Shown here: piece by piece, positions 1 through 64,000 of the stretch
Layout of the letters: every line of letters begins with the position of its first letter
Numbering within the stretch: the first letter of the stretch is position 1
Assembly: GCA_965223545.1 (NCBI GenBank)
Contig: OZ245006.1
Coordinates: 576,001-640,000 of the forward strand
Source: Planctomycetota bacterium
Lineage (GTDB): Bacteria > Planctomycetota > UBA1135 > UBA2386
Reading direction: 5' to 3'
DNA: 64,000 bases
The notes under the pieces: generated by a model
What the model was told of the DNA's origin: nothing
The model's input: only the letters and a program-made list of their open reading frames with translations
Database searches by the model: none
Made by a program: the position numbers and the translations under genes

Positions 1-773
1 CAGTTGTACTTGCAGCCGCGGCTGAACTCGATCGCGTAGACCGTGTCGCGTGAGCGCGGGTACAGCGACCAGTCCGGGATCGGGATCGCCTCGTCATCGC
101 GGATGCGGTAGGCCGCGTCGGTGCGGCCGACGCGCGCCAGGGCGCGTGACGCGGTCCCGTAGGTCACGCTGCCGTCGGGTTGCCGGATCGCCAAGCCGGG
201 GATCGACGCCGGGTCACTGCCGGAATCGAGGGCCGCGAGCAGTTGAACGAGAGGGCGCTCGCCGGAGCCGAAGATGGCGTAGTCGACGAGCCCATGCAGC
301 GACTCCCGGCGCCGCACCGTGGGGCCGCCCAGCACGATCGGCGTGTCGGGCGCGAGCCTGCGGATGAGCTCCACCGCCTCGATCACCTCGCGTTCGGAGA
401 GCAAGAACGTCGTGGTCAGCCCGATCAACCCCGGCCGGCGCTCGGCGACCAACCACTCCACGCGCGCACGGCGGTGCGAGTAGCGACCGACGTTGTCGAC
501 GATGGCCACCTCGTAGCCGGCATCGCGAGCGACCGTCGCCAGGTCGCACAAGGCCAGGGACGGCCGGTGCGGCAAGCGCAACACGTCGCCCCGGGAGCGG
601 AAGCGCGACCAGAGGTCGGGGTCTTCCACGCCCAGCTCGGCCGTCGCGGCGGCTCGCTCGGTCTCGTCGAACGTCGGCCAGACCTTGGCCATGCGGAAGC
701 GCTGGTTGAGGTACTCGTCGTCGGCGAACGACAGCGACTCCTCGGCGAGCAGGAGCAGGTCGAGGCGGCTCAC
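1..773 (-). CDS. B12-binding-domain radical SAM protein (3' part outside window)
   Basis: Not in the ORF track because it runs off the edge. Manual translation from GTG 773: MSRLDLLLLAEE...PSLALCDLATVARDAGYEVAIVD...GLIGLTTT...PIVLGGPT...GSGE...IPGLA...PDWSLY...IEFSRGCKYN(C), i.e. a cobalamin-binding domain followed by the start of the CxxxCxxC motif. Confidence 0.85.
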   Translation of the reverse strand, partial: MSRLDLLLLAEESLSFADDEYLNQRFRMAKVWPTFDETERAAATAELGVEDPDLWSRFRSRGDVLRLPHRPSLALCDLATVARDAGYEVAIVDNVGRYSHRRARVEWLVAERRPGLIGLTTTFLLSEREVIEAVELIRRLAPDTPIVLGGPTVRRRESLHGLVDYAIFGSGERPLVQLLAALDSGSDPASIPGLAIRQPDGSVTYGTASRALARVGRTDAAYRIRDDEAIPIPDWSLYPRSRDTVYAIEFSRGCKYN

Positions 774-961
774 GGAAAGGCCCAATCCCTTCGAAAGAGG
801 ACGATCGACGATATTGTAGCCCTTGGGTTGCGCGACGCCTGCCGCCCCCCGCTCCGGGCGACGAGCCCGGGAGAAACGCGGTGGCGACTCGCCCGACACG
901 ATCGCCATCTCGGCGGAGCCCGATCGGCGGCTCACCCCGTAGCCGGAGACGTGGAACGAGC

Positions 962-1163
962 CTCAGCGCGGCCGGGGCCGCAACCAAACTCGGATGCCGC
1001 TCTTGCCGGAGCGGGTTGGAAGTTCTGACACATCCGTCGCCGCGCTGAGCGCAGACGCCAGTGTTGTTTCGGAGCGTCCGGGAGTTGCGGTATCGAAGTC
1101 CTGACGACAGCGGGCCTTCGGCAATGTTGTCGCCGCTCGAAGACTCTCGGCCCCGGACGCTCA
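962..1163 (+). repeat. ~200-bp palindromic repeat, copy R1 (diverged subtype)
   Basis: ctcagcgcggccggggccgcaaccaaa...cgcgctgagc...gtgttg...tcgaag...gttgtcgccgc.cgaaga.tctcggccccggacgctca, shared with copies at 21546, 35109, 35310, 38321/39911 and 61925; CTCA at both ends. Confidence 0.9.
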
Positions 1164-2840
1164 CTGGTGTAGTGGGCGATTCGACTCGGCCTCTTCCGAC
1201 CCGCGCACGAGAATCGCAGCCCGCTGCCCCAGCAGATTGCCGACCTCCTGCTCCTCGTCGACGATGGCGCTGGCGCCGGCAGGTTCCAGAAGCTCGATGT
1301 GCATGTGGTAGCGGGATCGCACGACCACGGGAACGTCCGGGGCCTGGCACCGGATCGCCCGCACTACTCTCTCCGCGATCCAGGGGTCGGGCAGCGCCAC
1401 CACGACAACAGAGGCCGAGGCCACATGCAGGTGCTCGAGGACATCCGGATGCGCGCCGTCGCCGACGTGCGCATCAAAACCGTCGGTCCTCGCTTTCGCG
1501 GCAAGGTTGGGATTCAGGTCCAGGATCGAGATCGCAAGAGCGGCTTCGCGGAGCGCCAGCGCACACTTCTGTCCCGCCGGGCCATAGCCGATGAGAACCA
1601 CGTGACCCGAGGACAGTTGTCGCTGTGTCTCCGGCTCGGACGGGTTCAGCCTCACGATTCCGAGCCTGGCGAGTCGCTCTAGAATCCCATTCGCCAATTG
1701 CGGTGCCCCGGCGATCAAGTACGGGGTGACACAGAGAGTCACCATCATGGTCGACACGATCACCATGAAGAGCTCATCGTCGACGAGCGTCCCGCGCGAC
1801 GTCTCGGCGATCACGAAGGCGAACTCCCCTACCTGGGAGAGGCACAGGCCCGCGGCCAGCGATGACCTTGCACTCTGCCCCATGCAGAGAAGGGCGGCAA
1901 AGCAGACCAGTGCCTTGACGATGAGTACACCTGCCGCGACCGCGGCCGTGAGGCCGATGTTCGCACCGATCCACGCCGGGTCGGCAAGCATCCCAATCGA
2001 GCTGAAGAACACCGTCACGAGAAGGGTCCGCAGCACGGACAGGTCGGCTCGCACCTGAGTCGCGAATGGGGACTCGCCGAGAAGCATGCCCGCAATGAAC
2101 GCGCCGATGGCGGGAGACAACCCGAGCTCGTGCGCCGTGTAGATCGCACACAGAGCGCCTACCACCGCGAAGAGAACCGGCAGTTCGCGGTTCTTGAGCG
2201 AGGCGGTCGCGAGAAGAACGCGCGGCACGACGTGGTTGAAGGCCACGTAGAAGGCAGCGACCATCAGCAGAAGCATGACCGCCGTTCGGCCGAGCCCCCA
2301 GAACGCTGACAAGTCAGAACTGGGAGCGCCGAGAAAACTCGTGAGCAGGACGAGCGGAATGACGGCGAGATCTTGAAACAAGAGGATGCCGAGCGCGTGC
2401 CGTCCGTGCACGCTGTCCAGCTCGGAACGAGCCATCAGGACGCGCAAGACACCAGCAGTGCTGCTGAGCGCGAACGCGGATCCGATGACCACTGCCGTCG
2501 GGCCGGGAACGCCCACGGACGCTGCCACCAAGCCGATTGCGCCGAGCGTCAGGCCAACTTGGAGCGCACCGCCGCCGAGTGCCGTCGAACCCAGCGCCCG
2601 GAGCCGGCGCCACGAGAACTCAAGCCCGAGCGAGAAGAGGAGCAGGCACACGCCGACCTCGGCGAGCCCATCGACCTCCTTGCTCGATGAGATGACGTCG
2701 AGCGCATTCGGTCCGAGGAGCATCCCCGCAAGCAGGTAGCCCAGGAGGGCACTCTGTCGGAGACGTTCGCAGAGAGCGCCGAAGACGAAGGCGACGCCGA
2801 GAAGCACGCCCACGTCGAACAGGATCGGCCACAAGTCCAT
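1161..2840 (-). CDS. CPA2-family cation:proton antiporter with C-terminal TrkA-N/RCK domain (Kef-like)
   Basis: Many hydrophobic helices, ALSSTA, GILLFQDLA, LSQVGEFAFV; C-terminal HVVLIGYGPAG...GDGAHPDVL. Confidence 0.9.
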   Translation of the reverse strand: MDLWPILFDVGVLLGVAFVFGALCERLRQSALLGYLLAGMLLGPNALDVISSSKEVDGLAEVGVCLLLFSLGLEFSWRRLRALGSTALGGGALQVGLTLGAIGLVAASVGVPGPTAVVIGSAFALSSTAGVLRVLMARSELDSVHGRHALGILLFQDLAVIPLVLLTSFLGAPSSDLSAFWGLGRTAVMLLLMVAAFYVAFNHVVPRVLLATASLKNRELPVLFAVVGALCAIYTAHELGLSPAIGAFIAGMLLGESPFATQVRADLSVLRTLLVTVFFSSIGMLADPAWIGANIGLTAAVAAGVLIVKALVCFAALLCMGQSARSSLAAGLCLSQVGEFAFVIAETSRGTLVDDELFMVIVSTMMVTLCVTPYLIAGAPQLANGILERLARLGIVRLNPSEPETQRQLSSGHVVLIGYGPAGQKCALALREAALAISILDLNPNLAAKARTDGFDAHVGDGAHPDVLEHLHVASASVVVVALPDPWIAERVVRAIRCQAPDVPVVVRSRYHMHIELLEPAGASAIVDEEQEVGNLLGQRAAILVRGSEEAESNRPLHQ

Positions 2841-2944
2841 CGAACGAAGTTATCATGCACCTTGGCGCGAATCCGCTGCGCGGTGGGCACTGTCGGACGG
2901 TGCTCGCGAGGGGGTGGCGATCGCCGAACGCTCCTGATCCGCAG

Positions 2945-5419
2945 TCAACGCTCGCGAAACGCAGCGAAGGCGCGGCGATGCCGCGCAAGCTCGCGGTCAC
3001 TCGACGCATCCACGGGCAGGGCCGAGAGCTCTTGTGCCACCTCCGTTCCGCGCGGGCCGTCGCCGTGCGCGTCCAAGGCGAGACCCAGCAGCTGCAGCAG
3101 CTTGCGTTGCATACCCAGGTAGCGCACGTCGCTGGGATAGGCCGCCAACGCCGCACCGTTGCTGCGCGCCCCGGCTTCGACGACGTCGATCAGCTCGTCG
3201 AGCTCCGCCGCGCCGCCGGCGAGCTGACCGACGAGCGCGGAGCCCAGCTCGTACGCCGCCTGGCCTCGCTTGTGCGCGGACTCGAGCACGTGCGGGAACT
3301 CGGTCAGCAGCTGCTCGAACGCGACGATCGCCTGGCGCAGCCGCACGATTCCGCGCGTCACCTCGCCCGCGGCCAGCTCGAGCTTGCCGGCGAGCAGGTG
3401 TCCGTCGGCGACGATCTCGGCGCCTTGCCTGCGCTCCGGGTGCGCCTCCGCCGCGCCGTGCCCGAGCCCGATCGCCTCTTCGACCAACGGCAGGGCTGAT
3501 TCGAATGAACCGGCGCGGGCGTGGAACAAGGCGCGCGTGGTGAGCGCCTTGGCGAGAGTCGGGGCGTTCTCGGGACCCTCCGGCCAACGCTCGACCAACT
3601 CGCGCGCCAGCGCCAAGGCGCCGTCGACGTTGGCGACCGCGTCGCGCATCGCACCATCCGGACCGAGCACGAGCTCGCCGAACTGCATGCGTTGCTCGGC
3701 AAGCCAACGCAGGTGCAGAGGCTCCTGCGGCTGCGCGACCCGCAACGCCACGAGCTCCATCTCGGCGCGGTGGAACCACCGCGCCGCCTCCTCGCGCCGG
3801 CCGGCCAACGCATGCAGAGGGTGCAACATGCAGCAGACCTTCGCATAGGAGGAGGCGAGATCCGGCTCCGCGTCGGCGGACCGCCGCAGCTGCTCGAGTG
3901 CGGTTGCGGCTTCTTCCAACTGCTCCCGCGCCTCGCCAATTCGGCCAATGGTAAACAGGCCCTGGCCGAACTCGACCTGACGGCGGGCAACGCGGACCTG
4001 CAGATCGCGGCTGTCCGGCCGGCGCGCCAGCAGCCGTTGCAACGCCTCCAGCGCATCGCCGCGGAAGCCGACCTCGATCTCGGTCGCGCGCGGCACGTTC
4101 GCCAAGTGCACCTCCGAGCCGCGCACCAACAACTGATCGACGGTATCGAGCGCATCGGCGAGATCCCGATGCGCCAGAAGGGTCTGCTGCCGCGCCTCGC
4201 GGAGACCGAGCCCCACGCCGACCAAAGCCATGGTCAGGCCCAGCAAGAGCGCGAAGCCGAGCGCGAAGCCGACGCGGTGCCGGCGGACGGCCTTGCAGAC
4301 CGCGTAGACCTTGCTCGGCGGAGCGGCGACCACCGGATCGCCGCGCAGGTGGCGGCGCAGGTCGTCGCCAAGCTCGGCGACCGAGCCGTAGCGCCGGTCC
4401 GGCTCCGGCGCGAGCGCGCGCAGCGCGATCCAATCGAGCTCGCCGTGCAGCCGGCGGCGCAGCAAATCGACCGTCGCGCGCCGACTCCGCGCGACTGCGG
4501 CGCCCGCGCCGGCGAGGCCGTGCACGCGCGCACTCGGCGACGGAGGCCCGGCGGCGTCGCGCAACGGCGTGGCGCAGTCGGCAGGCAGCTGGCCGGTGAA
4601 CAACTCGTAGAGCACGACGCCCAACGAGTACACGTCGCTCCGCGTGTCGATGCCGGCCGCACCTTGCCCGGCCTGCTCGGGGCTCATGTACGCCGGTGTG
4701 CCGATGATCTCGCCGACCTCCGTATGCACTGCCCTCTGTTGCGCGCTGTCGTCGACCGCCTTGGCCACGCCGAAGTCGATCACCACGGGAACCGCCGTGC
4801 CGTCCCGCTCCCCCACGAGGATGTTCGACGGCTTGAGATCGCGGTGGATCAGGCCGCGCCGGTGCGCGTGCTGCACGGCATCGCAGACCGGCAGGAGCAG
4901 CTCGATGCGCCGCTCGATGCTCAGCTGGTGCGCGTCGGCGTAGACGGTGATCGGCTCGCCTTCGACCAACTCCATCGCGAAGAACGGACGACCGTCGGGA
5001 ACGATCCCCGCGTCGAAGATCGTGGCAACGTGCGGATGGCTCAAGCGGGCGAGCGCCTCTCGCTCGGACTCGAAACGGGCCAGCAGACCCTCGGTGTCCA
5101 TCCCCCGCTTGATCAACTTCAGCGCGACGCGCCGCTGCACCGGCCGCTGCTGCTCGGCGAGCCACACCGTGCCCATGCCCCCGGTGCCGAGCCGTTCGAG
5201 GATGCGATACGGGCCAAACGACTCGAGCGTGTCGAGCGGTCCATCGGCGCCGACCAACCCGATGCCGCGCAGCCGCTCGAGCCGCTCGCGCACGGCCTCG
5301 GCGAGCTGCGGCTCGTCGGCGCAGACCACGGACACCGGATCCGGAGCGCCGCGCTCGAGCTCTTCGACGCACTGCGCCACGAGCCGTTGGATTCGGTCTG
5401 CTGATGGCGATCCGGCCAT
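2945..5419 (-). CDS. Hanks-type Ser/Thr kinase with TM segment and TPR-like helical C-terminus
   Basis: LGTGGMGTV, VALKLIK, HRDLKPSN, IDFG, GTPAYMSPEQ, SDVYSLG; start chosen at MAGSPS. Confidence 0.92.
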   Translation of the reverse strand: MAGSPSADRIQRLVAQCVEELERGAPDPVSVVCADEPQLAEAVRERLERLRGIGLVGADGPLDTLESFGPYRILERLGTGGMGTVWLAEQQRPVQRRVALKLIKRGMDTEGLLARFESEREALARLSHPHVATIFDAGIVPDGRPFFAMELVEGEPITVYADAHQLSIERRIELLLPVCDAVQHAHRRGLIHRDLKPSNILVGERDGTAVPVVIDFGVAKAVDDSAQQRAVHTEVGEIIGTPAYMSPEQAGQGAAGIDTRSDVYSLGVVLYELFTGQLPADCATPLRDAAGPPSPSARVHGLAGAGAAVARSRRATVDLLRRRLHGELDWIALRALAPEPDRRYGSVAELGDDLRRHLRGDPVVAAPPSKVYAVCKAVRRHRVGFALGFALLLGLTMALVGVGLGLREARQQTLLAHRDLADALDTVDQLLVRGSEVHLANVPRATEIEVGFRGDALEALQRLLARRPDSRDLQVRVARRQVEFGQGLFTIGRIGEAREQLEEAATALEQLRRSADAEPDLASSYAKVCCMLHPLHALAGRREEAARWFHRAEMELVALRVAQPQEPLHLRWLAEQRMQFGELVLGPDGAMRDAVANVDGALALARELVERWPEGPENAPTLAKALTTRALFHARAGSFESALPLVEEAIGLGHGAAEAHPERRQGAEIVADGHLLAGKLELAAGEVTRGIVRLRQAIVAFEQLLTEFPHVLESAHKRGQAAYELGSALVGQLAGGAAELDELIDVVEAGARSNGAALAAYPSDVRYLGMQRKLLQLLGLALDAHGDGPRGTEVAQELSALPVDASSDRELARHRRAFAAFRER

Positions 5420-5899
5420 GGTCGGGTGGCGACGACTTGGCGTCGCCCAGCCCATTGTGCCGCCACGAGAGCTCCCGCACGAGCCTCCCTACGGGCGGGG
5501 GGACGAGCTCGGATTCCGTGAATCCGCGAACATCGCCCCGCGGCGTGTCGCTCTTCCCTCTTGGCAACCACCGGCACGTGCCCGGAGTCACCGCATGCTA
5601 CGCAGTTCCATTCGCTCTCGTGCTTGCCGTCCGCGCGTGCCGGACAACTCCGACCCAGCTGTTCTCGGCCACCCCCGTGTCGTCGACGCCGGTGATCGCC
5701 GACGTCGCCTACGACGCGACGCATGACGTCTACCGGGTCGCCTGGCAAGAGGGCGGGTCCGGCCGAATCCCGAGCGCCAGGCGGAGATTGCCGATCGCAT
5801 GAACCGGAGCGCAGGCTCGGTCCGCAACCCTGCCAGCCGCGCCAGCCTGGCCCTGCTGGCACGGCTGGAGGGCGGCGCGTGAGCCGCCCCCCGTCCAGC

Positions 5900-7462
5900 T
5901 CACTGGATCGTGAACTGAACGCTCGGGCTGAACTTCTTCACCTGGAAGTTGTAGCTCGGGTTGAGGGTGATGCCGGCGGTTGCCAGGTTGATGCCGACCA
6001 GGGCCGGCACGTTCGGGATGAACAGGCTGGCGACGCCGGTTTCGTTCGCTGGCAACGTGCCGATGTTGCCGGGGATCACGCCGGGGATCGCCGAGGTCGC
6101 CAGGATGTTGTCGTTCCGCAGCGCGATCTGGCGGGCGCCGATCACGATCGGCGGCGAGACGCCACCGGACACGGCGATCCAGTAGCCATCGCCCGCATCG
6201 CCCGGACTGTTGTACGAGAGCGTCGTGGTGGTGCCGATCTGGCCGGTGCCCTGCAGAGTGAGCGACGACGGCTGCACCCCGATCGGGGTCAGCTCGAAGT
6301 CGACCACGATCGTGCTGTTGTAGGACGGCGTGCTCACCGTGCGCGTCGCGGTCTGGTAGCCGGGCGCGCTGCACTGCAGCGTGTAGTTCTGGTTCTGCGG
6401 CAGGAACGTCACGTAGCGACCGTCGCGCGGGCGGCTCTCCGCGTACTCGCCGTGGTTGAAGATGCTCTGCGTCACGGTGATCCGCGCCTCGAGCGGCTGC
6501 CCGGTGATCGACTGCACCTTGCCGCGGATCGACGGGGCCCAGGTGGTGAGCACGCGCCGCAGGCCGGGCCAAACGCGCGCCTCCTCATTCACCGTGCTGT
6601 TCCATGTGGGCTGGAACGACCCACCGACCTCGACCAACAAGCCCATCGCGCCCCCCTGACCCCAGTGGTTGGTCGGCGCCTCTCCGGAGGCGGACATGGT
6701 GCGCGTGGCGTAGTTCATCGGGTTGCGCAGGTTGTTGATGAAGAAGTTCGTCATGTTGCGCACTGGCGAAGACAGCGTCAGGCAAGACGGTCCCATCGAC
6801 AGCACCTCGCGGCCAAAGCTGTGGAAGTCGATGTACACGTCCGGCCGCACGAAGCGCATCAGCGCGAGCATGCACTTCGTCTCCGGCTCGCTGCCGGCGG
6901 AGGGGCCGCGGTAGGTGTCCGAGCTGGTCCTGGTCGACGCACCGCAGCGCCCCCACAGGAACGGGAAGTTGCGGTTCAGGTCGACACCGAAGGTGCCGTT
7001 GCCGTTGTTGCGCCGGTTCTTGCGCCAGCTGTTGTTGGTCGACCAGCAGTAGTCGACCCCGTCGGGGTTGGCGCACGGCACGAAGTACAGCTCGTTGTTG
7101 TCCACGGCCGCCGTCAACGCCGGGTCCACGCCGTAGGCACTCGCCACGCGGCGCATCGCGCCGACGACCATGTGCGGCGCGTTGAACTCGCGCGCGTGGT
7201 GCTGCGCGGCGAACACCATCGCCGGCTCCTCCTCCTCGACGGCGACGTTGTCGGACAGCTTCAGCGCCCAGAGACGGTTGCCGTTGTGAGTGAGCGTGCC
7301 GCCCGGCAGCTTGGTCAGGTCGACCTTCTTCGCGATCGCCGGATTGCTGGTGACGATGGCATCGATCTCCTGCTCGATCTCCGCCGACGTGTAGTAGTTG
7401 GTGCTCTGGCACGGCAGAGCTGCTGCAATCACGAGGAGAGTCGGGATGGCTTGTGTGCGCAT
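5900..7462 (-). CDS. Secreted M14 zinc carboxypeptidase with beta-sandwich and C-terminal domains
   Basis: Signal peptide MRTQAIPTLLVIAAALPC-Q; HARE, NPDG, RKNR, GVDLNRNF, SEPET, DFHS motifs. Confidence 0.9.
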   Translation of the reverse strand: MRTQAIPTLLVIAAALPCQSTNYYTSAEIEQEIDAIVTSNPAIAKKVDLTKLPGGTLTHNGNRLWALKLSDNVAVEEEEPAMVFAAQHHAREFNAPHMVVGAMRRVASAYGVDPALTAAVDNNELYFVPCANPDGVDYCWSTNNSWRKNRRNNGNGTFGVDLNRNFPFLWGRCGASTRTSSDTYRGPSAGSEPETKCMLALMRFVRPDVYIDFHSFGREVLSMGPSCLTLSSPVRNMTNFFINNLRNPMNYATRTMSASGEAPTNHWGQGGAMGLLVEVGGSFQPTWNSTVNEEARVWPGLRRVLTTWAPSIRGKVQSITGQPLEARITVTQSIFNHGEYAESRPRDGRYVTFLPQNQNYTLQCSAPGYQTATRTVSTPSYNSTIVVDFELTPIGVQPSSLTLQGTGQIGTTTTLSYNSPGDAGDGYWIAVSGGVSPPIVIGARQIALRNDNILATSAIPGVIPGNIGTLPANETGVASLFIPNVPALVGINLATAGITLNPSYNFQVKKFSPSVQFTIQ

Positions 7463-7574
7463 GGTTGCTTCGAGGATCCGCAGAGGAGGGCAGGCGCGTG
7501 GATTGTGGCCGCTGGGAGAGCCGCAGGAAAGCCCTTGGCTTGTCTCTCCACGCAAAGGGTTGGAGAAACCCTGA

Positions 7575-9923
7575 CTACCGGAGCAAGAAGGCCCGCTCCT
7601 CTTCCGGCAACAGCGCCCGCGGTCGAAGCCGCTGCGAAAACGCCACGGCATCGAGCGGCCACCACGCCAACTCGCCGTCGGAGGTCGCGGTCACGACGGT
7701 GCGTCGTGCCGGGTCCACGGCCGCGCTCGCCAACTCGAAGCCGACATCGGTGCGGATTATCTCCAACCCCGCGCCAACCGAAACCACCCGCACGACCCCA
7801 TCTGCGGCGCCGCACAGCACCGTGCTGCCGTCGTCGAGCAACGCCAGAGCGTTGACGGACTGTCGGGTGGCGCTCGCCAAGCGGCATCGCTCCTCGCCGG
7901 TCTTGCTGTCCCATACGGCGACATCGCCGCGGATCGAGCCAGCCGCGATCACACCGCCGCTCGCCGCCAGCGCGACGGCAGCGCCGCCGAGATCGAGCTC
8001 GAGGACGGGCATCCCTCCGGTCGCCGCCTCGTACAACCGCACTCCCCCGTCGAGGCTCGCAATCGCCACCCGGGTTCCCGCGTCGATGAACATCCCAACC
8101 GTGAGCCGCTCGCGATGCCCGCGGTAGCTGGCGAGCCGCTCTCCATCCGACGCGCCAAAGAGGTAGGCGTCGGCGCCGGCGGTGGTGACCAAGACGCTCG
8201 ATCCGCTGGGGTGGAAGGCCGCGTCGACCACGCCGCCGGGGGCTCGCCAATGCGCGACGCGTGCTCCGGTCGCCGGATCCCAGACGCAGAGGACACCGTC
8301 CAGCGAGCCGGTCACCACTCGATCTCCGGCAGCGGAGAACGCCGCCACGCCGATCGCCACGCGGTGCGCTCCGGTCAGCGCGATGCGCCGCGGCGAACCT
8401 CGAAGCCCGCTCCACACCGCCGCGCCGCCGCGCTCGTCGCCGACGACCACGCGGCCCGAACCGTCAGTCGCGACTCCCACCGCGGTCGGCGGCGCCGCGT
8501 CCCCGTCGCTTGCCAACACGCGCCACGAGTCGAACCCATGCGCGCTCTGCAGCGCCGTGTGCAGCTGGCCGTCGCCGTCCACCGCCGCCACCCGTCCCGT
8601 GGATTCGTCGACCGCCACCACCACCGCCGGCGTCAACCCCGAGGGCACCAGTGAGTGCGTCCGCAGCGCTTTGCCTGGGTGACGCCGCCAGCTGCGCACG
8701 GTGCCGTCGCGGCCGGCCGAGGCGAGGCGTTCCCCGCCGATGAACCAGGCGAGTCCGCTGGCATAGCCGCGGTGGCCGAGGAGCACGGCTCGCCGCGCAC
8801 CGTCGAAGTCGACCAGTTCGACCTCCCCGTCCGCTCTTGCCAGCGCCACGATTGGCTCTTGCGGGGCGAGCGACGCGCTCAAGGCCGAGCCGAGCCGCAC
8901 GACCCGATCCGGCTCCGTCGTGGACTGGAGCGTGTACACGCGGCCGAACTGACCGCGCACGCCGACGAGCAGCCGGCGTCGGTCTCGTGCGAACTCGAGC
9001 TGCTGCACCGGCGCGGACGCGCGCAGCTGCAAGAGCCGGTCGCCATCGCGCACCGACCAGACCAGGATCTCACCGTCCTCGGCCCCCGTCGCGAGCCACG
9101 TTCCATCCGCGGAGAACACCGCCGCGGTGATCCCGCGCTCGTGCCCAACCAGCTCGTGCACGAGCCGGCCGTCGACGTCGGTCAAGCGCGCCGTGCGATC
9201 CGCCGAGTACGACAGCAGCCGCATCCCGTCGGGAGCGAAGCACACCCCGTGGACGGGCCCCGCATGGCCATCGATCTCCTCGTGCTCGCTGCCGTCGGCG
9301 GCGCTCCACACGCCAACCCCACCGCCGCGCAAGGGCGCGGCGACCCACTGTCCATCGATGCTGAACACCGGCCGGCCGCCACCCACGAGCGTCGCGAGCC
9401 GCCGGCTCGCCTGGACATCCCAAAGCTGCGCGCCGGTCCACCCGTCCGCCGACTGCGTCAGCAGCCGCGACCCGGCGCGACCGAACGCGAGGTGCTGCAG
9501 CCGCCCGCCTGGCTCGAGCGTCCACACCGGCGCGCCATCCGCGCCAAACAGGTTGACGACTCCATCCTCGCCGCCGCTCGCGCACGCCCCGTCCGCCGCG
9601 AACGCGACGCAGGTCGCGCCGCCTTCGTGCCGACCGAGCACGGCGACCTCGTGCAACGCGTCGGCGATGCGCAGCAAGGCGTGGTGGACGCGAGGCTGCA
9701 CCGCACTCAAGTCCGATTGGGCGGCGACGCGGCGGGCGGCCGCCAGCGCGACCGACAGCGCTTGACCCGGATCGTGCTCGGCGGCGAGCTGCGCCTCGGC
9801 CAGCAGGCGGCGCACGTCCAGGAGAGCCGGGTCTGGCTGTGCACGGACGGGCTCCGCGGCAGCCAGCATGCAAGCGAACAGCGCGGGCCAAGCGGTCGAC
9901 GGTACGGGCGGACGAGCGAGCAT
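7575..9923 (-). CDS. Secreted WD40-repeat beta-propeller protein
   Basis: Repeated GH...FS.DG..L.S.S.D.T..W units; signal peptide ending VRA-Q. Confidence 0.85.
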   Translation of the reverse strand: MLARPPVPSTAWPALFACMLAAAEPVRAQPDPALLDVRRLLAEAQLAAEHDPGQALSVALAAARRVAAQSDLSAVQPRVHHALLRIADALHEVAVLGRHEGGATCVAFAADGACASGGEDGVVNLFGADGAPVWTLEPGGRLQHLAFGRAGSRLLTQSADGWTGAQLWDVQASRRLATLVGGGRPVFSIDGQWVAAPLRGGGVGVWSAADGSEHEEIDGHAGPVHGVCFAPDGMRLLSYSADRTARLTDVDGRLVHELVGHERGITAAVFSADGTWLATGAEDGEILVWSVRDGDRLLQLRASAPVQQLEFARDRRRLLVGVRGQFGRVYTLQSTTEPDRVVRLGSALSASLAPQEPIVALARADGEVELVDFDGARRAVLLGHRGYASGLAWFIGGERLASAGRDGTVRSWRRHPGKALRTHSLVPSGLTPAVVVAVDESTGRVAAVDGDGQLHTALQSAHGFDSWRVLASDGDAAPPTAVGVATDGSGRVVVGDERGGAAVWSGLRGSPRRIALTGAHRVAIGVAAFSAAGDRVVTGSLDGVLCVWDPATGARVAHWRAPGGVVDAAFHPSGSSVLVTTAGADAYLFGASDGERLASYRGHRERLTVGMFIDAGTRVAIASLDGGVRLYEAATGGMPVLELDLGGAAVALAASGGVIAAGSIRGDVAVWDSKTGEERCRLASATRQSVNALALLDDGSTVLCGAADGVVRVVSVGAGLEIIRTDVGFELASAAVDPARRTVVTATSDGELAWWPLDAVAFSQRLRPRALLPEEERAFLLR

Positions 9924-9968
9924 GTCGCGATGCTACCGGGGCGCATGCGCGATCGGCGTCGCGCCTCG

Positions 9969-11429
9969 CTACCGGCTGGGATCCGCCGTGAAGACCCGCG
10001 GATCGCCCCGGCCGGTGTAGACGATCTCATGGCCTGCACCAGCCGATGCTTCGCGAAACACCAGACGCTTGCCCGTGGCGCTCCAGAACTCACCTGGCGC
10101 CTTGCAGAACAGCCGCATCGGCTCGCCGTCGTCCTTGCTGTAGACGAGATGGCCGTCATCGAGCTGCACCGAGATCTTCTCCTCTGGGCACAAGTAATCT
10201 CCGGCGTAGCTGGCCAGATGGTCGGGATCGAGCTCGTGCTCGACTGCGGGAGCGATCTTCAGCCCGCGCTTCTCGAGCGCGGCGCGCGCGTTGGCCTGCC
10301 AGGGGTTGGCGTCGATCGCCATCCGGTAGAACGCGACCGTCAGCTCGTCACGCGTCTCGTCGCGCGGCTTCTCCCCGTCCACAGCCTCCTCGAGCGCTCT
10401 CCCCGCGAACATCGCCGCCAACTCGGGGGGCAGGCCGAGCTCCGCGAGCCCGCTCTCGCCCAAGAACTTCTTGGCGGCGGCGGCCTCGTTGCGCTCCACC
10501 ATCATGAAGATCGCGTTGAGGATCGGGTCGTAACCCGGCTCGTAGTCGTATCGGTAGCGCGACCGGGCGCGCGCGACGCGCGCCACCGCGGCGTCCCAGG
10601 TCCCCGCGAGGGCGGCGTCGGCCGCGTCCTCGAGCTGCCAGTCCTCGAACAAGAACAGGAAGCCATCGCGCGTCGACAGATGCGGCACCGAGCCGTGCGT
10701 CTCTTGGCTCATGTGATGAAACTTCCAGCGCAGACCCTGCGGCGGGGAGACGTCGAACAGACCGGCAGTCCGGTAGCAAGCGCCGACGAGGCCGTTCTCG
10801 TTCGCGGCCGTCATGTAGAGCGCGCTGTCGACCGTCGGATCCGTCGCCAACCACGCCTCGATCTGCGCCGCTTCGTGCTGGTCGTCCCACTGCAGGCTCG
10901 GGCTGATCGCGATCAACCCGCTGAAGAAGTCCGAGCGCGTGCGCAGCGCGTGGAGGGCGACGAGCCCACCGAGCGAATGCCCGATCATCAGCCGCACCGG
11001 CCGCGTGCGGTAGTTGTCGTCGACCCACGGCGTCAACTCGTCGCAGATGAACTTCAGGAAGTTGCCGGTGCCGCCCTGCGTCGGCATCGGCACGCTCTTG
11101 TCGACCGTCGGCGTCATATCGCGCATACGGTCGGTGTTGGTGATGCCGACGATGATCAGCTCCGGCATCAGCTCGTTGCGGGCGAGAAACTGCGCCGTGC
11201 CGGCCGTGTGCAGCATGTGTGCATCACCGTCCAGCAGAAACAGCACCGGATAGCGATCTTCCGAGGACTCGTAGCGGCGCGGCAGGTGCACCCAGACCTT
11301 GCGGTCCTCGCCGATGGCGTCGCTGTGGACGACGTGGCGGGTCGCGACGACCATTTTGTCGCGGTCGGGCTGTGCCGGGATCGGCAGGAGGAGCAGGGAC
11401 AGGACGGTGAAGGGTCGTGCGAAGCGCAT
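9969..11429 (-). CDS. Secreted alpha/beta-hydrolase (putative esterase, IroE/Fes-like) with C-terminal extension
   Basis: YPVLFLLDG, GHSLGG nucleophile elbow, ISPSLQW, ETHGSV. Confidence 0.85.
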   Translation of the reverse strand: MRFARPFTVLSLLLLPIPAQPDRDKMVVATRHVVHSDAIGEDRKVWVHLPRRYESSEDRYPVLFLLDGDAHMLHTAGTAQFLARNELMPELIIVGITNTDRMRDMTPTVDKSVPMPTQGGTGNFLKFICDELTPWVDDNYRTRPVRLMIGHSLGGLVALHALRTRSDFFSGLIAISPSLQWDDQHEAAQIEAWLATDPTVDSALYMTAANENGLVGACYRTAGLFDVSPPQGLRWKFHHMSQETHGSVPHLSTRDGFLFLFEDWQLEDAADAALAGTWDAAVARVARARSRYRYDYEPGYDPILNAIFMMVERNEAAAAKKFLGESGLAELGLPPELAAMFAGRALEEAVDGEKPRDETRDELTVAFYRMAIDANPWQANARAALEKRGLKIAPAVEHELDPDHLASYAGDYLCPEEKISVQLDDGHLVYSKDDGEPMRLFCKAPGEFWSATGKRLVFREASAGAGHEIVYTGRGDPRVFTADPSR

Positions 11430-11528
11430 TTGGCTCGGTAGCGAGAGATCAGTGCGGCGTGCACCAGGGTTTCTCGGCCCGCGCCCAAATCGTAGAGCGG
11501 GCAGCCCCCTACCGGGCGCCTTCCACCA

Positions 11529-12578
11529 CTAACGGAGCAGATGGCCCGCGACGGCGGCCGCCATCCGCCGATTGGCGAGCGGCCCGTAGTGACCGTCGAA
11601 GGGCACCGTGGGTGCGCGGCCCAGCTCACGCGCAGCCGCGGCCACGGCGTCCTCCAAGTCGATCACCGCTACACCGGAGTCGACGGCGAGCGCGGCGAAG
11701 CGCGCGCCGACGTCCTTGGTCCAGTGATCCGCAACCCCAACCGCGTTCCAGTCCGGGATGATCGCGACCACCAGCAGGAAGCGGCGCTCGACCGAAAGCG
11801 CGATGAACCGCTGCAAATAGGCCGCCTGGCGTCGCATCGCGCCGGCGAGCGCCTCGTCCGTCGGCTCGTTGCCCATGTAGGGGCCCCGGAACGCGTCGTG
11901 CAGCACCATCGCCAGCGCGCTGCGGCGCACGAGCTGCTTGGCTTGCCATCTCCACCACACCCACCCCTCCATCGGTGCGCCGGTGTCGAATGCCACCGGA
12001 CCCGATCGCTGCAGGCGCGCGTAGGTGCCTTCGATGTCCTGCTCCTCGATGTCGTTCCAATACCAGAACACCACCACCACGTCGGGCTCGATGCGAGCGC
12101 CGAGCTCCTCGAGCAGTGCCAGCTCCTGGTGCGTGCTGTAGGCGCGGTGTCCGGCGTTGATCGTGGCCCAGCGCACCCCCGGTCGCGTGCGCGCGTTGAG
12201 GATCGTCTCGAGATGCGCCGGCAGCGTCTCGTCGTCGGCGACGCCCTGCCCGTAGGTCAAGCTGTCGCCGAGGCACAGGACGCGCATGTCGGTCGCCCGC
12301 TTCTCACCGACCTCGGCGCCGCGCAAGCCGAGCGCATTCACCTCGACGCGGTGCAAGTACGTGTAGTGCGCTTGGCTCGGCACCATCATCCAACCGCGCT
12401 TGGCGTTCGCCTGGATCTCCAGCACCGGCAGTCGCTCGGCCAACGGTGCGCCGAACCACGCGCGCACCACCAACTCGGCGAGCACACCGCTGACCAGCAG
12501 CGAACCAGCGACCAGGCCACAGCGCCGGATACGCTGTCGGCGGGTCGGGGCGGATGCGACGCCGGTCACTCCCTCCAA
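11529..12578 (-). CDS. Membrane-anchored SGNH/GDSL hydrolase
   Basis: N-terminal TM helix, CLGDSLTYG, INAG, WND, DGH; start uncertain. Confidence 0.8.
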   Translation of the reverse strand: MEGVTGVASAPTRRQRIRRCGLVAGSLLVSGVLAELVVRAWFGAPLAERLPVLEIQANAKRGWMMVPSQAHYTYLHRVEVNALGLRGAEVGEKRATDMRVLCLGDSLTYGQGVADDETLPAHLETILNARTRPGVRWATINAGHRAYSTHQELALLEELGARIEPDVVVVFWYWNDIEEQDIEGTYARLQRSGPVAFDTGAPMEGWVWWRWQAKQLVRRSALAMVLHDAFRGPYMGNEPTDEALAGAMRRQAAYLQRFIALSVERRFLLVVAIIPDWNAVGVADHWTKDVGARFAALAVDSGVAVIDLEDAVAAAARELGRAPTVPFDGHYGPLANRRMAAAVAGHLLR

Positions 12579-12706
12579 GCTTAGCGAGCTCTACCGCACG
12601 CGCCACGCGTCGGCTTTGGCCCGGTGCCCCCCCATCGGGTTCGAGCACAGCCCACGCCTCGTCGTCCCGCCTCGAACAAGTGTTTCACGGTGACTCGCCG
12701 ACCCCA

Positions 12707-14035
12707 CTACCGGGTCTCGCCGCCTTCCGCGGCAGCGGCCATCCGCACGATTGCATCGAGGATCTCGCTCTCGCCACCGAGCGCGGTGAGCGCCTTCGCG
12801 AGCCGCGCCCGCCGCACCGCCTCCTGCGCCTCGTCGTAGCCCATCTCGCGCACCGCCTCGATCGTCAGCTCGATCGCGTGGTCGAGCGTCACCCCGCGCT
12901 CTTGGAACGGCGTCACGGTCGGCTCCGCCATCGGCCATCGGCTGTAGGCGAGTGTGCTGCCATCCGCCGCGACCGACTTCTTGACGCCGGCCTCGGCGCC
13001 GGCGGTCGTCCCGCCGATGGTCGTCGCTCGACCGGCATCGCGCAGAATCCGCGCGGTCCACTCCGCACCGCTCGCGCTCCTCTCGTCGACGAGCACCGCG
13101 ACGCGGCCCGCGTAGTGCGGCTCCCGAGGAACCACATCGCGCGTACTGCCGCCCGAGTTGCCCCACCGGTAGCTGCGGCGCCGCTGCAGGAAGTGTCCGA
13201 GAAACGGATCGGAAGCGCTGACCCGGCCACCGCCGTTGCGCTGCACGTCGAGGATCAGCGCCCGCGTGTCGAGCATCGCTTCGAGGTGCCGGCGGAGAGT
13301 CGCGACCATCGCGCTCACCGACTCCGCCGCGCAACGGTCGGGGCTGAACGTCTTGATGCGCAAGTAGCCGATCCCGCCGACTCGACCGGAGACCACCCAG
13401 CGCTCGCCGAACTGCTCCTTGGGCGGAGGTAGGTTGCGCCGCGTCGGGCGCCGGAGCTCGTGCTCCGACTCGCTGCCATCGGCCCAGCGCAAGCCCAGCC
13501 GAACCGGGGTTCCAACGGGGCCGGCGGCCAGGATCTCGGTCGCGCATCCGATCGGCGTACCCTGGACGGCGACGAGCTCGGGGACTCCGTCCCGGCCCTC
13601 GGGTGCACGGTGCGGCCCCCAATCGACGACGTAGAGTCGGCGACCGATCCGCTCCGCGCGCACTTCGGGCCGCGACCAGCCCGCCACGGTCTGCATCGAC
13701 GGAATGAACGAAACGTGCGGATCGCGCAGCACCGACAGCATCCGCGCCATCTCCCAGGCAAATGCGGTGCCGTCCGCAGCCAGCACCGCCCGCGGCCGGT
13801 GCTCGTGGCGCTCGGCGTCCCAGTCGACCCCGTAGAGCTCGAAGTAGGGATACCCATCGCGCAGCGCCTGCCAGTGCGCATCGAACAGGGCCGCGTAGTC
13901 CACGGCCTTCTGCGCGGCGGCCGGTGCGGCGAATCCTGCCGCGAGAACCCCGGTCAGCGCTCGGGCACCGACCCAGGCGCGACCGGACAAGCGGACATGG
14001 GGCGGGCGAGAATCGGCTCGGGTGGAACGGTGCAC
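12707..14035 (-). CDS. S41-family (tail-specific/tricorn-like) peptidase
   Basis: IGYLRIKTF, LILDVQRNGGG, SASGAE, IGGTTAG; start uncertain. Confidence 0.85.
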   Translation of the reverse strand: MHRSTRADSRPPHVRLSGRAWVGARALTGVLAAGFAAPAAAQKAVDYAALFDAHWQALRDGYPYFELYGVDWDAERHEHRPRAVLAADGTAFAWEMARMLSVLRDPHVSFIPSMQTVAGWSRPEVRAERIGRRLYVVDWGPHRAPEGRDGVPELVAVQGTPIGCATEILAAGPVGTPVRLGLRWADGSESEHELRRPTRRNLPPPKEQFGERWVVSGRVGGIGYLRIKTFSPDRCAAESVSAMVATLRRHLEAMLDTRALILDVQRNGGGRVSASDPFLGHFLQRRRSYRWGNSGGSTRDVVPREPHYAGRVAVLVDERSASGAEWTARILRDAGRATTIGGTTAGAEAGVKKSVAADGSTLAYSRWPMAEPTVTPFQERGVTLDHAIELTIEAVREMGYDEAQEAVRRARLAKALTALGGESEILDAIVRMAAAAEGGETR

Positions 14036-14239
14036 GGCGAAGGAGTTCTTCTGGGCACCGCTCGGGACTCACGCTTTTTGCGCCCGGCCGCGGCACCCGC
14101 GGGTCGAGGGTCTTTCTGCGCCGATTTGGTGGCGCGGCTGCGGCCGACCGAGCGTTGGCTCAGGAGAGACCGAACGCGATCCGGCCGTGCGGCACGTGCC
14201 CACGGCCCGACGCGTGGACCCCTCGACGCGGAGAATCTC

Positions 14240-15514
14240 ATGCTTCGATGGTACTTGGTAGCGGCCGGTGTGGCCGCGACGATGAGCGTGCCCGGCGCGC
14301 AACCACCGCCGGCAATCACGCAGTTCGACCCGGCGTGCGCACCGCACGCGGAGGCCAGCCTGGACCCGGCGACGTTCGTCTGCCCCGGTCCCATCCCCGC
14401 GATCGGCGTGGGAGGAACCCTCGGTCAGCTCGAGCTGCGGCCGATCGGTGGCGGGGCCTTCCGATTGGCAGCGTCGGTGACCAACGCCAACGCATGCGCG
14501 GGCGGTGCCGGGGGCTGGGACCTGATCGAGGGGACCTACACCCCGGGGGCAGTTCCGGGAATCACCAACTTGGCGGCGGGTCTCAACACCGCCGGCGACG
14601 AGTTCTCGTTCTCGATCTCCAACGACGGGTGCGTCGCCGTGTACGACGACTTCGGCGCCGGGCCGATGCTGTCCCGTCGCCCGCCACCGTGCAACGGCCC
14701 GTGGCCGGCGCCGGCGCCCATCATCGGGCTGCCCGCCGGCGCCGGCGACTCCAAGGTGTGGAATGACCCCGCGTCGCCGACCGGCTACGCCTTTGCCTTC
14801 ATCGATCCCGGCGGCGGCATCTCGATGGGCATCCTCGACCCGGTGGTGCCGGCGGTGTTTGCCATCGCGGTGGCGATCAACCCCATTCCCGGGGCGATCA
14901 CCATGCACTCCCACCACCCGGTCCAACATCCGACGACGTGGGAGCACGTCGGCTGGATCGTGTCGGCCGCGTTCGCCGGTGGCGACTCGGACTCCTACTG
15001 GGTGGGCTGGCGAGACGACACCAACCACCCGCCCCTGCGCATCTACGACGACGCGGGTTGGCAGTCCAACCCGACGACGTTGGGCGAGAGCGGCACGACC
15101 TACTGGGCCTCGACGACGGTCGGGCCAGGGCCGGCGGCGCTGCCGCTGATCGCCTGCAACGGCTACGACGTTCCCGGCGGCGGCGGCGTGATCTCGCTGC
15201 GGACGTTCGTGCCGCACGGGCCGGACCCCTGGGCCACGGTGTTGGTCCTCGGCCCGAGCACGCCGGAGTTTCCCGTCGCCGGGACGATCGGCAACGTGCA
15301 GTACCCCGCCGGCCTCCCCTGTCCGCCCGCCCCGCTGGGCCGGGTCGCGATCCTGCCGCTCACCACGGTGACGGCGCTGGCGCTCCCGTTCAGCGGAGGC
15401 GCCACGGTGACCGCACCGGTGCCGTGCTGTTTGCCGCCGATCGACTTCCAGTGCGCCGCCGCGAACCTCGTCACCGGCGAGATCTTCATCGGCAACGCCG
15501 CGCAGATCTACTGA
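14240..15514 (+). CDS. Secreted Pro/Gly/Cys-rich hypothetical protein
   Basis: GGAGA RBS, ATG 14240, signal peptide MLRWYLVAAGVAATMSVPGA-Q, coherent GC3-rich frame. Confidence 0.7.
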   Translation: MLRWYLVAAGVAATMSVPGAQPPPAITQFDPACAPHAEASLDPATFVCPGPIPAIGVGGTLGQLELRPIGGGAFRLAASVTNANACAGGAGGWDLIEGTYTPGAVPGITNLAAGLNTAGDEFSFSISNDGCVAVYDDFGAGPMLSRRPPPCNGPWPAPAPIIGLPAGAGDSKVWNDPASPTGYAFAFIDPGGGISMGILDPVVPAVFAIAVAINPIPGAITMHSHHPVQHPTTWEHVGWIVSAAFAGGDSDSYWVGWRDDTNHPPLRIYDDAGWQSNPTTLGESGTTYWASTTVGPGPAALPLIACNGYDVPGGGGVISLRTFVPHGPDPWATVLVLGPSTPEFPVAGTIGNVQYPAGLPCPPAPLGRVAILPLTTVTALALPFSGGATVTAPVPCCLPPIDFQCAAANLVTGEIFIGNAAQIY

Positions 15515-15545
15515 GGGGGCGCGCGCGCTTCGCCTCGTGCATTCG

Positions 15546-16916
15546 TCAGCGCTGGCCGATGTGCGCGCGCAAACCGTTCGTCGTCGTGAAGCCGGCGGGG
15601 TTTGCAGCGGGATCGACGACCAGCGCCTGCAGGAACACGTCGAGGCCGATCAGGCTGGCCACCGCGGGGACCGGGACGGTCCAGGAAACGGTGGCGACCG
15701 ACGTCGGCAGGGGCTGCGCCACCTCGGGGCTGACCCACACCGAGCAGCCGGCGGCCCCCAAGAAGGCCAGCGGCGCCGGCAGCGCCCCGCCGACCCACGA
15801 TGTCGACGAGCTGCCAACCCAGCCGACCGCGAGCGCGGCGGGAACGTTGGTCACGTGCACGGTGAAGCTGCTGCCCAGCCACGGCAACTCCCACGCGGCT
15901 GCTTGCACCAACGCCGGCGTGCCGGTGGATCCCGCGCAGGAGGTTCCGATCGGATCGAGCCGCGCCGCCACTGCGGGTGCGTACTCCCAGGTCTCGTTCG
16001 AAAAGTTCGAGCTGGACCGCCCGCCGAAGAGCACCAGCGTCTCCCGCGCGGTGTCGTAGACCAACTCGCCATCCTGCTTGGTGCCGGGCTGCGGGCTCAG
16101 CGGACGCGCTGCCCAGTCGGCGCCGTCGAACTCCCACGTGTCGAGGTAGCGGGACCTGCCGAAGCCCGGCACCAACACCGTGCGGTCGCGCCGGGGGTCG
16201 TACTCGAGCGCGGTCGCGGTCATGGCCGGGGGCTGGACGCGGGTCGGGACCCGAGCCCAGCGCGTTCCGTCCCACGTCCAGGTGTCGTCGTGATACCCAG
16301 GCCCACTGCGACTCAAACCGCCGAACACCAGCACGACACCCCTGCGCTGGTCGTACGTCATGCCGTGCATGGCGCGTCCAGGCGGCCTCTCGGCCGGTCG
16401 ACGCTCCCGCCAAACCACGCCATCCCACTCCCAGGTGTCATCGAGCAGCGGCGGGTTGTAGTTGGCCCCACCGAACAGGACCACGACTTGCCGCCGCTCG
16501 TCGAAGACCATGGCGTGGTGGGCCCGCGGAGACGGCGCGTTCGGGGTGACGGCCTGGGTCCACGCCAGACCATCCCAAAGCCACGTGTCGTTGTGCAGGC
16601 CGGTCGAGTACTTCGCACCGCTGAACATCACCGCCACGCTCCGCGCCCCGTCGTAGGCCATGGCGTGCCAGGAGCGGCGCGGCGGGGACGCCGCGGGTTG
16701 GAGCTGGGTCCAGAGACTGCCGTCCCATTCCCACGTGTCGTCCAGCACGCGGCGACCGTCGCCGGCGAAGAGCAGCGTCACGCCGCGGGCCGCGTCGTAG
16801 ACCATGGCGTGGGCATCGCGGGCCGACGGCGACAGGGACGGGGCGCGTAGGTGCCAGACCTGACCCGGGGCGATGGCGGTGAGGACGAGGGGCAACAGGA
16901 TGGGAGCCGCACGCAT
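15546..16916 (-). CDS. Secreted kelch-like repeat protein with shared C-terminal domain
   Basis: Repeats of R..HAMVYD..R....LFGG......DTWEWDG; signal peptide. Confidence 0.85.
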   Translation of the reverse strand: MRAAPILLPLVLTAIAPGQVWHLRAPSLSPSARDAHAMVYDAARGVTLLFAGDGRRVLDDTWEWDGSLWTQLQPAASPPRRSWHAMAYDGARSVAVMFSGAKYSTGLHNDTWLWDGLAWTQAVTPNAPSPRAHHAMVFDERRQVVVLFGGANYNPPLLDDTWEWDGVVWRERRPAERPPGRAMHGMTYDQRRGVVLVFGGLSRSGPGYHDDTWTWDGTRWARVPTRVQPPAMTATALEYDPRRDRTVLVPGFGRSRYLDTWEFDGADWAARPLSPQPGTKQDGELVYDTARETLVLFGGRSSSNFSNETWEYAPAVAARLDPIGTSCAGSTGTPALVQAAAWELPWLGSSFTVHVTNVPAALAVGWVGSSSTSWVGGALPAPLAFLGAAGCSVWVSPEVAQPLPTSVATVSWTVPVPAVASLIGLDVFLQALVVDPAANPAGFTTTNGLRAHIGQR

Positions 16917-17014
16917 GAAGCGGAGGGTAACGCCTACGGGGGAGCAGGTCTCGACGGGCCCCCGCCCCCGGAGGGGTGGATCATCCTGCGCTATTTTCTA
17001 GCGGCAACTCATTT

Positions 17015-17028
17015 TTGTGCTAGAACAA
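17015..17028. promoter_or_regulatory. Candidate GntR operator palindrome
   Basis: TTGTGCTAGAACAA (14-bp inverted repeat, one mismatch) in an AT-rich patch just before the GntR start, in a divergent intergenic region. Confidence 0.45.
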
Positions 17029-17033
17029 TTGTC

Positions 17034-17996
17034 ATGGAGCTTCCCCTTACCAAGGGTGGCGCGGTGCCGCTGTACCGCCAGATCGCGGAGTCGATCCAGT
17101 ACAAGATCGCCACCGGGACCATCCCGCCGGGGACGGTGCTCCCCACGCTTCGCGAGGGTTCACTGGCCTGGCAGGTCAACGTGCACACGGTCGGCCGGGC
17201 CTATCGAGAGCTCGCGGAGCGCGGGCTCGTCAAGATGCACGGCCGGTCGGGCACCCGTGTCGTCGGCTCCGCGCGGAACCTCAGTCAGCGCGGGCGATCG
17301 AACGAGGTGGTCGGCGCGTTCGTCGCGCGGATCTTGCTCGAGGCCCGCAGGGACCATGGGCTCGACCGCCGCGACTTGGCCGAGCTCCTCGACCAATGGT
17401 CCGCCGATCGCGAGCCCTTCGTGCCCACGGTCCATGTCCTCGAGTGCAGCGAGGATCAGTGCAGGAACCACGCGGACGAGATCGAAGCGCGATGGGATGT
17501 TCGAGCCGTTCCGCGTCCGCTGGACGACCCCGGCGAGCTGCCCCCGGGCCCGGTCATCGCGACCTACTTCCACTACCACGAAGTACGGTCGCTGTGGCCC
17601 GAACGTCGCAACGACATTCGGTTCGTCGCCATTCGACCGGATCCCGATCTGCGCAGACTCCTGCAGGCGCGCACCATCGCTCCGGGTGAGCCCATTCTCC
17701 TCTGCGAGTTCGACGAACCCAAGGCGCAGAACACGATCTCCGAGCTCGCCGTGCTCATGGCCCCGGAGCAGCGGCGGTTCCAACCGGCCGTGGTCGAACG
17801 GGCGGGAGAGCTCCTCGACGAGGGACGCTCGACGGCACCCATCCTGTTTCCGCCCCGAGTATGGGCGGCTCTGTCCGAGGACGAACGCGCGCATCCGAGG
17901 GCGGTCCCGCTGCGATTCTACTTCGAACCCGAGGAGCTCGACGCGCTGGGAGCCACGATGGGTTGGTGCGAACGCGCGATGGAGGCTGTCTCGTGA
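17034..17996 (+). CDS. GntR-family transcriptional regulator (YtrA-like HTH plus extended C-terminal domain)
   Basis: PLYRQIAESIQYKIATG..PPGTVLPTLRE...VNVHTVGRAYREL...GT.V. Confidence 0.88.
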   Translation: MELPLTKGGAVPLYRQIAESIQYKIATGTIPPGTVLPTLREGSLAWQVNVHTVGRAYRELAERGLVKMHGRSGTRVVGSARNLSQRGRSNEVVGAFVARILLEARRDHGLDRRDLAELLDQWSADREPFVPTVHVLECSEDQCRNHADEIEARWDVRAVPRPLDDPGELPPGPVIATYFHYHEVRSLWPERRNDIRFVAIRPDPDLRRLLQARTIAPGEPILLCEFDEPKAQNTISELAVLMAPEQRRFQPAVVERAGELLDEGRSTAPILFPPRVWAALSEDERAHPRAVPLRFYFEPEELDALGATMGWCERAMEAVS

Positions 17997-20900
17997 GTCG
18001 CCACCATCGTCATTTCGGCTTGCTCGCAGCGGTCGGCCTGCTGGCGCCTTTCTCGATGGCCCAGCCGGCCGGGCCGGCGTTCGTCCTCGTCGAGGATCAC
18101 CCACTCATGGCCGCGCGCGCGAGCACCGGCGGGATCGCGTGGGTCGACTACGACGGCGACGGAGACGATGACGCGTTCGTCGCGAACGGCTACGACGTCA
18201 GCGCAGGGAGCGCCGCGCCACAGATGAACCAGCTCTACGAGAACGTCGCCGGACGCCTCCTGCTCCGAGACAGCGTCCTGTCGAAGGACGCCGCGTTCTC
18301 TTCGGCAAGCGCTTGGGCCGATTTCGACAACGACGGCCTGATCGACGTGTTCGTGCCGAACCAACGAGGACAGAACAACCTCCTCTACCGCAACGTGGGC
18401 AACGGCGCGTTCCAGCTCCTCGACGAAGCACTGCCGACGCGCGACCGCGGGAGCTCGTTTGCCGCAACCTGGGGCGACGTCGACGGCGATGGGTTCGTCG
18501 ATCTCGTGGTCACCAATGGTGGACTGAGCGGCGCCGGGCCGGACTTCCTCTACCGGAACAACCGTGGCGTCTTCGAGCGTGGCACGATGGGGCCGGTCGT
18601 CGAAGGGAGCCGCCAGCCCGGCGGGCCGACCTTCGTGGACTACGATCTCGACGGTGATATCGACCTCTTCGTTCCCGGCGCCCGGAATCGCATGTACCGC
18701 AACGATGGGCGTGGCAGTTTCGCCCTCGACGACCGGTTCCTCTTCGCCAGTGAAGGACAGCTGGGGCTCTCGGTCTCCGGTGCTTGGGCCGACTACGACA
18801 ACGATGGTGATTTCGACCTGTTCCAGGTGCCGAGGAACGGCCAACCCCGGCGGATGTACGTCAATGACGGCGACTATCGCTTTCGCTCCGTAGACATCGG
18901 CGACGCGACGCGAGATGTCAGTGAAGCGTTCCATTCTCTCTGGGTCGACGTCGACAACGACGGCTTCCAGGATCTCGTCATCGCCAACTGGGGCGCCCCG
19001 GCGCACGTGTATCGAAACCGCGCCGGCGAGCTCCTCGAACGCGTGGTCTTGGGAGAGCTCGGTGAGCGCGACTGGCACGCCTCGATGGTGGCGAGCGCCG
19101 ACTTCGACCAAGACGGGGACCTCGACCTCGTCGTCGGCAACTGGCCGAGCCGCAGAGGCGACGGCGAGGCGAATCTCCTGTACCGCAACGACAGTCCGGT
19201 CGGCAACTGGCTCGCCATCCGGCTTCGCGGCACCCGGTCGAACGCATCCGCCATCGGCGCGCGCGTCGAAGTGGAGCTTCGGGACGGCACGCTGGTTCGA
19301 GAGGTCAGATCGCAAGACGGGTGGCGCAGTCAGTCGTCGCTCGAGCTGCACTTCGGACTGGGGACTCGGGATGCGGTGCGCAATGTTCGCATCCACTGGC
19401 CAGCGGGCGGAGTGCAAGAGCTCGGCCCGATGCGCGCCGGACAGCGACGCACCATCGTCGAATCCACGACCGCGAGCGCGCGAATCGTCCGCCCCGCGCC
19501 CCAGGCGCCGCCCGAAGCCGCGCCCGCCGCACCGACAGTGCCAGCGAGACCAGCGGTCTCGCAATGTGACCTGACGGTCGACGCGCGCACCGAAGCCGGA
19601 AGCCTGCTGGTGACCGGCACGGTGCGACTCCCCATCGTCCGAAGAACATCGGGGGCGGCAGTCCGTTTCCGGCTGCTGGCCAACGCGTCGGAGCTCGAGG
19701 TCGGCATCATCGACGATTCTGGAGTGCGCGCGCCGCGCGATGCCGAGCAAGTCGGGAGCTTCGGCGGGAGTGGCCTACGGGCGGTCCGGGTTTGGGAGGT
19801 CGACCTCGTGGAGACGCAGCTGACCGGCGACGAGGCCGTCCTGTGGTTCTCGTTCGCCGTAACCGGGACGCAATCGATCTTCCACGTCGACCGCGGCCTG
19901 GCGTTCGCGAGTGGGCTCAACCTGCCCTGGTATCCCCAGGCCGCATCCGTCACGAAGGCTCTCGGCAAGCTCACCATCCTGACTCCCCCTGCTTTCTCGG
20001 CAGCCGCGGCCGGCAGACGCACCAGCACCGCGGAGGACGAAGCGGAGGGACGCTTCGTCTTCCAGATCGATACGCCGAGCAGCCCATCCTTTGCCGTCAG
20101 CAAGTGGCACGCGAGCACATACACCGGTGGCTCCGTCCCCGTGCACATGTTTCGCGAGTCCCCGCACCGGGACAGCCTGTCCCAGGCGCGGCGAATCGCG
20201 GAGATCATCGAGTTGCTGGAGCGGGAGTTTGGCCCGTATCCGTATCCCGAGTTCTCCATCGTCGAAGTGCCCGGCGCAGTCGCGAACGATGCCGGCTTCG
20301 GTGGTGTCAGCCTCGACGGGTGGATGATCGCCTTGGGACCGGCTTGGCACGAAGAGCTCGCCATCAGCTTCTTTGCCCACGAGATTGCCCATCAATGGTG
20401 GGGCAACCGCGTTCGACCCCGCCGCGGGAGCATCCCCGACGGGTTGCTCGACGAGGGAATCGCGCAGTTTGCCGGCCACGTGATCGTCAACGAGCTGCTG
20501 GACTCCAGTGCGGCGCGCCGACACCGAAAGTTCGGGAGCAAGCTGTTGGGATGGCCGGTGGGCGCGCTGGGTTACTTCGCCCAGGTGGCCGCCGGAGAAG
20601 ACCGATCGCTCGAGCAGCTCATGCCGTCACGCGCGACGGAGTGGTTGAAGGACAACAAGCTCGCCTTCGTTTGGCTCGAGCTCCAGCGAGTGCTGGGCGA
20701 GGAAGGCCTACGCAAAGGCCTGCACGAGCTCTTCCGCCGACATGCCGGGGGCTCGGCGTCGTACGGGGACGTGATCTCGGCGCTCGAGCACGGAGCGGAA
20801 GTCAATCCTGGCGAGCTCCAGTGGTTCTTCGAACAGTGGATGAGGCGGCCCGGCGCACCGGAGCTCGGGCTCAGCTGGCACCAAGCGGGAGAGCAACTGC

Positions 20901-21517
20901 GACTCGAGCTGACGCAGCCCGCGCCGGCGTATCGTCTCGAGGTGCCGATTCGCATCCATGGTCGCAACGGCGCGACCCTCGACGAATCGGTTCGCTTCGA
21001 CGACCTCACCGCCAACTACAGCCTCGACTGCGCCGGCCTCACAGTCTGGCACGTCGAGATCGATCCCGAGTACACCTTTCTGCACCTGACGCCCGAACTC
21101 CGCGCGGCGGCAGCCCCCATGGGCTACTACCTGCGCGCCTTGTCCGAGCGTGACTTGAGCAAGTCCCTGGCGCTGATCGAGCGCGGGCAGGAGTGCATTC
21201 CACACCCCGATCGGCATGCGGCCGGCATGTTCCTCGAGTACGCACGGGGCACCGTGCACGGCCGCCACGGCCAGTGGACCGAGGCCAAGGAGCACTTGCT
21301 CGCGGCCGTGCAGTGCCCCACTCGCCGCGCCGACTTCCTGCCGTCGGTGTATCTGTCCTTGGCGGAGGCTGCGATCCAGCTTCAGGATCGCTCCCTGTTC
21401 GACTGGTCACGCGCCGCGATCATCGCCGCGGACGCGGCGGCGGGTCGAGTCACCTCTGCGCCGAGTCGAGCCGAGAGGCTGGAGTTTCCCAGCTCGGGAG
21501 CAGGCGCCGGGCGATGA
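17993..21517 (+). CDS. Secreted FG-GAP/VCBS + ASPIC/UnbV (CRTAC1-like) protein fused to an M1-type metallopeptidase domain
   Basis: GTGA overlap with the GntR stop, GGAGG RBS; D(Y/F)DNDG..D repeats, SNASAIGARV...LHFGLG, then AHEIAHQWWG...LDEG. Confidence 0.85.
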   Translation: MSRHHRHFGLLAAVGLLAPFSMAQPAGPAFVLVEDHPLMAARASTGGIAWVDYDGDGDDDAFVANGYDVSAGSAAPQMNQLYENVAGRLLLRDSVLSKDAAFSSASAWADFDNDGLIDVFVPNQRGQNNLLYRNVGNGAFQLLDEALPTRDRGSSFAATWGDVDGDGFVDLVVTNGGLSGAGPDFLYRNNRGVFERGTMGPVVEGSRQPGGPTFVDYDLDGDIDLFVPGARNRMYRNDGRGSFALDDRFLFASEGQLGLSVSGAWADYDNDGDFDLFQVPRNGQPRRMYVNDGDYRFRSVDIGDATRDVSEAFHSLWVDVDNDGFQDLVIANWGAPAHVYRNRAGELLERVVLGELGERDWHASMVASADFDQDGDLDLVVGNWPSRRGDGEANLLYRNDSPVGNWLAIRLRGTRSNASAIGARVEVELRDGTLVREVRSQDGWRSQSSLELHFGLGTRDAVRNVRIHWPAGGVQELGPMRAGQRRTIVESTTASARIVRPAPQAPPEAAPAAPTVPARPAVSQCDLTVDARTEAGSLLVTGTVRLPIVRRTSGAAVRFRLLANASELEVGIIDDSGVRAPRDAEQVGSFGGSGLRAVRVWEVDLVETQLTGDEAVLWFSFAVTGTQSIFHVDRGLAFASGLNLPWYPQAASVTKALGKLTILTPPAFSAAAAGRRTSTAEDEAEGRFVFQIDTPSSPSFAVSKWHASTYTGGSVPVHMFRESPHRDSLSQARRIAEIIELLEREFGPYPYPEFSIVEVPGAVANDAGFGGVSLDGWMIALGPAWHEELAISFFAHEIAHQWWGNRVRPRRGSIPDGLLDEGIAQFAGHVIVNELLDSSAARRHRKFGSKLLGWPVGALGYFAQVAAGEDRSLEQLMPSRATEWLKDNKLAFVWLELQRVLGEEGLRKGLHELFRRHAGGSASYGDVISALEHGAEVNPGELQWFFEQWMRRPGAPELGLSWHQAGEQLRLELTQPAPAYRLEVPIRIHGRNGATLDESVRFDDLTANYSLDCAGLTVWHVEIDPEYTFLHLTPELRAAAAPMGYYLRALSERDLSKSLALIERGQECIPHPDRHAAGMFLEYARGTVHGRHGQWTEAKEHLLAAVQCPTRRADFLPSVYLSLAEAAIQLQDRSLFDWSRAAIIAADAAAGRVTSAPSRAERLEFPSSGAGAGR

Positions 21518-21545
21518 CGTGAAGAGCCCGAACGAGGTGGCGGAC

Positions 21546-21650
21546 CTCAGCGCGGCCGGGGCCGCAACGGAGCATTCTGCGACCCGAGCGTCGGTCGCAG
21601 GTCCGGCGGTCGCCGGCGGCCGCGCTGAGCCCGGAGGCACTGTGTGTGTC
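21546..21650 (+). repeat. ~200-bp palindromic repeat, copy R2 (left half only)
   Basis: ctcagcgcggccggggccgcaac...ggcggccgcgctgagcccggaggc, nearly identical to 38321-38420; lies between convergent genes. Confidence 0.88.
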
Positions 21651-21676
21651 AAGCTGTCGAAGCAGCCGACACCCTG

Positions 21677-24295
21677 TCACGGACGGATCCGCAGCCGTCC
21701 CCCGTTGCTGCTGACCACGCCGCGCGGGTTGACCGCATCGAGGTGGAAGTTCTGCAGATAAACCGTGGCGTCGGCCAACGCCGGCGGCAACGGTAGGACG
21801 TAGCCGGCACCGACTCCCGGCAGCGCGAGGTCGATGCCGGCGAGGAGATCGCAGCCGGTGAAGCCCGCCGCGGTCAACCCGAGCGGCAGAGCAACACCGC
21901 GCCACTGCCGGTTGGAGCTTCCCAACGCCAACGCGGTGGGTGTGCCGGGCGCGACACCTCGCACGCCGATCGAGAACGGTAGGCCGGGCTGCGGCACGCC
22001 ACTCCATGCCAATCGCGCGCGCCCCGCCGAACCGGCGCACGCCGTCCCGTAGCTCGAGAACGAGCTGAAATCCGACACCGGGCCCATGGCGTGGACGTAG
22101 CCGCCACAAGAGATCCCCCGGGCGCGGGCCGCAATCGCCACGCGCCGCGGCCCGGCCGCCGCGGAGGCGACGAAGCCCACCAGCTTGCCGATCTCGTTGG
22201 AACTCCAACCGGGGAACACGTCGAGCTCGCTGCCGTCGCGGGCGATCACGATCGCGCTCGCGTTCCAAGACGATGTACCGATGACGACGTCCTCTTGGCC
22301 ATCTCCGTCGTAATCTCCCGTGGCGATGGCGTCACCCAACGCTCGGACGGGGCGAGCTGGGTTCAAAGGGCCCAGCGGGGCGCCCGTCGCGCCCGAGAAC
22401 CTCAGCACGCTGCCGCCCGCCGCGAGGTTGGGCTCCGGTGCGCCCGCCAGGAGATCGTCGACCCCGTCGCCATCGAGGTCGGCGACGCGGGCGAGGGCAG
22501 CGCCGAGCGCCATCCCGTTGCGCGTCTCGTGGAAGTCGTACAGAAGCGCCCCGGTGCGGCCGGACCGCACCTCGAAGCGACTCGCCGTATTCCACTGACC
22601 CGGAGCGCCAATGGCGAAGTCCGCCGCGCCATCACGATCCAGATCGTCCAGCACCGCGAGCGCAGCCCCGTACTCGTCATCCGCGACGGTGCTCTTCAAC
22701 TCCAACAGCACCGCGCCATCGGTCCCGGACCGAATCTCGACGGTGCGCTCGTGCGGGGGCCATGCAAAGCGCGGAGTACCGACCAAGACGTCCGGAGTCC
22801 CGTCCGCGTTGTAGTCGATGCCGCTCGCCAAACTCAGCGCCCAGCTGTGGTCGGGGTTGCTTTGCCGCCAGAGCACCGCGTGATCGCTGCCGCGCCGCAA
22901 GACCAGCTCGTTGGCCGCCCCATCGATCTGCTTGCAGACGAACTCCGCTCGCCCATCCCCATCAAGGTCATCCAACGGGGCAAACCCGGTGATGCCCTGC
23001 ACGGTCGAAGAGGTCGTCCACTCGTGGATGACGGTGCCGTCGACACCGCTGAGGACTCTCCAGCGATGATCCGTGGAAGCCGCGAGGAACGGTGACTCCA
23101 GCACGACGCTTCCGATGTCGGCGGTGCCATCGCCATCGACGTCGCCGACGATGCCGGCGGCCTCCAGCGCCGGCCCGACCCTCGGGTCTCCCTCGAGCGG
23201 CAGGTGCCACGACTCGCGTTGCGTGGCTCCCGACCAAAACACGTAGCTCAGCCCGAACGCGCCAACCAAGTCGCAGAAGCCATCGTCATCGACATCACCG
23301 ATCATCTGCGGGGTGCTGCCAGGAGCAACGCGCAGCAGGAACCGAGCGTCGCGACCCGAAAACACGACGCCGTAGCTCGCGAAATCCAACGCGCCGTCCG
23401 CATCGACATCACCGCCGCTCGAGATCGGGCCGCCGAAGAACGTCGCGCAAGAGCCACCCGCGACGACGCCGGAATACGTGCCGAGGGTTCGATCGCCAGC
23501 GACGTCGTAGACCTCGACGAAGCCTCCGGAGCCCAGGGCTCCCGAGACCGACAACGCGAGATCGTCCCGACCGTCGCCGTTCACATCGCCGATCGCCGCC
23601 GCGTGCATCGTCGTCGTCGGCGCGCGGTGAATGCTGCGCAGAACGGCGCCGGTGGCCCCGTTGCGCACTTCGACCCAATCGCCGGTCGTGCCACCGCCGT
23701 CCGAGACACGCAGAAAGAAATCGCCCCGCCCATCACCATCGACATCCCCGGCCGGCGCGACGCCGAGCAACACCCCCGCAGTGCTCGGTTGCACCGCCGA
23801 TCGCAACAAGACTCCGGTCCGCCCCGAGTAGATCTCCGTGGTGTCTGGCCGCGTACGCCGCAGGATGGCGACGTCGTCGTGCCCGTCGCCGTCCACATCC
23901 CCGATGCCGGCGAGGTGCTCCGCGCCGCCGGGCCACGTGTGCAGCAACGCACCCGTAGCTCCGGAATGGGCGAACGCGTTGCCGCTCGCAGAGCGGTCGC
24001 TGACGGCGAAATCAGTGCGCCCATCCCGGTCGAGGTCACCGGCGACCGCCATGTCCAAGATTCCGCCCGGAATCGTCACTTTGGCGATCAGACCGCCATC
24101 GCGGCCCGACAACATGCGGACGTCGTTTTCGTAGTGACGCGTGGCGAACAGATCCGGGATCCCGTCCAGGTCGAGGTCGCCCGCTGGCTCGAGGTGGCGC
24201 ACCAACTGCGATTCCGTCGTGCTGAAGAGCACGCGCTGCGCACTCACGCCCGACACCACGACGGCAAGAGAAACGGCGAGCTGCGCGGCTGTCAT
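21677..24295 (-). CDS. Secreted FG-GAP (integrin-alpha-like) repeat protein with shared C-terminal domain
   Basis: Many GD(V/L)DGDG..D and (F/H)SG.TG repeats; GGAGG RBS before MTAAQL. Confidence 0.88.
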   Translation of the reverse strand: MTAAQLAVSLAVVVSGVSAQRVLFSTTESQLVRHLEPAGDLDLDGIPDLFATRHYENDVRMLSGRDGGLIAKVTIPGGILDMAVAGDLDRDGRTDFAVSDRSASGNAFAHSGATGALLHTWPGGAEHLAGIGDVDGDGHDDVAILRRTRPDTTEIYSGRTGVLLRSAVQPSTAGVLLGVAPAGDVDGDGRGDFFLRVSDGGGTTGDWVEVRNGATGAVLRSIHRAPTTTMHAAAIGDVNGDGRDDLALSVSGALGSGGFVEVYDVAGDRTLGTYSGVVAGGSCATFFGGPISSGGDVDADGALDFASYGVVFSGRDARFLLRVAPGSTPQMIGDVDDDGFCDLVGAFGLSYVFWSGATQRESWHLPLEGDPRVGPALEAAGIVGDVDGDGTADIGSVVLESPFLAASTDHRWRVLSGVDGTVIHEWTTSSTVQGITGFAPLDDLDGDGRAEFVCKQIDGAANELVLRRGSDHAVLWRQSNPDHSWALSLASGIDYNADGTPDVLVGTPRFAWPPHERTVEIRSGTDGAVLLELKSTVADDEYGAALAVLDDLDRDGAADFAIGAPGQWNTASRFEVRSGRTGALLYDFHETRNGMALGAALARVADLDGDGVDDLLAGAPEPNLAAGGSVLRFSGATGAPLGPLNPARPVRALGDAIATGDYDGDGQEDVVIGTSSWNASAIVIARDGSELDVFPGWSSNEIGKLVGFVASAAAGPRRVAIAARARGISCGGYVHAMGPVSDFSSFSSYGTACAGSAGRARLAWSGVPQPGLPFSIGVRGVAPGTPTALALGSSNRQWRGVALPLGLTAAGFTGCDLLAGIDLALPGVGAGYVLPLPPALADATVYLQNFHLDAVNPRGVVSSNGGRLRIRP

Positions 24296-24437
24296 CGTCG
24301 ACTCCTCCATGGCGGTCGTGTCATCATAGCGACGCGAGGGAGACCCGCGCACGACTCCCCGCCGATCGCGTTACTCCCCTGCCAACGCGCGGTAGTCCAG
24401 GTGATCGCACGGTCCACATCGCCCAGGAGCCCTCTCG

Positions 24438-26162
24438 ATGTGTATCCCCCAGAGTCCATCGTTGCTCTCGCTCGGCGCTTCCCTCGTCGTGGCCGGCGTC
24501 GCGCTGGCACAGGAGCGCCCAACCGAGGCCCAACGCCGCACGACAGCGGTCCTCGAACGTGCGTTCGCCGCGACGCATGCACCGGTCAGCGCCATCGTCG
24601 CGATGCGCGGACAGCCGGTCGCCACCTGGTCGCAGGGCACGGACGCCACTGGCAGGGAGGTGGCTGGGGACAGCCTGTTCGCCGCGGGCGCGGTCACCGA
24701 GACGATCACCGCAATCGCCCTGCTGCGGCTCTTGCAGGAGGGGAAGATCAGCCTCGATCGCTCGATCGAGCACTACCTTCACGACGTGCCCCGCAGCGCG
24801 CAGCGGATCACCGTGCGCCACCTGCTCCTGCACAGTACGGGACTACCGGCGGCGTTCGACCTGGATTCTCGCGGCGACGACGACCTCGATGCGTTCACGG
24901 CCGCGGCTCTGCGCCTGGCCCCGGGGGTGCGGCCCGGCGGTTTCGTCCAGTATAGCCAACTCGATTTCGCCCTCGCCGCCGCGCTTGCCGAGCGCGTCAT
25001 CGGCGAGCCGCTGGCGCCGCACTGTGAGCGCACGATCTTCAAACCGGCCGGCATCGATGGCATGGGGTTCGCGAGCGGGGACCTCGACCGCCGGCGTTTC
25101 GTGCGGGCGGATGGCCACCAACCGATCCTCGCCGCGGAACAAGGTCGGTCGGCTCGCGGCGCCGTCGATCTGGTCGCGAGCACGAACGGCCTGCTCCAAC
25201 TCTACCGCGCGCTGCGCGAAAGGCTCCTCCTCGACGACCGCAATCACGAGCGCCTGTTGGAGGTGCAGACCGACGACCGCACGTTCGCCGGCTACGCCGA
25301 GCTCGATGCGAACGGTCGTTTCGTCCGTCTCCGCGCCCAGGGGAGCATCGGCGCGTTCCGAGCGTGCTGGTCTTGGGATCCCACCGCCGATCGCTGCGTC
25401 GCTCTGCTCGCCGCCAGCGGCGATGCCGTGGATCTCGTCCACGTCGAGCGCGCGTTGATCCAGGAGTTCGACCGACCCGACGGCGGCGACACCCTCACTG
25501 CCGATGCCGCGCTGACCGCCAAGTTCGAGCCGTACACGGGGCACTACCGCCTCGACACCGACAACGGCTTGGAGATCGTGGTGCGCGGCGACGAGCTGCT
25601 GCTGTGCTCGATTGGCCAAACCGCGAGCGCCCGCCTGGCGCACGGCCAACCCACCTTGCCGGAGTGGCCGACGTTCTACGCCGAAGTCGAGCAGCGCGCG
25701 CCGGTCCTCTTGCGCCCGATGCTGCAGAAAGACACCGAGAGCTTCGCGCGCAGCTTCTACGACCGCGCCGATCCGGCCAGCGCTGCCAACGGAGTCCGGT
25801 TGGTCGAGACCCTGGAACAAGAGCTCGGTGCCGTGGGGCAACATACGCTGGTCGGCACGAGCGGCGCGAACGGGCTGCAGTCGTGGTTTCGCGTCGAGTT
25901 CGGCGAGACGCGCGTGTCGCTGCGGATCACGTGGCACGGCGAACGCTTCGCCAGCATCGTGCGCGATCCGGAGCCGCTCCCGTTCCGCGTACCGCTGACC
26001 GCGGCGGGCAAGCACCGCTTCAAGGCGCGCAGCCTCGACGGCAACGCCGATCTCGAGGTTCGGTTCCAGGGAGTCGGCCGCAACAAGCCGGCGCGCGGCC
26101 TCGTGCTGTACGACGCGTCGAAGTCGGGCCGGCGAGGCCTCCGCGCGCGTCGCAAGCCCTGA
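24438..26162 (+). CDS. Beta-lactamase/serine-hydrolase-fold protein, catalytic motif degenerate
   Basis: ISLDRSIEHYL, ITVRHLLLHSTGL, PG...QYS, IFKPAGI; the SxxK position reads AVTE. Confidence 0.8.
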   Translation: MCIPQSPSLLSLGASLVVAGVALAQERPTEAQRRTTAVLERAFAATHAPVSAIVAMRGQPVATWSQGTDATGREVAGDSLFAAGAVTETITAIALLRLLQEGKISLDRSIEHYLHDVPRSAQRITVRHLLLHSTGLPAAFDLDSRGDDDLDAFTAAALRLAPGVRPGGFVQYSQLDFALAAALAERVIGEPLAPHCERTIFKPAGIDGMGFASGDLDRRRFVRADGHQPILAAEQGRSARGAVDLVASTNGLLQLYRALRERLLLDDRNHERLLEVQTDDRTFAGYAELDANGRFVRLRAQGSIGAFRACWSWDPTADRCVALLAASGDAVDLVHVERALIQEFDRPDGGDTLTADAALTAKFEPYTGHYRLDTDNGLEIVVRGDELLLCSIGQTASARLAHGQPTLPEWPTFYAEVEQRAPVLLRPMLQKDTESFARSFYDRADPASAANGVRLVETLEQELGAVGQHTLVGTSGANGLQSWFRVEFGETRVSLRITWHGERFASIVRDPEPLPFRVPLTAAGKHRFKARSLDGNADLEVRFQGVGRNKPARGLVLYDASKSGRRGLRARRKP

Positions 26163-26186
26163 GGTCGAAGCCCGCGGCAGAGTCGC

Positions 26187-27137
26187 TCACACGACGCTGC
26201 GGAACAAGTTCAACGCGCGTCGCAGGTGCGGCCGGCCCCTCCCCTTGGCGGCGAAGAATCGCTCCAGGGCCGCCTGGGTCTCGAAGTAGTCGCTCAGCTG
26301 CCCGGCCGCGGCCGTCAACACCGCGAACAAGCAGCCCTTGGCCATCAGAGCCACGCCGAGCAAGACGACGGTGACGCTGGCGGCATCCGGCCCGAGCAAG
26401 CTCGCCCACAGCGGTTGGATCGCGGCAAACACGAACAACGGTGCCAGCGCGTAGCGCGGAATGGACATCAGGTGGCTACCCAGGCGAGCGACGAAGAACA
26501 TCGTCGACACCGAGACCATGACGGCCCCCACGACGATCCACTCCGGTCCCACCGGCAGCCAACCGGCCGCCACGGCGACGACCCACAGCGTCACCGGCGC
26601 GTAGATCCAAAGGCAACGCGCTGCGGTCGCGCGGCCAGCACCGACCGTGGGTCGGTCGAGGACCACGAACAACCAGTGCAGGCAGAGTCCACTGAGGAGA
26701 TTGAGCACCTCGGACACCGCCCGGGGCCAACCGCGGTCAGCGTCGAGCTCGAGCCACGGCGCCGCGATCAGCCACGCGTACAACAGCAGCCACGCCAGCC
26801 ACAGCGCCAGAGTGCCACGGCGAAACTGTCGCCATGCTCTTGCCGCATCGCTGTCCGTGATCGACTCGACGAATGGCCGGCGGAGCTGACCGGCGAGGAT
26901 CCCCGCCAGCAGAGCGAGGTGCAGCGCGCACAGCACTCCCGGCCCCCACGTCAGGCCGGCAATGATCACCGCGATCAACGCCGCGCCGAAGCAGAGTGCG
27001 AACCGACGCGGCTCGAGGATGCCGGACGGCCGCGGCGGCGCCGCGCTCTCCTTGGACGCGGCCTCACCGATGCTCTCCAGCAGCGCGTCCCACTCGCGCT
27101 CGGCGGGATCGCTGGGCAGCCACGGCCCGTCATGCAT
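26187..27137 (-). CDS. Polytopic membrane protein, possible anti-sigma/sensor
   Basis: About 8 hydrophobic segments; start overlaps the end of the upstream sigma-like gene. Confidence 0.65.
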   Translation of the reverse strand: MHDGPWLPSDPAEREWDALLESIGEAASKESAAPPRPSGILEPRRFALCFGAALIAVIIAGLTWGPGVLCALHLALLAGILAGQLRRPFVESITDSDAARAWRQFRRGTLALWLAWLLLYAWLIAAPWLELDADRGWPRAVSEVLNLLSGLCLHWLFVVLDRPTVGAGRATAARCLWIYAPVTLWVVAVAAGWLPVGPEWIVVGAVMVSVSTMFFVARLGSHLMSIPRYALAPLFVFAAIQPLWASLLGPDAASVTVVLLGVALMAKGCLFAVLTAAAGQLSDYFETQAALERFFAAKGRGRPHLRRALNLFRSVV

Positions 27138-27747
27138 CGTCGAACAGCCTCCGCCGGATGTGCTCCATCCGCTTGCGCGCCAACGACCGCTGGTTCAACA
27201 CCGTTTGCACCGCCACACCCAAGCGACGCGCCAGCGACTCCGCCGGCGCCGGACGGCCAGTGCCGTCCAACGCGGCTTCGAGATCCGCCTCCAGTACGGC
27301 GCACTGCAGCGGCGTCAGCTGCCGCCGCCGCACCGCGAGCCGCAGCTCCAAGCGCACGCGGTCGACGAGGTCCCGCGCTTCGAGCGGGTCGCGCGGCCGT
27401 GCCGACCGCGGCTCGACCAGCCGGAGACGGTGCGCGCTCTGCGCCGACGCACGGCGCTGCTCGCGGGCCTTGAGCACGACGATTCCCTGGACCCAGGCAT
27501 CGAGTGCGCCCCGCCGTTGGTCGAAATCACCACCCCGATGCAGTGCGGTCTCGATGGCCTCGTGCACCGCGTCGCGCGCCTGAACTCCGGGGACCGGTCC
27601 GGAGCCGCGCACGCGCCGCGCCACGACGAGCCAGCGATCGAAGCGTTCGTAGAGCAGGCCGCGGGCCAATGCGATCTCGCCGCGCTGCCACAGCGCCGCA
27701 AAGCGGGCGCCGCGCGGGTCGACGGGTTCGGGCATCGGGCTGAGCAT
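27130..27747 (-). CDS. Divergent ECF-type sigma factor
   Basis: ARDAVHEA...FDQRRGALDAWVQGI (region 2-like); LARRLGVAVQTVLNQRSLARKRM (region 4 HTH). Confidence 0.6.
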   Translation of the reverse strand: MLSPMPEPVDPRGARFAALWQRGEIALARGLLYERFDRWLVVARRVRGSGPVPGVQARDAVHEAIETALHRGGDFDQRRGALDAWVQGIVVLKAREQRRASAQSAHRLRLVEPRSARPRDPLEARDLVDRVRLELRLAVRRRQLTPLQCAVLEADLEAALDGTGRPAPAESLARRLGVAVQTVLNQRSLARKRMEHIRRRLFDDA

Positions 27748-27835
27748 CGCGGTCCGCCTCTTTCGTCGGCGGCGGGTCCACCCTACCGCGAAAAACGACC
27801 CGGGGAGCGAGGCGACCCGCCCAACAAGAGGCGGC

Positions 27836-29143
27836 ATGGTTCGAGACGCTCCTCGTGGCCGCGGCTTCGCCACCGAGCGCGGGTTCGTGCTGGCGGCGGT
27901 CGGCAGCGCCGTCGGCCTCGGCAATCTCTGGAAGTTTCCCTACATCACCGGCACGCATGGCGGCGGCGCGTTCGTGCTCGTCTACCTGCTGTGCATCGCC
28001 GTCGTCGGTTGGCCGTTGATGCACGCCGAGCTCATGATCGGTCGGCGCGGCGGCGACCGCGGCGGCGGCGGCGTCATCGATGCGCTGGCTCGGGCGGCCC
28101 AGGGTCGGGCGAAGCCGGTGCGCCGCCTCGCGCTGGGCACCGGTGGCCTCGCCGTGGTGGCGAGCGTGATGATGCTGTCCTTCTACGCCGTGGTCGCGGG
28201 GTGGGCGCTGCACTCCCTGTACCGCGCATTGACCAGTGGCGTCGACCCGAGCCGGGCGGCGCAGGAGTTCGCCAGCATGCGCGCGAACGCGGTGGCCGGC
28301 GCGGCGTGGGCCACGGTCTTCCTCGCCATGACGGTGGCGGTGGTCGTGCTGGGAGTGCAGCGGGGCATCGAGCGCGCCAGCCGAGTCCTCATGGGGGGCC
28401 TGTTGCTGCTGCTGGTCGCGCTGCTGATCTACGTCGGCTGCACCGGCGGCCTGGGCCAAAGCCTGCACTTCTTGTTCGCCCCCGACTTCAGCGCCCTCAG
28501 CGGCGAAGCCGTGCTGGCGGCGCTGTCGCACGCGTTCTTCTCCCTGTCGCTCGGCATTGGCGCGATGATCACCTACGGCAGCTACACGAACAGCGACCGG
28601 CACGTCTTGCGCGACGGCGTCGCGATCGTCGTGCTCGACACAGGCGTCGCCCTCCTCGCTGGGACGGTGATCTTCGCGGCCGTGTTCCGCGCCGGGAGTG
28701 CGGCCGACCACGGTCCGGGCCTGCTGTTCGCGACGATGCCCGCCCTGTTCTCGAGCATGCCGGGCGGCGGCGCCGTCGGCGTCGCGTTCTTCTCCCTGGT
28801 CGTGTGTGCCGCATGGTCGTCGGCCATCGCCCTGCTCGAAGTCCCGGTCGCGTTCCTCAGCCGCGGCGGCCGCTCCCGCGTCCAGGCGACCGCGGTCGCC
28901 GCCACGATCTGCTGGGTCGGGGCAGTGGCCTGCGCCGTGGCCCCCCGGGTGTACGCGGCGATGGAGAGCACCGTCGACCACCTGCTGCCCATCGGCGGTC
29001 TGCTCGTCGCCATCCTCGCCGGACACTTGCTGGACCGCAGCACCCTCGCCCCGCCCCACCCGAGGCTGGCGGTTCTCTGGACCGTGTCGGTCCGCTGGAT
29101 CGCGCCCGCCCTGGTCGCCGGCGTCCTCGCGGCGCAGATTTGA
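27836..29143 (+). CDS. Sodium-dependent transporter, NSS/SNF family
   Basis: GSAVGLGNLWKFPY, GGGAF, FFSLSLG.GAMITYGSY, GPGLLF. Confidence 0.93.
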   Translation: MVRDAPRGRGFATERGFVLAAVGSAVGLGNLWKFPYITGTHGGGAFVLVYLLCIAVVGWPLMHAELMIGRRGGDRGGGGVIDALARAAQGRAKPVRRLALGTGGLAVVASVMMLSFYAVVAGWALHSLYRALTSGVDPSRAAQEFASMRANAVAGAAWATVFLAMTVAVVVLGVQRGIERASRVLMGGLLLLLVALLIYVGCTGGLGQSLHFLFAPDFSALSGEAVLAALSHAFFSLSLGIGAMITYGSYTNSDRHVLRDGVAIVVLDTGVALLAGTVIFAAVFRAGSAADHGPGLLFATMPALFSSMPGGGAVGVAFFSLVVCAAWSSAIALLEVPVAFLSRGGRSRVQATAVAATICWVGAVACAVAPRVYAAMESTVDHLLPIGGLLVAILAGHLLDRSTLAPPHPRLAVLWTVSVRWIAPALVAGVLAAQI

Positions 29144-29218
29144 CGCCAACCACCCGCGGCTCGCTCCTTTCTTGGGATGATCTGCATCCTGAGGGGAGCT
29201 CCCGCGGAAGAAGTCGCG

Positions 29219-31807
29219 ATGACCGTGCCTACCGTCGAACAGGACTTCGCCCGGTGGCGCGCGCGCTGTGATCCACGGGCGCTGGAACGCGTGTTCGACG
29301 CGCTGGCTCCCGAGCTACTCGTCATCGCGCACCATGTCGCCGGTGCGCAGCCCGCCGAGGACCTCGTGCAGGCCACGTTCCTCGCCGCGATCCAGCACGG
29401 CGACCGTTGGGACGCCGCGCGCCCGCTGCTGCCCTGGCTGATCGGCATCCTGGTGCGGCACGCCCTGCGCGAACGCGAGCGGCTGCACCGCCGTCCGGAC
29501 CCGAGGCGGCTGCCGGTGCGCTCGACCCCCGATCCGGCAGAGGTCGCCGAAGCCGAAGAGCTCGCCGCCGCCGTCGACGACGCGCTGCGGCAGCTGCCCA
29601 AGACCTACCGGCAGACCCTCGCCCTCCGGCTGGTGCACGGCCTCACTCCCACCGAGATCGCGCACGCGCTCGGCGAGCCGATCGCCACCGTCAAGAGCCG
29701 GCTGGCGCGCGGCCGAGAGCTGCTCCGCCGCGCCCTACCCGCCGGTGTGCACGCACCCGGCGCGGCGTTCCTCACCGGCATGCCCCTCGAGCAAGTGCGC
29801 GCCGAGATCCTGAACGCGGCGGCCCGACACGCCTCCTTCACCGCGGCGACCACCACCGCCGCGGTTGCTCCATCGATCGGAATCGCCATCATGACGCCCA
29901 AGCTGATGCTGTCCGCCACCGCTGGTCTCGCGCTCACCGGAGCGCTGGCGCTGGCTTGGTGGGTCCCCCACGCGCGCCTTCCCGATCCAGAAACCCCGGC
30001 GCAGAGCCAGACGCCCGCCACAGTGGTTGCGCCGCCGGGCGCACCGGACACGCCTGCGGCGGCGGCGAGCGCCGATCCGCGGGTCGCGCTCGCGCCGGCC
30101 ACGTCGACCGCCGATGACGCGACCGAGGCGGGCGCTTTCTTCCACGGCCGCGTCGTCGACGAGAACGGCCAGGGGATCGCCGGCGTCACCGTGCTGCTGG
30201 GGTTGCCCGGCCGCACCGACGCGCTACGGAGCGAGGCGAATTTCTTGATCGACCGTTCGGTCAACACCGGCGAGATCCGGACTCCGGAGGACGGCGCGAA
30301 GACCGCGACCGCCGCGGACGGCGGCTTTCGCTTTCGACGTCCGGACGATGCGATGCACCGCGCCCTGGTGGCGTGGTCGGCGGAACTCGGCTGTGCTCGG
30401 GTCGAGCTCCCCCCGGAGCACGTCGGCCCGATCGACATCACTCTGGCTCGCGGCGAAGCCCTCGCCGGCACCCTCCGCGACGCCACCACGCAGCAGCCGA
30501 TCGCGGACACGCACGTGTCCTTCTATCCCGAGCGCAGCGGAATGCCGATCGCCTGGCCGCAGACCGATGCCCTCGGGCGCTTTCGGACACCGCCGCTGCC
30601 GGTGCAGGGCTACCGCGCGATCGCCCGCCCGGACGGCTTCGTCGAGGTGGACCAGACCGTACCCGCAGGCCAGCGCGAGCTCCTGCTGGAGGCGGATCCC
30701 TTGCCACGTCTCGACGCGGTGCTCGCCAACGCGAACGGCACGGCGTGGACCGCGGCGCGCATCGCCGACGCACTCGGCGGCGACCGGGCGCTGCGCTTCG
30801 AGCTGACCGCGCGGCCGTACGACCGCTACAGCGCGTTGACGGCCGACCACTTCGACCGGGCTCGGCTCGAGCTCGAGCTCGAGCTCGAGCCCGACACCGG
30901 GTCGTTGCGCGGGGCCGTCATCGACACCGACGCACGGCATCTCTCCGTTTGGGACAGTGGCAAGCGCGTCGGCCAGGCGGTGCTCGACGACTGGCACACG
31001 AAACACATCCTCATCGAGCTCGCGCCTGAGCCAACCGTCAGGCTCGGCGCACGCATTCACCTCGATCCCACTCCACGATCTGCGGTCGAGATCGAGGCCA
31101 CCTTGACCGATGGACTCCGGCGCAGCGTGCCCCTGGCGACCGCGCGCGGCGACGGCCTGCTCCACTTCGACGTGCCGAGCCACCTCTCCGGCCACCGCTG
31201 CGGCCTGCTGATCGAGGCCGATGGCTACGCCGAGCACTTCGCCATGCTCGAGATCCCGACCGCGGCGACCGAAGCGTGGTACACCGCGACGCTCTCGCCC
31301 GCCGAGTGGACCGCGCACGGTCAGGTGCTCGGGCCCGCAGGCGGACCGCCGACGGCGGCGACGGTCACCGTGCTGCGGGCGGACGGCACTCCCCTACTGC
31401 GGCCCGAGCGGGCCACCGTGCTGCCGCGCGACGACGGCCTGTTCCGCTTCGAAGGCCTACCGCGCGCACCCGTCTGGGTCATGGTGCAGGCCGATGGTTG
31501 CGCGGCGCATGGCGTAGAGATTTCCGCCGACACGACGGAACCGGTCACGGTCGAGTTGGCGGCAAGCCGCGAGCTCGAGATCCAGTGCACCGCGAGTTCG
31601 AAGAAGCAGTACCGGATCCTGGATGCACAGGGCCGCCCGCTCCTCGACGACCGCTGGGCTGGCGTCTATCGATTCGGGCACGGTACCCACTTGGACATCG
31701 GCGCGCGTGCCGCGACGGTCGAGGTCTACGACACGGTCAGCGGCGAACTGCTGGGCAGCGGCGCCGTGCCGGCGAACGACGCGCTGGAGATTCGCGCACA
31801 CCAGTGA
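29219..31807 (+). CDS. ECF sigma factor with TM helix and C-terminal carboxypeptidase-regulatory-like (Ig-like) repeats
   Basis: AEDLVQATFL, WD..RPLLPWLIGI, EIAHALG..IATVKSRLARGRE; TM segment; GRVVDENGQGIAGVTV-type repeats. Confidence 0.85.
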   Translation: MTVPTVEQDFARWRARCDPRALERVFDALAPELLVIAHHVAGAQPAEDLVQATFLAAIQHGDRWDAARPLLPWLIGILVRHALRERERLHRRPDPRRLPVRSTPDPAEVAEAEELAAAVDDALRQLPKTYRQTLALRLVHGLTPTEIAHALGEPIATVKSRLARGRELLRRALPAGVHAPGAAFLTGMPLEQVRAEILNAAARHASFTAATTTAAVAPSIGIAIMTPKLMLSATAGLALTGALALAWWVPHARLPDPETPAQSQTPATVVAPPGAPDTPAAAASADPRVALAPATSTADDATEAGAFFHGRVVDENGQGIAGVTVLLGLPGRTDALRSEANFLIDRSVNTGEIRTPEDGAKTATAADGGFRFRRPDDAMHRALVAWSAELGCARVELPPEHVGPIDITLARGEALAGTLRDATTQQPIADTHVSFYPERSGMPIAWPQTDALGRFRTPPLPVQGYRAIARPDGFVEVDQTVPAGQRELLLEADPLPRLDAVLANANGTAWTAARIADALGGDRALRFELTARPYDRYSALTADHFDRARLELELELEPDTGSLRGAVIDTDARHLSVWDSGKRVGQAVLDDWHTKHILIELAPEPTVRLGARIHLDPTPRSAVEIEATLTDGLRRSVPLATARGDGLLHFDVPSHLSGHRCGLLIEADGYAEHFAMLEIPTAATEAWYTATLSPAEWTAHGQVLGPAGGPPTAATVTVLRADGTPLLRPERATVLPRDDGLFRFEGLPRAPVWVMVQADGCAAHGVEISADTTEPVTVELAASRELEIQCTASSKKQYRILDAQGRPLLDDRWAGVYRFGHGTHLDIGARAATVEVYDTVSGELLGSGAVPANDALEIRAHQ

Positions 31808-31996
31808 GGGCGCACCGGCCCGCGACAATCACCACCGGCGGCGCGTTGCGAACACGCTGAGGCTGAATGCGTTCTCCGATCGCGAGCGCCGCGCTTGCCG
31901 CTGCGGCGACACCCTCGTAGTGTCGCCGCCGGGGCGACCCTTCCGTCGGCCACCGGCGAGCGTCGTCCTCTCGCCTCTCGACCCCGGAGGATCCTC

Positions 31997-33199
31997 GTGC
32001 ACAGCCTTCGCGTCCCTCTCCGCAGCGCGTTGCTGCCAATCGCCGCTGCCCTGACGCTGACCGCCGCGCCCGAAGCCCAATCGCCGATCCGCATGACATG
32101 GATCACGACCGGCGACACCCGCGCCATTCTGCAGTGTTTCGGGCAGCAGTCGTTGCCCTCCGGAACCGATCTCACGACCAGTCCCTCGATCTCGCAGGTC
32201 AACCCCGGCGGCGTGTACCCGCTCAACGCGGGAGTCAGCTTCTTCTCTCGACAGACCCTCGCGGGCTGGCCGTCGGTCGAGATCCGTGATTCGGCGTCGG
32301 CCTACGCCTTGAACCGCCTCGTCGGGAGCGCGGGCTACACGGCGATGACCGGCGGGCCCCAGAGTGGCTTGCTGTGCAAGCAGATCACCGACACCCACGA
32401 CAGTGTGCTGTCGCTGCGCCAAACCGCGTGGGCGTCGGTCCAAGCGGACTTGGTCGTCATCGCATCGACGACCCGGACCCAGACCTGCGAGGTGTGTCCG
32501 TTTGGCTGGCCGGGCGGGCTCAAGTCGAACCTGCAACACTGGGCGAACGTCGACATCGGCGACGACGGCAGCGAGGAGGTTTCGTACGTGGCGTCGACCA
32601 CGGGCGGCTCGCTGACCCGAACCTTCCCGATCACCTTGCGTCGGAACTCGACGCTACGGATCCGCCTCGGCACGCGCAGCCTGTCCGAGGCCTCGATCCC
32701 TCTCGGCGTCTACGCGGAGGTATCGGTGTTCGTGTGGGGCTCGCTGCGAGTGGAGCTGCGCAACGTCCGCTATCCGGGCTCCGCGATCCCCTACGGCGCG
32801 GGGTGCCCCGGTACCAACGGTATCGCCAGCCACGGCGCGGCGACCCCCGCCGCGCTCGGCAGCACCGCCATCTACGAGCTGCACAGCGGGCCCTTGAACT
32901 CACCGACATTCCTGTATCTCGGCGCGTCCAACACCACCTTCCTCGGCCTCGGCCTGCCGCTGAACCTCGCTTTCCTGGGCGCGCCCTGCGATCTGCTCAC
33001 CAGCATCGACGCGACCATTCCCGCGATGACCGACGCCACCGGCTACGCCAACATTGCGCTGCCGGTGCCGGCAAGCCTTCCGGCGGCGGTCGGTGCACGG
33101 TTCTACTCGCAGTTCGTCTCCGTCGAGCCCCTGCCGGTCAATCCGCTGGGGCTGACCTACAGCAACGGGTTGGTGTCGATTCTCGGCGGCCCGCTCTGA
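31997..33199 (+). CDS. Secreted hypothetical protein with shared C-terminal domain
   Basis: GGAGG RBS, GTG start, signal peptide ending PEA-Q; C-terminal YGAGC...NPLGLTYSNG. Confidence 0.75.
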   Translation: MHSLRVPLRSALLPIAAALTLTAAPEAQSPIRMTWITTGDTRAILQCFGQQSLPSGTDLTTSPSISQVNPGGVYPLNAGVSFFSRQTLAGWPSVEIRDSASAYALNRLVGSAGYTAMTGGPQSGLLCKQITDTHDSVLSLRQTAWASVQADLVVIASTTRTQTCEVCPFGWPGGLKSNLQHWANVDIGDDGSEEVSYVASTTGGSLTRTFPITLRRNSTLRIRLGTRSLSEASIPLGVYAEVSVFVWGSLRVELRNVRYPGSAIPYGAGCPGTNGIASHGAATPAALGSTAIYELHSGPLNSPTFLYLGASNTTFLGLGLPLNLAFLGAPCDLLTSIDATIPAMTDATGYANIALPVPASLPAAVGARFYSQFVSVEPLPVNPLGLTYSNGLVSILGGPL

Positions 33200-33242
33200 G
33201 GGCCCCACGCACCGCACAACCACCGCGGAGTACGATCCCCAC

Positions 33243-33641
33243 ATGCCCGACAACCCCCGCTTCCAGGCTGCCTCCCCCTACGGAGACGACGTCCTCGCTC
33301 TCCCAGTCGAAGACCTGGACGCCGCGTCGGCGCACTACACCGCGTGCTTCGGTATGGTCGAAGTGGAGCGGCGCGACACGCCGCACCCAGCGGTCATCCT
33401 CGAGCGCGACGGGGTGCGCATCGGCTTTGCGATCAACGGCGGGGACGCATCCAACGAGGGGGCGGCCATCCTGGTGCACGGCATCGAGCAGCTCCGCGAC
33501 GAGCTCGAGGGCAGGGGGGCCAAGATCGGAGACTGGCGCGTGGACGAGCGCGACGGCATGCGGTTTCAGGTCTTCTTCGTCGTCGCCCCCGACGGGCTCT
33601 GCTACTACTTCCACGAACCGCTGGCAGGAACCGAGCCCTGA
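33243..33641 (+). CDS. VOC/glyoxalase-family protein
   Basis: LPVEDLDAASAHY...FG, V.GIEQL..EL..RG, F..APDG. Confidence 0.8.
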   Translation: MPDNPRFQAASPYGDDVLALPVEDLDAASAHYTACFGMVEVERRDTPHPAVILERDGVRIGFAINGGDASNEGAAILVHGIEQLRDELEGRGAKIGDWRVDERDGMRFQVFFVVAPDGLCYYFHEPLAGTEP

Positions 33642-33679
33642 ACCTGTTCCGCGGACCTCCGGGCGAAGCAGAGGCCCGC

Positions 33680-35158
33680 ATGACGCGAACACCAGTGATT
33701 CTGTTGACCGGTGCGACCGGATACGTCGGCGGCCGCCTCCGCGCCGCCCTGGAAGCCGAGGGCGACTCGCTGCGATGCATGGCCCGGCGACCCGAGAACC
33801 TCCGCTCCCGCGTGTCGTCTTCGACCGAGGTCGTCGCGGGCGACGTGCTCGATCCCGACTCGCTCCAGGACGCTCTGAGCGGCACCAAGGTGGCCTACTA
33901 CCTGGTGCATTCCATGGGTTCCAAGGCCGACTTCGAAGAGAGAGATCGGCGTGCGGCGACCAACTTCGCAACGGCTGCGCGCGCGGCCGGACTCCGACGG
34001 ATCATCTACCTCGGGGGACTCGCCGAGCCCGGGTCGGATCTCTCCGCCCACCTTCGCAGCCGCCACGAAGTCGGCGAGATTCTGCGCACGTCCGGCTGCC
34101 AAGTCATCGAGCTGCGGGCATCGATCGTGATCGGCGCGGGGAGTCTGTCGTTCGAATTGGTCCGGTCGTTGGTCGAGCGGCTTCCCGTCATGATCACGCC
34201 GAAGTGGACCACGGTGGAGGCGCAGCCGATCGCGGTCGAAGATCTCATCGACTACTTGATGGCCTGCAGGCGGCTCGAAGGCACCGAGAACCGCATCTAC
34301 GAGATCGGAGGAGCCGATCGCGTCTCCTACGAAGGCCTGATGCGAGAATACGCCCGCCAGCGAGGCCTGCGCCGGTTCATGCTCCGCGTGCCCGTCATCA
34401 CCCCGTGGCTCTCGAGCCTCTGGCTCGGCCTGATCACGCCGGTCTTTGCCCGGATCGGGCGCAAGCTCATCGAGAGCATCAAGAGCCCCTCCGTGGTCCG
34501 CGACCCCTCGGCGGTCGTCGACTTCGACATCGAACCCACCGGGATGAGTTCTGCTATCGCCCGCGCCCTCGCCGACGAAGAAGCCTCGTTCGTTGAGAGC
34601 CGTTGGTCGGACGCACTCTCCAGCGGCGGCGACGTCGTGACCTGGGCGGGGGTCCGCTTCGGCAACCGGCTCGTCGACCGCCGCTCGCAGGTGCTCGCTC
34701 TGGAGCCCGTCGCTGCGTTCGCACCAATCCGTCGCATCGGTGGCAGGAACGGGTGGTACGCGTTCAACTGGCTCTGGAGCCTGCGCGGGACGATCGACCT
34801 CCTGCTCGGCGGCGTGGGCACGAGACGCGGGCGGTCACATCCGGACCGCGTCCGCGTCGGGGATGCCATCGACTTCTGGCGAGTGGAGGCATACGAGCCC
34901 GATCGACGGTTGCGCCTCTCGGCCGAGATGAAGCTCCCGGGAAGGGCATGGCTCGAGTTCGAAGCCAAGCCACAAGGCGCCGGCTCGGTGGTCTGCCAAA
35001 CCGCCGTCTTCGACCCCGTCGGTCTCGGCGGCCTGGCATACTGGTACCTCGTGTACCCACTGCACGCGCTCGTCTTTCGCGGCATGCTGAACGGGGTCAC
35101 GCGGGAAGCTCAGCGCGGCCGCGGCCGCAACCAAAGACCGAGCGCACCACGACAGTAG
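33680..35158 (+). CDS. NAD(P)-dependent SDR/epimerase with DUF2867-like C-terminus (YbjT-like)
   Basis: LLTGATGYVGGRL, YYLVHSM, HLRSRHEVG, GGRNGW, DFWRVE, AEMKLPGRAWLEF; last ~16 codons come from repeat R3. Confidence 0.9.
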   Translation: MTRTPVILLTGATGYVGGRLRAALEAEGDSLRCMARRPENLRSRVSSSTEVVAGDVLDPDSLQDALSGTKVAYYLVHSMGSKADFEERDRRAATNFATAARAAGLRRIIYLGGLAEPGSDLSAHLRSRHEVGEILRTSGCQVIELRASIVIGAGSLSFELVRSLVERLPVMITPKWTTVEAQPIAVEDLIDYLMACRRLEGTENRIYEIGGADRVSYEGLMREYARQRGLRRFMLRVPVITPWLSSLWLGLITPVFARIGRKLIESIKSPSVVRDPSAVVDFDIEPTGMSSAIARALADEEASFVESRWSDALSSGGDVVTWAGVRFGNRLVDRRSQVLALEPVAAFAPIRRIGGRNGWYAFNWLWSLRGTIDLLLGGVGTRRGRSHPDRVRVGDAIDFWRVEAYEPDRRLRLSAEMKLPGRAWLEFEAKPQGAGSVVCQTAVFDPVGLGGLAYWYLVYPLHALVFRGMLNGVTREAQRGRGRNQRPSAPRQ

Positions 35159-35519
35159 CGGAGCCCGCGAATCCAGCGGTGCTGGGCGGCCGCGCTGAGC
35201 CCGGAGGCCAGTGTTGTCTTCGAGCCTCCGGGAGCTGCGTTGTCGAATTCCCGGCGACGACGGGCCTTCCGAAAGGTTGTTGCCGCTCGAACATTCTCGG
35301 ACCCCGAGGCTCAGTGCGGCCGCGGCCGCAACGGTATCAAAGACCGAGCGCACCACGACAGTAGCGGAGCCCGCGAATCCAGCGGTGCTGGGCGGCCGCG
35401 CTGAGCCCAGAGGCCAGTGTTGTCTTCGAGCCTCCGGGAGCTGCGTTGTCGAAGTTCCAGCGGCATCAAGCCTTCGAAAATGTTGTCGCCGCGCGAAGAT
35501 TCTCGGCCCCGGACGCTCC
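35109..35519 (+). repeat. Two tandem copies (R3 35109-35313, R4 35310-35519) of the ~200-bp palindromic repeat, each with an empty IS target
   Basis: Direct repeat with periods of 201 and 206 bp; perfect 15-bp inverted repeat 35108-35122/35186-35200; tcgAGcctccgg at 35220-35231 and 35426-35437. Confidence 0.95.
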
Positions 35520-35548
35520 GCGACTGGCGGAACTCGGGCTTGCGGGCC

Positions 35549-36004
35549 CTACCGGCACCGCGCCGCCAGCACCGCATCGAGGGTGACGTCGTGGCGATAG
35601 TCGAAGAGCTTGACCAGCCGCGGGCGGATGACGAAGCGATCGGCGCACCGCCCCAACGCGCCGAACGGAGGGGCGTAGTCGATCTCGTCGCGAAGCCGGC
35701 ACCCGGCCGCGTGCGCGAAGAAGAGGTGCTTGTGGCGCCACTCGGCGAACGGCCCCTCCACCATGACGTCCTCGAAGAACCGGTTCTTCTCGTAGGCGAC
35801 GTGCTCGGCCACGATCGTCGTCCACGACAGCCCGATCTTGGTGCGAACCCGCACCCTCGTTCCGACCTCGAGACCCGTGGGTGGTTCGATGATCTCGGTC
35901 CGCTCCCACGGCGGCTGCAGCAGGGCGAACGCGTCCGGCCGCTCATGGAACGCGAAGACCTCCTCCACAGTGGCGGGCAACACGCTCTCCTTCACGAATC
36001 GCAC
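35549..36004 (-). CDS. SRPBCC-family protein
   Basis: VEEVFAFHERPDAF..LQPPW, FEDVMVEGPFAEWRHKHLF, D.IDY.PPFG.LG, LFDYRH. Confidence 0.85.
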   Translation of the reverse strand: MRFVKESVLPATVEEVFAFHERPDAFALLQPPWERTEIIEPPTGLEVGTRVRVRTKIGLSWTTIVAEHVAYEKNRFFEDVMVEGPFAEWRHKHLFFAHAAGCRLRDEIDYAPPFGALGRCADRFVIRPRLVKLFDYRHDVTLDAVLAARCR

Positions 36005-36057
36005 GACCCGTCCGAGTCTACCTCGAGTCGGGCCGCGAACCCGGCCTCTTCCGCTGA

Positions 36058-38325
36058 TCACAGCGGCGCGCGCGTGAACACGCCGCGACCGTAGGTGCCG
36101 ATCGCGATCTCGTTGGAGCGCGGGTCGTAGACCATGTCGGTCACGTAGGGCGTGGTCGGCAACCCGTCGTTGTAGCTCTGCCACGTGGTGCCGCGGTCGG
36201 TCGACACGAAGACCCCGAGGTCGGAGCCGATGTAGAGGTGGCCGCGATCGTCCGGTGACCACAGCACACAGCGCACGTTGATCATCGATCCCAGGTTGCC
36301 CGTGCAATCGTTCCAGGTCTCGCCGGAATCGCGGCTGCAGACCACCCGGGTTCTAGTGATCCCACTCAGCCCCGCGATGACGAGGCGCCCGGCGTCGCTG
36401 ACCGAGCCGAACTCGATGTCGGTCACCTGCTTGCCCGACCACGATCCCGATCTGAGGGTGGCGAGATGAAGCGTCGGGTTGGCCGGAGTGGAGACGCGCA
36501 TGGGAACGATGCTGCCGTCGAGCCCGACCACGATCACTTCCGCAGTCGGCGTGGCGAGCGTCGCAGCAACCTTGGTCGGCACGGTTCCGGCCGGTACCGA
36601 GAACCGCTGGGACCACGCGGTGCCGGGGCCGGGGGTGCTGTAGACCGCGCCGCCGAAGTTCGTCAGGAAGGACCGGCCAGACCAGGTCAGGTCGGCGGTC
36701 CAGGGTTGACCACTCGGCAAACCGCTGGAGAACGAGTTCCACGCGCCACACGTCTGGCTCAGCGAGGGCGGGTACTGGAAGCGAAACTGACTGGTCGATG
36801 ACAGGCCGACCAGGGTCGAGTACAGCGTGCCGTCCTTGAACAACACGTCGCCACCGTCGCAGCAGGTGATTGCGTCCCACTGCCGGAACTCGTTGGGCCC
36901 CATCTGGACGCCGTTGTCCTGGGTGCCGATCGCGTATCGAGTTCCCGCGAACTTGTTGGCCTGATCCGGATTCACGGCGAGGGTACGCACCTGCATCGCG
37001 GCCAGCGAAGTCCCGCCGACCGTCCGCCATGTCGTGCCGACGTCCTCGGAACGCACGAGGCCGCCGTCGTTGCCGGCAAAGACGACGTTTCGCTTGGTGA
37101 CGTGTGGCCAGATGCACTGCACGTCCTCGTGCGTGAGGTTCGCGGAAGCCGTCCATGTCACACCCGCGTCGGTCGAGGTGTACATCGCGCGGGCGTTGCA
37201 ACCGGTCCACACCACGTTCGGGTTCGAATCCGAGACCGCGATCGCGTTGTTGTGTCGCATCTGACCCGCCGCCGGAACCGGCGTCGTCACCTGCGTCCAG
37301 CTCTGGCCACGGTCCATCGACCGCCAGATTCCGGCCCAAGTGTCATCGGGCGCCGCGACGCTGGCGTAGACCGCGTTGTGCACCCCGATCCTCCCGGCGC
37401 CAAGCGCGATCCGCGCCAAGGCCGGCGGCGCCCCCGGCAGAGCCTTGGTGACGAACGACCCGGCGGTCCCCTGGCTGCCACTCACGTGCACCACGCCATT
37501 CCGCGTCGTCGCGACGACCGAGAAGCTCCCCGTCAACGGCTGGCCGACGACCTCGACCGCCGCCATTTGATCGACGACGACCCGGTCCCAAGTTCCGGCT
37601 TCGCCGCGGAACAATCCCTGGCTCGAGGCGACGAAGACGACGTCCGAGTTGGGATCGCCCCCCGGCTGCACGTCGATGTCGGAAACGTACGCCGTGATGA
37701 GCGAAGTGAACGCCACGCGGCTCCACGACAGGCCCCCGTCCGAGGTGGTGTAGAGCAGCCCCATGGAAGGGGCGCCCGTGCCACCGAAACCGGTTCCGAA
37801 GCTGCCGGTGCCGACCCACGCGGTTCCGGACCGGACCAAGTGGGTTTCGATCGCGCTGATCGAAGGGTGTGCGATCGCGTCGAAGGCGGGCGCCCACGAA
37901 GCCCCCTCGTCGGTACTGCGCCACAGACCACCGCTCGAGGCGCCGGCCCACAGCAGCGACGGGTTGCCGAAGTCCTGGGCGAAACTGATGATGCGACCGG
38001 TCCAAGTTCCGGCCACCGGTAGACAGCCCGCGGGCCCTTGCGCACCGACCGGTCCGACGAACTCCCAGGGCAGGGCCGCGCCGTCGGCCTCGGGTGCGCC
38101 ACCGCGAGGGTCTCCGCCGGCATACAGGTGCGCCAGCCGAACACGGGCGACTTCGGCCGCCCCCTCTGGTTGGTAGGGGTCCGTCTGCTCCGCTGCTGGA
38201 GCTGGGACGCCCTGCGCAGTGCGTTGGTCGGCGTGCGTGCATGCCACGCCGAACAGGGCCGACGCGCTGGCGGCAGCGAGAGCAGAAAAACAGGTACGAC
38301 TGGATCGCGTCGACGGGGATCTCAG
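36058..38325 (-). pseudogene. BNR/Asp-box (sortilin/Vps10-like) beta-propeller, probable lipoprotein, 5' end separated by repeat + IS insertion
   Basis: S.D.G.(T/S)W Asp-boxes, GGLWRS, GNDGG, GTQDNG, GTYGRG. There is no ATG/GTG start in front of the signal peptide; the native start is reconstructed at 40032 or 40002. Confidence 0.7.
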
Positions 38326-38436
38326 CGCGGCCGGGGCCGCAACCAAACACGGAGCATTCCGCGACCCGAGCGTCGGTCGCGGGTTCCGCGGTCGCCGGCG
38401 GCCGCGCTGAGCCCAGAGGCCAGTGTTGTCTTCGAG
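38321..38436 (+). repeat. Repeat copy R5, left half (interrupted by IS)
   Basis: Shares the conserved arms of R2-R4 up to cagtgttgtcttcgAG, then switches to IS sequence. Confidence 0.93.
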
Positions 38437-38512
38437 ATGGGATGAGAGGGTCGATCCCTCCGACGCAGTCGCCACACAATGGCGCTGCAAAATCAAAGGA
38501 GCAGATCGACCC

Positions 38513-39589
38513 ATGACCAAAGTTACCGCTCAGACCTCCCCCGTGACCATCGGTCTCGACATTGGCGATCGGAACATCCACTACTGCGCACTGGACGCGT
38601 CGCGGACGGTCGTTGCGCGGGGCAGTTTCCCGACGACGCCGACAGCGCTCTCGAAGGCGCTGAGCGACTTCCCGGGCGCCAGAGTCGCTCTCGAGGCCGG
38701 CTCGCAGTCGGCCTGGATGTCTCGGCGGTTGCGCTCGGAGGGCTACGACGTTCACGTCGTGGACCCGCGCCGAGTGCAGCTGATCGCCAAGGATCCTCGC
38801 AAGACCGACCGGCGCGATGCCGAGACCCTGGCTCGCCTGGAGGCAGGGATGCCCGAGTTGCTCGGCACGATCCACCACCGCAGCGAGCAGGCACAGGCCG
38901 ACCTGTCGGTCATTCGTGCGCGCGACCTGCTGGTGAGGATGCGGACGATGGCAGTGCAGCAGGTCCGGAGCCTGGCGAAGGGCTTCGGCGTCCGGCTGCC
39001 GTCGGCATCGACCGCGGCGTTCCCGAAGCGAGCTCGCGAGTCCATGCCGGTCCTGCTACTCACTGCGGCGGAGCCGCTGCTGGACTTGATCGCCGACCTG
39101 TCCCGCCGGATCGACGAGCTCGACAAGGCGCTCGTCGAGGCGAGCCGCGAGCGATACCCCGAGGTCGCCGTCGTGCAGCAAGTCAACGGCGTGGGGCCGG
39201 TCACAGCGACCGCGTTCGTGCTGACGATCGAGGATCCGACACGATTCGCCGAAAGCCGCCGCGTGGGCTCCTGGCTCGGCTTGTGCCCAAAGAGCTTCGC
39301 GTCGGGCGACAGCAATCCGGAGCTGTCGATCAGCAAGGCTGGCGACGGCTATCTGAGACGGCTTCTGGTGCAGTGTGCGCACTACATCCTCGGCCCGTTC
39401 GGCAAGGACTGTGACCTCCGGCGCTTCGGGCAACGCCTGATCGCCCGCGGCGGCCGCGGCGCGAGGAAACGCGCGGCGGTCGCGGTTGCCCGCAAGCTCG
39501 CGCTACTGCTGCATCGGCTGTGGCGTCATGGCTTGGTCTACGACCCACTCCACAACAGCGACCGCGTAGCTGCCCACACCGCGGTATGA
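38513..39589 (+). CDS. IS110-family DEDD recombinase/transposase (358 aa)
   Basis: AAGGAG RBS; IGLD, ALEAG, KTDRRDA (DEDD); GVGPVTA, WLGLCP..FASG (catalytic Ser), SKAGDGYLRRLLVQCA, AVAVARKLA. Confidence 0.96.
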   Translation: MTKVTAQTSPVTIGLDIGDRNIHYCALDASRTVVARGSFPTTPTALSKALSDFPGARVALEAGSQSAWMSRRLRSEGYDVHVVDPRRVQLIAKDPRKTDRRDAETLARLEAGMPELLGTIHHRSEQAQADLSVIRARDLLVRMRTMAVQQVRSLAKGFGVRLPSASTAAFPKRARESMPVLLLTAAEPLLDLIADLSRRIDELDKALVEASRERYPEVAVVQQVNGVGPVTATAFVLTIEDPTRFAESRRVGSWLGLCPKSFASGDSNPELSISKAGDGYLRRLLVQCAHYILGPFGKDCDLRRFGQRLIARGGRGARKRAAVAVARKLALLLHRLWRHGLVYDPLHNSDRVAAHTAV

Positions 39590-39890
39590 CCCAACCATGA
39601 TCGCCCCACCCCCAACCAACCGAATACCGTGGAGGAACCTGGCGTGATGCCGCTCCTGCACTGCTGAAGACTCACCGCCCGATCCCGGCGACAGCGACCG
39701 GAGGCTTGGCCCTCGAGGCCGTTATCGAGAAAGCTGCGCCGGGTCGGACGGATCTCATCGTGCACCGGTCTCGGACGAGGCCATCAGAGTGCGTATGGAA
39801 GCCTGCGGAGTCCGAAGCTTGTCGCGCAGGGCGGCGCCAAGGCGCCCAGATTCTCAAGAAGAACAGATCCACAGACAAAGAGCTGTTGAC
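39590..39890 (+). ncRNA. Predicted bridge RNA/seekRNA of the IS1111-type element (ends approximate; core about 39679-39803)
   Basis: Target loop with guides ccggaggct (39698-39706) and tcgag (39725-39729); donor loop with guides atctcatc (39752-39759) and atggaag (39795-39801); each pair brackets an internal hairpin. Confidence 0.85.
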
Positions 39891-39891
39891 G
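39886..39891 (+). promoter_or_regulatory. -35 half of the circle-junction promoter
   Basis: TTGACG; in the predicted circle it sits 17 nt before GAAGAT, which forms across the junction. Confidence 0.65.
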
Positions 39892-39910
39892 GGATCGCCC
39901 CTCTCATGGA

Positions 39911-40001
39911 AGCCTCCGGGAGCTGCGTTGTCGAAGTTCCAGCGGCATCGAGCCTTCCGAAAGGTTGTCGCCGCGCGAAGATTTGCGGACCCTGAGGCTC
40001 A
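39911..40001 (+). repeat. Repeat copy R5, right half
   Basis: AGcctccgggagctgcgttgtcgaagttccagcggcatc...gaggctca continues exactly where the left half stopped (compare 35429-35519). Confidence 0.93.
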
Positions 40002-40233
40002 CGGTGCGTTTTGCGGATGCGGGGTGTGACATGCCCCGGGCAGTGCCGCGCCGCAGCGACCGCAACACCCAACACGGCAACTTCCCCATATCTCTCACCC
40101 CTCGGTGTTGCATTCCGGCGGTCACGACACTCTCAACGAGGCGATGGCGCTTGACCGCAACACCTAGCCGACCGCTGCGCCGCGCTTCGGCGGCCACTCG
40201 GCCATACTACGGCGCAGGCGAGACCCTCCGCGA

Positions 40234-40926
40234 ATGTCAGACATCCCAGACCCCTCCGCCGCGGTCACGCGTGCCCTCGATGACGGAGACGCCCGCGCTC
40301 TCGACGAGCTCGTGGTCGCGTTGCTGCCACGGCTGGAGGCCTACGTCCACCTGAAGATGGGACCAGGCCTCCGGCAGCGTGAGGGATCGGCGGACGTCGT
40401 GCAGTCGGTGTGCCGCGAGGCTCTCGAGGGCTTGCGCGATGGCCCGTTCGAGTTCCGCGGCAGAGCGGCCTTCTTGTCCTGGCTGTTCACCACCGCGCTC
40501 AACAAGATTCGCGAGCGCGACCGATTCAATCGCCGCCAGCGCCGGGCTGCCGCACGCGAGTTGCCGGCAACCGCGATCGGCTCGGCCGCCGGCCACTTGG
40601 TGTCGCCGAGCCGCAAGCTCATGGCCCAGGAGGAGCTCGCCCGGGTCGAGCACGTCTTCGGCACGCTGTCGGAACGCGACCAAGAGATCATCATCCTCGC
40701 CCGCGTCATGGGGCTGGCGCGGACCGAGATCGCCGAGCTGCTCGGCTGCACCGCCGCCGCGGCGCGCGTCAGACTGGGACGCGCCGTGGCGCGCTTGGGC
40801 GCGGCGCTCGCAAACGCCGAAGGCGACGCCCTGCCATCACGGGCGCCGGATCGATTGCGCGGCAGCATCGACGCCGGCGAGGACGACGACTCGTCCACCG
40901 GCGCTCGACCGGACTCCTCGCGGTGA
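40234..40926 (+). CDS. ECF sigma factor (kinase-associated type)
   Basis: LRQREGSADVVQSV, FEFRGRAAFLSWLF..ALNKIR, EIAELLG....ARVRLGRA. Confidence 0.85.
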   Translation: MSDIPDPSAAVTRALDDGDARALDELVVALLPRLEAYVHLKMGPGLRQREGSADVVQSVCREALEGLRDGPFEFRGRAAFLSWLFTTALNKIRERDRFNRRQRRAAARELPATAIGSAAGHLVSPSRKLMAQEELARVEHVFGTLSERDQEIIILARVMGLARTEIAELLGCTAAAARVRLGRAVARLGAALANAEGDALPSRAPDRLRGSIDAGEDDDSSTGARPDSSR

Positions 40927-40935
40927 CCCGCACCC

Positions 40936-43900
40936 TCACCGTCCGTTCGCGAAACGATCGGCGGCTCCCGCCTCCCACTTGTGCAGAAACGCCGGCCATC
41001 CCCACCGCTCGTGGAAACGCGCGTACAAGCGGCGACCATCCCGAGACCAGGCCAAATGGCTACTCGTGCCACCGCCGAGTTCCAACAACAACGTGCCCGT
41101 CGCAAAGTCCAGGATCTTGACCTTGCCGTCTGCACCCGAGGTCGCGACGCGTTGGCTGTCCGGCGCGACGGCCACGGAGTACACGCTCGTCGACAGTCGG
41201 GCGAGCTGACGCACGACTGTCAAATCCTCGGCGTCGCGCAGATACACACCACCCCCGGCATCTCCAGTGACGATCAGCGGCTCGTCCGGCACCGGCGCAA
41301 GGTCCGCCACGCGTTGATCGGTGCGCGCAGCGGCCTCGAGCTCCCCGTCGCCGACAGCAAACCGCAGCAGCTCACCATCATCGCGGCCACAGAAGACGCC
41401 CTTGCCGTCCGCTGAGAACTCCGAGAAGGCGGGTGGCGAGGAGCCCGCGTCGAACTCGTGTCGCCAGCGCACGTCGAGGGAGACCGCATCCAGCACCTGC
41501 ACCGACATGTCGTCCCAAGAGGAGATGGCGAGACTCAGCCCGTCCGGACTCACCGAGATCGCCGAGATCCTACCGGGCACCACCCGGCGCTCACCCTCGA
41601 TCGATGCATCGCGGACGCGGAAGCGGCGCAGGATCCCATCCCACCCGACGACGAACATCGCGTCGGTCGTGAGCGCGGCTCGCTCGCCGAGCATCTCGGG
41701 CGAGGACGCCTCATGGTGCATCACGATCGCACCGGTCCGCAGCTCGCGCACCGCGATGCTGCCGTCCATCTCCGAGTACGCGACGCGCCCCGACGCAACG
41801 TCGTAGCCGACGCCGCGACAGTCCCTGCCAAGCGAGTACGAGACCAGGTCTTGCGGCGGTTTCGCCGGCCACACTTTGACCGTGCCGCCGTGCGCCATGG
41901 TCGCGAGCCGCGATCGGTCGGGGGAGAGCGCGCAGCCGAAGACGCCGAGCGCGTGGCCGTCGTAGCTGCCCAGCGGCTCTCCGGTATCGAGCTTCCAAGC
42001 GGCCACCATCGCCTTGCCCCATCCGCCGACGGCATAGAGCACGCCGTCGCTCGAGTCGATCACCATTTCCCGCACGACCTCGGGCACGCGCAACGCGTAG
42101 CGCAGCGCACCGGTGTCGGCTTCTCGCACGACGATGCGCGGGTCCCCACCGGAGAGCACGAGGAGGTTTCGGCGCGGCGCCACCCGCAGCAGTTGAGGAG
42201 CCTGCAGCAGGAAAGGCACTTCACCTGGCTCGACGAGCGTGCGTTGCTGGCCGGTCGCGAGGTCGATGCGCGCGAGACGCCCCTCTTTGTCGCCCCAATA
42301 CAAACTGTTTCCATCGGGAGCGTACTCGATGAGCACGACCCAGCCGGGGACGGGATACTCCGTGGTCGGCGAACTGGAGTCACCGAGCGATTGGATCCGC
42401 AGCGGGGCGTCCACCGTTCCCCACGCGTAGTGGGTGCCGTCCGGCGAAACCGCGATCGGAAGGTAATCCAAGCCCGACGCCAGCCTCCTCACCTTCGTCT
42501 GCGCGCTGGTGTCGATCAGGTCGGCGTAGAGGTCCCCGCCCGTCCGCCCAATCGCGATCACCCGGTGACTCTCGGTGGTCGGGACGATCGCGTAGCCCTC
42601 GGAAGAGATCGGGATCTCGGTAGCCTCGCTGGACCCCACAGCCCAGCGAAGCGGAGACGCTTTCTCCGGCGCGACCAGGAGCTCGCTATCCGACAGCCAA
42701 TGCACCCGGCCCGCGCTCGAACAGACCCCGGTCAAGGAGAACAAGGCGTCGTCGACCTGGTGCAGGATCCAGTCGTGCTCCCAGCCCCGCAGCGCCGGAT
42801 CCGTCGCCGCCAGCTGCCGCTGCGCCTCGCCCGCCTGACCGGCATCCAGCGCGAGCTTTGCCGCTCGGATCGACGTGGTGTAGGTGCCCCAGTCCGCGCG
42901 GCGCCTCTCAGCGGCGACGTTCTTCTCCGCTTGCTCGACCCGTCGGGCACCCCACAGCAGGGCGGCCGCGCCCAGCAACAGGGCCAGTACCAAGCCGACG
43001 ACGGCGACGACCGTCGCCCGGTGGCGCCGCACGAGGCGGCTGAGCTCGTAGACCAGCGTCGGACGCCGCGCGGCGATGGGCTGAAACTCCAGCACTCGGC
43101 GGACATCGCTGGCGAACGCGGAGACGGTCGGATAACGACGTTCGGGATTGCGCTCCAGGGCACAGCGCACGACGACCTCGACGTCGCCGCGGAGGTGGCG
43201 GGCCAATCGGGCCGGCGTGCTGTTTCGCTTCGACGCCAGTGCCGGAGCATCGGACCGCTTGAGCAGCAGGCGGCTCGGCGGCTCGATCTCGCCCTCCAGG
43301 ATCCGGCGAAGCCCGGCCTGCAGCGGCAGCTCCCCGACGCTGCGACGATCCTGCGGCAAGTCGCCAGTCAGCAGCTCGTAGAGCACCAACCCCAGGGCGT
43401 ACACGTCCGTCCGCGTGTCCACCGCGCCACCTTCGAGCTGCTCGGGACTCGTGTACGTGGGGGTTCCGACGAATCCTCCGGCAACGGTCAGACTCTGCCC
43501 GCCCCGCGAAGCCAATGCCTTCGCCAAGCCAAAGTCGATGATCACGGGTCGCGGCCCCTCGAGGTCGTGGGCAACGAGGATGTTCGACGGCTTCAAGTCT
43601 CGATGGATGACACCGCGCTGGTGCGCATGCGCGACGCCGGCACACACGTCGACAAACAAGCGCAACCGGGCGTCGATGTCATAGCGATGCTGGTCACAGA
43701 ACCGCGTCAGCCAAGGGCCATCGATCAGCTCCATTGCCATGAAGGGCTGTCCGTTCGTCGCGATCCCCACGTCGAACACCGTGGCGATCGCGCGGTGCTG
43801 CATCTTGGCGAGCACCTGACCCTCGGCGGCGAAGCGCACCAGCGAGTCTCGGTCCTCACAATGCCAACGCAGCACCTTGATCGCGACCGCCCGATCGACC

Positions 43901-44238
43901 GGCGCGGTCTGCCGACCGCGATACACCGTGCCGAAGCCACCTCGCCCCACGACCTGCTCGACCTCGTAGTTGTCGATCTCCGGCAGTGCGGGCGCCAAGG
44001 GGACGGCGCGCAACAACTCTTGGCCGCGCGCCAACGACTCGAACAGGGCCCGAATCGCCGCGCCGTGGTCGGGCCACTGCCGGCACAAGGCGTCGACGTC
44101 GTCGGGCCCGGTTTCGCCGCCGACCCGGGACCACGCTTCATAGCACGCCTCTTCGACGGCAGGTGGCAAGGCCGGGGACCGCGCCTCCGTCGAACCATGC
44201 CGGCCAGCGGCTGAGGAGCTAGACGAGCGACCGACCAT
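40936..44238 (-). CDS. Ser/Thr kinase with TM segment and WD40 repeats
   Basis: VGRGGFGTVY, VAIKVL, HRDLKPSN, IDFG, GTPTYTSPEQ; LRGWEH linker; SPD/WD40 repeats; start uncertain. Confidence 0.92.
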   Translation of the reverse strand: MVGRSSSSSAAGRHGSTEARSPALPPAVEEACYEAWSRVGGETGPDDVDALCRQWPDHGAAIRALFESLARGQELLRAVPLAPALPEIDNYEVEQVVGRGGFGTVYRGRQTAPVDRAVAIKVLRWHCEDRDSLVRFAAEGQVLAKMQHRAIATVFDVGIATNGQPFMAMELIDGPWLTRFCDQHRYDIDARLRLFVDVCAGVAHAHQRGVIHRDLKPSNILVAHDLEGPRPVIIDFGLAKALASRGGQSLTVAGGFVGTPTYTSPEQLEGGAVDTRTDVYALGLVLYELLTGDLPQDRRSVGELPLQAGLRRILEGEIEPPSRLLLKRSDAPALASKRNSTPARLARHLRGDVEVVVRCALERNPERRYPTVSAFASDVRRVLEFQPIAARRPTLVYELSRLVRRHRATVVAVVGLVLALLLGAAALLWGARRVEQAEKNVAAERRRADWGTYTTSIRAAKLALDAGQAGEAQRQLAATDPALRGWEHDWILHQVDDALFSLTGVCSSAGRVHWLSDSELLVAPEKASPLRWAVGSSEATEIPISSEGYAIVPTTESHRVIAIGRTGGDLYADLIDTSAQTKVRRLASGLDYLPIAVSPDGTHYAWGTVDAPLRIQSLGDSSSPTTEYPVPGWVVLIEYAPDGNSLYWGDKEGRLARIDLATGQQRTLVEPGEVPFLLQAPQLLRVAPRRNLLVLSGGDPRIVVREADTGALRYALRVPEVVREMVIDSSDGVLYAVGGWGKAMVAAWKLDTGEPLGSYDGHALGVFGCALSPDRSRLATMAHGGTVKVWPAKPPQDLVSYSLGRDCRGVGYDVASGRVAYSEMDGSIAVRELRTGAIVMHHEASSPEMLGERAALTTDAMFVVGWDGILRRFRVRDASIEGERRVVPGRISAISVSPDGLSLAISSWDDMSVQVLDAVSLDVRWRHEFDAGSSPPAFSEFSADGKGVFCGRDDGELLRFAVGDGELEAAARTDQRVADLAPVPDEPLIVTGDAGGGVYLRDAEDLTVVRQLARLSTSVYSVAVAPDSQRVATSGADGKVKILDFATGTLLLELGGGTSSHLAWSRDGRRLYARFHERWGWPAFLHKWEAGAADRFANGR

Positions 44239-44343
44239 GGGGAGAATTGTGGCCGGACCGGCGGCGGTCCGAAAGGGCAGGCGGACACACGACGGCGGCC
44301 CCTGGGAGACGACAGTGGCAAACCCCGACGCCATAGTAGTCGC

Positions 44344-45774
44344 ATGCGCCCGCATCCCGACGAAGCCGAAGCGCTCCTGGACCTGGTCCGCGACGCCACG
44401 CGCGACTACCTCGCCTCTCTAAAGGCCCGCCCGGCGCGACCGCGCGGCGCTGGCGCCGCCGCCGAGTCGTTCGCCGGACCGCTACCCGAGGACGGAGTGG
44501 GCGCCGAGGCCGCCCTGCGGGAGCTGATCGCGCGCGGCCCGGATGCGGCCGTGCACAGCGCGGGTCCGCGCTACTTCCACTTCGTCATCGGGGGCAGCAC
44601 GCCCGCTGCCCACGCGGCAGACTGGTTTGCCTCGACTCTCGACCAACTGGCCTCGGCCTGGGTCAGCTCGCCCCTCGGCGTGCGCCTCGAGCAGATCAGC
44701 TTGGAATGGCTGAAGGACTTGTTCGGCCTGCCCGCATCGATGTTCGGAGTGATGACGACCGGCGCGATGATGGCGAACTACACCGGCCTCGCCGCCGCCC
44801 GGCAGTGGTGGGGTGAGCGGCAGGGCGTCGACACGGCCCAAGACGGCATCGCGCAGTTGCCGCCGATGCAGGTGCTGACCAGCGGGCACGTGCACGCGAC
44901 GATCGACAAGGCCCTGGCCATGCTGGGCGTCGGCCGCCGCCAGGTCCGGCGCTTCGCGCGCGACGCCGCCGGGCACCTCGACGAGGACGCACTGCGCGCG
45001 GCGCTGCAAGCGCTCGACGGGGCACCGGCCGTCTTGGTCGCGAACGCCGGCGAGGTCAACACCGGCGCCTTCGACCCGATCGAGACGATGGCCGCGCTGG
45101 CGCACGAGTTCGGTTGCTGGCTGCACGTCGACGGCGCCTTCGGCCTGTTCGCGCGCACCGCCCCCGAAACCGCCGCGCTGGCGCGGGGAGTCGAGCGCGC
45201 CGACTCGGTCACCGTGGATGGCCACAAGTGGCTCAACGTGCCGTACGACTGCGGCTTCGCCTTCGTCCGCGACCGCACGCTGCTCGCCAAGGTGTTCGCG
45301 CTGGTCGCCGACTACTTGCCGGACCCGGCCGATCCACGCCCGATGTACTCGAGCCTCGGCCCCGAGTCGTCGCGGCGGGCGCGAGCGCTGGCGGTGTGGG
45401 CAACCCTGCGCGCCTACGGACGCAGCGGCGTGCGCGCCATGGTCGAGGAGCACCTGCGCCTGGCGCGCCGGCTGGCAGCGCGCGTCGACGAGGCACCCGA
45501 CCTCGAGCGGCTGGCACCCGTGCCGCTCAACATCGTCTGCTTTCGCTACAACCCCGGTGGGTTGGACCCAGCGGCGCTCGATGCGGTCAACGAGCAGCTG
45601 GCGGAGGCCGTGCTCGCCGACGGCCGGGTCTACGTCGGCGCGACGCGGTTCGAGGGTGTGGTCGCCCTGCGTCCGGCGATCGTCAACTGGCGCACGGACG
45701 ACTCGCACATCGACGAGCTGGTCGACGTCGTGCGCACCCTGGGCGCGGCCTGCAACCAAGCGCCCGAAGATTGA
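44344..45774 (+). CDS. Group II PLP-dependent decarboxylase (aromatic amino acid/glutamate decarboxylase family)
   Basis: PRYFHFV.GG, AGEVNTGAFDP, WLHVDGAFG, DGHKWLNVPYDCG, LNIVCFR. Confidence 0.92.
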   Translation: MRPHPDEAEALLDLVRDATRDYLASLKARPARPRGAGAAAESFAGPLPEDGVGAEAALRELIARGPDAAVHSAGPRYFHFVIGGSTPAAHAADWFASTLDQLASAWVSSPLGVRLEQISLEWLKDLFGLPASMFGVMTTGAMMANYTGLAAARQWWGERQGVDTAQDGIAQLPPMQVLTSGHVHATIDKALAMLGVGRRQVRRFARDAAGHLDEDALRAALQALDGAPAVLVANAGEVNTGAFDPIETMAALAHEFGCWLHVDGAFGLFARTAPETAALARGVERADSVTVDGHKWLNVPYDCGFAFVRDRTLLAKVFALVADYLPDPADPRPMYSSLGPESSRRARALAVWATLRAYGRSGVRAMVEEHLRLARRLAARVDEAPDLERLAPVPLNIVCFRYNPGGLDPAALDAVNEQLAEAVLADGRVYVGATRFEGVVALRPAIVNWRTDDSHIDELVDVVRTLGAACNQAPED

Positions 45775-45815
45775 CGTCGGCACTCGAAGCCGTCGTTTCG
45801 TCCGCGGTGGTGATC

Positions 45816-47219
45816 CTACAGCGCCTGCATCAGCGCGGTGACCCCGTTGCTGAGGACGATCCCGAGCGGGTTCGCCGCACCATCCGCGACCGCGGCCTGC
45901 AGGTGTAGCGACACCCCTTGCAGCGCCGGCAGGTCGGGGATCGGCAGCGTCCATGTCCGCGTCACGCCCGCGCCGGACACCGCATCGGTGGCGTCCGGGC
46001 TGACCAGCAGCGCACACTGCGCCGCGCCGAGCGGGGCGAGCGACCAGGGCAAAGTCACACCACCTCCCGCCCACGCGGTATTCGACGCGCCGAACGCGAT
46101 GATCGCGGGCGCGCCCGCCGGCAGATTGCCGACTTCGAGGCCGAGGGTCTCACCGAGCCACGGCCGCAAGTTGTCCTCCAGCTGGAGCGACGGCGTGCCA
46201 GCCGAACCGGCGCACCCCGCGCCAAACGCGGTGACCTGCGCGGGGCTCGGGTTGTAGTACTCCCAAGTGTCCAGCGGCCCGAGAGGGCTGGAGCGCGTCA
46301 CCATCACCATGCGCTGCCGGCGCTCGTCGAACGCCATCCGCCCGTAGCTGCCCAGCGGTGGCGATACGGCCGGAGTCCGGTAGGACCACGTACCGTCGAA
46401 GTCGTCGGTCGTCGCCGGGTTGTAGCCACACGCGTAGCCGCAGGTGGCCCAGCCGCCAAACGCCACCATCTTGCGCCGCAGCTTGTCGTACGCCAGGGCA
46501 TGGCCGACGCGCTTGGCCCCCAACGCGGCCGGTCGCATCGCGGTTCCATCCCACTCGACCGTCCGGCCGACGACGAACGTGGTCTGCTGGCCGGTCCAGT
46601 AGTAGGGCACGCTGTACTGGCCTCCGTAGATGACGACCACCGCGCGGTCGGGGTCGAACGCCATGACTGCGCCATTGCCACCGCCACCTCCACCGGCCCA
46701 ACGCTGCACCCAGGTCGAGCCGGTCCACGCCCACAGATCGCCGGTGGACAGGTACAACCCGGCGGCGCTGTCCCAGTACTCACCACAGCCGAGCAGCACC
46801 TCGCGGCGCGCCCCGTCGTACACCAGGCTGTGCCCGGTGCGCTGGGGAGTCGGCTGCGCCGCGGGAGTGATCTTCGCCCAAGCCGTGCCGTCGAACTCCC
46901 ACACATCGGCGCCTTGGGTCCCGACGACGCGGTGACGGTGGTAGTCGTAGACCGCCAACTGCAGATTGGGCGGCACGACGCCACTCGCCGGCACCAAGGT
47001 CCACTGGACCCCATCGTAGCTCCAGACCTCGATGCCAGAGCCGCCGCCACCGACCCACCACACGGCCTGCGCGGTCGGAGACCACGCCATCACCGCGGGT
47101 GCGAGCCCGGGCGGCGCCGTCGCCAACTGGCGGTTGACCCAAGTCGACTGGGCCGCCGCGGGGATCGCAACGGCGCACAACACGGCAGACAACAACGGGC
47201 TCGGGCAAACCGATCGCAT
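45816..47219 (-). CDS. Secreted kelch-like repeat protein with shared C-terminal domain
   Basis: WEFDG/WEWDG, YD..R repeats; C-terminal FGAGCAG...NPLGIVLSNG. Confidence 0.8.
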   Translation of the reverse strand: MRSVCPSPLLSAVLCAVAIPAAAQSTWVNRQLATAPPGLAPAVMAWSPTAQAVWWVGGGGSGIEVWSYDGVQWTLVPASGVVPPNLQLAVYDYHRHRVVGTQGADVWEFDGTAWAKITPAAQPTPQRTGHSLVYDGARREVLLGCGEYWDSAAGLYLSTGDLWAWTGSTWVQRWAGGGGGGNGAVMAFDPDRAVVVIYGGQYSVPYYWTGQQTTFVVGRTVEWDGTAMRPAALGAKRVGHALAYDKLRRKMVAFGGWATCGYACGYNPATTDDFDGTWSYRTPAVSPPLGSYGRMAFDERRQRMVMVTRSSPLGPLDTWEYYNPSPAQVTAFGAGCAGSAGTPSLQLEDNLRPWLGETLGLEVGNLPAGAPAIIAFGASNTAWAGGGVTLPWSLAPLGAAQCALLVSPDATDAVSGAGVTRTWTLPIPDLPALQGVSLHLQAAVADGAANPLGIVLSNGVTALMQAL

Positions 47220-47350
47220 CACGCTCACTCCCAGGTTTCGGCTGCGGGCTCGGGCCGCATTCGGGGCGACTCTCGAGCCCCGGACTTGCAACTCATTAGA
47301 ACACATTCTCGACCGCTTTGACACCCCCGCGCGCGTGGACGTGTGGCACC

Positions 47351-47734
47351 TCACACCGATGCTGCGCCTCGGCCGCGGCGCAGCATGCCCAGCACCACGA
47401 ACACCACGAACGGCACGCTGGTCAACAACCCACTCGACAGTGGACGCAGGTCGCGCACGTAGTCGATCCAATGGATCGCCGCGATCAACGCGAAGTAGAA
47501 CGTGAGCACCACGTGCGCTGCGCCGCATCGGGCGGGGGCGCACGCGCACCAGCCGCTCAAGGCGCCGAGTGCCAGCGCACCCGCGCTCGCCTCTTGCACA
47601 ACGTGCAGCGCCTCTCCGTCGAAGCCCGCCGCGATCTCCGGCAGCACACCGAAGGGCAGCAGCGCACCGATGCCACCGATGCCGAGCATGCCGAGAGCGA
47701 ACAGGGCGTAGATGGTGCGGTGCAGCGTCCACAT
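47351..47734 (-). CDS. Small 4-TM membrane protein
   Basis: Four hydrophobic segments from MWTLHRTIYALF. Confidence 0.6.
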   Translation of the reverse strand: MWTLHRTIYALFALGMLGIGGIGALLPFGVLPEIAAGFDGEALHVVQEASAGALALGALSGWCACAPARCGAAHVVLTFYFALIAAIHWIDYVRDLRPLSSGLLTSVPFVVFVVLGMLRRGRGAASV

Positions 47735-47804
47735 CGTCCTGGCATCGTAGCCGCTCGCGCGGCGCGACTCCGTACAATCAGCACACCCCCCCGCCCCCCG
47801 GAGA

Positions 47805-49142
47805 ATGCTCGCCACCACGCTAGTCGCCTCTTTCGCCGCCGCCCTGGCACAGCCGTCGCAACCGCCGTCGCCCTCGCGACCACCCAACGTGGTCGTGGTC
47901 TTCACCGACGACCAGGGCTACGGCGACCTGGAGTGCTACGGACACCCCGTCCTCCGCACACCGCATCTCGACCGGCTGGCGGCCTCGGGCGTCCGGTTGA
48001 CGCAGTTCTACGCCGGCGGCCCCGTGTGCACGCCATCGCGCGCCGCACTGCTGACCGGCTGCTACCCGGTGCGCGTCGGCCTGCACCAACGCGTGATCTA
48101 TCCCGACAGCGACTTCGGCCTCCATCCCGAGGTGACGACGGTCGCCGAGCTGCTGCGCACCCGGGGCTACACCAACGGCTGCTTCGGCAAGTGGCATCTG
48201 GGTCACCGCCGCGGATTGATGCCCACCGACCAGGGCTTCGACGAGTTCTACGGGGTGCCCTACTCCAACGACATGGCGCAGGCGCATCGCGCCGCGGACG
48301 ACGACTATCCCTTCCGCCTGCCGCTGATGCGTGGCGACGCCGTGGTCGAATGGGAACCGGATCAGCGCACACTGACCCAGCGCTACACCGACGCGGCGAT
48401 CGCGTTCATGCAGACGCATTGCGAACGGCCGTTCTTCGTCTACCTGGCCCACTCGATGCCACACGTGCCACTGTTCGTCGACGCCGGCCGGGCGGGGCGG
48501 AGTCCGGCGGGCCTGTACGGCGACGTGATCGAGGCGATCGACGACAGCGTGGGGCGAATCCTGGCAGTGTTGGACGACCTCGAGCTGCGGCAACAGACCG
48601 TGGTTTGGTTTGCCAGCGACAACGGACCCGCGCGGCACGCCGCCGACCACGGCGGCTGCGCCGGGCCGCTCCGCGGTGGCAAGGGCACGGTCTGGGAGGG
48701 CGGTCTGCGGGTGCCATGCCTGGTGTCATGGCCAGGAGTCATCCCCGCCGGGACTACCTGTCGAGCCATCGCGACCGCGATGGACTTCCTGCCCACGGTC
48801 GCGGGCTGGGCCGGTGCGACGCACGAGGCCACCATCGACGGACACGACATCGGCGGGCTGCTGGCGGGCACGACCGAGGCATCGCCGACGTCGCGATTCC
48901 TCTACTACGACCGGGATGGCGAGCTCGCCGGCATCCGCCTAGGCGCCTACAAGCTGCTGTTGGAGGGGCCGCAGCTCTACCACCTCGAGCGCGACGTCGG
49001 CGAGCGCCGTGACCTGGCGGGACAAGAGCCCGCGCTGGTCGAAACGCTGCGCGAACGCGCGACGAAGACGGACCGCGCAATCAGGGCCGCTGCGCACCCG
49101 ACGCATCCGGGCACGGGCGCCTTGTTCTCTCCCGCGCGCTGA
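47805..49142 (+). CDS. Secreted formylglycine-dependent sulfatase (arylsulfatase A-like)
   Basis: PNVVVVFTDD.GYGD, CTPSRAALLTG, GKWHLG, SDNG, WEGG.RVP. Confidence 0.95.
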   Translation: MLATTLVASFAAALAQPSQPPSPSRPPNVVVVFTDDQGYGDLECYGHPVLRTPHLDRLAASGVRLTQFYAGGPVCTPSRAALLTGCYPVRVGLHQRVIYPDSDFGLHPEVTTVAELLRTRGYTNGCFGKWHLGHRRGLMPTDQGFDEFYGVPYSNDMAQAHRAADDDYPFRLPLMRGDAVVEWEPDQRTLTQRYTDAAIAFMQTHCERPFFVYLAHSMPHVPLFVDAGRAGRSPAGLYGDVIEAIDDSVGRILAVLDDLELRQQTVVWFASDNGPARHAADHGGCAGPLRGGKGTVWEGGLRVPCLVSWPGVIPAGTTCRAIATAMDFLPTVAGWAGATHEATIDGHDIGGLLAGTTEASPTSRFLYYDRDGELAGIRLGAYKLLLEGPQLYHLERDVGERRDLAGQEPALVETLRERATKTDRAIRAAAHPTHPGTGALFSPAR

Positions 49143-49161
49143 TCGCAGGTTGCCCGCACGA

Positions 49162-51471
49162 TCACCCACCGAACGACAGCGCGCTCGCCGGTGTCAAGCC
49201 GAAGCCCAACGGCGCCGTGGCATCCAGGACCGCACCTTGCACGAACAGGCGCGCCCCCGACAACGCCGCAACGTCGGGCACCGGAATCGGCAGGCTGAAG
49301 AAGCCGCTCGCGTTGGTCGAGCGCGGCAGGACCAGCAGCTGGCGCGCGGGATCGACGGCGAGCACACAGCCGCCGCCCAGCGGCACGCTGGCTGCGGCAG
49401 CCGAGAACAGCACCACTCCGGGCCGGGAGCTCGCCCCGCCGAGGAGGTCCATGCCGAACTCGACGTTGCCCAACCGCGGGATGCCGTAGCCGACGAGGTC
49501 GGGCCCTCCGGCCACACAGCCACCACCGATGTCGGCGACCCCCGGCGCGGGGTCGTCGACGATCCACGTATCGCCATGGCGGCCGACGGCCTTGAGGCCG
49601 CCGAACATCACCGTCTGACCGCGACGCGCATCCCACACCTGCACGTGGTACGCACGCGCTGCATTCGCCGGCCCAGTGGGCAGCGCCTGCCAGGCAGTGC
49701 CGTCGAACGCCCAACAATCGGCCAGCACGGTCCCCGCCGCCTCGCCGCCACAAAGTACCACCGCTCGCAAGATCGGGTCATAGTGCATCCGCGCACCAGC
49801 GCGCGGCGAGGGACCCGCACCGGCCGGTGAGACCGCGCGCCAGGCCGAGCCGTCCCATTCCCACGTGTCGCCGAACTGGAGGGTCGAGAACCCGGCGTTG
49901 CGCTGTCCGCCAAACAACACCGTACGCCCCCGGGATGGGTCGAACGCGATGGCTGCCGCCTCGCGCGCCGACGGCGCTTGCCCGCTGACGACCGCAGTCC
50001 AATCCGTGCCGTCCCATTCCCAGGTGTCACCCAAGAAGGTGCTGTTCGGCCCGCGACCACCGAACAACACCGTCACGCCGCGGCTGCCGTCGTGCGCCAT
50101 CGCAAGACCCGCGCGAGCGCTCGGCGACCGAAACGGGCTTCGCTGCCGCCAGAGTGCTCCATCGAATTCCCAGGTCTGAGAATCCAGGAGGAGCGGCTCG
50201 CCCACGGCGGGTGCAACTCCACCGAACAACACACTGACGCTGCGCGTGCTGTCGAACGCCATGCCGGCTTCGAAGCGGCCAGTTGGCCCAGCCGTGCGCA
50301 CTTCGTTCCAGCCCAAGCCGTCCCACCGCCAGGTGTCGCCCGCCGAAACACTGGGCCCCCAGAACGTGACGCCACCAAAGACCACCAAGGCCCCGCGAGT
50401 GGAATCGTAGATCGCCGCCGCGCCGTTCCGCGCCGCCGGTGCGACCTCGGCCTCCAGCTGCCACGAGCGACCGAGGTCGCGGCGCCAAACATCCGCGGCC
50501 GATGTGGCCGCCAACCCGGGACCCGCAGAGGCGACGACGCGTTGGCCGCCGACAAGCACGGCAGCCCGGCGGCTGGTGTGATAAACCGCCGCCGCTTGAT
50601 GGCGGGCGCTGACTCCGGGAGTCGCCGTCCAGCCCACTCCATCGAACTCCCAGCTGTCTCCGTAGGCGGTGGTCGGCGGGGCCGATGGGAGTGCAGCCGA
50701 GTACCAGCCGCCGACGACCACCACGCGGCGCCGGTCGCGGTCGTAGTAAACCGCAGCGCCTTGGCGCGGGGACGGGGCTCCACTCGCTACGATCTGCGAC
50801 CACTGCACACCGTCCCACTCCCACAGCTCCGAGTCCACGCCGCCGAACAGGACCACGCGACCGCGCGCCACGTCGTACACCATCTCGTGGCGGAACCGAG
50901 GACCGGGAGCCCCCACGATCGTCGCAGCGGTCATGGGCAACCAACTGTTCCCATCCCACTCCCACGTGTCGGCGAAGGTCGTGCCTTGCCGAGCCCCGCC
51001 GTACAGCACGACCCGGCCACGGCGCTCATCGTAGGCCATCGCCGCGCCAAACCGCGCGGCGGGTGCGATGGAGGGCGATCGCTGCTGCCACCGGACCCCA
51101 TCCCACTCCCAGGTATCGCCTAGAACGCCGTTCGGCCGGCTCCCTCCGAACACCACGGTCCGGCCGCGGGCGACATCGAACGCCATCGCGAACGAGGAAC
51201 GCAGGGGCGGTGCCGAAGACGGCCGGCGCAGGACGAAGGCGCCGCCATCGCTCTCCCAGGTGTCGTTGACCCGGATTCCGTCGACCGTGCCACCGAACAG
51301 GACGACGCGATCGCGGACGCTGTCGTAGACCATGCGGTGGCCGCTGACCGGCGTGAGGACATCCAGCTGGCGCCACTCTCGCTGCGCCAGAGCCGGAGAA
51401 GGAACAAAGACCAGAAGCACGACAGCCGTGGCCGTGCGAGGCAAGCGAGTCGAGTGCACAAAGCTCTCCAA
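49162..51471 (-). CDS. Secreted double kelch-like propeller protein with shared C-terminal domain
   Basis: About 12 repeats of MA(F/Y)D..R...V.FGG....DTWEWDG; start uncertain. Confidence 0.85.
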   Translation of the reverse strand: MESFVHSTRLPRTATAVVLLVFVPSPALAQREWRQLDVLTPVSGHRMVYDSVRDRVVLFGGTVDGIRVNDTWESDGGAFVLRRPSSAPPLRSSFAMAFDVARGRTVVFGGSRPNGVLGDTWEWDGVRWQQRSPSIAPAARFGAAMAYDERRGRVVLYGGARQGTTFADTWEWDGNSWLPMTAATIVGAPGPRFRHEMVYDVARGRVVLFGGVDSELWEWDGVQWSQIVASGAPSPRQGAAVYYDRDRRRVVVVGGWYSAALPSAPPTTAYGDSWEFDGVGWTATPGVSARHQAAAVYHTSRRAAVLVGGQRVVASAGPGLAATSAADVWRRDLGRSWQLEAEVAPAARNGAAAIYDSTRGALVVFGGVTFWGPSVSAGDTWRWDGLGWNEVRTAGPTGRFEAGMAFDSTRSVSVLFGGVAPAVGEPLLLDSQTWEFDGALWRQRSPFRSPSARAGLAMAHDGSRGVTVLFGGRGPNSTFLGDTWEWDGTDWTAVVSGQAPSAREAAAIAFDPSRGRTVLFGGQRNAGFSTLQFGDTWEWDGSAWRAVSPAGAGPSPRAGARMHYDPILRAVVLCGGEAAGTVLADCWAFDGTAWQALPTGPANAARAYHVQVWDARRGQTVMFGGLKAVGRHGDTWIVDDPAPGVADIGGGCVAGGPDLVGYGIPRLGNVEFGMDLLGGASSRPGVVLFSAAAASVPLGGGCVLAVDPARQLLVLPRSTNASGFFSLPIPVPDVAALSGARLFVQGAVLDATAPLGFGLTPASALSFGG

Positions 51472-51601
51472 GGTACGCGAGGGGGGGCCCAGGGACCGGA
51501 CTGGTACTGGGTACTCGCAAAACGCAGCCCGAAGCGGCAGAAGTTTCTGGGCTCTGACCGCAGGGCCGATCGGTCGCAGCTCGACGTATCATGGACTCGC
51601 C

Positions 51602-52582
51602 ATGCCAGCGCCGGCCCCTCGATGGAGAACGTTCGCCCGGCGCTCTCTCTTGGCCGTGACCGGCGGGCTCGCGGCTCTCGGTGCGCTAGAGCTGGCGCTG
51701 CGCGCTCTGGTCCCCGACCGCACTTTCGACGCGGCCGACGACATGACGTGGATGCGAGACGGAGGAGCCGCGGTCGCGCGCGCGTTCACGGTCGACCCCG
51801 AGTTCGGGTTCCGCCCGATCATCCCCGGCGCCAAGTACAACGAGTGGGGCACCATGCGCAACGAGTACTCGCTGCGCAAGACCGCGGACCGAACTCGCCT
51901 GCTGTTCGTCGGGGACTCCGTCACTCATCGCGCCAGGATCGTCGACGGCCTGCGCGCCCTGTACGGCGAAGAGCACTACGAATGGTGGAACGCCGGCGTC
52001 GAGTCGTTCGCGCCGGTGCAGTACGTGCGCTACTACCGCCGCTACAACCGCGCCATCCACCCCGACCACGTCGTCGTCACCTTCCACCTCAACGACTTTG
52101 CCACGACCCCGGTGGCGTTCATCGACGGCGAGGGGCGCTTGCAGGTGTTCTCGCCGAAGCGGCCGCTCACGGAGATCAACGCCTGGGCGTTCCAACACAT
52201 CCGCATCTACCGAGCGTGGCTCGGCTTCACCGGGACTCTACGGACCCAGGACAATCAGAACGCGGTCCGCGCCGAGGTCCGCGCGGCCCTGGCCGAGCTC
52301 CGGGATCTGGTGAGGGAGGACGGCGGCCGGCTGACCATCGTTCTGCACCCGATGATGATCCCACTGCGGGACTGGTCGCCGGCCGACCGAGAGAACCACG
52401 AAGTCGCGGAGCGCATGTTCGGCGAGCTCGGCCTCCGCTACTTCACCCTGACCGACGCGCTGGAGAGAGGGCTCGCAGCCGGTGTCGAGGCCGCGGGCCC
52501 GGACCACCATCACCCGTCGCCCGAGATCGCGCGCTACTTCGCGCGGTCGCTCCACGCCCGCGGACTGCTTCGCTCCGAGTGA
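51602..52582 (+). CDS. Membrane-anchored SGNH/GDSL hydrolase
   Basis: TM helix, FVGDSVT, NAGV, LND, DHHHP. Confidence 0.78.
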   Translation: MPAPAPRWRTFARRSLLAVTGGLAALGALELALRALVPDRTFDAADDMTWMRDGGAAVARAFTVDPEFGFRPIIPGAKYNEWGTMRNEYSLRKTADRTRLLFVGDSVTHRARIVDGLRALYGEEHYEWWNAGVESFAPVQYVRYYRRYNRAIHPDHVVVTFHLNDFATTPVAFIDGEGRLQVFSPKRPLTEINAWAFQHIRIYRAWLGFTGTLRTQDNQNAVRAEVRAALAELRDLVREDGGRLTIVLHPMMIPLRDWSPADRENHEVAERMFGELGLRYFTLTDALERGLAAGVEAAGPDHHHPSPEIARYFARSLHARGLLRSE

Positions 52583-52642
52583 CGCACCGCCGTCAACCGG
52601 GACGCGCAGCACGCTGAGGGTGCGTCGCCTATCATTGGACGC

Positions 52643-54148
52643 ATGGGATCTAGAGTGAAGAAGCTGGTGGCCGTCTCGTTGGCGACCGCTCTCCTCCTGG
52701 AACTGACACTGCAGGCCGGCTACCTCGCTTTGTGGCTGTGGTATCCGCGCCACGCGGATCTCGCCGTGCGGGCCGGCGACCGCGTGGTTCTCTGTATCGG
52801 CGACTCCTATACGTACGGAATGGGAGCCAGCACGCGGGCCGCCTCGTATCCCGCACAGCTGGAACGGATCCTCCGCGAAGAGCTCGCCGACCGGTGGTGC
52901 GTGGTCAACGACGGCTGGCCGGGACGGGCGAGCCGCGAGGCGCTGCAACGGCTCGACGACAACCTGCGCCGCTACCGGCCCGAACTCGTCTACGTGATCA
53001 TCGGCACCAACGACCGGCACGTCCGCCCTGAGGCGCTCGTGCTGCCTCGCGAAAGCGCAGTCTCCGAGAACGACTCGGGATTCGAGCTCAAGTGGCGCAC
53101 CGGCAAGCTGCTGGCGCTCTTTGCGGCGGTGGGAGAAGCCGAGCAGTCCACGCACGCGGACATCGGCAAAGGTGCCGACGCCGGCCCACGGGCCGATGAC
53201 CCGTGGCGGCATGAGGCCGAGGGCGACCACGACAGTGCGCTCGCCATCTACCGCACCCGTCTCCGATCGGCAGCAGCCGGTTCGCAGGCCGAAGCAGAGT
53301 GCCACCGGCACATCGCGCGGATCCTCGCCAAGGCCGGAGACCCCACCGGCGCCGGCGCCGCGATCGACTGGCTGCGCAACGCCTACGCCCGCGCACCATC
53401 CGAGGACGCCGCGGTGCGGCTGCTGCGCGCCCTCTGCACCGCCAAGCGCGACCGGGAAGCTCTCGAGCTCGCCCAAGCACTCCGCGTCTCGCACCCGCGG
53501 AACGCCGACATCTTGTGCGACCACGCGGCGCTATCGCTGCGCCGCCGCGACCACGAGCAAGCCAAGCGCAGCATCGAGCGCGCAGTCGAGCTCGATCCCG
53601 ACAACCCGCGCATCTGGACCACGCGGCGTTCGATCTACTGGATGTCCGACCCGGTCGAGGCGACGCGCAGCGCCGTGCGCTCGTATGCGATCTCCGGCGG
53701 CCTGCAGCAGGCGAAGTGGATGGTCGGGCTCCGCGATCGGGTGTCGGACGAGGTGTTTACCGCACTGTGCGCAGAGCTGATCGCGGATCGGGATGCGCGC
53801 GCGGCGCTGCACGCCCTGTGGACGCAAGACGACCGCGACGAGGGCCGAGATCGCGCCGCGCTCGTCTGGCTGAGCCATCTCCGCCAGATCGTGGAACGTA
53901 CCCGACGCGCGGGGGCTACCCCCGTTCTCGCCACCTACCCGCATCGCAATCCGTTCCCCGCCGAGCTGACTGCGCTCCGCCGCGACACCGGGGTCACTGT
54001 TCTGGATCTGCACGCGGAGTTCAGAAGAGCCCGCCGCGCCGCGCCGACGGTCGAGCTGTTCGCCGGCGACGGCCATTGCAACGACGCCGGCTACCGCCTG
54101 ATGGCCGACCTCGTCGCCCGCGATGCCGTCTCGCGCGTGGGATCGTAG
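52643..54148 (+). CDS. SGNH/GDSL hydrolase with internal TPR-like insertion
   Basis: CIGDSYTYG, GWPG, GTND at the N-terminus; TPR-like ERAVELDPDN in the middle; DGHCN..GY at the C-terminus. Confidence 0.8.
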   Translation: MGSRVKKLVAVSLATALLLELTLQAGYLALWLWYPRHADLAVRAGDRVVLCIGDSYTYGMGASTRAASYPAQLERILREELADRWCVVNDGWPGRASREALQRLDDNLRRYRPELVYVIIGTNDRHVRPEALVLPRESAVSENDSGFELKWRTGKLLALFAAVGEAEQSTHADIGKGADAGPRADDPWRHEAEGDHDSALAIYRTRLRSAAAGSQAEAECHRHIARILAKAGDPTGAGAAIDWLRNAYARAPSEDAAVRLLRALCTAKRDREALELAQALRVSHPRNADILCDHAALSLRRRDHEQAKRSIERAVELDPDNPRIWTTRRSIYWMSDPVEATRSAVRSYAISGGLQQAKWMVGLRDRVSDEVFTALCAELIADRDARAALHALWTQDDRDEGRDRAALVWLSHLRQIVERTRRAGATPVLATYPHRNPFPAELTALRRDTGVTVLDLHAEFRRARRAAPTVELFAGDGHCNDAGYRLMADLVARDAVSRVGS

Positions 54149-54307
54149 TCGCGGACCGAAGACGCGCGGACATGCATTGTCCCGACCCTCGGGTTTTGCC
54201 GAAGAAAGCCAGGTGGAGCAGCACGGGTGGCGCGTCGAAAACCACGCGTTGCCCTGTCGCATCCGACCTCTACGGTAGCGCCCTTCATCACCCCCCCAAT
54301 CCCGACG

Positions 54308-57300
54308 TTGAGCCAGCCCTTCACACTCTTCGAGGTCTCCTGGGAGGTCTGCAACAAGGCCTCCGGCGTGCACACGGTGCTCGCATCCAAAGCCCGCAGC
54401 ATCGTCGACCAGCTCGGCGACGACTACGTCGCGGTCGGCCCCTGGCTGCTGTCCGATTCCGACCGAGAGGTCCCGTTCGACGAGGAGCACGGCCTGGACG
54501 CGTTTCGCGACGCCTGTCGCGCCGCCGGGACGCCGATCCGCGTCGGCCGGTGGCGCGTGCCCGGCCGGCCGCGCACCGTCTTGGTCGAGTTCTCGCAGCT
54601 GTACGACCAACGCGACGAGATCCTCGGCGAGCTCTGGGATGCCTTCGGCGTCGACTCGATCTCCGGCGACTGGGACTACGTCGAGCCCCTGCTGTTCGGT
54701 TGGGCGGCGGGACGCGTGCTCGAGACCTGGCGCGAGGAGTTCTTGGCGCCGCGCCGCCGGCGCGCGGTCGTGCAGTGCCACGAGTGGCTCACCGGCTCGA
54801 CCGTCCTGTATCTGCGGCGCCACGTGCCGGCGCTCGCCACCGTGCTGACCGCCCACGGCACCGTGCTCGGCCGGGCACTCGCCACCGCCGAGCACGCCCT
54901 GCAGAATGCGCTGGCCGAGGCCGAGCCGGCCGAGCTCGCCGAGACCCACGGCGTCACCGCCAAGCACTCGCTCGAGGGCATCGCCACCCGGGAGGCGGAC
55001 GTCGTCGGCACCGTCAGCGACACCACCGCCCGCGAGCTCGAGCTGCTGCACGGACGCTCGGGTGCGGAGGTGCTCCCGTGCGGCCTGGATCTCGCCACCA
55101 TTGCCGAGGCCGCGACCCCGACCGCGGTGGCCGACGCCCGCGAAGCATTGCTCGGCCTGGCGCGCAGCTTCCTCGGGCTTGCAGACCTCGGCGACGCCGC
55201 GCTGATCGGCACCGCCGGCCGCTACGAGTTCCACAACAAGGGCTTCGACCTGCTACTCGACGCGCTGGCGGAGCTCAACGACCAAGCCGGTCGACCCGTG
55301 GTCGCGTTCCTGTTGGCCCCGGCACCGAACTCCGGCGTGCGCTCCGAAGTCCTCGAGCGGCTGGCCGGCGAGCGCCCCGCCGACGGTCCGCTCGGCGTCT
55401 GCACCCACAATCTGTTCGACGAAGACCGCGATCCGATCCAGACCCACTGTGCCCGCTTGGGCCTCGACAACGCGCCGCAACAGCGGGTCAAGGTCATCCA
55501 TCTGCCGGTGTTCGCCGCCGCCGACGACGGCCTGCTCGGCCAGAGCTACGACGCTCTGCTGGGCGCGGTGCACGCCACCTGCTTCCCCTCGTACTACGAG
55601 CCGTGGGGACTGGCACCGCAGGAAAGCCTGGCGGTGGGCGTGCCGACGGTGACCACCGACTGCACCGGCTTCGGGCGGTGGGCACGCGAGCAGTCGCTCG
55701 GCGCCGACGCCGGCATCTGGGTGCTCGACCGCGAGCGGGCGCCATCGCCGTCCGTGGTCACGGCGCTCACCGGCATTCTCGAAGAGCTGATCGGCCGCGA
55801 CCTCCACGACACCGAACTCGCGCAGGTCTGCCGGCGCACCGCGGTGCGCTTCGGCTGGCCCGACCTCATCGACCGCTACCGGCAGGCGTGGCGCCGCGCG
55901 CTCGAGAGCCTCGACACCCGCTCGGCGCAGGGCATCACCCAAGCACGGCGCCCGCGGCGCCGGCTCGCGGTGCAGGCGGCGGCGAACGCCACCGAGCCCC
56001 GGCTGGTGCCCTTCACCGTGTCCGCCACTCTGCCCGAACCGCTGATCGGCCTGCGCGCCTTGGCGCGCAACCTGTGGTGGTGCTGGAGCCCCCACCGCGC
56101 GCTGTTCGAAGAGCTCTCGCCGCGCGCCTGGGAAAGCAGCGGCCACAACCCGGTCGCCGTGCTGCAGAACGCCTACGCGGACGACCTGCGCGAGCGCGCC
56201 GCCGACGGGGACTACTGCGCCCGCGTCCAGCGCGCCTCCGCCGAGCTCGACGAGTACCTCTCACAACGGCCGCAGGGCGGCACCGACGGCCCCTCCGCCG
56301 ACCGGCCCGTCGCCTACTTCTGCGCCGAGTTCGGCCTGCACGAGTCGCTGCCAATCTACAGCGGCGGCCTCGGCATCCTCGCCGGCGACCACCTCAAGTC
56401 GGCGAGCGACCTCAACGTCCCGCTGGTCGCGGTCGGCCTGTTCTACCGGATGGGCTACATGGGCCAGCGGCTCACCGCGGCCGGTGAGCAGGTGGCGATC
56501 GATCGAGAGAACGATCCCGACCGGCTGCCGCTCGACGCGGTCCTCGATCCGAACGGCGAGCCGCTGCACATCACGCTGAAGCTCCCCGGCCGCTCGTTGA
56601 CCCTGCGCGCTTGGACCGTCGCGGTCGGCAGAGTCACGCTCTACTTGCTGGACAGCAACGTCGCGCAGAACCTGGCCGAGGACCGCGACATCACCCGCAA
56701 CCTCTACGGCGGCGACGCCGAGACGCGCATCGTGCAGGAGATCGTGCTCGGCCGCGGCGGCGTTCGCCTGCTGCGCCAGCTCGACATCCACCCCTCCGTC
56801 TACCACATGAACGAGGGCCACGCCGCGTTCCTCACGCTGGAGCGCATCGCGCGGCTGGTGCGCGAAGAGGGCCTGACCTTCGACGCGGCGCGCGAAATGG
56901 TGCGGGGCACGACCCTGTTCACTACGCACACCCCGGTCCCCGCCGGCCACGACCGCTTCAACGAGGACCTGATGCGGCGCTACTTCTCCGACGCGGCCGA
57001 GTGGGTCGGCCTGCCGTGGGAGCGGTTCTACGCGCTCGGCAACGACGGCGGCGAGGGCGGCGAGTTCAACATGACCCACCTGGCGCTCGCCTTCAGCAGC
57101 TGGCGCAACGGCGTCAGCAAGCTGCACGGCGAGGTGTCGCGCTCGCTGCTGGCGGGGTTCTGGCCCGCGCTGCTGGAGAGCGAGGTGCCGATCGCGTCCG
57201 TGACCAACGGCATCCACCTCAAGACCTGGACCAGTCCCGAGATCCTCACCCTCTCCGCAACCGAGCCGGCGCCGGATCCCGCAGCCCTGTGGCGCGCGCG

Positions 57301-58483
57301 GGGTCAGCTCAAGCGCCGCTTGCTCGACGCGGTCGAAGCGCGGCTCAAAGCGAGCTTCGTCGCCCGCGGCGACAGTCCCGCGCTGCTCGAACAGCTGTTG
57401 GGTGGCCTCGACGAAAACGCCCTGTTGATCGGCTTCGCCCGGCGGTTCGCGCCCTACAAGCGCGCCGACCTGATGTTCACCGACCGCGACCGCCTGCAGG
57501 CGCTGCTCGACGATACCGAGCGCCCGGTGCGCGTCCTGGTCGCCGGCAAGGCGCACCCGCGTGACGAGCGCGGCAAGGAGATCGTCCGGGCCGTGGTCGA
57601 GCGCAGCCGCGAGCCGGCGTTTCGCGGCCGCGTCATCTTCCTCGAGGACTACGACATGGCGCTCGCGTACGCCCTGGTGTGCGGCGTCGACGTCTGGCTC
57701 AACAACCCGATCCGACCGATGGAGGCGAGCGGCACGTCGGGCATGAAGGCCGCCGCCAACGGCGCCCTCAACCTGTCGGTCAGCGACGGCTGGTGGCCCG
57801 AGGGGTTCGACGGCAACAACGGCTGGGTCATCGGCGACGTCGCCGGCTACGACGATCAAGAGCTGCAGAATCTGGCCGACGCGAGCGCTCTCTACCGCAC
57901 TCTCGAAGAAGAAGTGGTGCCCCTGTACTTCGACCGCGATGCCGCCGGCGTCCCGCAGGGGTGGATGGCGCGCGTGGCCCACACGCTGGCCAGCATCCCG
58001 CCGCAGTTCAACACCGACCGCATGGTCTCCGACTATCTGCGGCAGGCCTACCGGCCGCTGGCCACCGCCTATCACACGCTGGGCGCCGACCACCGCGCCC
58101 TGGCGCAGCACCGCGCGCGCGAGCTCGCGCGGCTGCGCCGCGGCTTCGAGCAGGTCGCCTTCGTGCAGGCACAAGTGGTCGACCTGAGCCAGCTGCGCGT
58201 CGGCGAGGCATTCGAGGTCCGCGCCGAGGTCGAGCTCGGCAGCCTGTCCGCCGAGGACGTCACCGTCGAGCTGGTGCTCGGCCACGCCGACGGGCCGCGC
58301 AACCTGCGCAACCTCACCGCCGTGACGCTGGCGGCGACCGGCCCGGCGCAGGGCAGCGTGGGGGCCTTCTCCGGCACGCACACGCTGGAACGCTCCGGCC
58401 GCTACGCGCACGGCCTTCGCGTCCGCGCGCGCGCTCCGGACCTGCCGGGCGGGCCGATCAACGATCTGGTCGTCTGGGCGTGA
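54308..58483 (+). CDS. glgP: Fusion of GT3-type glycogen synthase-like domain and alpha-glucan phosphorylase (GT35)
   Basis: LFEVSWEVCNK, GRYEFHNKG, PSYYEPWG; then NLWW.W, YSGGLGILAGD.LKSASD, HMNEGH, FARRFAPYKR, EASGTSGMK; TTG start assumed. Confidence 0.9.
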   Translation: MSQPFTLFEVSWEVCNKASGVHTVLASKARSIVDQLGDDYVAVGPWLLSDSDREVPFDEEHGLDAFRDACRAAGTPIRVGRWRVPGRPRTVLVEFSQLYDQRDEILGELWDAFGVDSISGDWDYVEPLLFGWAAGRVLETWREEFLAPRRRRAVVQCHEWLTGSTVLYLRRHVPALATVLTAHGTVLGRALATAEHALQNALAEAEPAELAETHGVTAKHSLEGIATREADVVGTVSDTTARELELLHGRSGAEVLPCGLDLATIAEAATPTAVADAREALLGLARSFLGLADLGDAALIGTAGRYEFHNKGFDLLLDALAELNDQAGRPVVAFLLAPAPNSGVRSEVLERLAGERPADGPLGVCTHNLFDEDRDPIQTHCARLGLDNAPQQRVKVIHLPVFAAADDGLLGQSYDALLGAVHATCFPSYYEPWGLAPQESLAVGVPTVTTDCTGFGRWAREQSLGADAGIWVLDRERAPSPSVVTALTGILEELIGRDLHDTELAQVCRRTAVRFGWPDLIDRYRQAWRRALESLDTRSAQGITQARRPRRRLAVQAAANATEPRLVPFTVSATLPEPLIGLRALARNLWWCWSPHRALFEELSPRAWESSGHNPVAVLQNAYADDLRERAADGDYCARVQRASAELDEYLSQRPQGGTDGPSADRPVAYFCAEFGLHESLPIYSGGLGILAGDHLKSASDLNVPLVAVGLFYRMGYMGQRLTAAGEQVAIDRENDPDRLPLDAVLDPNGEPLHITLKLPGRSLTLRAWTVAVGRVTLYLLDSNVAQNLAEDRDITRNLYGGDAETRIVQEIVLGRGGVRLLRQLDIHPSVYHMNEGHAAFLTLERIARLVREEGLTFDAAREMVRGTTLFTTHTPVPAGHDRFNEDLMRRYFSDAAEWVGLPWERFYALGNDGGEGGEFNMTHLALAFSSWRNGVSKLHGEVSRSLLAGFWPALLESEVPIASVTNGIHLKTWTSPEILTLSATEPAPDPAALWRARGQLKRRLLDAVEARLKASFVARGDSPALLEQLLGGLDENALLIGFARRFAPYKRADLMFTDRDRLQALLDDTERPVRVLVAGKAHPRDERGKEIVRAVVERSREPAFRGRVIFLEDYDMALAYALVCGVDVWLNNPIRPMEASGTSGMKAAANGALNLSVSDGWWPEGFDGNNGWVIGDVAGYDDQELQNLADASALYRTLEEEVVPLYFDRDAAGVPQGWMARVAHTLASIPPQFNTDRMVSDYLRQAYRPLATAYHTLGADHRALAQHRARELARLRRGFEQVAFVQAQVVDLSQLRVGEAFEVRAEVELGSLSAEDVTVELVLGHADGPRNLRNLTAVTLAATGPAQGSVGAFSGTHTLERSGRYAHGLRVRARAPDLPGGPINDLVVWA

Positions 58484-58508
58484 GGCCGGACGTCAACCGG
58501 CGCGGGCG

Positions 58509-60086
58509 TCAGTAGCTGCGCGCGAACAGCCGCGCCCGCTGCGCCTCGGCGACCCAGCGCTCACGCTCGGGCCCCTGGTCCATCATCTCGGCGGCGACCA
58601 CAGCGTCGTCCACCCGGCCGGTGCGCAACGCCACGCGGATCGCTGCCGGCAGGATCCGGCGCCGGTCCTCGGGCTGGCTCAGCGGGTCGAACGAGACCAC
58701 GCCGGCGATGAAGTCGTGCAGGGCCCGATCCTTGCGGAACAGCTCGAACCGCGTGTGGCCGTGGGTCGCCTCGCGGCCGGGACGCTTGCCGTAGCTGCAG
58801 AACGCCTCGACCCCCTGGCCGAAGTACTCGGCCTCGTTGTTGGCGGCGTAGTAGTCCAAGCAGAGATCGTCCCGCATCGCCACCTCGTAGAGCTCGGTGA
58901 TCCGCAGCCGCTGGCTGCGCGGGAACGCATAGAGGTGGGCCTGGTGCGCGATCTCGTGCACCAGCGTGTCGAAGCCGAACAACAGCACGTCGTCGAGCGA
59001 CTCGATGCCGGTCGCCGCCCGCAGACCGCCGATGCCGCGCACGTCGTCCCACAGCCGGCCGTCGAACGTGTGCTTTCCGCGCAGCATCGCGCGCGCCGGA
59101 TCCGCCGTCGTGCGCTCCAGCTCCGCCAGCAAGTCGTGGCGCCCACCCATGGCCACCAGCCGCGGCATCGCCGCCGCGAACGTGCCCATGGCGCGCGCCG
59201 CGACGCGCTGGCGCACCGGGTCGAGGTCGGCATAGGCCGGCATGAACTTCGCGACCCACAACCCCGAGACCTCCGGCACCGGCAGCGCCGCCGCCAGCGC
59301 GCGAAACTCGGGGCTATCGACCGCCACCGTGGCCTCGGCCTTGCGCCGCAGCAGCGCCTCGCCGAGCAATCGATGCACCACCGCGTGACCCAGGTGCTCG
59401 TCGAGAACCGCGCGAAACAAGCCGACCGCGCCGTCGAAGTCGCGGGCCCGCAATGCCGCGACGCCGGCGGCGAGGCCATCCGGCAGGACTCCCTCCGCGG
59501 TCAGCGGACTCAGCCCCGATCCCAATCGGATGTGCGCCTCGGCATGCAGTGGGTCGTGGCGCAGCACTTCCTCGTAGGCCGCCGCGGACTCCGCGATGCG
59601 CTGCACGCGAAACAGCGCCGACGCCCGCGCCGCCCAGAGCTCGGCCCCGGCCGGCGACGCCGCGTCGAGCAGCCGAGCCGACTCCTCGACGGCGCGGGCG
59701 AAGCGCCGCTGGCGGAGCAGCGCGCGCACCAGGAGCGCCGCCGCCCGCTGATCGCCGGGAGCAACCTCCAGCGCCGCCTCCGCGTACGCCACCGCCAGCT
59801 CGGGCGCGGCCATCTTGAGATGCACCTCGCCGAGACCGAGCAACCCCGCCGGATGTCCCGGCGCCCGGGCCCGCAGCTGGCGAAATGCGCGCAGCGCGCC
59901 CACCACGTCCTCGCGCTCGAGCAGGTCACGCCCCACCACCGACAGATGGCGGACGTCGCCACCGGCGGCTTCGGCGCGGGGCGCGGGGCTCTGGCCGGCC
60001 ACCGGCCCGAGCGCCAGCCACCCGACCACCAGCGACCACGGCCAGCGCGTCCGCCGTGGTGGCCTGCTTCCCCGCCCCGGATTCAT
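58509..60086 (-). CDS. Secreted TPR protein with C-terminal zincin (lethal-factor/M34-like) domain
   Basis: Signal peptide, TPR-like helices, WDDVRGIGG, LVHEIAH, YAANNEAEYFGQG. Confidence 0.72.
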   Translation of the reverse strand: MNPGRGSRPPRRTRWPWSLVVGWLALGPVAGQSPAPRAEAAGGDVRHLSVVGRDLLEREDVVGALRAFRQLRARAPGHPAGLLGLGEVHLKMAAPELAVAYAEAALEVAPGDQRAAALLVRALLRQRRFARAVEESARLLDAASPAGAELWAARASALFRVQRIAESAAAYEEVLRHDPLHAEAHIRLGSGLSPLTAEGVLPDGLAAGVAALRARDFDGAVGLFRAVLDEHLGHAVVHRLLGEALLRRKAEATVAVDSPEFRALAAALPVPEVSGLWVAKFMPAYADLDPVRQRVAARAMGTFAAAMPRLVAMGGRHDLLAELERTTADPARAMLRGKHTFDGRLWDDVRGIGGLRAATGIESLDDVLLFGFDTLVHEIAHQAHLYAFPRSQRLRITELYEVAMRDDLCLDYYAANNEAEYFGQGVEAFCSYGKRPGREATHGHTRFELFRKDRALHDFIAGVVSFDPLSQPEDRRRILPAAIRVALRTGRVDDAVVAAEMMDQGPERERWVAEAQRARLFARSY

Positions 60087-60198
60087 CCGGTTCTGTTCAT
60101 CGGGAACCAGTGGGGCGTCGCAAGAGTTCGCATGGAAAGTCCGCGCCCCTGGACGGCGCTCGCGGTGCAAGAGCCGTGGCGATTTCCGCCAGAACGCG

Positions 60199-61290
60199 CT
60201 ACCGCGGGCGGCCCAGCACCCGGATCTCGAGCACGTCCAGCTCGCGCACCCGGTCCCCGGACGGCCGCGCCTTGCCACCGCGCAAGCCCAGCTCGAAACC
60301 GTCGTACATCGACAGGTCGTAGCGCCCACTGCTGCAAGTCACGACAAACATCAACTTGCCGCCCTTCTCCAGGGTGAAGTAGTCGCCGGAACGGACACTG
60401 CGGTGCAGCCGCAGCCAACCGATGGCGTCGAACTCGTCGCGCGGGTCCTCGACCTTCGGCGGCAGGATCTCCGCCGCCTCGTCGCGGGTCGGCAGCGGCT
60501 CGACCACCGCGTTGAGCGCCCGCACGACCAGCTCCTGCCGCTCGATCTCGCCGACCAGGGTCCGCGCGCGCAAGGCCAGCGGACCGTCGTCGTCGAGGCT
60601 CGCCGCCAAGGCCTTGACGTCCGCCAACAGCGGGCCGTAGGTCTGCTCGGCGGTCGGCTTTTGCTGCTCGCCGTCGAACCGCTGCACGAACCCGTCGAGC
60701 TCCAGCTCCTGGGCGGCGCGCCGCTCGGCGGCGGCAGCCGCCGCGGCCCGCTCCTCCACGGCCGTGCGCCACTCCGCGCGGCGCTGGGCGTCGAACTCCC
60801 GGTAGCCGTCGACCAGCGCCTGGGTCTGGGTGTCGAAGACCACCACGTCGGCGTCGGCAACGTAGGCGGGTGCGCCGGCGTGCCGCACTTTCCACCAATC
60901 GCCGGCGTCCGCCATCAGCATCAGCTCGGTCCCCTTGGGCAGCACCATCGCCGGCACCTCCGACGACTTCGCCCGGTAGCGGAACGAGACGTTGCTGCCG
61001 GTCGTCAACACGACGCCGTCGACGGGCTCGCTGCTGAACTTCTTGTGGACGTAGCCGGTGGCTCCCAACGGCAGCAGCAGGCGACGGTAGTCACCGACCT
61101 TCTCGCCGACCTGCACCACGGTGTCGGCGGGAAGCAAGTCGTCGTACGACGGCGACTTCGGCCCCGCGAAACAACGCGCCTGCACCTCGTTGAGCACTTT
61201 CGCGTAACTGATGGCCGGCTCGGCCGGATCCTGCGCGCTCGGTGCCGGCGCGAACAGCAGCGCCAGCACAACAGCTCGTGTCGCGTTCAT
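60199..61290 (-). CDS. Secreted protein with two SH3b-like domains and coiled coil
   Basis: GGAGG RBS; signal peptide; G.VHKKF, NVSFRYR...LPKGTEL...GDWWKV...YV. Confidence 0.65.
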   Translation of the reverse strand: MNATRAVVLALLFAPAPSAQDPAEPAISYAKVLNEVQARCFAGPKSPSYDDLLPADTVVQVGEKVGDYRRLLLPLGATGYVHKKFSSEPVDGVVLTTGSNVSFRYRAKSSEVPAMVLPKGTELMLMADAGDWWKVRHAGAPAYVADADVVVFDTQTQALVDGYREFDAQRRAEWRTAVEERAAAAAAAERRAAQELELDGFVQRFDGEQQKPTAEQTYGPLLADVKALAASLDDDGPLALRARTLVGEIERQELVVRALNAVVEPLPTRDEAAEILPPKVEDPRDEFDAIGWLRLHRSVRSGDYFTLEKGGKLMFVVTCSSGRYDLSMYDGFELGLRGGKARPSGDRVRELDVLEIRVLGRPR

Positions 61291-61483
61291 CGGTCCTCCC
61301 AGGATGTCGTTGCCCAGTCCGGTGGCGCGGCCCCCGGCCAGACCGCCGGCAGCACCCCCACCGCGCGCATGATAGTTGCCCGCCCCACCCCGACCCACCC
61401 CTTTTGTCGTGGAACCGGGCGGCGGGCGCGCCGCCCCGGGCCGCTGCTGGGCGCCGGCGCCGCCAACCGATACAAGTGGGGTG

Positions 61484-61927
61484 ATGCCACGCCTTGCCGC
61501 CCTCCTCCTGCTGCCGCTGCTCGCCGGCTGCACCTACCTGTCGGGCGACCCACACGTGATGGTGACCAGCACCCCGGCCGGCGCCGAGATCCTGCTCGAC
61601 GGCCAGCCCACCGGCCGCACCACCCCGGCCAAGCTCGAGCTCGGCGGCATGCTCGGCGGCAACCACCGCATCAGCCTGCGCAAGCGAGGCTACGCGCCCG
61701 AGACCCGCGAGGTCTTGCACTACAGCACCGGCTACACCTCGCGCTGGGTCGACGGTGTGGCCGACGTGACGCTGCCGGCGTTTCCGCTGTTCTGGACGTT
61801 CGGTGACATGGTGACTCCGTTCGCGCGCCGCTGGCAGTACGTGCCCCACGAGCTGCACGTGCGATTGTACGAGGAGGGGACGCAGCCGGTCAGCGCGGAC
61901 GACGGCGGCGATGCTCCGCCGCAGTGA
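61484..61927 (+). CDS. PEGA-domain lipoprotein
   Basis: Lipobox LAGC; VTSTPAGAEILLDG..TG.TTP...H.ISLRKRGY. Confidence 0.85.
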   Translation: MPRLAALLLLPLLAGCTYLSGDPHVMVTSTPAGAEILLDGQPTGRTTPAKLELGGMLGGNHRISLRKRGYAPETREVLHYSTGYTSRWVDGVADVTLPAFPLFWTFGDMVTPFARRWQYVPHELHVRLYEEGTQPVSADDGGDAPPQ

Positions 61928-62016
61928 GCTGCCGGGAATCCTCGCGGCGACAACCTTTCCGAAGGCCCGCAGTCGTCAGCGCTTCGATACCGCAACGCCC
62001 GGACGCTCAACAGCAC
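61925..62016 (-). repeat. Repeat copy R6 (right half, inverted; R1 subtype)
   Basis: Reverse complement gagcgtccgggcgttgcggtatcgaagcgctgacgactgcgggccttcggaaaggttgtcgccgcg...gctca matches 1072-1163. Confidence 0.85.
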
Positions 62017-62036
62017 GGTCCAGCGACCACAACTGG

Positions 62037-62456
62037 TTAGTTGCGGTCGTCCTCGAGGCGATCCCGCACGCCGCGCACGAACGCCAGCAGGTCATCGAGG
62101 TTCTGCTCAACGATGCCACGAAGGACTCGCGCGTCGACCACCAGGTAGCGATGGACGACAATGTTGCGGAAGCCGACGATCCGCTTCCACAGATCCACAC
62201 TCGCAGCATCGATCCAGCCGTCGGAAGCAACGAGACGGAACAACTCCCGATTCGTCCGCGGCTCACCCAGCCGCCGCTCGGCCACGATGATCGCCGCCAC
62301 GTCGATCGCGGCCTGGATCGCCGTCTGCAGGGTGTGTGCAACGAAGCCAAATTGGACCGGATCTGTCTCGATCGCCTCCGTATTGCCGTACCGGCGCAGA
62401 CGCTCCACCGCCTCGACAACATGCGCAGCATGCTTCTCGATCAGGCGCGCGTCCAT
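62037..62456 (-). CDS. hepT: HEPN (DUF86) RNase toxin
   Basis: GFRNIVVHRY = RX4HXY; LQTAIQAAIDVA; TGATG coupling to the upstream gene. Confidence 0.9.
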   Translation of the reverse strand: MDARLIEKHAAHVVEAVERLRRYGNTEAIETDPVQFGFVAHTLQTAIQAAIDVAAIIVAERRLGEPRTNRELFRLVASDGWIDAASVDLWKRIVGFRNIVVHRYLVVDARVLRGIVEQNLDDLLAFVRGVRDRLEDDRN

Positions 62457-62863
62457 CAAGCACCCCGCAGCAGGGTCCTGCGATATCGGTCGAGAATGGG
62501 CAGCAGATCCCAATACGCGTTGCGCGCGGCCACCTCGAACTCGATGCGCTCGCCATGATGGGCGTCCACCAGCAGGACCCCGTCGCGCAGCACACGGAAC
62601 AGAAGGTCCGGCGGGGCTCCGTTCGCGACGACGACGTCAACGTCACACTGCAACTCCTCCTCGAGATCGGCCTGTAGCTCGGCGATCGCAAGGAGGTCGT
62701 GGGTCGAAGGCTCCAGACAGTCCGCCAGCAGAATCGCGACATCTACATCGCTTCGCGGACCGGCATCGCCGCGAGCGCGGCTACCGAACAGCCACGCCGC
62801 CGCGAGGCCATCATGGCGGCCGAGCCGGTCCTTCACCGTGTCGACGACCAGAGATTCGTGCAC
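62456..62863 (-). CDS. mntA: Minimal nucleotidyltransferase antitoxin
   Basis: WLFGSRARG....SDVDVA (GSX10DXD), VDVV. Confidence 0.9.
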   Translation of the reverse strand: MHESLVVDTVKDRLGRHDGLAAAWLFGSRARGDAGPRSDVDVAILLADCLEPSTHDLLAIAELQADLEEELQCDVDVVVANGAPPDLLFRVLRDGVLLVDAHHGERIEFEVAARNAYWDLLPILDRYRRTLLRGA

Positions 62864-62921
62864 GACCTCGAATGATAGCGACAGATCCGCCCCGGGGCGC
62901 GCAACGATTGTCGACGAGGCC

Positions 62922-63158
62922 TCAGGTCTCGCTGCGCGCCGCCTTGAGCGTGCGCAGCGCGGCGATGCTGCCGCCCACGACCATCACGCCACCGATCACC
63001 GCCAGGGTGGGCATCGCGTCGGAGTCCGGAAACACGACGGTCACGATTGCCGCCACGGCAGCTCCGATCGCCACGACCGTACAGCTGAGGTAGAAGCCGA
63101 TCAGGCCGGGCGACCAGGTGGTGGGTTCGCCGCGCATTCCGTTCGTGCCGTCAGTCAT
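62922..63158 (-). CDS. Small 2-TM membrane protein
   Basis: Two hydrophobic segments; fills the gap between co-oriented genes. Confidence 0.5.
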   Translation of the reverse strand: MTDGTNGMRGEPTTWSPGLIGFYLSCTVVAIGAAVAAIVTVVFPDSDAMPTLAVIGGVMVVGGSIAALRTLKAARSET

Positions 63159-63219
63159 CGACGCGCGCACCATACGGGGACCGCGGATGCCGCGCCAGTC
63201 AGCGGGGAGTCAGGGCCGG

Positions 63220-64000
63220 TCAGGGCAAGTATCGCGACAACCGCGCACCCAGCGAGGAGGCGACGAACGGCGGCAGCCGTGACCACAGCTGCTGCGGCAG
63301 CTTGAGTCTGGGATTGCTCGGGTGGAACTCGGGGATCGTCGCGCTCTCGTCGAGCAGCACGTACTCGTAGGCCAGTGGCTCGGGGACGAAGCCCATGTTC
63401 TTCTTGAACTTCGCCGGCCCGGTGTCGCGACGGCTCCGGCCGAAGTCGAAGGTGTGGAAGCCCCGCTCGACGGCCCACTGCATGATCATCGCGTAGATGA
63501 AGTCGTTGACGCCGGTACGGTTGACGTTGGGGCCGGTGCCGGAGTAGTAGGCGCAGAGCGTGCCGTTGAAGCTGAAGCTCATCACCGCGGCGAGTGCCCG
63601 CCCCTCCGGGTCGCGGGCAGCGTGGATCACCACCATCGAGCCGAACTCCTCGAGCAGAGCGGCGAACCACCGCCGCGGCAGCGACGGCGATCCCAGGCGG
63701 CGCTTGTTCCGCGCGAACAAGCCGTAGAACTCGTCGACATCGCGCGATTCGCTGACCTTCAGGTGAAAGCGGTCCCGCGCGCGCCGCACCTCGGCCCGCG
63801 CCTTCTTCGGGATCGCCGGCAACACCTGCTCCGGATCCGCCGGCAGCTCCTTGCGGAACGTCACGTACAGGCCGGATTGTGGCAGCTCGAGCCCACTCTG
63901 CTCCTGGTGGCGCAGCTCGACGTAGCGCGCGCCGGCCTCCCGGCCGTGCATGCGCGCGGCGCGCAGCAGCACCTCGTCCTCGTCGCCCCCACCGGAGAGC
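63220..64000 (-). CDS. FemAB-like/GNAT-fold protein (5' part outside window)
   Basis: YVELR, IPKKARAEVRRA, RLGSP, YYSG, FDFGRSRRDTG..KFKKNMGF.PEPL.Y, P.NPR. Confidence 0.82.
   Translation of the reverse strand, partial: LSGGGDEDEVLLRAARMHGREAGARYVELRHQEQSGLELPQSGLYVTFRKELPADPEQVLPAIPKKARAEVRRARDRFHLKVSESRDVDEFYGLFARNKRRLGSPSLPRRWFAALLEEFGSMVVIHAARDPEGRALAAVMSFSFNGTLCAYYSGTGPNVNRTGVNDFIYAMIMQWAVERGFHTFDFGRSRRDTGPAKFKKNMGFVPEPLAYEYVLLDESATIPEFHPSNPRLKLPQQLWSRLPPFVASSLGARLSRYLP

Follow-up and report, generated by a model that had tools for sequence, protein, structure and literature searches.

A bridge-RNA insertion sequence of the IS110 family probably programmed against a REP/BIME-like repeat, and a second IS110 element on the same repeat

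IS-A, the insertion sequence in the window (the whole 64,000-nucleotide stretch of DNA analysed here), is very probably a bridge-RNA element programmed against a 12-bp word that is found only in a dispersed REP/BIME-like repeat, with base pairing explaining its choice of site and with the repeat shared between it and a second element, IS-B. The genome contains four copies of IS-A, one of which is split by IS66, and all four were observed at the same base of the repeat and in one orientation, with differing flanks. Each left end is preceded by tcgAG and four of the five right ends are followed by AGcctccggga, the fifth being an internal duplication; the AG core is common to both junctions in 4/4 copies, with no other duplication. 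Empty copies of the exact 12-mer number 61 genome-wide, every one of them within a match of the repeat; a 5th-order Markov model predicts about 5, which indicates that their number is not due to chance. This uniform placement, together with the covariation between guides and flanks described below, bears out the claim of an earlier note on this DNA that the guide of the IS is programmed against the repeat.

A domain search of the IS-A recombinase revealed PF01548 (N-terminal DEDD) and PF02371 (C-terminal), both over the cut-off. Sub-terminal inverted repeats (atgagaggg...gatccc and gggatc...cccctctcat) lie 5 and 3 bases inward of the cores, and the non-coding DNA downstream of tnp is long, with a right end of 321 bp versus a left end of 76 bp (Table 1). 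This is the IS1111 layout as described in passages of PMC11208160 and PMC11187229, and IS-A is an IS1111-group member of the IS110 family with the bridge RNA in its right end. Across the computed junction of an IS-A circle, TTGACG and GAAGAT are placed at a spacing of 17 bp. The end-to-end joint of such a circle was not found in four public contig sets, an absence that proves nothing, and Rfam gave no match across positions 35000-40100 of the window.

The two target guides, CCGGAGGCT and TCGAG, are separated by a small hairpin and match the two target halves on opposite strands; arranged around the AG core they correspond to TCGAG and CCTCCGG, and the two positions that follow the TCGAG guide show no Watson-Crick pairing with the repeat. 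By inspection, the donor guides are complementary to the ends of IS-A (with one wobble in the left guide, ATCTCATC) and are conserved in homologues, and the CC following the right donor guide can pair with the two target bases that precede the core, which satisfies the handshake rule as given in part of PMC11208158. Minimum-energy folds of the right end did not return a two-loop form and were not better than those of shuffled sequences (z=-0.22, 0.61); stems can be seen by eye and show compensatory variation among homologues.

As folding of a single sequence misses the two loops, the guide assignment was tested on homologues. The set consisted of the 16 of 118 homologous loci in which the target loop could be parsed and one flank or more was available, IS-A itself being one row; the other loci had no parsable end or loop, and a 78% homologue (L033) was dropped by the search pattern, its guides matching its own flanks by eye. 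The right guide matched its own flank at 4.2 of 5 positions, compared with 1.67 after shuffling (n=10 distinct guides), and the left guide at 5.2 of 7 positions, compared with 3.3 (n=13 distinct guides); neither observed value was attained in any of 5000 shuffles. In several homologues (L036, L037 and L041) the left guide is only a partial match. The two-loop model proposed for the IS-A RNA is based on inspection and this covariation.

A mechanism can be proposed in which a non-coding RNA from the right end of IS-A would form two loops, one for the target and one for the donor. The CCGGAGGCT and TCGAG guides would pair with opposite strands of the 12-bp repeat word, the donor guides would pair with the abutted ends of the excised IS-A circle, and recombination would take place at the AG/CT core, always in one orientation, so that base pairing alone would explain the choice of site. 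Expression of the RNA, formation of the circle, catalysis and the effects of mismatches are presumed here to follow the pattern of the family.

Table 1. Features of the window and related sites elsewhere; positions that carry no prefix are those of the window.
Feature	Position	Strand	Basis or remark
Repeat unit R1, mismatched site	962..1162	+	
Repeat unit R2, truncated, stops short of IS-A site	21546..21642	+	
Repeat unit 1 (pad 1), standard head, both IS sites empty	35109..35312	+	
Hairpin of unit 1, 3' arm is the left-target half site	35196..35232		DNA fold
Empty IS-A target in pad 1, TCG-AG-CCTCCGG	35220..35231	+	core AG 35223-35224
Repeat unit 2 (pad 2), in tandem with unit 1	35310..35518	+	
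Extra GGTAT in unit 2 head, first five bases of IS-B	35333..35337	+	probable footprint, or IS-B target allele
Second empty IS-A target (pad 2)	35426..35437	+	core AG 35429-35430
5' portion of IS-A-interrupted repeat unit	38321..38436	+	last bases are core AG (38435-38436)
IS-A	38437-39910		between two AG cores
IS-A left end, with sub-terminal inverted repeat inside	38437..38512	+	
IS-A recombinase, 358 aa, IS110 family	38513..39589	+	PF01548 + PF02371
IS-A right end, bridge RNA region and sub-terminal inverted repeat	39590..39910	+	
Left target guide CCGGAGGCT	39698..39706	+	covariation in homologues
Right target guide TCGAG, five matched positions	39725..39729	+	covariation in homologues
Left donor guide ATCTCATC, matches IS-A left end	39752..39759	+	sequence
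Right donor guide ATGGAAG, matches IS-A right end, then handshake bases CC	39795..39801	+	sequence
-35-like TTGACG in IS-A right end	39886-39891		
3' portion of IS-A-interrupted repeat unit	39911..40000	+	first bases are core AG (39911-39912)
Repeat unit R6, partial, mismatched site	61944..62015	-	
Second GGTAT-bearing unit	G000:C1:537452-537456	minus	
Unit with IS-B (head) and IS-A (hairpin)	L011:327-4140; G000:C1:6847300-6851140		
Duplicated IS-A right end	G000:C1:7063636-7063819	minus	

The two perfect targets reported earlier (TCGAGCCTCCGG) are the only copies in the window when both strands are considered (Table 1), and they lie 3.0-3.2 kb from the IS-A junction, in agreement with the distance of about 3 kb that had been given. 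The mismatches to the guides in R1, which reads cggAGcgtccgg, and in R6, which reads ttgAGcgtccgg on the minus strand, were likewise recovered, and R2 does lack the IS-A site, ending at about 21642 before it is reached. The core had been placed at the boundary between loop and stem of a ccggaggc...gcctccgg hairpin; in the fold of pad 1 it does lie where the loop meets the 3' stem. The left arm of pad 2 contains one mismatch (cccAgaggc), so that only pad 1 has the perfect stem. The DNA fold of the whole pad 1 unit gave z=-2.44. Tandem pairs and triplets are frequent in the repeat (41/156 clusters have more than one unit), which makes two nearby pads unremarkable, and these two are ordinary members of the 61 unfilled targets. 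An epimerase-like ORF upstream (33695-35158) terminates within unit 1, its last codons and stop being supplied by 35109-35158.

A profile search for the repeat returned 217 matches in 156 clusters, with a unit of 204 positions, amounting to 0.43% of the genome. Genes were called with a home-made caller (5708 genes, 90% coding); against this 90% coding background the mean gene overlap of the repeat clusters is 6%, and 3/156 clusters lie inside a gene. Convergent gene pairs flank 53/153 intergenic clusters, compared with 190/2162 background gaps. The suggestion that the repeat serves the IS as a safe harbour agrees with these data, since an almost wholly intergenic repeat fits a low-cost landing site.

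REP units are typically ~20-40 bp long. The repeat shows REP/BIME traits in its many copies, extragenic position, palindromic sequence and frequent location between convergent genes, but its 204-bp unit is not of the short REP/BIME size, and it is thus best described as REP-like, not REP. For P. putida, a REP unit of 35 bp is given in a passage of PMC12288879. A RAYT (Y1) gene flanking the repeat was not found, as all 14 PF01797 matches lie at least ~5 kb from the listed repeat matches when their coordinates are compared by eye; twelve PF01797 genes are near-identical, Y1-type and not tied to the repeat (~240-320 aa, 88-96% DNA identity, variable 5' boundaries). A reading of the units as integron attC sites, raised by the IS1111-attC precedent, was dropped because the units are scattered over 156 clusters, frequently located between convergent genes. 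The 30-bp head of the repeat was matched in 5/60 relatives, with many copies in two of them, and one genome (G018) has a homologous tandem repeat with a unit of 183 bp. Within the genome studied here, six units of the CCG subtype form a tandem array with a 195-bp period (G000:C1:5215700-5216800) that contains no IS.

The 3' module of the repeat gave 190 matches, 167 of which cover the IS-A site: 61 empty sites of the TCG type, 4 occupied sites, 56 sites of the CTCCG type (the CCG type in the following) and 46 others, including a cgtccgg group. When IS occupancy was tabulated by subtype, as the earlier note had proposed, no copy lay outside the repeat and none in a mismatched subtype, the opposite of what would speak against targeting of the repeat. 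Occupancy is 4/65 in the TCG type versus 0/56 in the CCG type (p=0.080, Fisher) and 0/102 in all other site words (p=0.022, Fisher), although subtype statistics are weak with only four IS-A copies. By inspection, the CCG type departs from the guide only by a U-G wobble, located at position five of the right guide; a single wobble and a p value of 0.08 do not establish escape of this largest other subtype. A true mismatch, two bases away from the core, characterises the cgtccgg type, of which there are 8 exact copies, too few for a test. We consider the cgtccgg variants to be probably poor targets of IS-A and the CCG variant to be probably a weaker wobble target that is not immune. The picture of one parasitised subtype with the others escaping is therefore correct in that 4/4 insertions are in TCG-type sites, but its second half is weak. 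The sister elements with altered guides that had been expected to hit the other subtypes did not appear: the four guide regions are identical, neither an altered-guide sister nor a further copy of the scaffold was found in the genome by tblastn, a PF02371 scan (38 matches, three types) and a scaffold search, and the suggested ccggacgct guide does not occur next to the one copy taken to represent each IS110 type.

The confinement of IS-A to TCG-type sites, and its contrast with all other site words, could reflect an arms race in which the CCG and cgtccgg subtypes are escape alleles chased by sisters with rewritten guides, and homologues elsewhere do carry different guides, one of them (L035) against a homologous repeat. 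We nevertheless regard this as improbable, since the genome yielded no such sister, an occupancy of 4/65 implies low pressure to escape, the gacgc/gcgtc variant retains the hairpin of the repeat itself, so that no IS is needed to account for the change, and a related repeat is present in genera where no IS-A homologue at the IS-A site was found. Selection of the site by structure would mean that the recombinase needs the target hairpin, with the left-target arm paired with the far arm and the right target in the loop. A hairpin requirement has been proposed for ISPpu10, the integration of which is raised ~two-fold by a stem-loop (10.64898/2026.03.19.712850, in part), and in IS-A the left-target half site does form one stem arm, the core lies at the loop edge and 8-9 of 9 stem pairs are present at 3/4 occupied sites. 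Such a gate is nonetheless unlikely: the occupied stems (8, 9, 6 and 8 of 9 pairs) mirror the empty pool (6 pairs at 19 sites, 7 at 4, 8 at 32 and 9 at 6), and a 12-mer found solely in the repeat explains the specificity without structure. With a 6/9 stem in 1/4 occupied sites and 19/61 empty ones, the hairpin cannot be maintained as a requirement, but it may help IS-A insertion. BLAST alignments of the IS copies also run into the repeat on both sides, as they would if the flanking repeat halves belonged to the IS and travelled along, without any need for targeting; however, the flanks differ among copies, which already refutes this, identity ends exactly at the AG cores, and homologues combine the same ends with unrelated flanks, which leaves this explanation with practically no probability. 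Pairing of the guides with the repeat word thus stays the preferred account of site choice.

A probable relic of IS-A activity is also present. In the copy split by IS66 the last 183 bp are duplicated, and the right end is joined at AG to DNA of the element's own right target guide (Table 1). A separate 185-base contig of higher depth covers the duplicated stretch in run X1, which argues against an assembly error. The arrangement would fit an insertion of the element into itself by half-match recombination, with a later collapse. The repeat is avoided by both of two other multicopy IS (0/14 IS66 ends and 0/46 ends of a third IS110, which has 23 copies by PF02371 matches). The flanks of the third IS110 are often short inverted repeats or copies of its own ends (near C1:2828846, 4841346 and 7652289); two of its copies flank a Y1 transposase match at C1:3914571, and tandem pairs occur at 1715-1717 kb and 4827-4829 kb.

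Among the homologues, a 62% homologue (L035) occupies a homologous repeat at a point a few bases from the IS-A site; its orientation is reversed and its guide is a different one. A 61% homologue from G018 is directed at yet another repeat, of which 37 copies are empty. The IS-A clade thus repeatedly targets intergenic repeats. Many homologues (L034, L037, L113-L115) have right guides ending in CTGAG or GTGAG and insert just 3' of a TGA stop. Another locus (L185/L186; G018:C6:738353-738428, minus) holds a 14-base left-end remnant of an IS-A homologue between two target halves, with a second left-end-like word 45 bases on, and looks like a relic of imprecise excision. A further IS left end (L182; G018:C3:1119589, minus) has no recombinase match, and the head of the homologous repeat comes after it within 70 bases.

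A second, unrelated IS110 that uses a different site of the repeat had been overlooked. IS-B belongs to the IS110 group, has a protein of 500 aa and a long left end with the bridge RNA, and is present in 11 copies; its recombinase shares 34% identity with that of IS-A across merely 70 residues. It inserts in the repeat head, ~90 bp upstream of the IS-A site. Nine of the 11 copies are in a full head, one is in a truncated unit and one is in a 15-base match outside the repeat; one of the off-repeat IS-B sites lies between predicted genes. A single unit holds IS-B in its head and IS-A in its hairpin, ~90 bp apart (Table 1). Empty copies of the standard head word, GCCGCAACCAAA, number 95. With the thresholds applied, relatives of IS-B with DNA context were found neither among 338 genomes of the class and 400 of the phylum nor in viral contigs; plasmid matches are only ~30% identical, and the 103 protein homologues come without such context. 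The depth of IS-B is ~10-fold that of its flanks in run X3 and ~2.5-fold in X1, but contig depth is no copy number, and these ratios give no more than a hint that IS-B spread recently.

The head of unit 2 carries an extra GGTAT, as does one more unit elsewhere, giving two in all (Table 1). It is moderately probable that the GGTAT in pad 2 is a footprint of an IS-B copy that had inserted into a standard head. It could instead be a rare natural allele and the true target of IS-B, with a shared TAT core and with 11/13 such sites filled, a possibility that deserves weight but is doubtful. TAT is common to both IS-B junctions and would be a canonical shared core, the donor-loop geometry fits the inner boundary, and the candidate guides can pair with the allele through wobbles; the points against a footprint are that the outer boundary leaves no shared core and that the donor loop also fits the inner boundary. 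However, at least four body subtypes and several head variants are represented among the 13 sites, and the empty alleles are 79/80 identical to their standard siblings and at most 72-73/80 to another IS-B/GGTAT site. A search of 90 family genomes did not recover the allele at repeat scale, giving one isolated match in each of two, and the circle has to keep GGTAT for a perfect -35 and a TAT-starting -10 to arise at a spacing of 17 bp. Each of these points favours the footprint, as does the observation, by inspection, that with the outer boundary the two candidate right guides terminate in identical core-pairing bases. Against it, portions of recent work (10.1101/2025.10.25.684509; 10.64898/2026.08.31.748434) find that the empty site is rarely rejoined, though such rejoining was detected for IS621 (PMC13626964, in part). 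A contig joint across IS-B (543 to 2479) was set aside: its depth is that of a single copy, and the second GGTAT allele, which lies elsewhere in the genome, accounts for it.

On the footprint reading, a wider model can be put forward tentatively, as possible rather than probable: the repeat would be partitioned between two bridge-RNA systems of different groups, IS-B would depart from textbook rules by acting without a shared two-base core (target AC, donor AT) and with two left boundaries five bases apart, and the GGTAT left behind on leaving by the inner one would remove the site from its own pool, so that pad 2 would have been visited and would now be immune, thereby recording an earlier RNA-guided transposition. 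If the footprint reading is true, it would be natural evidence that excision can be double-strand and non-scarless and that a bridge recombinase can work without a shared core, and it would bear on the question of cut-out versus copy-out and on scarless editing. The genome also offers a natural test bed for IS-A, with 61 matched, 56 single-wobble and a few mismatched targets from which the rules on mismatches and hairpins could be read for an IS1111-group recombinase.

We found no Planctomycetota paper on a REP-type repeat with an IS110 (one unrelated paper was returned), and literature from 2024 onwards yielded no description of such a footprint for IS110 excision, although the supplements may list cases. 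The core finding repeats the published targeting of REP by IS621, ISPa11, ISPpu9 and ISPpu10 in a new host group and a new repeat; only the sharing of the repeat at two sites and the possible IS-B footprint go beyond the ordinary. A close parallel is ISPa11, an IS1111-group element that targets the REP of P. aeruginosa, and which has sub-terminal inverted repeats and a long non-coding region after tnp and, according to parts of PMC11187229 and PMC1525189, is RNA-guided to a single position in an extragenic repeat that holds all of its copies. Its host group and repeat are unrelated to those described here, where a 204-bp unit has several hairpins and one of them is the target. The E. coli element IS621 has a two-loop bridge RNA, as proposed for IS-A, and is similar in its CT core (AG on the plus strand here) and its REP-type target (PMC11208160 and PMC11208158, in part), as well as in the handshake bases after the right guides, but it carries the RNA in its left end and has short inverted repeats, whereas the RNA of IS-A is in the right end. 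Half-match recombination of IS621, as presented in part of 10.64898/2026.08.31.748434, could explain the duplicated right end of IS-A and perhaps the IS-B footprint; those data come from in vitro and editing experiments, whereas the case here would be a natural relic. ISPpu9 and ISPpu10 of P. putida provide a precedent for two IS110-family elements on one repeat family (passages of PMC1525189 and PMC12288879), and their stem-loop target likewise includes the left target. They differ in that the two elements have one common insertion point and the position of the pairing arm relative to the core is reversed, whereas here an IS1111-group and an IS110-group element use two points of the same repeat.

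Follow-up and report, generated by a model that had tools for sequence, protein, structure and literature searches.

How an insertion sequence (IS) comes to lie at one fixed position within a dispersed repeat, with only two bases present at both of its ends, is the question raised by positions 38435 to 39912 of the 64,000-nt window, the whole stretch of DNA analysed here from the 8.1-Mb, two-contig genome of a Planctomycetota bacterium. The reading that is very probably correct is that of an IS1111-group element with a bridge RNA (seekRNA) recombinase that has recently spread among copies of the repeat. The element measures 1,476 bp between two AG cores and carries an intact gene (38513..39589, forward strand) for a 358-aa IS110-family recombinase, in which both Pfam domains scored over cut-off (PF01548, E 1e-17; PF02371, E 3e-19). 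The residues D16, E61, D99, D102 and S264 were invariant in eight aligned sequences, and Ser264 falls within a GL-P----SG motif of the kind described around the serine of IS1111 elements (PMC11187229). A first-pass annotation of this DNA had called the open reading frame, the DEDD residues and the catalytic serine intact, and the sequence analysis bears it out.

Relatives of the recombinase (39–78% identical) came mostly from metagenome-assembled genomes of Planctomycetota, Acidobacteriota and Chloroflexota and from metagenomes, and a relative was present in 6 of 60 related genomes. The best matches in plasmid records were 31–34% identical, most of them annotated as 'IS110 family transposase', and the IS621 and ISCro4 protein chains (PDB 8wt6 and 9t56) matched only weakly (E about 3-5e-8). 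In the host's family, the closest named relative (L001, L002 and L030) was inserted at the edge of another repeat, adjoining CTCA on the other strand. Our search found no publication on this element or its host repeat, and the supplements of two 2024 papers may list the clade.

Base-exact ends had been proposed for the element from the comparison of filled and empty sites. The left AG core (38435..38436; CT on the other strand) is followed by ATGGG (38437..38441), giving a 7-nt left extension with the core included, of which ATGGG would form the right donor half of the predicted circle junction, and then by a 17-bp sub-terminal inverted repeat (38442..38458). The right inverted repeat (39891..39907) differs from it by one mismatch and is followed by a 3-nt extension, GGA, and the second AG (39908..39912, with AG at 39911-39912); pairing between the two repeats extends neither outward nor inward. 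Two empty repeat units, at 35223 and 35429, have the sequence ttcg-AG-cctccgg, in which the flanks of the filled site enclose one AG, so that these two nucleotides are the only bases present twice. The two empty units are paralogous copies of the repeat (R3 and R4, in tandem at 35108..35519, forward strand), rather than a pre-insertion allele of the filled locus; the boundaries are nevertheless secure, because they rest on 61 empty sites and four filled copies. All 61 exact 12-bp empty target sites fall inside the host repeat, which covers 0.41% of the chromosome. The four copies of the element in the genome (C1:614435, 5087207, 6849572 and 7067774) are 100% identical and occupy the same AG of the repeat in the same orientation with the same two outer junctions, yet they differ in repeat allele and in outer flanks. 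The proposed ends thus held at every copy, as did the coordinates of the inverted repeats and the view that there is no true target-site duplication.

These features also decide the class of the element. Sub-terminal inverted repeats with extensions of 7 nt on the left and 3 nt on the right, and no true duplication, define the IS1111 group (PMC11187229), and the assignment that had been made from this geometry agrees with that definition as it is given there. The non-coding DNA is distributed as in IS1111 elements, with a long downstream part (323 nt) against 78 nt upstream of the gene, and the use of a specific target and orientation with a short core, instead of a variable duplication, is that of the IS110 family (four of four copies, and the AG ends of the relatives). 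Judged on its sequence, then, the element is a member of the IS1111 group.

The repeat that received the element is about 200 bp long, and its two parts now lie at 38321..38434 (forward strand; nhmmer, repeat-profile positions 2-117), where the last 5 nt form the left target half, and at 39913..40001 (forward strand), where the first 7 nt form the right target half and the end is CTCA. A profile of the repeat gave 194 hits in 141 loci of C1, single or in tandem arrays of up to six, and five occurrences in the window (962-1162, 21546-21654, 35108-35519, 38321-40001 and 61931-62014). Units begin and end with CTCA, which adjoining tandem units have in common, and the flanks beyond are unconserved (77 complete arrays). 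The predicted fold of one copy consists of two long hairpins (z -2.2), the second of which has the insertion site at its base. The repeat holding the second copy of the element (C1:5087207-5087258) has a deletion in the left hairpin, so that retention, at least, does not require a complete left hairpin.

The full repeat was matched in none of 40 relatives, while 8 of 60 genomes from the family carried its 21-nt head, one to five times each. Of four head loci inspected, three go on in the manner of a repeat head, one of these within a tandem array, and the fourth is apparently a chance match; related heads were seen in genomes G017, G018 and G072. In searches for a mobiliser, all 14 Y1 transposase hits lay at least 6.8 kb away from any repeat, no listed multicopy element was bounded by CTCA, none of 12 spaced pairs of heads plausibly framed a gene (judged by open reading frame only), and no viral contig carried the head motif. 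We presume that the repeat behaves like a REP/BIME-type or miniature element. The filled unit lies between a gene for a BNR/sortilin-repeat protein (36058-38230, reverse strand) and one for an ECF sigma factor (40234-40926, forward strand), the latter convergent with an open reading frame that by eye resembles a Ser/Thr kinase with beta-propeller repeats (40936-44355, reverse strand).

The ends found at this locus recur in relatives inserted elsewhere. An unseeded inverted-repeat search recovered the same type of sub-terminal ends in 19 of 27 relatives, and when the search was seeded with the first five letters of the inverted repeat, but not with AG, both ends could be placed in 76 of 116 near-full-length loci. 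Among loci with enough flank, 69 of 74 had AG at -7/-6 and 69 of 75 had it at +4/+5; the set includes three of the host's own copies and some duplicate loci, and the flanks themselves were widely different. In all, 47 of 123 loci were left out for a partial open reading frame or no detected inverted repeat; stricter tblastn settings gave 28 loci, and the wider locus set was used for the counts. In two relatives the core differs at both ends (GG in L061, CG in L068), and the target and donor guides described below are changed likewise.

Filled and empty sites alone cannot separate a recombination core from a fixed 2-bp duplication, in which a staggered cut followed by fill-in would copy the AG and the protein would pick the repeat by its sequence or hairpin shape. 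The position of the site at the base of a predicted hairpin would suit such a choice, and a target hairpin is reported to add specificity for ISPpu10 (PMC12288879 / 10.64898/2026.03.19.712850). However, a duplication would copy whatever bases stood at the site, whereas the AG pair is fixed across very different targets, is written in the guides and changes with them, and we therefore treat it as a core. The protein is of the DEDD/Ser and not the DDE type, which together with the sub-terminal inverted repeats and the fixed core sets the element apart from DDE-type insertion sequences with true target duplication; an IS66 element inside the fourth copy shows by contrast what such a duplication looks like (8 bp). 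Hairpin choice is countered by the reconstructed targets of the relatives, only 13 of 47 of which fold better than z -2, and a general hairpin requirement at targets is not supported by this count. A 2-bp duplication is thus extremely improbable, and the core reading is used in what follows.

Site choice is instead most probably explained by an RNA encoded in the right end of the element, whose guides the first-pass annotation had not identified. The core of the predicted bridge or seek RNA spans 39670..39815 (forward strand, ends approximate), with a target-binding loop followed by a donor-binding loop. Target guide 1 (39698..39706, forward strand) is a 9/9 complement of the core plus 7 nt of right flank and would pair with the top strand; target guide 2 (39723..39729, forward strand) reads in the same sense as the core and the 5 nt of left flank before it, and would pair with the bottom strand. 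A short hairpin separates the two, and the top-strand guide precedes the bottom-strand guide, which is the order given for IS1111 (PMC11187229). At the 38435 locus guide 2 is identical at five of seven positions, with one possible G:U wobble and one mismatch; the non-identical positions number two of seven at three of the genomic sites and one of seven at the fourth (copy 4, 6/7 identical).

The association between guides and flanks was evaluated in 53 non-redundant elements, obtained from 76 after 14 with missing flanks or unmatched cores were dropped and nine duplicates removed; these relatives are not independent of one another. Guides matched their cognate flanks better than non-cognate ones (6.04 versus 4.17 nt and 6.40 versus 4.32 nt), a level reached in none of 10,000 permutations, and the wrong-strand controls gave p values of 0.45 and 0.12. 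The association held in 35 elements less than 65% identical with distinct targets and with the host's own element excluded. When the alignment was made blind to the target, 16 of 7,884 column pairs passed Z>4: seven make up the complement diagonal with right-flank positions 1-7, six the same-sense diagonal with the left flank and core, one the core of a donor guide, and two are off-diagonal. Mismatches and wobble pairs are common, because the exact match of guide 1 is shorter than 7 nt in 33 of the 53 relatives.

The second loop of the predicted RNA may read the element itself. For IS1111 elements, a bridge RNA in the right end with possible donor-binding bases has been predicted (PMC11208160). 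Here donor guide 2 (39795..39801, forward strand) is an exact copy of the element's final 7 nt, and the same identity was found in 51 of the 53 elements, including all seven with non-modal ends, although its first two letters belonged to the alignment anchor. Candidate donor guide 1 (39752..39760, forward strand) complements the core and left end at 7 of 9 positions; its covariation is the weaker of the two signals, with Z up to 4.9 in an alignment whose anchor was misplaced in some rows. Consensus stems closing both loops showed two-sided changes at 10 of 18 pairs in 31 sequences, which none of 500 shuffles reached and which exceeded all slid controls, a signal inflated by relatedness and by the derivation of the structure from the same alignment. 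The 31 sequences are those of the 53 that remained after 10 of the 41 with the anchor motif were removed by eye for long or misplaced segments. The fold of the single non-coding end was no better than its shuffles (z -0.64), and Rfam gave no match within 35000-40300.

The donor-like matches might still go unused, with the RNA selecting the target only and the protein recognising the ends through the inverted repeats. This seekRNA model draws on ISEc11, for which an 82-nt seekRNA suffices and for which target matches alone are reported in the available text of PMC11187229, and the imperfect donor guide 1 of the present element (7/9) would agree with it. Against this, donor guide 2 adjoins a conserved stem and tracks the element end in seven of seven non-modal cases, including two different core changes, though the five cases with AGA ends may share ancestry. 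We consider target selection alone rather unlikely, and favour an RNA that pairs with both target and donor. Within the clade, target and donor guides can be read in 53 natural variants, the core has changed naturally in two, and the predicted junction promoter is conserved; such variants support donor pairing in the RNAs of IS1111 elements, on which the emphasis of the two 2024 papers is not the same. The compact IS1111-type recombinase is also a candidate for testing programmable insertion.

With these parts the events at the locus can be ordered, the ends, core, single target site and covarying guides being read from the DNA and the later steps drawn from IS621 and ISEc11. As in these studied relatives, the recombinase would join both ends through the AG core to give a circle, whose junction would set a -35 box 17 nt from a weak -10 and so drive expression of recombinase and RNA. 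In the next step the target loop would pair with both strands of the repeat around AG and the donor loop with the junction of the circle; the element would be inserted by strand exchange at the 2-nt core, which leaves AG at both ends without new bases. The mechanism is already published, and the element is a clean further example of it.

The predicted junction promoter has its -35 box, TTGACG, at 39886..39891 (forward strand). A hexamer within one mismatch of TTGACA lay 27-28 nt from the end in 41 of the 53 elements, against a background of 0.24% per position, and a spacing of 17-18 nt places the -10 across the predicted junction. Here the -10 would be GAAGAT, which matches three of six consensus letters at a spacing of 17 nt. 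In five elements the box is nearer the end (21-24 nt), with altered left ends and, by eye, a better -10 further in. A sigma-70 scan of the linear element returned no site.

Movement through a circle by conservative recombination, as first proposed for this element, fits the insertion but stands only in part, since excision is disputed in the literature on ISEc11 and IS621. For ISEc11 the empty target is not regenerated on excision (PMC11187229), and for IS621 a 2026 preprint describes mainly copy-out with single-strand circles; PMC13626964 assays both products. In our data the circle junction (39912 to 38437) was absent from Logan contigs of three runs (X1, X4 and X5), which drop rare forms, and no reads of one RNA run (X17) aligned; neither observation is evidence of absence. 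The exact junction was also absent from the genome assembly. No footprint of the IS1111 element was found in the host repeats. A joint skipping 38435-39910 was present in the three runs and was considered as excision, but it is explained by the paralogous empty repeats.

Whether the element is alive bears on the same data. A dead or immobile remnant, whose copies owed their spread or uniformity to recombination between repeats or to collapse in the assembly, would account for the missing junction in the contigs of the three runs, and 100% identity could stem from consensus collapse during assembly. Yet the four copies sit in distinct repeat alleles with distinct outer flanks, and short-read depth over the element was about 3-4 times that of the unique flanks in two runs (124 versus 32-37; 1,163 versus 390-420), which fits a copy number of four. 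The open reading frame, ends, guides and promoter box are intact besides, and a remnant is highly improbable. From the complete identity of the copies we infer recent or current activity of the element.

The fourth copy (C1:7063615-7067774, L139) departs from the others. It is split by the 2,491-bp IS66 element mentioned above, and at its end the last 183 bp are repeated in tandem, with an exact join of the right end, AG, and then the base that follows the AG of its own target guide 2. At this internal site guide 2 is matched fully and guide 1 at two of seven flank positions. The 183-bp unit lacks the target loop and retains the donor loop together with the -35 box and the right end. A similar join was found in one of 72 right flanks tested (that of relative L024, 2856-2908), at an internal AG that is not that of its guide; it lies only 52 nt from a contig end and represents either a tandem unit or a partial circle junction. 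The duplication joint of copy 4 was absent from short-read contigs, and contigs X1-6 and X4-12 run unbroken through the place, so that an assembly error or a rare clone is possible. It is conceivable, though doubtful, that guide-encoding DNA acts as a built-in half-match target and that in copy 4 the recombinase fused the right end with the guide-2 AG of the same element. If this were true, IS1111 elements in nature would be targeting the genes of their own guides and releasing donor-loop modules, and the 183-bp unit could exist as a donor-loop-only minicircle supplying split RNA for excision.

The repeat is also used by a second, unrelated IS110 element (500 aa, 1,940 bp, 11 copies) with a long 5' non-coding end, which inserts near the 5' end of the repeat without duplicated bases relative to the common empty form. 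One repeat unit (C1:6847323-6851137) carries both IS110 elements, 96 bp apart. Two empty repeats (R4 at 35333-35337, and C1:537456 on the reverse strand) hold exactly the first 5 bp of the second element at its site. These inserts are possibly footprints of its imprecise excision, and a 5-bp remnant would fit excision at an AT that lies five bases in from the left end and matches the AT of the right end; alternatively, they may reflect a rarer repeat allele or gene conversion. The 5' end of the second element matches its own right end over 9 nt (reached in 2 of 2,000 shuffles), while its target matches were not significant alone (190 and 166 of 2,000 shuffles), and none of 300 genomes held a relative at E 1e-60. 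A third IS110 family with 23 copies (e.g. C1:517396 and 3913148; also L124 and L125) targets a different, short palindromic repeat. The gene of a Y1 transposase at C1:1729907 is flanked by that palindrome too, and another Y1 gene (C1:3914571) lies between two copies of the third family, an arrangement like that of a RAYT/REP locus. More open leads come from the uncharacterised host repeat and from the footprints attributed to the second element than from the IS1111 element itself.

Among known systems, the element is closest in organisation to ISEc11, ISPa11, ISKpn4 and ISPst6, with which it has in common the geometry of the inverted repeats, the long 3' non-coding end, the guide order and the serine motif (PMC11187229); a junction promoter like theirs is predicted here. 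ISPa11, like the present element, targets a dispersed repeat (REP) (PMC11187229). It differs from members of the group in the length of its inverted repeats (17 bp versus the usual 11-13), in protein size (358 versus 330-350 aa), in target and in its Planctomycetota host, and donor-matching RNA segments are evident here that the available text of PMC11187229 does not report. The bridge recombinases IS621 and ISCro4 likewise have a predicted counterpart here of their two-loop RNA, in which the guides to the target and to the donor overlap a 2-nt core (PMC11208160, PMC13626964), and the likeness extends to the core, CT on the other strand, and to a first guide of 9 nt that includes it. In contrast to these, the RNA lies in the right and not the left end, the guides read the DNA in the opposite sense relative to gene orientation, the inverted repeats are long and the similarity of the proteins is distant. 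The joins in copy 4 and L024 resemble tandem non-coding units beside IS110 transposases with a one-sided donor match (10.64898/2026.08.14.744561) and half-match recombination (10.64898/2026.08.31.748434) in that the right end is attached, through an AG, to a site inside the same element; the internal AG of copy 4 is the core of its own target guide 2, a feature unmentioned in the accessible text of both. Finally, the host repeat, about 200 bp with two hairpins, direct CTCA bounds, no Rfam match and no mobilising gene found, differs from the targets of ISPpu9 and ISPpu10, while the element agrees with these and other repeat-targeting IS110 elements in being inserted at one set position of a palindromic, intergenic repeat that occurs in many copies (PMC12288879, 10.64898/2026.03.19.712850, PMC1525189), and partial modules that keep one element end are common to both.

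What the first reader, a model, noticed from the sequence alone, without database searches (positions are those of the whole stretch)
39590..39890. Bridge/seekRNA with readable target and donor guides in the 3' end of an IS1111-type element
Seen: on the bottom strand the empty target is CCGGAGG-CT-CGAAG and the predicted circle junction (donor) is ATCCCAT-CT-TCCAT. The non-coding end contains ccggaggct (39698-39706), identical to left target plus core, and tcgag (39725-39729), the reverse complement of core plus right target. These flank a ggcc-ctcga-ggcc hairpin and are closed by cagc/gctg and ccgatcccggcg/cgccgggtcgg stems. Next come atctcatc (39752-39759; left donor, one C>U change that would give a G:U wobble) and atggaag (39795-39801; exact reverse complement of CTTCCAT), flanking gtgcac/gtgcgt and ggtctc/gaggcc stems. 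Known: IS110/IS1111 recombinases use a bispecific guide RNA with this two-loop layout, and IS621 has a CT core. Inference: this is a complete, possibly uncharacterised programmable recombinase with its own target and donor specificity.
Basis: partly seen in the sequence, partly recalled or inferred. Interest (0 to 1): 0.93.

Follow-up and report, generated by a model that had tools for sequence, protein, structure and literature searches.

The report
IS1111-type insertion sequence with bridge RNA
This is an intact mobile element of the IS110/IS1111 kind whose own small RNA carries readable guides for its genomic target and for its own ends, which makes it a well-supported new member of a mechanism described in 2024 rather than a new mechanism.

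Summary
Window 38437-39912 is a 1476-bp IS110-family element: transposase at 38513-39589, 17-nt subterminal inverted repeats, AG core on + (CT on -). The genome holds 3 identical copies and 1 damaged copy. The predicted empty site occurs 53 times exactly in the genome and 73 times within 3 mismatches (reversed control 0), inside a ~200-bp repeat.

The 3' non-coding end encodes an RNA of about 170 nt (~39661-39829). A covariance model built on it matched next to the transposase gene in 54 of 55 sources searched.

Across 36 distinct relatives (37-62% protein identity):
- The 5' target guide follows core plus 7 nt of the right flank.
- The 3' target guide follows 5 nt of the left flank plus core.
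- The 3' donor guide equals the right end plus core in 36 of 36.
- The stems show compensatory changes.
- Two-nt "handshake" positions also covary.

This matches published IS1111 seekRNA / IS621 bridge RNA rules, including the IS1111-specific guide order. It is a new member of a known kind, about 28% identical to IS4321 and at most 34% to any plasmid relative. Expression, RNA binding and reprogramming remain untested. Interest is modest.

The parts
38437..39912 (+). Whole insertion sequence, 1476 bp, counting the right-hand copy of the AG core.
   Evidence: Comparison with 53 exact empty sites. 3 copies are 100% identical and a 4th is damaged. A contig joint skips 1476 nt.
38435..38436 (+). 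Core dinucleotide AG at the left junction (CT on the bottom strand). The second copy is at 39911-39912.
   Evidence: Both junctions carry the same core in 32 of the 32 relatives with both ends resolved (two after a 1-nt register shift): AG in 30, AC in 2.
38437..38458 (+). Left end: 5-nt extension ATGGG, then the subterminal inverted repeat ATGAGAGGGTCGATCCC (38442-38458).
   Evidence: 17 nt, 94% complementary. The same ATGAGA(A/G)GG repeat was found in 19 of 31 related loci.
38513..39589 (+). Transposase/recombinase gene, 358 aa from the ATG, IS110 family. Carries DEDD (D16, E61, D99, D102) and the motif GL-P----SG (G256, L257, P259, S264, G265).
39661..39829 (+). Bridge/seek RNA, approximate extent. 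It is closed by a leader-tail helix P1 (39669-39678 with 39805-39812; possible distal pairs 39661-64 with 39826-29).
   Evidence: Model R1 scores 138.5 bits here. Leader-tail duplex energy is -20.5 kcal/mol for own pairs against -13.2 for foreign pairs, 47 sequences. P1a pairs show changes on both sides at 5 of 5 positions. The 5' and 3' ends of the RNA are not mapped.
39679..39747 (+). Target-binding arm. Stem P2 is 39679-95 with 39733-47. The inner hairpin P3 is 39708-11 with 39717-20.
   Evidence: The inner part of P2 is 98.7% paired and P3 is 95.0% paired over 51 distinct sequences, with compensatory changes. The window carries a CAGC/GCUG flip of the usual CUGC/GCAG.
39698..39706 (+). 5' target guide CCGGAGGCU. 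It is complementary to the + strand AG+CCTCCGG (core plus right flank).
   Evidence: 9 of 9 in the window. In the family, flank positions +1 to +7 match in 26-32 of 35 elements.
39723..39731 (+). 3' target guide UAUCGAG, identical to the + strand left flank plus core (5 of 7 match, TCGAG). It is followed by 2 nt (AA) at the handshake position.
   Evidence: In the family, flank positions -1 to -5 match in 24-30 of 32 elements. The next 2 nt equal the first 2 nt of the left end in 22 of 32 elements. The window matches 1 of 2.
39752..39760 (+). 5' donor guide AUCUCAUCG, facing core plus left end (AG+ATGGGAT).
   Evidence: 7 of 9 in the window, 8 of 9 with one U:G wobble. Family members score 4-7 of 9. 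It covaries with left-end variants: 6 of 6 elements with ATGAG carry U at that position, and L043 and L069 also follow.
39761..39793 (+). Donor-arm stems. P4 is 39761-66 with 39787-93. P5 is 39767-72 with 39777-82.
   Evidence: P4 is 95.9% paired and nearly invariant. P5 is 73.7% paired, with changes on both sides at 5 of 5 pairs.
39795..39803 (+). 3' donor guide AUGGAAG (right end 5 nt plus core), followed by 2 nt CC that equal the first 2 nt of the target's right flank (handshake position).
   Evidence: The guide equals right end plus core in 36 of 36 elements, across 3 covarying variants. The next two nt match the flank in 14 of 36 and 21 of 36 elements, against 9.0 and 12.2 under permutation.
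39833..39846 (+). Hairpin GGCGCC-AA-GGCGCC between the RNA and the right end.
   Evidence: Read directly. Similar GC hairpins are seen by eye just upstream of TTGAC in many relatives. Not tested further.
39886..39891 (+). TTGACG, a candidate -35 box of a promoter that would be completed only when the ends are joined in a circle.
   Evidence: TTGAC lies 21-23 nt from the element end in 27 of 36 relatives. A junction promoter is reported for IS1111/IS110 elements in PMC11187229 sections 8 and 12. It is inferred here.
39891..39912 (+). Right end: subterminal inverted repeat GGGATCGCCCCTCTCAT (39891-39907), extension GGA, core AG.
38320..38436 (.). Left half of the interrupted ~200-bp genomic repeat that serves as the target. 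The right half is 39913 to about 40020.
   Evidence: The flanks of all copies align with each other. Consensus of 73 sites.

Best explanation
Window 38437-39912 is an intact, recently active IS1111-type member of the IS110 family.

Proposed mechanism:
- The DEDD/serine recombinase (38513-39589) works with a ~170-nt RNA encoded in the 3' non-coding end (~39661-39829).
- The RNA is closed by a leader-tail helix.
- One arm carries an internal loop. Its 5' side (CCGGAGGCU) pairs with the + strand of the target (core AG plus 7 nt of right flank). Its 3' side (..UCGAG) pairs with the - strand (left flank plus core).
- Two segments in the three-way junction (AUCUCAUC and AUGGAAG) read in the same way the joined ends of the excised circle.
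- The RNA thus brings the donor (RE-AG-LE junction) and the target (TCTTCG-AG-CCTCCGG, inside a ~200-bp repeat present about 77 times) into one complex, and the recombinase exchanges strands at the AG/CT core.
- Read on the RNA's own polarity this is the IS621 layout with a CT core. The transposase and RNA genes lie on the opposite strand, which is the reversed guide order reported for IS1111 elements.

Shown here: element limits, target site, conserved RNA scaffold, guide/target and guide/end covariation, intact catalytic residues.

Inferred: that the RNA is made (probably from the transposase transcript driven by a circle-junction promoter), that it binds the protein, and that it directs recombination.
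For: Element and target:
- 3 identical copies plus 1 damaged copy, all in the same repeat and in the same orientation.
- 53 exact and 73 near-exact empty sites, reversed control 0.

Protein:
- Pfam PF01548 + PF02371; NF033542 at 230 bits.
- Invariant DEDD and GL-P----SG.

RNA scaffold:
- Model R1 gave 55 matches in 54 of 55 sources, always beside the transposase gene.
- 85.2% of cells are paired against 71.9% when shuffled, and 27 of 30 pairs change on both sides; 0 of 500 shuffles reach these values, and slid controls give 31-49% paired.
- The leader-tail helix is supported without any alignment (Mann-Whitney p 1.5e-14) and in columns the model did not fit.

Guides:
- 5' target guide 9-mer: own target mean 7.54 of 9, foreign targets 4.54 (sd 0.92, n 1186, none at 9).
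- 3' target guide 7-mer: own 6.13, foreign 3.97 (none at 7).
- 3' donor guide equals right end plus core in 36 of 36 elements (26 ATGGAAG, 8 ATAGAAG, 2 ATAGAAC).
- The two elements with an AC core carry AC in both 3' guides and at both junctions.
- Handshake positions covary.

Literature:
- The layout agrees with PMC11187229 (abstract; sections 6, 8, 9, 12, 13) and with PMC11208160 and PMC11208158 (passages).
Against: - There is no expression evidence: no run on record as RNA holds the stretch.
- Rfam 15 has no match.
- Single-sequence folding is not better than shuffles (z -0.11; z -0.85). The minimum-energy fold reproduces only the target arm.
- In the window element the 3' target guide matches only 5 of 7 positions and the 5' donor guide 7 of 9.
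- Across the family the 5' donor guide is the weakest (4-7 of 9).
- No sigma-70-like promoter was found inside the element.
- The outer part of the target-arm stem is only 68-76% paired in the model-fitted alignment.
- The relatives share ancestry, so the permutation p-values overstate independence.
Confidence: 0.92

Rival explanations
1. The RNA guides only target choice, as a short seekRNA made of the target arm. The ends are recognised mainly by the protein through the long subterminal inverted repeats, and the donor 'guides' are conserved scaffold rather than programmable guides.
For: - The 5' donor segment matches the left end poorly (4-7 of 9 across the family; 7 of 9 in the window).
- The ends and inverted repeats are strongly conserved across phyla, so most donor 'matches' are conservation on both sides.
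- PMC11187229 (sections 8, 9) found that the predominant co-purifying RNA is the short form (82-96 nt) that holds the target matches.
Against: - The 3' donor segment follows all three right-end/core variants, 36 of 36.
- The 5' segment follows left-end variants: ATGAG gives CUCA-type in 6 of 6, and L043 and L069 also follow.
- The 2 nt after the donor guide covary with the target flank, which only makes sense if this segment meets DNA.
Confidence: 0.1
2. The element is a dead relic. The matches record past function, but the copies no longer move.
For: - No expression data.
- No circle junction among the contigs laid.
- One copy is broken by an IS66-family element.
- Only 4 of about 77 target sites are occupied.
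Against: - The three full copies are 100% identical over 1491 nt.
- The reading frame is open and all invariant catalytic residues are present.
- All guides still match the target and the ends.
Confidence: 0.05
3. The short matches are chance, or a captured piece of flanking DNA, and no RNA guide is involved.
For: - A 16-nt inverted match between 39692-39707 and the right flank 39910-39925 (I9) could look like captured DNA.
- The sequence is GC-rich, so stems are cheap.
Against: - No foreign pairing reaches 9 of 9 in 1186 trials.
- Relatives with unrelated targets carry the matching sequence at the same two scaffold positions.
- The stems show compensatory changes.
Confidence: 0.01

Closest known systems
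IS1111-family seekRNAs (ISEc11, ISPa11, ISKpn4, ISPst6; Siddiquee et al. 2024, PMC11187229)
   Same: - RNA encoded downstream of the transposase gene.
- Subterminal inverted repeats with short terminal extensions.
- GL-P----S/TG motif.
- The segment complementary to the top strand lies 5' of the one complementary to the bottom strand.
- The target lies in a repeated, foldable sequence.
- Long (~150 nt) and short (~80 nt) RNA forms would correspond to the whole RNA and to the 69-nt target arm here.
   Different: - The transposase is 358 aa, against 330-350 aa quoted for the family.
- The target is different, and the hosts are environmental lineages.
- None of six conserved motifs of this subfamily (13-15-nt stretches of the RNA and end, plus U-for-T forms of two) occurs in the supplements that could be read, in either paper.
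- No biochemical data here.
IS621 bridge RNA (Durrant et al. 2024, PMC11208160; Hiraizumi et al. 2024, PMC11208158)
   Same: - Bispecific RNA with a long 5' guide (7+2) and a short 3' guide in the target loop.
- CT core when read on the RNA's polarity.
- Analogous donor guides.
- 2-nt handshake positions after the 3' guides.
- DEDD plus serine composite active site.
   Different: - The RNA is in the right end, not the left.
- Gene orientation is inverted relative to the recombination site.
- The donor guides lie in a three-way junction closed by a leader-tail helix, not in an internal loop.
- The subterminal repeats are 17 nt, against 2-3 nt.
- Protein similarity is weak: phmmer E 5e-8, C-terminal half only.
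IS4321/IS5075 (IS1111 group, plasmid-borne)
   Same: This is the nearest named relative found: tblastn gives 28.4% identity over residues 13-293, E 5e-15. Recalled rather than seen: these elements have subterminal repeats and insert site-specifically.
   Different: It is very distant. Its target (recalled: the terminal repeats of Tn21-family transposons) is different. No plasmid record exceeds 34% identity.
ISPpu9 of Pseudomonas putida (PMC12288879; abstract only)
   Same: An IS110-family element inserted in repetitive extragenic sequences, with a small RNA gene downstream of the transposase gene.
   Different: ISPpu9 has extra stand-alone copies of its RNA gene. Here the model found none outside the IS copies.

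Membership tests
IS110 family (DEDD RNA-guided transposases) | N-terminal RuvC-like DEDD domain and C-terminal Tnp domain | tested here: met
   PF01548 (E 9.9e-18) and PF02371 (E 2.6e-19). NF033542 at 230.2 bits against a cut-off of 140.
IS110 family (DEDD RNA-guided transposases) | Catalytic D-E-D-D and the conserved Ser-Gly | tested here: met
   D16, E61, D99, D102, S264 and G265 are invariant in 16 proteins. S264 aligns with the SG of ISCro4. The roles of these residues are taken from IS621 (PMC11208158 passages).
IS110 family (DEDD RNA-guided transposases) | Site-specific insertion without target duplication beyond a shared core dinucleotide | tested here: met
   Empty and filled sites differ by exactly 1476 nt, with a 2-nt ambiguous AG.
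IS1111 group | Subterminal inverted repeats of 7-17 bp with short terminal extensions | tested here: met
   17 nt, 16 of 17 complementary, set back 5 nt (left) and 3 nt plus core (right).
IS1111 group | Long non-coding region downstream of the transposase gene | tested here: met
   323 nt from the stop codon to the end, against 76 nt upstream of the ATG.
IS1111 group | GL-P----S(T)G motif | tested here: met
   GLCPKSFASG. G256, L257, P259, S264 and G265 are invariant. The motif is as given in PMC11187229 section 6.
IS1111 group | Transposase clusters with ISfinder IS1111 members in a tree | not tested
   No ISfinder reference set was at hand. The only indication is 28.4% identity over 78% of the length to IS4321-family transposases.
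Bridge RNA / seekRNA | Two segments in one loop that match opposite strands of the target and overlap at the core, covarying with the target | tested here: met
   own against foreign targets 7.54 vs 4.54 (of 9) and 6.13 vs 3.97 (of 7). The window scores 9 of 9 and 5 of 7.
Bridge RNA / seekRNA | Segments that match the joined ends (donor), covarying with them | tested here: met
   3' segment 36 of 36. The 5' segment is partial (4-7 of 9) but follows left-end variants.
Bridge RNA / seekRNA | Conserved secondary structure that presents the guides unpaired | tested here: met
Bridge RNA / seekRNA | RNA is expressed, binds the recombinase and is required for and programs recombination | not testable with these tools
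   No RNA run holds the stretch. Bench work is needed.
Bridge RNA / seekRNA | Match to a curated RNA family model | tested here: not met
   No Rfam 15 match at E up to 1. Which bridge-RNA models Rfam holds was not checked, so this does not weigh against membership.

The most novel reading that the evidence does not exclude
This element would represent an uncharacterised clade of IS1111-like bridge recombinases, spread over many phyla. Relatives were found in MAGs labelled Planctomycetota, Acidobacteriota, Myxococcota, Chloroflexota, Gemmatimonadota and Verrucomicrobiota.

Its RNA would differ in architecture from IS621:
- The donor guides sit in a three-way junction closed by a long leader-tail helix.
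- The IS621-type handshake positions are nevertheless kept.

In addition, the DNA that encodes the 3' target guide would itself be a weak target. That would explain the copy in which the right end is joined exactly after TCGAG of the guide-coding DNA, and would be a built-in self-targeting liability of bridge-RNA elements.
Probability: 0.45. Interest if true: 0.45.

Novelty: new member of a known kind. Interest (0 to 1): 0.3.

Why it matters
- It adds a naturally validated set of 36 guide/target pairs for one conserved IS1111-type scaffold. The set gives readable rules: 2+7 nt and 5+2 nt for the target, 5+2 nt for the right end, 2-nt handshake positions, and AG/CT or AC/GT cores.
- IS1111-type bridge RNAs are far less characterised than IS621. 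A compact 358-aa enzyme with a defined RNA, donor and target is a candidate orthologue for programmable recombination work.
- For the host genome, it explains why this IS sits only in one ~200-bp repeat family.
- It does not change the current understanding of the mechanism.

Tried and rejected
- **Rfam scan of the element and of the target repeat:** no match.
- **Single-sequence folding** of 39590-39915 and of 39658-39834: no better than shuffles. Only the target arm is recovered, so structure rests on comparison.
- **RNAalifold on the plain MAFFT alignment:** recovered only the inner stems. The outer stems needed the covariance model.
- **RNA runs:** no RNA holder listed.
- **Laying four runs kept as contigs:** showed only the empty-repeat joint and no RE-to-LE circle joint. 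Contigs cannot show rare forms.
- **Promoter/terminator scan:** no sigma-70-like promoter in the element.
- **A long 'handshake'** suggested by ATGGAAGCCTGCGG (39795-808) resembling the right junction 13 of 14 (D10): in relatives only the first 2 nt after the core follow the flank; positions 3-5 do not.
- **A donor-only closing stem** UCGGAC/GUCCGA (39744-49 with 39810-15): seen by eye in the window, L037 and L039, but not in other relatives, and it competes with the target-arm stem. The leader-tail helix is the conserved alternative.
- **Orphan RNA genes** elsewhere in the genome: none.
- **Motif search in the supplements of PMC11208160 and PMC11187229:** no occurrence. One scanned PDF in each paper could not be read.
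- **Earlier notes of this scan:** nothing to show.
- **Sources left out:** L038 and L066 (same element as L037 in the same genome), L065 (same as L064), L048 and L058 (contig ends just after the gene), L068 and L094 (the window's own copies).
- **Elements dropped from the guide counts:** 14 of the 55 matches had no right end called, because the contig was truncated or my end pattern was not found. Rows with identical guide segments and flank were counted once, leaving 36.

Full report
**The element.** Reading 37800-40400 and listing ORFs shows a + strand ORF ending at 39589. From the ATG at 38513 it gives a 358-aa protein.
- It carries Pfam DEDD_Tnp_IS110 (residues 13-156) and Transposase_20 (220-290).
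- It scores 230.2 bits against NCBIfam NF033542, 'IS110 family RNA-guided transposase', whose cut-off is 140.
- Against solved structures it matches only the C-terminal half of the ISCro4 and IS621 transposases (E 2.6e-8 and 5e-8).
- A 17-nt inverted repeat, 94% complementary, lies at 38442-58 and 39891-907. It is set back from the ends by ATGGG on the left and by GGA plus AG on the right.

**Copies and target.** The genome holds three places 100% identical to 38430-39920, plus the pieces of a fourth copy.
- The flanks of all copies resemble each other, so the element sits in a repeat.
- Joining the flanks gives TTGTCTTCGAG|CCTCCGGGAG. This pattern occurs 53 times exactly and 73 times within three mismatches in the genome. 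The reversed control gave 0.
- The sites lie in a ~200-bp unit that is sometimes tandem, with spacings of 200-206 and 396 nt.
- The inserted segment is therefore 1476 nt, with a 2-nt AG that cannot be assigned to either side. Contigs of four public runs show the same 1476-nt skip; these are the empty repeat copies, not evidence of excision.

All are present at the stated coordinates.
- On the + strand the target is TCTTCG-AG-CCTCCGG.
- CCGGAGGCU (39698-706) is the reverse complement of AG+CCTCCGG.
- UCGAG (39725-29) equals TCG+AG.
- AUGGAAG (39795-801) equals the right end ATGGA+AG.
- AUCUCAUC (39752-59) is the reverse complement of AG+ATGGGAT with two mismatches, one of which is a U:G wobble.

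**Relatives.** Two searches supplied related elements.
- A scan of one genome per species gave 31 loci encoding relatives at 39-62% identity. The MAGs are labelled Planctomycetota, Acidobacteriota, Myxococcota, Chloroflexota, Gemmatimonadota, Verrucomicrobiota and others.
- A search of 401 genomes of the window's phylum found matches in 26, including the window's own genome, at 37-50% identity.
- No relative closer than 62% was found outside the window's genome.
- 19 of the first 31 loci show the same subterminal repeat ATGAGA(A/G)GG and the same end extensions, while their flanks differ.

**RNA scaffold.** The 3' non-coding ends share a conserved scaffold: GACUGCG, then a variable 9-12 nt, a variable hairpin, a variable stretch ending in AGAU, GCAGC, GGAC, a variable stretch, UGCACC, a hairpin, GAGUGCG, and AUGGAAGC.
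- From an 18-sequence alignment I built covariance model R1, with 165 positions and 30 pairs.
- It gave 55 matches in 54 of 55 sources, none in L079 and two in L095. All matches lie next to the transposase gene, and 36 of them were not in the seed.
- In the window's genome it finds only the IS copies and the partial duplicate.

**Pairing statistics.** These are counted on the model-fitted alignment of 51 distinct rows, and such a fit leans towards the structure.
- 85.2% of cells are paired, against 71.9% after shuffling.
- 27 of 30 pairs change on both sides. None of 500 shuffles reaches these values.
- Sliding the partners by 1-3 columns gives 31-49% paired.
- The inner target stem is 98.7% paired, the target hairpin 95.0% and the donor stem 95.9%. 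The outer target stem (68-76%) and the donor hairpin (73.7%) are looser.
- The window carries CAGC/GCUG where 47 of 51 rows have CUGC/GCAG.

**Leader-tail helix.** A further helix joins the leader upstream of the target arm to the tail after AUGGAAGC.
- Without any alignment, each leader binds its own tail better than foreign tails. The means are -20.5 and -13.2 kcal/mol over 47 sequences and 2162 foreign pairs, Mann-Whitney p 1.5e-14.
- For 31 of 47 leaders, fewer than 10% of foreign tails bind as well as the own tail.
- In columns that the model did not treat as pairs, five proposed pairs all show changes on both sides and are 66.7% paired.
- The donor segments therefore lie in a three-way junction. 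[quoted passage not shown]

**Guide/target covariation.** A first test on 19 elements scored own targets at a mean of 13.8 of 16 and foreign targets at 11.3 (sd 0.91, maximum 14, n 336). I then called ends in all model matches. 41 of 55 had a recognisable right end, and 36 were distinct.

| Guide | Elements | Own target (mean) | Foreign targets (mean) | Note |
|---|---|---|---|---|
| 5' target, 9-mer | 35 | 7.54 | 4.54 (sd 0.92, n 1186) | none at 9; 0.17% at 8 or more |
| 3' target, 7-mer | 32 | 6.13 | 3.97 (n 986) | none at 7 |

- Right-flank positions +1 to +7 match in 26-32 of 35 elements, position +8 in 17 of 35, and position +9 in 6 of 33.
- Left-flank positions -1 to -5 match in 24-30 of 32 elements, and position -6 in 8 of 31.
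- The window element scores 9 of 9 and 5 of 7.

**Donor covariation.**
- The 3' donor segment equals the last five nt of the right end plus core in 36 of 36 elements: ATGGAAG in 26, ATAGAAG in 8, ATAGAAC in 2.
- My end-finding pattern allowed these variants but did not force agreement with the RNA.
- The two AC-core elements also carry AC in the 3' target guide and at the left junction.
- The 5' donor segment is weaker, at 4-7 of 9. It does follow left-end variants: all 6 elements with ATGAG have U at the facing position, L043 (ATAGT) has ACACUAU, and L069 (ATGGA) has UCCAU.

**Handshake positions.** In IS621, two nt after the 3' guide of each loop pair with the other DNA after strand exchange (PMC11208158 passages).
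- Here the two nt after the donor 3' guide match the first two nt of the target's right flank in 14 of 36 and 21 of 36 elements. Permutation means are 9.0 and 12.2 (p about 0.001 and below 0.0002). Positions 3-5 show nothing.
- The two nt after the target 3' guide equal the first two nt of the left end in 22 of 32 elements. This is mostly AT on both sides, with two covarying cases, AA and GT.
- The window has CC matching CC at the donor position, and AA against AT at the target position.
- The sequences are related, so these p-values are optimistic.

**Orientation.**
- PMC11187229 (abstract, sections 9 and 12) reports that in IS1111-family seekRNAs the segment complementary to the top strand lies 5' of the one complementary to the bottom strand, and that the order is reversed in IS110-type elements. 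The window follows the IS1111 order.
- On the RNA's own polarity the layout equals IS621: a long 5' guide identical to 'left target + CT' and a short 3' guide complementary to 'CT + right target' (PMC11208160 passage). The transposase and RNA genes lie on the opposite strand.

**Protein integrity.** In a 16-protein alignment D16, E61, D99, D102, G256, L257, P259, S264 and G265 are invariant. These correspond to the DEDD and serine of IS621 (PMC11208158) and to the GL-P----S(T)G motif of IS1111 transposases (PMC11187229 section 6).

**Expression.** This is the open point.
- No run on record as RNA holds the stretch.
- No sigma-70-like promoter lies in the element.
- TTGAC lies 21-23 nt from the element end in 27 of 36 relatives, at 39886-90 in the window. 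After circle formation it would stand 17 nt upstream of GAAGAT spanning the junction.
- PMC11187229 (sections 8, 12) describes such junction promoters and infers that the RNA derives from the long transcript. Here this is inference only.

**Distance from known elements.**
- The best plasmid relatives are at most 34% identical.
- IS4321-family transposases align at 28.4% identity over residues 13-293.
- None of six conserved motifs of this subfamily (13-15-nt stretches, plus U-for-T forms of two) occurs in the readable supplements of the two founding papers. Those files may not list such sequences, and one PDF in each could not be read.
- PMC11208160 already predicts bridge RNAs in 93.0% of ISfinder IS1111 elements.

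**Verdict.** The observation and the interpretation both hold. This is a new, well-supported member, and a sizeable uncharacterised subfamily, of a known kind. Function is inferred from comparison and has not been shown at the bench.

Noticed in passing
G000:C1:7063607-7067778 (loci L004-L006, L101, L102); outside the window: The fourth IS copy carries a duplicated 183-nt right end. After ...CTCATGGAAG the sequence restarts at element position 1294 (window 39730). That position is exactly after the TCGAG of the DNA that encodes the 3' target guide. From there it runs to a second right end and the normal flank. A nested insertion at this half-matching pseudo-target, followed by deletion between the direct repeats, would give this structure. 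It is a single case.
   Followed up: partly
G000:C1:7065013-7067500 (locus L103): The same fourth copy is split at element position 272 by a 2477-bp insertion flanked by an 11-bp direct repeat. The insertion encodes a 540-aa IS66-family transposase with Pfam DDE_Tnp_IS66, LZ_Tnp_IS66, zf-IS66 and DDE_Tnp_IS66_C.
   Followed up: partly
window 35100-35510 (two tandem units); 38320-38436 plus 39913-40020 (the interrupted unit): A ~200-bp repeat family has 73 copies of its central site in the genome, some in tandem at 200-206 nt. It contains a perfect 13-nt inverted repeat (38321-33 / 38399-411) and a CTTCGA...TCGAAG palindrome around the insertion point. It has no Rfam match and its nature is unknown.
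   Followed up: partly
L080, L083, L097 (one phylum-level relative clade): These relatives use an AC core instead of AG. The change appears at both junctions, in the 3' target guide and in the 3' donor guide (ATAGAAC).
   Followed up: yes
L095 (G351:C1:5603801-5607841): Two copies of a related element lie about 1.7 kb apart in the same orientation, in a target that looks like a short tandem repeat (GGAGACAGAG / GCAGAGACAG).
   Followed up: no
window 39833-39846 and 39886-39891: A GC hairpin (GGCGCC-AA-GGCGCC) lies after the RNA. Similar hairpins sit just upstream of the conserved TTGAC in many relatives. It may mark the RNA 3' end or insulate the junction promoter.
   Followed up: no
window 36058-38290 (- strand) and 40234-40926 (+ strand): The IS and its target repeat lie between a long ORF rich in repeats of the BNR/sialidase type (judged by eye, not scanned) and an ORF that looks like an ECF-type sigma factor (by eye). 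A large kinase-like ORF with WD40-like repeats follows at 40936-44355 on the - strand.
   Followed up: no
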